Source of the DNA: an uncultured Chlamydiae bacterium | GTDB lineage: Bacteria; Chlamydiota; Chlamydiia; Chlamydiales; Parachlamydiaceae | NCBI GenBank assembly: GCA_963830365.1 | Contig: CAWHMU010000006.1 | Span: 1 to 18,389, forward strand | DNA: 18,389 nucleotides | Direction: 5' to 3' | Shown here: in pieces, positions 1 through 18,389 of the stretch | Numbering within the stretch: position 1 is the stretch's first letter | Layout: every line of letters starts with the position of its first letter | Position numbers and translations under genes: made by a program | The notes under the pieces: model-generated | The model's database searches: none | Told to the model about the DNA's origin: nothing | What the model saw: only the letters and a program-made list of their open reading frames with translations

Positions 1-151
1 TGACGGGCTACAAAGAGATGGATTTGTCCATGCCTGCAAAAAATGATGAACCACTTTTCAACCACTCATTTGTGTGATGAGCCATAAAAGAGGGTGAGGC
101 TGACTTAACGGGCAGGGTGGATTGGAAGGACGAGGCTGATGGTCTTTGCTT

Positions 152-412
152 TTATAGCCTGTTATAAACGTCTTTTCTGCCAGCAACATCCAAGACCAGC
201 ACAACCAACCTACCATCAAAAATTCTATATATTATTCGGTAAATACCATATCGTATGCGGTATAATTCCTTGCCCGATAGCTTGAGTGATCCGTGTGGCC
301 TAGGATCATCAGCCAGACTTTCTATTTTTTCTTTGATTGATTTGGCGTCGCGTTTGGGTACTTTCTCTAATGCTTTCGCTAAGTTGATGTCGTAGTCAAT
401 TTTATAACTCAT
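152..412 (-). CDS. RelE/ParE-family type II toxin (RelE/StbE-like)
   Basis: 86 aa with the RelE-type pattern L..DPRP.G..KL.G..LYRIR.G.YRIIY.I.D..LVVLVL.V..R..VY. Overlaps the stop of the upstream antitoxin gene. Confidence 0.92.
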   Translation of the reverse strand: MSYKIDYDINLAKALEKVPKRDAKSIKEKIESLADDPRPHGSLKLSGKELYRIRYGIYRIIYRIFDGRLVVLVLDVAGRKDVYNRL

Positions 413-665
413 CCCATCCTACTTTTTTCATCATCACGGCGTGGGGAATTGTTTTGCTTCCATCTGCTACATGTCGATCCCAGGCTTGCTCTGCAGCTTC
501 AACATCCTCTTGTAATTCTAATTCGGCAAGCTTTTCCAAAATTGCTTGTGTCGCTAATTCGCGCACACTTATCCCTAATCTAATGGCCTGTATCTTTAGA
601 TGCCTACGTGCCTCTTCCGGAAATTCAAAGTTTAGGCGACTGGGCGTTTGTGGTTGTTGTCTCAT
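402..665 (-). CDS. Putative antitoxin with a ribbon-helix-helix-like N-terminus (RelB-like)
   Basis: Start placed at ATG 665, 5 nt after an AGGAGG SD (forward cctcct 671-676). RLNFEFPEE...LK..A...GIS.RE is RHH-like and is followed by an acidic segment (ELELQEDVEAAE). Directly upstream of, and overlapping, the toxin gene. Confidence 0.85.
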   Translation of the reverse strand: MRQQPQTPSRLNFEFPEEARRHLKIQAIRLGISVRELATQAILEKLAELELQEDVEAAEQAWDRHVADGSKTIPHAVMMKKVGWDEL

Positions 666-732
666 AAATGCCTCCTGCTTTCTTAATATTAACACAAATT
701 AACATTTGCAGTAAAGTTCAACCCCTAAGTCG

Positions 733-2002
733 CTAAGGTTGGTAAGGGGCCAGCTCCTGCCGCCTGCGCCTGTAAAGCAGATCGCTGGCTTCTTGAGGCA
801 GGCTTTTATCTTCGAGATAGGGCTTATAAGCCTCTTCTATACCCTTAAGCATGAGAGCTTTATATTGATTTCCTAGTAAAGACTTAAGGGCGGCAACGTT
901 CAAGCAGAGCGCTACGGCGATATATTCAAGACCATGTCCGTCATTGGAATGCGTTGAGGTGGCGTTCGCCATGGTTGTGGCATTGGCAGAGGCTAAATCA
1001 GTAGCATCCTGAACCATAAATGAGGCATAACTGCCATAAGTGCCAATAGCTAAAGGATATTGCGCTGCCACAACTCCAGAAATCAGCAGCGCCGACTTAA
1101 CAATTTTTGTTATGATTTCTCCACATGAAGATTTTCTCATATCATTCCCGATTTGACTGCCGATTAAGCAAACTAAGTTTCTGATAGAGAGTTTATCATG
1201 CTTGGCTTGATCGATTTGTTGTTGAATGGACTCGATAGCAATCATTCCCACCGCCAATCCACCCCAACGAGACAGAGCCATATTCTCTCTTTCGATCAGA
1301 AACGCCACTTCTTCATGGCTCAAAAGCGCGCGTTTTTCCAAAAGCATTTGGTTGTACGCGGCGATAATTTTCTCACAAATTTTCTGGTGATAAGGTCTTC
1401 TAAATAGCAAAGCCGCCATCGGCAGCGCCACAAAGTGTTTCAACTGTTCCAAATAAGTCACAGCCATGCCCATGTTACTAAGTCCTTGGACGGCGCTGCT
1501 GGCAGTATCGAAATCAGCCGAGCCGATTTCGCTTACCGCATACACGCGATTAGAATTTAAACATGCCCAGCTACCGATGATGGCGGGATAAACCGCACTT
1601 AATATCCCCAGTGAAACAATACCTTTTATAATCGTCAGTAAAGGTTTGTTTTTGGCTTCCTCACAATATGCCCGGTTGGCCAGAACTGGCTGACCACTGT
1701 GAATTTTTATCAATCTCATCCAACAGCTTTTGCATGTGCTGTGCCATCTCGAATTGTTTAAGGCTTTGTTGAACAATAATGGCCATGTCATCTTTATTTT
1801 CTTCTGTCAGCTCTGCTGTTTTTAGCTGACTTCCATGCGCGGGAAAACTCAAGCTTTGTCCAGCTAAACGGATGATCTTCTCGTCGCTTTCAGCTTTATT
1901 TTCTTCAGCCATAGTCAGCGTCAGTTGATTTTCAAGATCGCAATGGCTGTGATCCCGCGGCCACGAACCTGCAACAATTAAGGCATTCATTTCGACACTC
2001 AT
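733..2002 (-). pseudogene. Orphan membrane-protein gene split by an apparent +1 frameshift (ORFs 1661-2002 and 733-1791); ~422 aa if fused
   Basis: Two overlapping same-strand ORFs. Removing one base from the T5 run at 1704-1708 gives ...LLDEIDK-IHSGQPVLANRAYCEEAK... in one frame. The downstream part has two repeated hydrophobic units. The exact frameshift site is inferred. Confidence 0.65.
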
Positions 2003-2030
2003 GCTTAAACCATTTTTAATAGATATTTAG

Positions 2031-2068
2031 ATATGTAGCATTGGTTACATGTAACCGAAGTTACATAT
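2031..2068. promoter_or_regulatory. Tandem MntR-like operator boxes
   Basis: ATGTAGC-ATTG-GTTACAT (2033-2050) and ATGTAAC-CGAA-GTTACAT (2049-2066) overlap to form the perfect palindrome GGTTACATGTAACC (2043-2056). They resemble the E. coli MntR box (ATAGC-N4-GCTAT) and lie next to mntR. Confidence 0.75.
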
Positions 2069-2086
2069 GTCTTCACTTTTTGACAA
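2058..2086 (-). promoter_or_regulatory. Candidate sigma66/70 promoter for the 733-2002 gene
   Basis: Minus strand reads TTGTCA-17 nt-TAACTT. The -10 hexamer lies inside the second operator box. Confidence 0.45.
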
Positions 2087-2133
2087 TCATATTTGGATTT
2101 ATTTTTTATTTGGGCTATGGCATCGTCGTGAAC

Positions 2134-2559
2134 ATGGAAGATCAAGAAGCAGGCAGCGCGCGCGCGATTCACTTTAGAAAGGCTAGACTGCAACGCCTTT
2201 GTGAATTGGCAGAAGATTACACTGAGATGATTGCCGATTTAATAGCTGTGCAGGGCAAGGCCCGCGTGTGCGATCTGGCACGCGCAATGGGTATTTCGCA
2301 TGTCAGCGTCCTTAAAACGATCAAAAAGCTTATCCGCGACGGTTATTTGATAGATCATGTCAATCCCTTGATTGAGCTGACAGCCAAAGGCAAGGAGATG
2401 GCGGCCTATTCGAAAAAGAAGCATCTCACCCTATCGACTTTTCTGCTCAAGTTAGGCATTCCGGCACACATCGTGGCCACCGATGTAGAAGGGATCGAAC
2501 ACTATATCAGCCCCATCACTTTACAGGCCCTTGAAGCGCATTTGGCGAAATTGAACTGA
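2134..2559 (+). CDS. mntR: Manganese-dependent transcriptional regulator MntR (DtxR family, short E. coli-type)
   Basis: From ATG 2134: EDYTEMIADLI...G.ARVCD.A...G.S...V (winged helix), then LT.KG...A......H....FL..LG......D.EGIEH. Aligns along its length with E. coli MntR as recalled. Metal ligands DY.E, H and E..EH are retained. Confidence 0.9.
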   Translation: MEDQEAGSARAIHFRKARLQRLCELAEDYTEMIADLIAVQGKARVCDLARAMGISHVSVLKTIKKLIRDGYLIDHVNPLIELTAKGKEMAAYSKKKHLTLSTFLLKLGIPAHIVATDVEGIEHYISPITLQALEAHLAKLN

Positions 2560-2583
2560 AAGGAGGGCCCGGCCCCCTATCTC

Positions 2584-5169
2584 TCAGGAATTCCGTAGTC
2601 GATCCAAATGGCGCCTGAAATACATGCCCCATGGTTCCATCTTGGAGTTCCACGCTTGCTTACCTTGAACCGCTGAAGCTACAGCTGTTGACATTTGTTC
2701 TATATCTTTGAGGTCTGTCGTCGAGTTCAATATTTTATTCAAGACATCATATCTATGAAATTTTTCCGCCCTCTCAAATGTTTCTTTTAACATTACGGAT
2801 GCAACCGTATTGTCAATCGAATATCCTAGTCGAGGCCGCCTAACAATGTGGCCAATTTCTTCCATCATGATCTCTAGTCTTACAGGGTCTGTGACCAACC
2901 ACACTAGCTTGAACTCATTTGATTTAGAGGGAGTGTAAGAGTCTAAAGGAAGAGCGCCAATCTTGTCGAGATAACGTACATTTTCAGTTAGGCCCTGCCA
3001 GAACTTACTTTTGTCTTCAGCAACAAACGAAAGTTGCATTTTTATTCCACCATCAATGGTGTGTGAAAGCGTCAAGTTCGCACTAAAACGTGCATATTTG
3101 TGAACGCCCAGTTGTATTATTTCGCCATTAGAACCATCAATTGCGAAAATAGGCTTTTCAACAGGCGGATTAAAATCATATGAAGCTTCAACTCCTTTCC
3201 CAGTAACGTTTAAGCCTATGAATTTCGGTTTAAATCCCAGTCCATGCAGTGTCCAATACGTCTCTTCAATCCCCCCAGACAATCTATTATCCATTTTATG
3301 CATTTCCCCGACGGCCTTCAGGGATTTCTTAAGGAGCGATGGGAGGTTTGACTGAGGAAGCAGTTCCAGCTGCTCTGCGATTTGCAGATCAGTATCCTTA
3401 CCCTTCATGCTAGCTAATGATTCGATCGCCTTGATTGTATCATCGACAGATCCACCTTTTAAATAAAAGGCTAACCATGTCGGAAGGTCTCCAGCCTCTT
3501 TCATTCCCAGAACCTTTTTACAGAGCTCATCGGCACGTCCCCTAGACACTTGCCCTTCCTGCACTTGTTCTTCAAGGCCCATTAGAAATGCTGGCCAGTC
3601 TTTTTGGATTATAGGATCGATTGATTCACTCCCTAGAAAATAAAGATCGGCAATCGCTGCATCAGGAAACTTTGTGAGGTAGTCTTGAAAGGTTGTGACT
3701 TCTTTCAAAAGACTTTCGGCGTGGCTGATGGAGGGAAATTTACTAAGATAGCCCCTTTTCCCCATGCCTATTGTCTTGAGGGCCACATCTGTGATACTTG
3801 AAAGAGACCACCCCGCATCCTTTTGGGGCTTTAACTGGCGAACATCTTCTGTGACCTGCTCAATGGCATCCAGAAAAGCAAGGCTCTTTTGGGTTAAATA
3901 TTTAGCACTGTAAGGCCATTGTTTGCTTTGTCCAATTTGATTCGAGCGGCGGTTAAGCAAATCCCCCTGTAATCGAAGGGCATCCAGCTCTTGCACGACT
4001 TGTTCTTTAGTGGTAGCAGTTTTTAGGTTTTCGAAATGTTCAGCCACAGATTGAATGTTGGCCTTTCCTCCAGCCTGGTTGCTGGCGCCGAGCAGTAGCT
4101 GATCGTATGCTGCCAGATTTTGGCTACGCAGTGGACAAATACTGGTCAGATTGTGGCTTAACTTGAGGCTATTTGGCTGCCCAAACAAACCTCCATGGCT
4201 ATGCTCGGGACTGCTTCCCGGTAAACCTTGATTGATGAGATATCCCGCCCCTAGCAAGCAACAAAAAAGTGTACCGATCACTTTCGCTTTGGATGCCATT
4301 CTCCTTGTTTGTTTTTTAGCAGTCCGGTTTATAGGTGGAGTTTTGTCTAAGCGCTTATCATGCATTTCTTCTTGGTTACCGTTTGAAAAGTTGACAGAAT
4401 CATTCTCTTCACTAAGCGCCTCTGAGAGCGCATTTGAGGCCAGTTGTTCAACTTTCCGCCAAGGAACTTGAAAATTCTTCCTTTCAGCAGGGCTTCCCTG
4501 GGAGGAGTCGCTTTCGTCAATCGCATTTTTTTTAACTTCAGACTCCAAAACAGTTGCGCTATTGGCAGCCGCAGACCAAGGCAACCTGTCTTCATTATCG
4601 CCGTCATCCTGCGTTTTCATTATAACGTTAAGGGCAACTGTATCGGCCATGTCAGCAGTTGAGGTTATGGCCTGGCTGGAGGAGGGTGCCTGAATAACCT
4701 GAGACAGCCATGAGGATCCCCCTAAAGACTCACAAGGTGCTGGCATTTCTACAATATCATGAGCTCCACCTGGCGACGCATGAATCTTAACACCGAGATT
4801 TTGAAATGAGGAGCTTCCTTTAACGATCGATTGAATGAGGGTGTAAAGCTCTTGATGCTGAGCCACACTTTTTTTATCTAAGGGGATCAACCCTACCGCT
4901 TTTGCGGCATTCAAGATTTTTCCTAAATGATCTAACTGTAATTTCCCCTCATCGACACCTTTTTTTATGACTTTAATCAATTGACATTCAAGTATTTTTC
5001 GATTTGTCCGATTGGCGTAACCCAGCCATCCTCGAATGGTTTCGAATATCCTTCTGGCTAGTCCTGACTTTTGAATCTCAGCGCCATCACCATCACCGAG
5101 AACAACATAAGTTACATTGGGAGCTTGAGCAAGTAAATTAACTTGTCGCATAACAGGATCAAGTGACAT
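2584..5169 (-). CDS. Large hypothetical protein with one predicted TM segment (candidate secreted/membrane effector)
   Basis: 861-aa uninterrupted ORF. A Ser/acidic low-complexity linker and a basic patch precede the hydrophobic VIGTLFCCLLGAGYLI. No family recognised. Confidence 0.8.
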   Translation of the reverse strand: MSLDPVMRQVNLLAQAPNVTYVVLGDGDGAEIQKSGLARRIFETIRGWLGYANRTNRKILECQLIKVIKKGVDEGKLQLDHLGKILNAAKAVGLIPLDKKSVAQHQELYTLIQSIVKGSSSFQNLGVKIHASPGGAHDIVEMPAPCESLGGSSWLSQVIQAPSSSQAITSTADMADTVALNVIMKTQDDGDNEDRLPWSAAANSATVLESEVKKNAIDESDSSQGSPAERKNFQVPWRKVEQLASNALSEALSEENDSVNFSNGNQEEMHDKRLDKTPPINRTAKKQTRRMASKAKVIGTLFCCLLGAGYLINQGLPGSSPEHSHGGLFGQPNSLKLSHNLTSICPLRSQNLAAYDQLLLGASNQAGGKANIQSVAEHFENLKTATTKEQVVQELDALRLQGDLLNRRSNQIGQSKQWPYSAKYLTQKSLAFLDAIEQVTEDVRQLKPQKDAGWSLSSITDVALKTIGMGKRGYLSKFPSISHAESLLKEVTTFQDYLTKFPDAAIADLYFLGSESIDPIIQKDWPAFLMGLEEQVQEGQVSRGRADELCKKVLGMKEAGDLPTWLAFYLKGGSVDDTIKAIESLASMKGKDTDLQIAEQLELLPQSNLPSLLKKSLKAVGEMHKMDNRLSGGIEETYWTLHGLGFKPKFIGLNVTGKGVEASYDFNPPVEKPIFAIDGSNGEIIQLGVHKYARFSANLTLSHTIDGGIKMQLSFVAEDKSKFWQGLTENVRYLDKIGALPLDSYTPSKSNEFKLVWLVTDPVRLEIMMEEIGHIVRRPRLGYSIDNTVASVMLKETFERAEKFHRYDVLNKILNSTTDLKDIEQMSTAVASAVQGKQAWNSKMEPWGMYFRRHLDRLRNS

Positions 5170-5284
5170 AAAAAACCCAAAAAATTAAAGTTCTATAAAT
5201 CAACAAAACAATACATCACCATACTAGCATTATATACAAATACACTTCAGCTATCAACAACTTATACCATAAAAACAATACACA

Positions 5285-5656
5285 CGCTCATCACACAAAT
5301 GCGTACCCATGAGGTTTTCCCGACCTTCTCTGAGACTCTGTGCCTCTGTAGTGAAATCTGCTGACTGGTGGTATAATATTACTAATTAATGTGTTACGAA
5401 AACATTTACCACCGAGACACCGAGACAAAGAGAAGGAAAATGAGCCTTGTTCACCTTCATAGGAAAACTTTCGGTCACGATGATACTATCTTCTCTATCC
5501 TCTCTCCGTGCTCTCTGTGCCTCTGTGTTTCAAAAAAATCAAACACAGAGGCACAGAGAGCACGGAGCAAGAAATTGACCGGTTGGGTGAACAACGCCGG
5601 AAAATGAACTTGCTCTTAGGGTTTTGTTAATTAGGTACTTATTTGTGTGATGAACC
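5285..5656. mobile_element. Degenerate ISL3-type MITE
   Basis: Left end cgctcatcacacaaatgcgtacc (5285-5307) and right end ggtacttatttgtgtgatgaacc (5634-5656) form an imperfect IR (19/23). Same TIR family as 17309-17859. No target duplication visible. Confidence 0.6.
5444..5598 (+). repeat. ~155-bp repeat module with a perfect 27-bp-stem CACAGAG hairpin (copy 1)
   Basis: Stem 5504-5530/5541-5567 with a 10-nt loop. The module recurs inverted at 17630-17770. Confidence 0.9.
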
Positions 5657-5700
5657 ACCATGGTTTATCCTACAAATCAGAACCTTTGGAAATAAAAGAG

Positions 5701-5921
5701 GTTAGCTGCAAATAGCAGCCGCATGTATACCATGATCTAATGAGAATTTGACATATTGGACTGCGTGAAAGCTTGTGAGCCAAAAGCTGGACATTTAGCA
5801 AGTGATAACGGCGACTGTTTCATGGAGCTACTGTCGTCATGATCGCAGCTTGGCTTCTTTAATGACACCACCACAGGCTTACGCCTCTTGCTATATGCTG
5901 CCGCCGCTATTTGCGGCTAAC
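5701..5921. repeat. Degenerate REP/REPIN-like palindromic element
   Basis: gttagctgcaaatagcagccgcatgtata (5701-5729) pairs imperfectly with tatatgctgccgccgctatttgcggctaac (5892-5921). Inner cggcgac...gtcgtc pair and a caggcttacgcct hairpin. Confidence 0.6.
5727..5761 (+). repeat. 35-bp dispersed repeat (copy 1)
   Basis: ataccatgatctaatgagaatttgacatattggac, 34/35 identical to 16921-16955. Confidence 0.9.
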
Positions 5922-6020
5922 AACTATACTTTAAATATCAACCTATAATTTACATAAGGCAGAATATTCATTTGCCGGAATAGCCAAATTTTGTTTATAA
6001 AATAAAAAGCACAATATTCA

Positions 6021-6060
6021 AAAAGCAAACATTGCTTTTAATCATTAAAAACGTTACTAT
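6021..6060 (+). promoter_or_regulatory. Candidate sigma66 promoter with an overlapping palindrome
   Basis: TTGCTT (6032-6037)-17 nt-TACTAT (6055-6060). The IR AAAAGCAA-aca-TTGCTTTT (6021-6039) overlaps the -35. Confidence 0.55.
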
Positions 6061-6101
6061 ATTGATCTATCAATCTAACAACTTAGAGAAACGGCTGCGA
6101 C

Positions 6102-7004
6102 ATGCAACTTTTGAGCAAAATCTATTCCTTCGGTTCTTGCTGGTATGGCCAAAGCTTTAGCGCCGCCGGCCTGCCGCTTTGTGCCGCCAATGAAGCCCTA
6201 AAAACTGTCTCTCTTTATAGCGTTTCAAAGACCGCTGCCGAAAACATCGGGGCCTTGGCTTATTGGGGTGGCAAACAGCTGGCTTCAGGCTGCGACTATC
6301 TGGCCAACAAAAGCTGGTCTTTAGTCGGCGGCACCGAAGAGAGTGGCCTGTATGCTAAAATCAGAGAAGCGACAAAGCTCATCAGCCTCCCGTTAGAAAA
6401 AATCGACGCTGCCATCACAGACAGCATGGTGCCGCCGCCCGGTATGAATGAGATGGGTGAACAAAGCCCCCCCACTTTTCAAGCCAAAGATCTGATCGGC
6501 CCGGGCTTCTTGATTTCATTTTGCGGAGAGAAATGCTTGAACAATTTGGGCGAAGCCTATAAGCATATCACCATGCTGGCTAGCGGTAAGCGCAGCCATA
6601 CGCTTGCGTACCAGCCGGACAAAAAATCGCCACCAGTCACCAGAACGGTCTTTTACACCTCAGGGTCTCTGGCCTGGAAAACTCTTTTGGATCTGGTCGG
6701 CGCCGCCGCCGGCGCCGCCGGGGTTTACTATACAGGTTTAGGCATGAAAGACGTGTTGGTAAAGGCCGGCACAGAGGAAAATACAGCCCAGTTGCTGTCG
6801 GTGGCCTTTGCGACGATGTGCGTGGCAGGACCCAAGTTGCTCAAGACCCTCTACGAACAAGCTTGGAGTAACCAAGCCGCTGCGTCGTCGGAAAACGCTT
6901 CCGAACCTGGGAAAACTTGGATATGGGATGAAAGCCAACAGGATTATATCGAAGTCGATCAAGACCCGCAGTATCATAACGCCATCGTGGTGGAACCGGA
7001 ATGA
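6102..7004 (+). CDS. Hypothetical membrane-associated protein
   Basis: 300-aa ORF with a purine-rich (gaga) RBS-like stretch and promoter upstream. Hydrophobic stretches (LLDLVGAAAGAAGVYYTGLG; LLSVAFATMCVAG) and an acidic tail. Confidence 0.8.
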   Translation: MQLLSKIYSFGSCWYGQSFSAAGLPLCAANEALKTVSLYSVSKTAAENIGALAYWGGKQLASGCDYLANKSWSLVGGTEESGLYAKIREATKLISLPLEKIDAAITDSMVPPPGMNEMGEQSPPTFQAKDLIGPGFLISFCGEKCLNNLGEAYKHITMLASGKRSHTLAYQPDKKSPPVTRTVFYTSGSLAWKTLLDLVGAAAGAAGVYYTGLGMKDVLVKAGTEENTAQLLSVAFATMCVAGPKLLKTLYEQAWSNQAAASSENASEPGKTWIWDESQQDYIEVDQDPQYHNAIVVEPE

Positions 7005-8164
7005 CCATATCTGTTTCAGGATCAAAACCCTCAGGCAGTCTTTTTGCCATTGCTGATCTTACCGCCAAAGGCCTAGGTAAGGGCGTAGAGCTTAGCGCGG
7101 AAGCCTTGCTGCTGCTTGCGCGCGGATTATTTGGTGGATCGGAAAGCGAAAATACCGATCAGAGTCCGCGCGCCATCACCTTGCCAGACAATCCTACAGA
7201 TTTCAAACAGCTGGATCCGTCGTCGCTGGATGCCTCGTCGATAGAGACCCTGACCTCCCAGATTGCCAGCCGTTTCCTCAACCCTGACAACACCTCCGTG
7301 GTGGCATTACCGACAGAGACCTCGGCCGATGTTTGCTTGCCCGACACCATTTCCGACATTTCGGGACCCTTTACAACCGGCCTGGATCAGATTGCTGATG
7401 CTACGCATGATGTGGCTAAAGACATTCTTTCGGACATCCCGCAGGCCTCGATCGCTGAGAACTTAGCTACCGGCCTGCCCGCCAATGTAAAAACCATCAC
7501 GCAAAGTTCAAAGAAGCTGATCGGTGGTTGGCTGCCCATCATCGCCTGGCTGCTATATCACAGCAAAGAAATGCATTTGCGCAATATCAATTTGCATATC
7601 AACGCTACCAAGCTCATAACGAAATATTGCTTCACACTCATCAAAGGAAAGAACGAACATAGCCTTGCCTTTAAGGTGCAAGCCGGACGCCCCGTCGCCT
7701 TCGGCGACGAGGCCGAAATCGAAGGTATTTCCTCCACCCTTCCACCCCCTCTTTTTCAGCCGGAAAGCTTATGGGATACGCTTGGACCTCTTAAACACAT
7801 GGCTTGGCGTCGCCAGGAGCATGAGACGTTGTGCAATATCATCATCACAGATGCCGGCAATCCCGAATTGCGTAAAGGGCCAGTCATTCAAACCATCCCT
7901 TTGTCAGAAAAAGAGACCATGCGCATCATCCGGCAAGACCCCAAATTTGTACAAGCCCCTATCCCCTTTGATACTTTGGCTTCGGCAAAAGAGGCCGCAA
8001 GCTTTGCGAGTATGCATATCACGGATATAGACCTTTCCAGAACCACCACCTACAATGCCCGCATCCCGCTTGCCACCCCTGAAAATCCAAACAGCCATGA
8101 TGAATTCATCCATGTCAGCCAAGACCGTCCTCGGCTAGTAGCCCAAAATACAAAAAGAAAATAG
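7001..8164 (+). CDS. Hypothetical protein, probable distant paralogue of the upstream gene
   Basis: 387-aa ORF with an ATGA 4-bp overlap with the upstream stop. Ser/Thr/Asp-rich N-terminal half and hydrophobic LIGGWLPIIAWLLY. Confidence 0.8.
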   Translation: MTISVSGSKPSGSLFAIADLTAKGLGKGVELSAEALLLLARGLFGGSESENTDQSPRAITLPDNPTDFKQLDPSSLDASSIETLTSQIASRFLNPDNTSVVALPTETSADVCLPDTISDISGPFTTGLDQIADATHDVAKDILSDIPQASIAENLATGLPANVKTITQSSKKLIGGWLPIIAWLLYHSKEMHLRNINLHINATKLITKYCFTLIKGKNEHSLAFKVQAGRPVAFGDEAEIEGISSTLPPPLFQPESLWDTLGPLKHMAWRRQEHETLCNIIITDAGNPELRKGPVIQTIPLSEKETMRIIRQDPKFVQAPIPFDTLASAKEAASFASMHITDIDLSRTTTYNARIPLATPENPNSHDEFIHVSQDRPRLVAQNTKRK

Positions 8165-8275
8165 GCCGCTACCCTATCATTTTTCGTCCTTGGGGTGCTT
8201 AGCTTTGTACTTTTCTCTTATATCTTGAATATGCTATGCTATCTGTCAATCAACAGCCAAACACCACTTTTATTT

Positions 8276-9889
8276 ATGATCACATTAAATCAAGTTTCCA
8301 AAAGCTTCGGCAGCCGCATCCTGTTTGAGAATGTCACCGTGACCTTCAATGCAGGCAACCGCTATGGCCTGACAGGACCCAATGGGGCGGGCAAATCCAC
8401 CTTGCTCAAAATCATCATGGGCCTTGAAGAACCTTCCAGCGGCTCTGTCACCCTGCCAGACCGCGTCGGCATCCTGCGCCAGAACATCGAAGATTTCCGC
8501 GATGCCATCGTGATTGATGTGGTGATCATGGGCAACGCGCGCCTATGGAAGGCCATGCAGGACCGCGATGCGCTGTACCATGTCGAAATGACCGACGACG
8601 TAGGTATGAAGCTTGGCGATCTTGAAGGCATCATCGCCGAAGAAGACGGCTATTCCGCCGACACCAATGCCGAGATCTTGCTCTTTGGCATGGGGATCAC
8701 TTCAGAATATCTGAAACAGCCTATGCATGCCATCCCGCTGGACATGCAGTTCCGCGTGCTGCTTTGCCAGGCCCTCTTTGGAGAACCTCAGGCCCTGCTG
8801 CTCGATGAGCCGACCAACCACTTGGATTTGGAATCGATCGGCTGGCTGGAGAAATTCCTATTCCAGTACAAAGGCACCTTGATCGTCATCAGCCATAACC
8901 GCCACTTCTTGAATTCCGTCACCACCCATATCGCCGATATCGATTACGATACCATCATCATGTATCCCGGCAACTATGACGACATGGTGGAAACCAAGAC
9001 CGCCGTGCGCGATCGTTCCGAATCCGAAGCCAAATCCAAAGAGAAGAAAATCGCCCAGCTCAAGGAATTCGTCAGCCGCTTCGGCGCCGGCACAAGAGCC
9101 AGCCAGGTGCAGTCGCGCCAGCGCGCCATGGACCGCCTGCAGCCGCAGGAACTAAAGAAATCCAATATCCAGCGCCCATACATCCGCTTCATCCCGTGCG
9201 AAAAACAGCCCGGCAAGATCATCCTCAAAGCCGAATCGCTGCATAAAGCCTATGACGGCGAAACTGTCATCAACGATTTCAGCCTCGAAATCGCCCGCGG
9301 TGATAAAATCGGCATCATTGGCAATAACGGCCGCGGTAAGACCACGCTGATCAAAATGCTGGCAAAAGTCCTTGAACCCGACAGCGGCACGGTCGAACTT
9401 GGCCATCAGGCCATCCTCAGCTATTTCCCCCAAAACCACACCGATGTCGTCGATAAGAAAATCAATGCCACGGCCTTCGAGTGGCTGAAAGAACGCCGCC
9501 CGGGGATCTATGATCAGGATATCCGCGGCGTGATGGGCAAGATGCTCTTTGCCGGCGATGACGCCTTCAAACCCGTCACAGCCCTCTCCGGCGGCGAAAC
9601 GGCGCGTCTGATCCTTGCCGGCATGCTGCTGGCAGATCACAACACCATCATCCTCGATGAACCCGACAACCATCTGGATTTGGAAGCCGTCTCGGCATTG
9701 GCTTGGGGGCTGGCCGAATATAAAGGCACCGTCATCGTAGCCAGCCACGACCGCGACCTCATCGATAACGTGGCCACCAAGATCATCGCCTTTGAAACCG
9801 ATGGCATCTGCCTCCACGACGGACCTTTAGAGGAATATCTAGCCAAGAAAGATGCCCAGAAGGAATCCAAGAAAGAAGCTAAAAAATAG
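8276..9889 (+). CDS. ABC-F family ATPase (YbiT-like)
   Basis: Two NBDs: GPNGAGKST / LLLDEPTNHLD / ISHNR and GNNGRGKTT / LSGGE / IILDEPDNHLD / ASHDR. Has the YPGNYD linker and no TM domain. Start set at ATG 8276 (MITLNQVSKSFG). Confidence 0.95.
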   Translation: MITLNQVSKSFGSRILFENVTVTFNAGNRYGLTGPNGAGKSTLLKIIMGLEEPSSGSVTLPDRVGILRQNIEDFRDAIVIDVVIMGNARLWKAMQDRDALYHVEMTDDVGMKLGDLEGIIAEEDGYSADTNAEILLFGMGITSEYLKQPMHAIPLDMQFRVLLCQALFGEPQALLLDEPTNHLDLESIGWLEKFLFQYKGTLIVISHNRHFLNSVTTHIADIDYDTIIMYPGNYDDMVETKTAVRDRSESEAKSKEKKIAQLKEFVSRFGAGTRASQVQSRQRAMDRLQPQELKKSNIQRPYIRFIPCEKQPGKIILKAESLHKAYDGETVINDFSLEIARGDKIGIIGNNGRGKTTLIKMLAKVLEPDSGTVELGHQAILSYFPQNHTDVVDKKINATAFEWLKERRPGIYDQDIRGVMGKMLFAGDDAFKPVTALSGGETARLILAGMLLADHNTIILDEPDNHLDLEAVSALAWGLAEYKGTVIVASHDRDLIDNVATKIIAFETDGICLHDGPLEEYLAKKDAQKESKKEAKK

Positions 9890-9910
9890 CAGGGATTTTT
9901 TTGGTGCCGC

Positions 9911-10657
9911 ATGAAGCCAGATTTTACCAAGCGTAAATTCCTCAGCTTTTCTTTTGAAAGGCAGCAGAAGAAATGCGCCGAACTGCTGCGCGGCATTTAC
10001 GAGGCAGCGCTGCATCAAAAGAACACCTCCATGCTGCTTGCCGCCTATCAGGAAATTACCGAATGGCTAGACATTGCCCCATTGGCAGACCCACAGCTTA
10101 AGACCATTGCCGACCGCTATCACGAGCATCTGCGCCAAGCCCTGGTAAAACACAAAGAGCATAATCTTTTGCCCGCCATCAGGCGCGGCGACCGGCTGCA
10201 GGCAGAGCTGCCTTGGACGCTTGCCGTCTATTTCGACCACATCCGCTCCGCCCACAATGTAGGAAGCATGTTGCGCACCATCGAAGCCTTTGCACTGGGG
10301 AAAGCTTACTTCTCCGATGACACGCCCTCAGCCTTAGAAAAACCTGTCCAAGATGCCGCCATGGGCTCTTGTCAATGGCTAGAGTGTCATCGCGGCGTGG
10401 CTCTGGAAAGCCTGCCCCGCCCAATCATAGCTCTTGAGACAGCACCCGAGGCGGTATCCTTATTTGATTTCATCTTCCCCGAAACCTTCACCCTGGTGGT
10501 GGGTAATGAGGAATACGGGTGCTCAGACCATACCCTTAAGCTAACGGACATCTTGGTCAAAATCCCGCTGCGCGGACATAAAAACTCACTTAACGTAGCC
10601 AACGCTTTTGCCATTGCGGCGGCTGAAATTTATAGGCAAAGACATGCACGTCGCTGA
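9911..10657 (+). CDS. TrmH/SpoU-family RNA methyltransferase (SPOUT)
   Basis: Motifs DHIRSAHNVGSMLRT, LVVGNEEYG and IPLRG.KNSLNVANA, with an N-terminal extension. Confidence 0.92.
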   Translation: MKPDFTKRKFLSFSFERQQKKCAELLRGIYEAALHQKNTSMLLAAYQEITEWLDIAPLADPQLKTIADRYHEHLRQALVKHKEHNLLPAIRRGDRLQAELPWTLAVYFDHIRSAHNVGSMLRTIEAFALGKAYFSDDTPSALEKPVQDAAMGSCQWLECHRGVALESLPRPIIALETAPEAVSLFDFIFPETFTLVVGNEEYGCSDHTLKLTDILVKIPLRGHKNSLNVANAFAIAAAEIYRQRHARR

Positions 10658-11384
10658 TAAAACAAAAACGCTACCATTGACCAGCCACCTCGATGATGAG
10701 GAGTTCTTCCAAAACCAACCAGACGCAGACATCCTGCTGCGCGCGCTGCATACGCGCTTCCCTTCACCGATTGTGGCCGATGCCAATAAACTATCAAACC
10801 AGGAGAAGATTGCCCTCATCGAAGAAAAATTCCGCGCTATCATGGAAATCCTGGGCCTCGACCTTAGCGACGATTCGTTACAGCACACACCCTATCGCGT
10901 GGCCAAGATGTACGTCGAGGAGGTCTTCTCAGGACTTGATCCCTCAACCTTTCCGCGCATCAGCCTGTTTGAAGACCGCTTCCAGCACGGGCAGCGCGCC
11001 AATATGGTCTTTGTCAAGACAGGCTTCTGCAGTTTCTGCGAACACCATTTCGTCCCCATGGTCGGCACGGCCTGCATCGCCTACCTCCCCAATGGCAAAT
11101 TGATCGGCCTTTCCAAAATCCCGCGCCTGGTGCGCTTTTTCTCCCGCCGCCCGCAGGTGCAGGAAAGACTTACCGCCCAGATCGCCGATGCCCTCAGCCT
11201 GGTTACCGGTTCAGAACATGTGGCCGTCACCCTCATTGCACAGCACCACTGCATGACGGCGCGCGGCATCGAAAGCGAAAACAGCCATGCTATCACCCAC
11301 GCGCTGCGCGGTGATTTCGATAGCTGCCACACGCTGCGCAAGGAATTCTTCGACGCTTCAGAGCGCAAGTCGCGCAGGCCATAG
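10644..11384 (+). CDS. folE: GTP cyclohydrolase I (type IA)
   Basis: DSLQHTPYRVAKMYVEEVFSGL, SFCEHHFVP, IGLSKI.R, RRPQVQERLT, H.CM.ARG. ATG 10644 overlaps the end of the trmH-like gene. Confidence 0.95.
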   Translation: MHVADKTKTLPLTSHLDDEEFFQNQPDADILLRALHTRFPSPIVADANKLSNQEKIALIEEKFRAIMEILGLDLSDDSLQHTPYRVAKMYVEEVFSGLDPSTFPRISLFEDRFQHGQRANMVFVKTGFCSFCEHHFVPMVGTACIAYLPNGKLIGLSKIPRLVRFFSRRPQVQERLTAQIADALSLVTGSEHVAVTLIAQHHCMTARGIESENSHAITHALRGDFDSCHTLRKEFFDASERKSRRP

Positions 11385-11607
11385 CATATTCCTTGCCCAA
11401 AAAACTTCATGACAATGGCATGCTTGCCGACTGTTTTGCCGCGGCAGCAGCTATACCGCTGCGGGCCACCCTGGACTACCCCCTCAGCTACCCCCTGGGG
11501 CATATTTGCATAGCCGCTGCCGCGCAAAGCAATGGGTTCCCATCCCGGCGCAGCTGCATAGGCATCAAAACAACTCAAAAAACAAGCGTTGCCTTTTTTT
11601 TACCTAA

Positions 11608-11665
11608 AAACGACAGCTGAGCATGTGAAAAGGTTTTCAACATTTCACATGCGCCGCTGCCGTTT
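11608..11665. repeat. Long imperfect hairpin (possible terminator or repeat-family member)
   Basis: aaacg.cagc...gcatgtgaaa...tttcacatgc...gctg.cgttt. The left arm resembles 12560-12585. Confidence 0.5.
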
Positions 11666-11846
11666 CCAGGTGTAATTCCCCCCTATATCTTCACTTATTT
11701 CCTGTCTAAATGGCCGTTTCTAAAAAAAATTTGCCACATTATCCCCAATATGGTTCACTAACAAAAAAGGGGGGAAATAGGCAGTTGCTGACGCCCCACC
11801 CTTGCAAGCCCCTAAAGCATAATTATTTGCGAGGCTTAGAAACATT

Positions 11847-12554
11847 ATGATCACACCTGCCAACAAACCTTTGATCAACACGGACGCCAGCTGCCCGGAT
11901 ATCAGCGCCTGTGCCAGAACTGCTGTCCAATATACCGTACCGCATAATGCCACCATCGCCACCGCTGCCGGCTGGTCTACCTGGTACGCCTACCGGTTCA
12001 CCTTGACCTACGGCCCCCAAATCCTGGCAAAATATCATGCCCAGGGCGTGCAAGGGGTGGCGGCTTGGCTATTCGGACAGGAAACCCACGAAGAAACGGG
12101 CTTTTTCAATTCTTTAGGACATGGTATTGGTTTTGTGACAGCGCCACTGACCGTCCCCGAAGCCACTCAATCGCTAGCTCACTACGTCAGTGCCGCCACT
12201 TTTATCGTTACCACAGTGATGTTGAATGTGATTGCCCAAGTCTTTTTCAGCGCGCCCAGCCAAGACCAAGAACGGCCGCTGCCGATGGCTAAAAAACCGA
12301 TCATTCATCTACGGCTGCCCCTGCCGGCAATCACGCAAAAGCAGACACTGTCTGTAAAAACAAAGACAGAAGCCTCCCAACCTAACGCGGCAGCCGCTGC
12401 CGCTAAGCCTGGCCATGATACCCTTCCGCCGCAGCCATGGATAGCGGCTGAAAAAACGCATGCGACTGATTTGAAAAAAGAAAATTATCAAAGTGTGGCT
12501 GACATCGACATCCTCGGACGCGGGATGTGTTCATTCTGGCAGAGCTGCTGTTAA
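11847..12554 (+). CDS. Hypothetical membrane-associated protein
   Basis: 235-aa ORF with hydrophobic segments (ATIATAAGWSTWYAY; YVSAATFIVTTVMLNVIAQVFF) and an Ala/Pro/Lys-rich tail, followed by a terminator. Confidence 0.7.
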   Translation: MITPANKPLINTDASCPDISACARTAVQYTVPHNATIATAAGWSTWYAYRFTLTYGPQILAKYHAQGVQGVAAWLFGQETHEETGFFNSLGHGIGFVTAPLTVPEATQSLAHYVSAATFIVTTVMLNVIAQVFFSAPSQDQERPLPMAKKPIIHLRLPLPAITQKQTLSVKTKTEASQPNAAAAAAKPGHDTLPPQPWIAAEKTHATDLKKENYQSVADIDILGRGMCSFWQSCC

Positions 12555-12558
12555 CAAA

Positions 12559-12604
12559 AAAAACGGCTGTTGAGCATCTGAAAAGATGCTCAACAGCCGT
12601 TTTT
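12559..12604. terminator. Bidirectional intrinsic terminator
   Basis: Perfect 21-bp IR aaaaacggctgttgagcatct-gaaa-agatgctcaacagccgttttt between the convergent orphan gene and rnpB. Confidence 0.85.
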
Positions 12605-12616
12605 AAATCAAAAAAA

Positions 12617-12980
12617 GTCTGGGAAGACGTTAAGCCGGATCCTGTCGCCGGCACCCTAAGGCGCCAGCCGGCAATCATTCATCTAGGGACTTCGTCACCG
12701 AAGTCCTCAAGCGATCTGTAAGAGGCGCGGCGGAGTACCGCATAGCCTCATCTCGATCTTGCTTCGGATAGGGTTTGTCGACCTCCAAGTTTCCTTGGAT
12801 GGGGCCAGACTCTCAAAGCTGGCGTTTCACCCTGTTGGCGGACCGAGGTCCGCCACGGTATGCTTTCTGTTACACTTTCCGTAGCCTTACGGCCCCCAGT
12901 ATTTCACTGGTATCCTCTCCTGCAAAGTCCGGACTTTCCTCTCTCGCAAACAGCGACAGCGATTGCCTGTCTTCCCAGAC
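12617..12980 (-). ncRNA. rnpB: RNase P RNA (bacterial type A)
   Basis: The minus strand has GAGGAAAGTCCGGAC near the 5' end, GGAAAGTGTAACAGAAA, AGCAAG and CTAGATGAATGATTGCC internally, and ACAGGATCCGGCTTA near the 3' end. The P1 helix GTCTGGGAAGAC/GTCTTCCCAGAC closes the ends. Confidence 0.97.
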
Positions 12981-13002
12981 AACATGGTCTTATACTTTGA
13001 TC

Positions 13003-13770
13003 TTAAACTTTGGTCGTGCGGCGGCGGCGCGGCTTGGTGACTACAGTCGTGCCTTCCAACGCCTGGCTTTCCGGCCAGTAATGGATGCGTGAGCAATGTT
13101 CGCAGAATACGATGCGTTCGCCCTTGCGCACGAGATTTTCATCTTGGGCGGTAAGCATGATATGGCAGCCGCTGCAGCAGCGGTTTTCGATGGGCACCAC
13201 CACGCGGTCTTTCTTGTTGCGCAGCAGACGTTCGTAGATATGGAACACTTCTGGATTGGCAGCTGCCACGAGTTTATCGCGTTGAGCTTTAAGGCCGCGC
13301 CCTTCGACATTGATGCGTTCGATGCTTTCCTGGATTTCGGCTTCCAGCATTTTGCTGTTTTCGACCGTTGTTTCCAGGCTCTCCTGAATGGCTTTAAGGG
13401 CATCTTCTTCAGCTGCCAATTTATCGCAGTGGTCGCTCATGCGCTGTTCTTTGGCGATGCGTTCGCGTTCAGCCTGCGACATCTCGTGACTTAGCGCATT
13501 GAATTCTTCGACTTTTTTGATGGAGCTTTGCTGACCTTCGAGCTTTTTAAGCTTGCTCTTTACATCGCTGAGCTCCCCTTCCATCATGCGCAAGATTTTT
13601 TTCAAATCGACAATCTCGGCTTCTTTAGTCTCTGTTTGACTGCGCAGATCAGATTTGACGGCATTGATGTTGGCAAGATCAGTTTGACGCTCTGTTTTCA
13701 AGCGCATCAACTGGATCATTTGCATATCAATTTCTTGGATATCTAGAATTTTTTTCAGAGCATTGAGCAT
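13003..13770 (-). CDS. cdsZ: Chlamydial coiled-coil/C4 zinc-ribbon protein (CT398/CdsZ orthologue)
   Basis: MLNALKKILDIQEIDMQMIQLMR...YERLLRNKKDRVVVPIENRCCSGCHI...CEHCSRI.YW...RRRRT closely follows C. trachomatis CT398 as recalled. Start at ATG 13770. Confidence 0.92.
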   Translation of the reverse strand: MLNALKKILDIQEIDMQMIQLMRLKTERQTDLANINAVKSDLRSQTETKEAEIVDLKKILRMMEGELSDVKSKLKKLEGQQSSIKKVEEFNALSHEMSQAERERIAKEQRMSDHCDKLAAEEDALKAIQESLETTVENSKMLEAEIQESIERINVEGRGLKAQRDKLVAAANPEVFHIYERLLRNKKDRVVVPIENRCCSGCHIMLTAQDENLVRKGERIVFCEHCSRIHYWPESQALEGTTVVTKPRRRRTTKV

Positions 13771-13992
13771 ACGTTTTCCTAAAAATTGTTGCTGAAGGTA
13801 TACCACGCGCGGCTAAGGTTGCAGTATTGGGTGCAATATTCTGTGGAGCACTGGTCGAAATCAATTACTTTGCGATGATTCCATAGCCTGCTATTTTAAA
13901 GTAGGATATCGCCTATGCACATAATTCTCAAGAAAAAACGGAAAAACAAAATTATTAGGCCGCAATGATGGACTTTTTATAGAAATTTTTTA

Positions 13993-14021
13993 TTGACAAG
14001 GATTACCCATGCTCCTAAAAA
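13993..14021 (+). promoter_or_regulatory. Candidate sigma66 promoter
   Basis: Perfect TTGACA (13993-13998) after an AT-rich tract, a 17-nt spacer and a weak -10 (TAAAAA). Confidence 0.4.
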
Positions 14022-14133
14022 GAAAGGTAAGACAAACCAAACCATCGATCGAAATCTCTAACTCATAGCGCGACGGATCTATTTTGGGGACCGGGCCGCT
14101 AGGATTAGCTAAAAGCATTAAGGATATGTTAAC

Positions 14134-14622
14134 ATGATTATTTTAAAAAAGCCCACTCAAGCGAAAACCCCAGCAGCTAAAACGACAAAGGCCGCCAAAC
14201 CGGCGGCGAAGTCTGCTTTGCTAGACATGGCCCAAAAAGCCCCCGACCAGCAGAAATCAGGCTGCTGCATGGGCACCCCCACCTGTGAGACCAAGGCGCT
14301 GACGACACCGCTGAAAACGACGGTGGCGCTCGCCACACCAGCACCCAAAGCCGCTGCCAGAAAAGGCCCAAAAACGCGCATCACGATTAAATATGATGTC
14401 GGTTTTCATAACACCCTCCATATCCGTGGCAAGGGAGCCGACTTGTGCTGGAGCAAAGGGATTGCTCTGAAAAACATCAAACGCGACGAATGGGTATGGG
14501 AAACAGAAGCGGCGTTTTCAACTTGCGAATTCAAAGTGCTCATCAATGATAAAAACTATGAACTCGGTGAAAATCACACCTTGGCTTGCGGCGCCAATAT
14601 CCAATATACGCCCAACTTTTAG
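14134..14622 (+). CDS. Hypothetical protein: Lys/Ala/Pro-rich N-terminus plus a CBM20-like (starch-binding-like) beta domain
   Basis: The C-terminal DVGF.N.L.IRG....L.W.KG..L......W.W.......EFK.L.ND.....GENH resembles the CBM20 pattern. AAGGA SD upstream. Confidence 0.7.
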   Translation: MIILKKPTQAKTPAAKTTKAAKPAAKSALLDMAQKAPDQQKSGCCMGTPTCETKALTTPLKTTVALATPAPKAAARKGPKTRITIKYDVGFHNTLHIRGKGADLCWSKGIALKNIKRDEWVWETEAAFSTCEFKVLINDKNYELGENHTLACGANIQYTPNF

Positions 14623-14982
14623 CTCGCCTTAAGTAAAAAAGCTAAAATAACAGCATTTTTAGGATGGTTGAGATAAAAATTGCGGCATAAGCTCCAAAGT
14701 CAACGCATGCCAAAAAAATTCTCTGCATCCTGACCAGCCTAAAATCCTGCTATTATTTTTATATGCTGAACAGCTTGGGATCTGGCTTGCCAGGTGCGAG
14801 TTATAAATATGGCACTTCCTGAATGTCATGGTGGCACAACTTTCAAATCACAAGCCCCCCTCCATCCTCAAGCGCCAATCAGACCATGCATTTTTGCGAA
14901 GTTACCAAAATTTTACCGTCGCCAGTAATGGCACTCTGGGTTATATTGACTTCTTTCATTACTGACCAAGGATCCCTCCATC

Positions 14983-16488
14983 ATGACAGATTCCCGCCTA
15001 GCACACTATTTTGCCCACACCCCTGCCGAAAAACGCAACAGCGCCGCCATCGCCTATCTGGCCGGACTAGACTATCTAAAGGAGACCAATCCGGCTGTGG
15101 CCGCCAGCATTGTGCAGGAACTCACCGACCAACGCTCCTATCTAAAACTGATCGCCTCGGAAAATTTCTCTTCGCTGGCAGTTCAGCTGGCCATGGGCAA
15201 CCTGCTTACCGATAAATATGCCGAAGGCTATGCCCACCACCGCTTCTATGCCGGCTGCGAAAATGTCGACAACCTGGAAGCTATGGCCCAAAATGAACTC
15301 AAACTCATCTTTGGCGCCGACCATGCCTATGTACAACCCCATTCCGGCGCCGACGCCAACCTCGTCGCCTTCTGGTCCATCCTGGTCCAGCGCATCCAAA
15401 ATAAGGAAATAGAAAAACTGGGGAAAAAGTCCCTCGATGAACTTAGCGAAGCCGAATACGAGCAAATCCGCCAGCTGATGCTCAATCAGAAAGTACTGGG
15501 GATGTCCCTCAACTCAGGCGGCCATCTGACCCACGGCTATCGTCATAATATCTCTTCAAAAATGATGCAGGCCTTCCACTATGATGTCGATAGATCCTCA
15601 GAACTCATCGACTATGCTGCGCTGGCCAAACAAACCCTGGAAGTCAAACCCACCATCCTGCTAGCCGGCTACTCGGCCCATCCGCGCCGCATCAACTTTG
15701 CTAAAATGCGCGAGATCGCCGATTCTGTCGGAGCCGTCTTCATGGTCGATATGGCCCACTTCGCCGGCCTGGTGGCGGGCAAAGTCTTCCAGGGCGACTA
15801 CAATCCGGTGCCATTTGCCCATATCATCACTTCGACCACCCATAAGACCTTGCGCGGGCCGCGCGGCGGCTTCGTCCTCTGCCAGCAGGAATTTGCCGAT
15901 ATCGTCGACAAAGGCTGCCCATTGGTGCTGGGAGGCCCCCTCCCGCACGTCATCGCCGCCAAGGCGGTGGCATTCAAAGAGGCCAATACGCCTGCCTTTT
16001 GCGACTATGCAAAACGCATTGTCGACAACTCCCAAGCCTTGAGCCTGCGCCTGAAAGATCTCGGCGTGCGCCAGGTGAGCGGCGGCACAGAAAATCACAT
16101 GGTCATCCTAGACCTCACCCGCTTCGGCATCACCGGCCGCCATGCCGAGACGGCCTTGCGCCAAGCCCACCTGACCGTCAACCGCAACGCCATCCCCTTC
16201 GACACCAACGGTCCATGGTACACCTCCGGCATTCGCGTCGGCACCCCTGCCATGACGACCTTAGGGATGGGCCAGGAAGAGATGCGCATCATCGCCGATA
16301 TCATCGTCGATGTTTTAAGCCATACCAAACCTGCCATGGCCAAATCGGGCCAGCCGAGCAAAGCCGCCTGTACCGTCGAACCCGCCATGCTGGCCAAATG
16401 CCAGCGGCGCGTTAAGGAATTATTGAGCGGCTTCCCCCTTTATCCCGAGATACCACTTGAAGAAAGCATCCCTGCTGCCGCACTTTAA
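14983..16488 (+). CDS. glyA: Serine hydroxymethyltransferase (long chlamydial type)
   Basis: LIASEN, DKYAEGY...RFY.GC, VQPHSGA.AN, GGHLTHG, DMAHFAGLVA, TTHKTLRGPRGG (PLP lysine), SGIRVGTPA.TT.G. Confidence 0.98.
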   Translation: MTDSRLAHYFAHTPAEKRNSAAIAYLAGLDYLKETNPAVAASIVQELTDQRSYLKLIASENFSSLAVQLAMGNLLTDKYAEGYAHHRFYAGCENVDNLEAMAQNELKLIFGADHAYVQPHSGADANLVAFWSILVQRIQNKEIEKLGKKSLDELSEAEYEQIRQLMLNQKVLGMSLNSGGHLTHGYRHNISSKMMQAFHYDVDRSSELIDYAALAKQTLEVKPTILLAGYSAHPRRINFAKMREIADSVGAVFMVDMAHFAGLVAGKVFQGDYNPVPFAHIITSTTHKTLRGPRGGFVLCQQEFADIVDKGCPLVLGGPLPHVIAAKAVAFKEANTPAFCDYAKRIVDNSQALSLRLKDLGVRQVSGGTENHMVILDLTRFGITGRHAETALRQAHLTVNRNAIPFDTNGPWYTSGIRVGTPAMTTLGMGQEEMRIIADIIVDVLSHTKPAMAKSGQPSKAACTVEPAMLAKCQRRVKELLSGFPLYPEIPLEESIPAAAL

Positions 16489-16771
16489 ATATACCACGCG
16501 TGGTTAGGTTGTGCACATTTTGGCAACGAGAAAGCTCCCGTGGTATAAGAAACGGCACCATTGAAATCAGGTGCCCATCCGCATTCAAACTAAAATCAGG
16601 CGCCCGAACTCGCGCTCAAGAGCTTAGTTTGGCTTCCGCCCACTGCAAAGCACAAGCGGCCTATCCTAAAGAAACAATCCGTACCGGTGCCGATCCCCTT
16701 TAACCTGAAACGGCAGTTGTGCCTATGAAAGGGTGCCAAATCCTTTCACTTCTGCCACGGCCGTTGAAGAT

Positions 16772-17110
16772 GTTGCCTAATGTTGATATAGCATTCGATC
16801 GATTTCATAATTGTAGCAATGCTGAACGATGGAATAGACGAAATTCGTAGAAATCAGCAAGCCAAATGCAATGAAGCAGAGCTGAGAGTTCTCAAGAGGC
16901 GCAGGTTTCTTCTCTTAAAGATACCATGATCTAGTGAGAATTTGACATATTGGACAAAATCCACATCAACGGAGGGGGTAACGTTTTTGAGCCGGCATCC
17001 GACAAATGCAAAGACAGAAGGTGTCAATAAGATTCAAATAACGAAGCGACAGGCTTATGGATTTAGAGATATGGAATGCTTCAAGCTTCGATTGTATAAT
17101 TTTCGGCCTT
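16772..17110 (+). pseudogene. ISL3-family transposase remnant
   Basis: Fragments LPNVDIAFDRFH / (frameshift) IVAMLNDGIDEIRR...LKRRRFLLLK* / TNAKTEGVNKIQITKRQAYGFRDMECFKLRLY match the ISL3 DRFH and EG.N.KI...KR.AYGFR motifs. Internally deleted. Confidence 0.85.
16921..16955 (+). repeat. 35-bp dispersed repeat (copy 2)
   Basis: ataccatgatctagtgagaatttgacatattggac, located at the break point of the ISL3 remnant. Confidence 0.9.
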
Positions 17111-17442
17111 GTTCACCTAGTCGGTCAAAAAATGAATTTTCTCATTAGAGACAGATCAATGAAAAAAAAGCGACTTCAGATTGAAGCTCTGGATTCTTGG
17201 TTTTTTTCAAAAAAAAATACTGGTTGCTGAGCTCCAAAGGAGTGGCAATATTTTCAGCCCACGGTATAGCGTCGGAGACGCAAACCGTGGGATAGGCAAA
17301 TAAAATAAGGTTCATCCGACAAATGCGTACCTTAGCACAGTAGAAATAATTTAGGTTCATCACAGAAATTCGTACAGACTCTCAAGGTTTGGGGTCGAGC
17401 CTGGGATTTGAGCCCTAAACTCTAAAATTAATACAGATACTC

Positions 17443-17612
17443 TCAAATCGCAAATCGCAGGCTTGACCTCAGTCAGGGCTCTCGGTAACAGACCGATAGC
17501 ACTATCGCGCTGGCATAAACCACAACGAATTTAACCAGAACCTCTTCTCTTGTTTCATATCTCTAGTTTGCTTAAACCCTGCTTGAGGTCAAGCCTGCGA
17601 TTTGCGATTTGA
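17443..17612. repeat. Perfect 29-bp inverted repeat (GGTCAAGCCTGCGATTTG family; 4 copies in the MITE)
   Basis: 17443-17471 and 17584-17612 are perfect IRs. Degenerate copies at 17390-17411 and 17795-17822. Confidence 0.9.
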
Positions 17613-17629
17613 AAACGTCCACCTTATTT

Positions 17630-17770
17630 GGCGTTGTTACACCCAACCGGTCAATTTCTTGTTCCGTGCTCTCTGTGCCTCTGTGTTTGATTTTTTGAAA
17701 CACAGAGCCACAGAGAGCGCGGAGCGAAGCATCATCGTGACCGAAAGTTTCCTGTGAAGGTGGACACGGC
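17630..17770 (-). repeat. CACAGAG-hairpin module (copy 2, inverted)
   Basis: The reverse complement aligns to 5444-5598, apart from a short deletion and a few substitutions. Confidence 0.9.
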
Positions 17771-17997
17771 CCCTTCTTTTAGCTCTCTCTAATTTCAAAT
17801 CACAAATCACGGCTCGACCCCACTCCTCGAGAGTCAGGTACGCATTTATCGGATGAACCTAAAATAATTTAGTCCCAAGGGGGCGTTATAATTTCAGCCT
17901 CGATAGCATACTAAAAATGAAACGGCCAAAATGCAATTATAACGCCCCCTTGGGACTGGATTGTTTTTTTATAGCCCACGGTTTGCGCCGAATGGCG

Positions 17998-18389
17998 GCC
18001 GAGTAGTTAAATGGACTTTCACCATAAAACCCTCACAGAACCGTACGTGAAGCTCTCACTTCATACGGCTCGTCTGTCCAAATCGTGTCTCTGCATCCAT
18101 TGCCAATTCGCAAAAAGATTTGATTCTCTTTTTCTTATTCTAGATAACCAGTCTTTTGCTTTTAGCCAACTATGCTTCAACTTCTCATATTTCTTCTTTG
18201 CCCATTTCATCAAGACAGTGTCTACATTCCTCATTATAGGCCAAAGTTCAGACGCATTAAATTTCCCATAATAATTTATCCATCCTGATATGACTGGATT
18301 TATTATTTTGGTGAATTCTCTTAGATTTCCATTCGGTTTGACTTCTTTTAACCAGCTTTTTATTTTATCCCTTGCCTTCTGTTTTGCCC
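17998..18389 (-). mobile_element. Group II intron, 3' part (domains V-VI; bacterial class D-like), continuing beyond the window
   Basis: DV GAGCCGTATGAAGTGAGAGCTTCACGTACGGTTC (18071-18038) with the AGC triad. DVI GAGGGTTTTATGGTGAAAGTCCATTTAACTACTC with a bulged A. Probable 3' end ...CTACTCGGC at 17998. Confidence 0.93.
18061..18387 (-). CDS. ltrA: Group II intron RT/maturase, C-terminal X (thumb) domain, partial; no endonuclease domain
   Basis: Not in the ORF track. Translates AKQKARDKIKSW...IINPVISGWINYYGKF...LMKWAKKKY...LFANW...RRAV*, matching the NP..RGW.NYY maturase motif. The stop lies inside DV. Confidence 0.93.
   Translation of the reverse strand, partial: AKQKARDKIKSWLKEVKPNGNLREFTKIINPVISGWINYYGKFNASELWPIMRNVDTVLMKWAKKKYEKLKHSWLKAKDWLSRIRKRESNLFANWQWMQRHDLDRRAV

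Follow-up and report, generated by a model that had tools for sequence, protein, structure and literature searches.

How does a group II intron whose protein lacks an endonuclease domain come to lie inside one arm of a palindromic repeat, and what does it recognise there? The question arises at the end of the window, the whole 18,389-nt stretch analysed here, which is contig C6 in its entirety and belongs to a 2.73-Mb assembly in 48 contigs that is 82% complete, so that intron copies can be missing from the counts given below. The original prediction, made from the sequence of the window, was that the intron is En-minus and class D-like and homes to a family of palindromic repeats present in many copies. 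The features of the locus are the following.

17229..17291, plus strand: intact left REP arm, with a small hairpin, a T-rich linker and a long hairpin at 17258-17291 (DNA fold -16.2 kcal/mol, z -4.8).
17309..17859, no strand assigned: ISL3-type MITE in the REPIN spacer, 551 bp, with further nested inverted repeats (95.8% copy on contig C38).
17861..17967, no strand assigned: central long hairpin of the REPIN, with 36-nt arms that are 89% complementary (DNA fold z -5.6 for 17861-17997).
17975..17997, minus strand: 3' exon, read from the sequence as the half of the split REP arm that lies beyond the intron (CGCC/GGCG as inner stem, AAA, and CCGTGGG as arm of the outer stem).
17998..18389, minus strand: last 392 nt (3' end) of a group IIB (class D-like) intron of 1,866 nt, near-identical to copies on contigs C45, C46 and C43 and cut by the contig end.
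17998..18073, minus strand: intron domains V and VI (Rfam RF00029, 63.9 bits).
18061..18387, minus strand: C-terminal 108 aa of the intron-encoded protein (IEP), comprising the maturase/X domain and tail (GIIM E 7e-16) and identical to residues 312-419 of the full-length IEP.

On the minus strand the intron terminates ...CTACTCGGC at 17998 and is followed at 17997-17975 by CGCC-ATTC-GGCG-C-AAA-CCGTGGG. This junction at 17998/17997 mirrors the intact left arm at 17258-17291, in agreement with the predicted insertion of a group II intron in a REP-like arm. The A at 18004, seventh from the intron end, is the likely branch point. The two arms of the REPIN are separated by the MITE, which is bordered by an 8-bp duplication, TAAAATAA, at 17301-17308 and 17860-17867; we take the element to be of ISL3 type from its GG-started TIR and this duplication. 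The left arm is empty and lies on the C-rich strand; it has one IBS1 mismatch (GTATAG) and reads TCAG where most arms have GTAG. The nearest empty sister of the interrupted site is at C43:7835, and its site is imperfect. A search of every other contig of the assembly did not recover the 5' part of the window copy. A 308-aa protein, P0076, on a 155,624-nt contig outside the assembly is 99% identical to the IEP N-terminus and may represent that part.

The window piece is 99.7% identical to three full copies found by BLAST (C45:171788-173653, C46:73419-71554 and C43:17902-19768) and differs from them at 2 of 392 positions, one of which is the last base of the contig. The full copies measure 1,866 nt, those on C45 and C46 being identical and that on C43 carrying one extra base (1,867 nt). 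They show the D5-D6 core of a group II intron, an RT/maturase ORF with YADD in domain IV, and a domain I structure matched by RF01999 (D1D4-2) at 102.6 bits, the 5' 542 nt folding with a z of -4.2. Near-identical copies at precise sites suggest that the intron self-splices and retrohomes. Elsewhere in the genome, at C12:~690-1300 on the minus strand, there is the remnant of a group II intron without an ORF and degenerate at its 5' end, 73% identical across 213 nt, that ends in AT and does not lie within a REP arm.

The intron ends are UUGUG...GC, with the terminus GGC, and deviate from the consensus GUGYG...AY. The empty sister arms fix the junction unambiguously and exclude ends shifted by one base either way. 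A U at position 1 and a penultimate G are present in all four introns of the clade described below that are available whole (our own, L143, L144 and G412). Among more distant relatives the start was found in 13 of 33, always GTGYG, and the end in 12 (7 GAC, 3 GAT and 2 ACC), GGC occurring in none of these 12. A UUGCG...GU pair is known from a CL1 intron, according to the consulted part of PMC7923331, so deviating ends of this kind have been described before.

The IEP is 419 aa long and scores 446.7 bits against TIGR04416 (cut-off 300). Its ORF stops inside D5 and holds RVT_1 and GIIM with no further Pfam domain, so the protein has no endonuclease domain, as had been noted from the sequence. 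The intron likely belongs to class D: the IEP is without DNA-binding and endonuclease domains, and EBS1-IBS1, EBS2-IBS2 and EBS3-IBS3 form 6 + 5 + 1 pairs. The protein is 50-57% identical to class D-type IEPs of S. meliloti, against 37% to that of a further intron that shares their plasmid. The class D C-terminal motif LX3AX3PXLF[V/A]HW is only partly kept, with L, LF, A and W retained and A, P and H replaced; close relatives mostly retain P and H and have K in place of A.

The 5' exons of all three full copies end AGCCCAC-G/A-GTGTAG, and CG follows the intron. This is the predicted form CCCACGGT-N4; the 5' exon of the window copy itself lies beyond the contig end. The expected complementarity to EBS1 and EBS2 is present, and EBS3 pairs as well. 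EBS1 (CUACAC, nt 254-259) and EBS2 (GUGGG, nt 223-227) are each unique within the first 600 nt of the intron, EBS1 lying in a hairpin loop of the centroid fold. EBS3 is G317, which pairs with the first base of the 3' exon (C, IBS3) at a junction identical in 4/4 copies, and which aligns with G329 of the pSymA intron that we take to be RmInt1 from its G329, +1 C and 5' end. Every intron copy maps to a repeat arm, and all four occupy one exact arm position; because the arms make up only about 0.08% of the two strands of the genome, this placement is not due to chance. Because EBS1, EBS2 and EBS3 all match the site, the target is likely recognised by base pairing rather than by the hairpin reading of class C introns. 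No evidence for an EBS2a-IBS2a interaction is reported for RmInt1-type introns in the consulted part of PMC8643678.

Folding of the intact left arm places IBS2 in a paired stretch and the G-T-A of IBS1 in an internal loop; to pair with its target, the intron RNA would need to open the stem. Class C (IIC) introns insert after terminators or attC hairpins, as stated in the consulted parts of PMC7923331 and PMC8643678. The present intron resembles them in being En-minus and tied to a DNA hairpin; class C introns, as described there, have no EBS2 and an EBS1 of 3-4 bp and insert just after the hairpin, whereas here EBS1 spans 6 bp, EBS2 spans 5 bp and co-varies with its target, and insertion is inside the arm. 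Class C hairpin targeting as the main mechanism was rejected since EBS2 is present and co-varies. The GsI-IIC RT gave 161 bits versus 461 bits for an RmInt1-type IEP, the two values coming from different searches.

The repeat family comprises 76 arms with a visible 5' half, 48 of them dispersed and 28 in an array on contig C16. Most arms read GTAG followed by a CCCAC stem, and their long hairpin is GC-rich and bulged; GTAG before the stem is the REP signature according to the consulted part of PMC6006769. The arms are multicopy and extragenic and form inverted doublets: in 20 facing pairs, each around a central hairpin, the arms are separated by about 165-177 nt, or by 727 nt in the window. 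This genome contains the exact 15-mer core of the arm 47 times. Of 400 further genomes in the phylum, 7 have it once or twice, and 4 of these 8 outside loci show the full hairpin. The C16 array (73800-79000) consists of 14 REPIN units in tandem with a period of about 384 nt, reaches the contig end, and may be a real amplification or an assembly artefact. An attC reading was considered from the shape of the repeats and rejected: they are GTAG-tagged doublets flanking a Y1 gene, not cassette-separating sites.

This Y1 (HUH) gene (C45:169616-170494; L001:1117-1995) encodes 292 aa with two tandem Y1 domains and is bracketed by two REP arms on each side in inverted order. Its motifs DHVH, WQ and YIQNQEEHH fit TnpA-Y1 subclass 1.2, and it scores 102.8 bits against NF033573 (IS200-type), over the cut-off. 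It is not a RAYT (class 2, Y---NP): the motif is Y---Q--HH, and NF047646 gives 56.9 bits, below the cut-off of 80. The gene likely spreads the REPs that flank it. Long inverted repeats also surround the three subclass-1.2-like genes with a single domain (L005-L007), the repeat around L005 being a different GTAG-tagged palindrome.

At C42:63168-63655 and C46:71190-73543, ISL3-type MITEs with 8-bp duplications carry a whole REPIN as cargo, and on C46 the intron sits within that cargo, so that intron, REPIN and MITE are nested one in the other. One could imagine that the intron inserted once or twice and then spread passively as REPIN or MITE cargo. The C46 nest is in favour of this, and REPINs are themselves mobile; Bertels and Rainey are said to have described them as mobile elements. 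The rest of the evidence largely refutes this reading, to which we give hardly any credence: loop, spacer and small hairpin vary among the four host REPINs, whose introns differ by 0-1 nt (2/392 for the window copy), the MITE twin on C42 is empty, and the other three copies are not within a TIR pair.

A site is perfect here if it reads CCCAC, GTGTAG and +1 C. The dispersed arms with a visible 5' half hold 14 such sites (3 filled, 11 free), and the C16 array holds another 14, all free and on the C-rich strand; the genome contains no perfect motif outside the repeat, all 25 free ones being in REP arms. With strands assigned by whole-contig skew and introns masked, 4/4 filled sites lie on the G-rich strand, the window copy being counted as a perfect filled site by assumption, and 11/11 free perfect dispersed sites lie on the C-rich strand. 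By simple arithmetic such a split is expected 1 time in 1,365. With local skew at fourfold codon sites, 10 of the 11 free sites are C-rich (Fisher p 0.0037), one C20 site near zero having flipped; when the window copy and both C20 sites are left out, p is 0.0045. On C20, C45 and C46 the skew is weak (0.016-0.028), and sites that share a contig are not independent, which lowers the weight of these p values. None of the 18 imperfect arms on the G-rich strand is occupied. The best control for a strand effect is the MITE-borne REPIN on C42, which is empty and oriented oppositely to its occupied counterpart on C46: 484 of 488 flanking bases match, and the two sites are identical within 20 nt on each side.

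The original prediction of an En-minus, class D-like intron homing to multicopy palindromic repeats is thus supported and can be made more precise: the repeats targeted are REPs/REPINs with a GTAG tag whose arms flank a Y1 (HUH) gene, the site appears to be recognised through sequence pairing and not by class C hairpin reading, and insertion is confined to perfect sites of one strand.

By general background the G-rich strand would be the leading one; in this genome 5 of 14 housekeeping motif matches, and the 16S gene, are on the G-rich strand. If the assignment holds, the G-rich strand is the template of the next lagging strand, which is the preference published for the class D introns RmInt1, RmInt2 and Sr.md.I1 in the consulted parts of PMC8914252 and PMC4615759. 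The asymmetry would fit homing into the lagging-strand template together with near-saturation of the perfect sites. It might instead result from transcription, from selection (copies kept only if co-transcribed, or harmful otherwise) or from chance, with no link between insertion and the fork. All three full copies do have a co-oriented upstream gene, the events number only four, and the leading strand is assigned from background knowledge. The same co-orientation is found at 6 of the 11 free perfect sites, so the direction of transcription does not explain the pattern; p remains at 0.004-0.005 under cautious counts, and the direction of the bias agrees with that published for class D. We therefore judge an origin unrelated to the fork to be quite improbable and retain fork-linked insertion.

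Relatives of the intron bear on how far pairing alone defines the target. About 98-100 protein clusters, considered as proteins without their context, are 66-83% identical to the IEP, above a step to 64%. A metagenome scan with an intron-only pattern yielded three contigs (L143, L144 and L145) with IEPs 72-74% identical, and in all three, at one contig each, the intron lies in a REP-like hairpin. That of L144 follows AGCCCATAGTGTAG (EBS1 CUACGC, EBS2 GUGGG). That of L145 follows AGCCCATAGTGACT (EBS1 GGUCAC, EBS2 AUGGG), and the opposite arm holds the start of a second copy, head-to-head. That of L143 splits the inner stem (EBS1 GGUCGC, EBS2 CGUCGU). Searches of 400 genomes of the phylum and 72 of the family, the second query taking in 60 nt of exon, added G417, G412, G360, G407 and G147. 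G417 has two copies at an identical REP position, G412 has one in the 3' arm of a related REP, and in G360 only the 3' exon is visible, in the REP of that genome; its 5' end was sought with the start motif, which gave 5 exact matches, none of them an intron. The introns of G407 and G147 come after gene ends. The REP pattern is counted 44 times in G417, 30 in G412 and 14 in G360, once each in G407 and G147, and 0 times in controls.

Thus 6 of the 8 clade introns with a known 5' exon (all except G407 and G147) lie in REP-like hairpins, with four different EBS1/EBS2 sets, and guides co-vary with targets. EBS3 pairs with +1 in all four members having both (G-C, C-G, C-G, U-A). A quick RNA tree without bootstrap unites the eight UUGUG introns in a clade (100) within which the two gene-end introns branch; in a quick IEP tree, likewise without bootstrap and with no outgroup class, a single clade of 24 rows (SH-aLRT 99) takes in all six REP-inserted IEPs, and its other 18 rows are without context. 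With those 18 rows lacking context, the REP label showed no clustering in this tree beyond shuffles. More distant class D-like loci with aligned 5' ends have other targets, such as RT YADD codons and other genes, and not this REP. Viral contigs gave 0 matches to the clade pattern, and in a GTDB scan the 80 loci retained of 114 were all 46-66% identical, outside the clade.

That the clade stays on REPs despite changes of guide raises the possibility that the folded hairpin or the GTAG foot is itself recognised, by the IEP or by the RNA, on top of base pairing, as a class C-like cue in a class D intron. The 6/8 occurrence with four different guide sets and the position of the cut, which adjoins the internal loop of the hairpin, would be explained in this way. 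We nevertheless think such recognition unlikely: full EBS1, EBS2 and EBS3 pairing is kept and sites with a single mismatch stay empty; the insertion position differs, being the 5' arm in our genome (G000), G417, L144 and L145, the 3' arm in G412 and the inner stem in L143; a nested branch uses gene ends; and the hairpin sequesters IBS2, which should hinder pairing. A broader hypothesis, which we hold to be doubtful, is that this class D clade (about 100 protein clusters, 66-83% identity, U1/penultimate-G ends) is a hyperparasite of REPs made by subclass-1.2 HUH transposases, the protein reading the folded hairpin or GTAG foot on single-stranded DNA and the RNA guides drifting to track host REP variants. 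If true, it would provide a second, class C-independent route to structure-guided intron homing.

Four near-identical En-minus group IIB copies at the same REP-arm position, matched by EBS1, EBS2 and EBS3, are in our judgement likely products of RmInt1-style retrohoming into a single-stranded lagging-strand template. Intron RNA would be produced by read-through from upstream genes, would splice with the help of its IEP and would reverse-splice into the template at the replication fork, its guides pairing 6+5+1 nt with the REP arm. The G-T-A of IBS1 in the internal loop of the hairpin is a possible nucleation point, and the nascent lagging strand would prime the copying. REP doublets would supply intergenic targets in both orientations, and all perfect sites on the permissive strand are likely already filled. 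If the REPs are spread by the HUH (Y1) gene that they flank, the intron would in turn parasitise another repeat system. REP targets appear to have been retained in the clade while its guides changed, one branch having probably moved to gene ends in genomes that lack these REPs.

The closest precedent is RmInt2 of Sinorhizobium meliloti, a class D intron that homes into ISRm17 inverted repeats (PMC4615759, consulted part) and, because of this choice of target, always has a lagging-strand site. As far as that text goes, the two introns share a 419-aa En-minus IEP, EBS1/2/3 pairing and an inverted-repeat target in both orientations, and the G-rich-strand bias of the filled sites here fits the lagging-strand-template bias of RmInt2. 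The target here differs, being a non-coding REP/REPIN arm tied to a HUH (Y1) gene rather than an IS end; specificity looks strict, unlike the relaxed specificity of RmInt2, and the ends are UUGUG...GC.

RmInt1 has the same protein layout (50% identity to the pSymA copies taken as RmInt1), a one-base IBS1-IBS2 linker and an EBS3 G with +1 C. Unlike the present intron it has, in the sources as consulted, a transposase-gene target, a canonical G start and the full class D C-terminal motif. It is a class D, IIB3 intron with ISRm2011-2 as its target (PMC8914252, PMC3123198, PMC5894124), and its EBS3 and IBS3 are given as 329G and C+1 (PMC3123198).

Mobile elements with REPs as a dedicated intergenic target are known among insertion sequences, namely IS1397, ISPpu9/10 and ISPa11, which unlike this intron are DNA transposons; in the consulted part of the same source, 2 of 9 P. 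putida group II introns are REP-associated, not as dedicated homing (Tobes and Pareja 2006, PMC1525189). The repeats themselves resemble REP/REPIN-RAYT and TnpA-Y1 subclass 1.2 systems in their GTAG-tagged, bulged long hairpins, inverted doublets and 2+2 arms around a Y1 gene (PMC6006769, PMC3733652, consulted parts). Subclass 1.2 is tabulated without REPs and at about 148 aa (Quentin et al. 2018, PMC6006769, Table 1), in contrast to the 292-aa double-Y1 gene flanked by REP arms found here; the supplements of these two papers may list REPs beside subclass 1.2 genes. Within the consulted text, then, REP-like repeats are now tied to a HUH subclass published as REP-less.

A literature search that covered few subscription papers returned no paper on a REP-homing group II intron. 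The present case adds REP palindromes, for a class D lineage, to the refuges already known for group II introns of bacteria (IS elements, terminators and attC sites). The genome amounts to a natural experiment in which identical targets exist in both orientations and only one is filled, as a fork-linked rule at near-saturation would predict. The clade further offers a natural series of EBS1/EBS2/EBS3 retargeting, and its U1/penultimate-G end pair is useful for testing splice-site rules.

Several observations were made alongside. On L144 (minus strand) a 38-nt near-copy of the 5' exon follows the first intron and precedes an unrelated ORF-less intron (GUGCG start) with EBS1 CUACAC and EBS2 GUGGG, the same as in the window intron; the two would seem to have converged on the same REP site. 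A multicopy GC-ended intron in G360 (L155-L159, L161, L164-L166, L168, L169), several copies of which lie in the REP family of that genome, was considered for the clade and set aside as a different intron, its D5 being of class C type. Class D-like introns at L022, L023, L024, L037 and L038 (G380, G249, G360), at least some of them ORF-less, are preceded by two or three degenerate tandem units of ~18 nt that hold their own IBS2 and IBS1, possibly a multiplication of the target; L037 has two introns about 640 nt apart. One genome of the same family carries an IEP identical to one on a Neochlamydia plasmid.

The host genome is unusually rich in small palindromic repeats and has a CT398-like gene; together with the Neochlamydia plasmid match in its family, this gene makes an environmental chlamydia the likely host. 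Within the window, four more dispersed repeat families, with 24-59 BLAST matches each, occupy 16490-16547, 16921-16955, 17443-17612 and 17663-17723, and a transposase C-terminus remnant (EGVNKIQITKRQAYGFRD), presumably ISL3-like, adjoins a partial copy of the MITE terminal repeat at 16950-17150. A ParE-family toxin with a small ORF upstream, likely its antitoxin (152-695), and a class A RNase P RNA (12615-12978) are ordinary.
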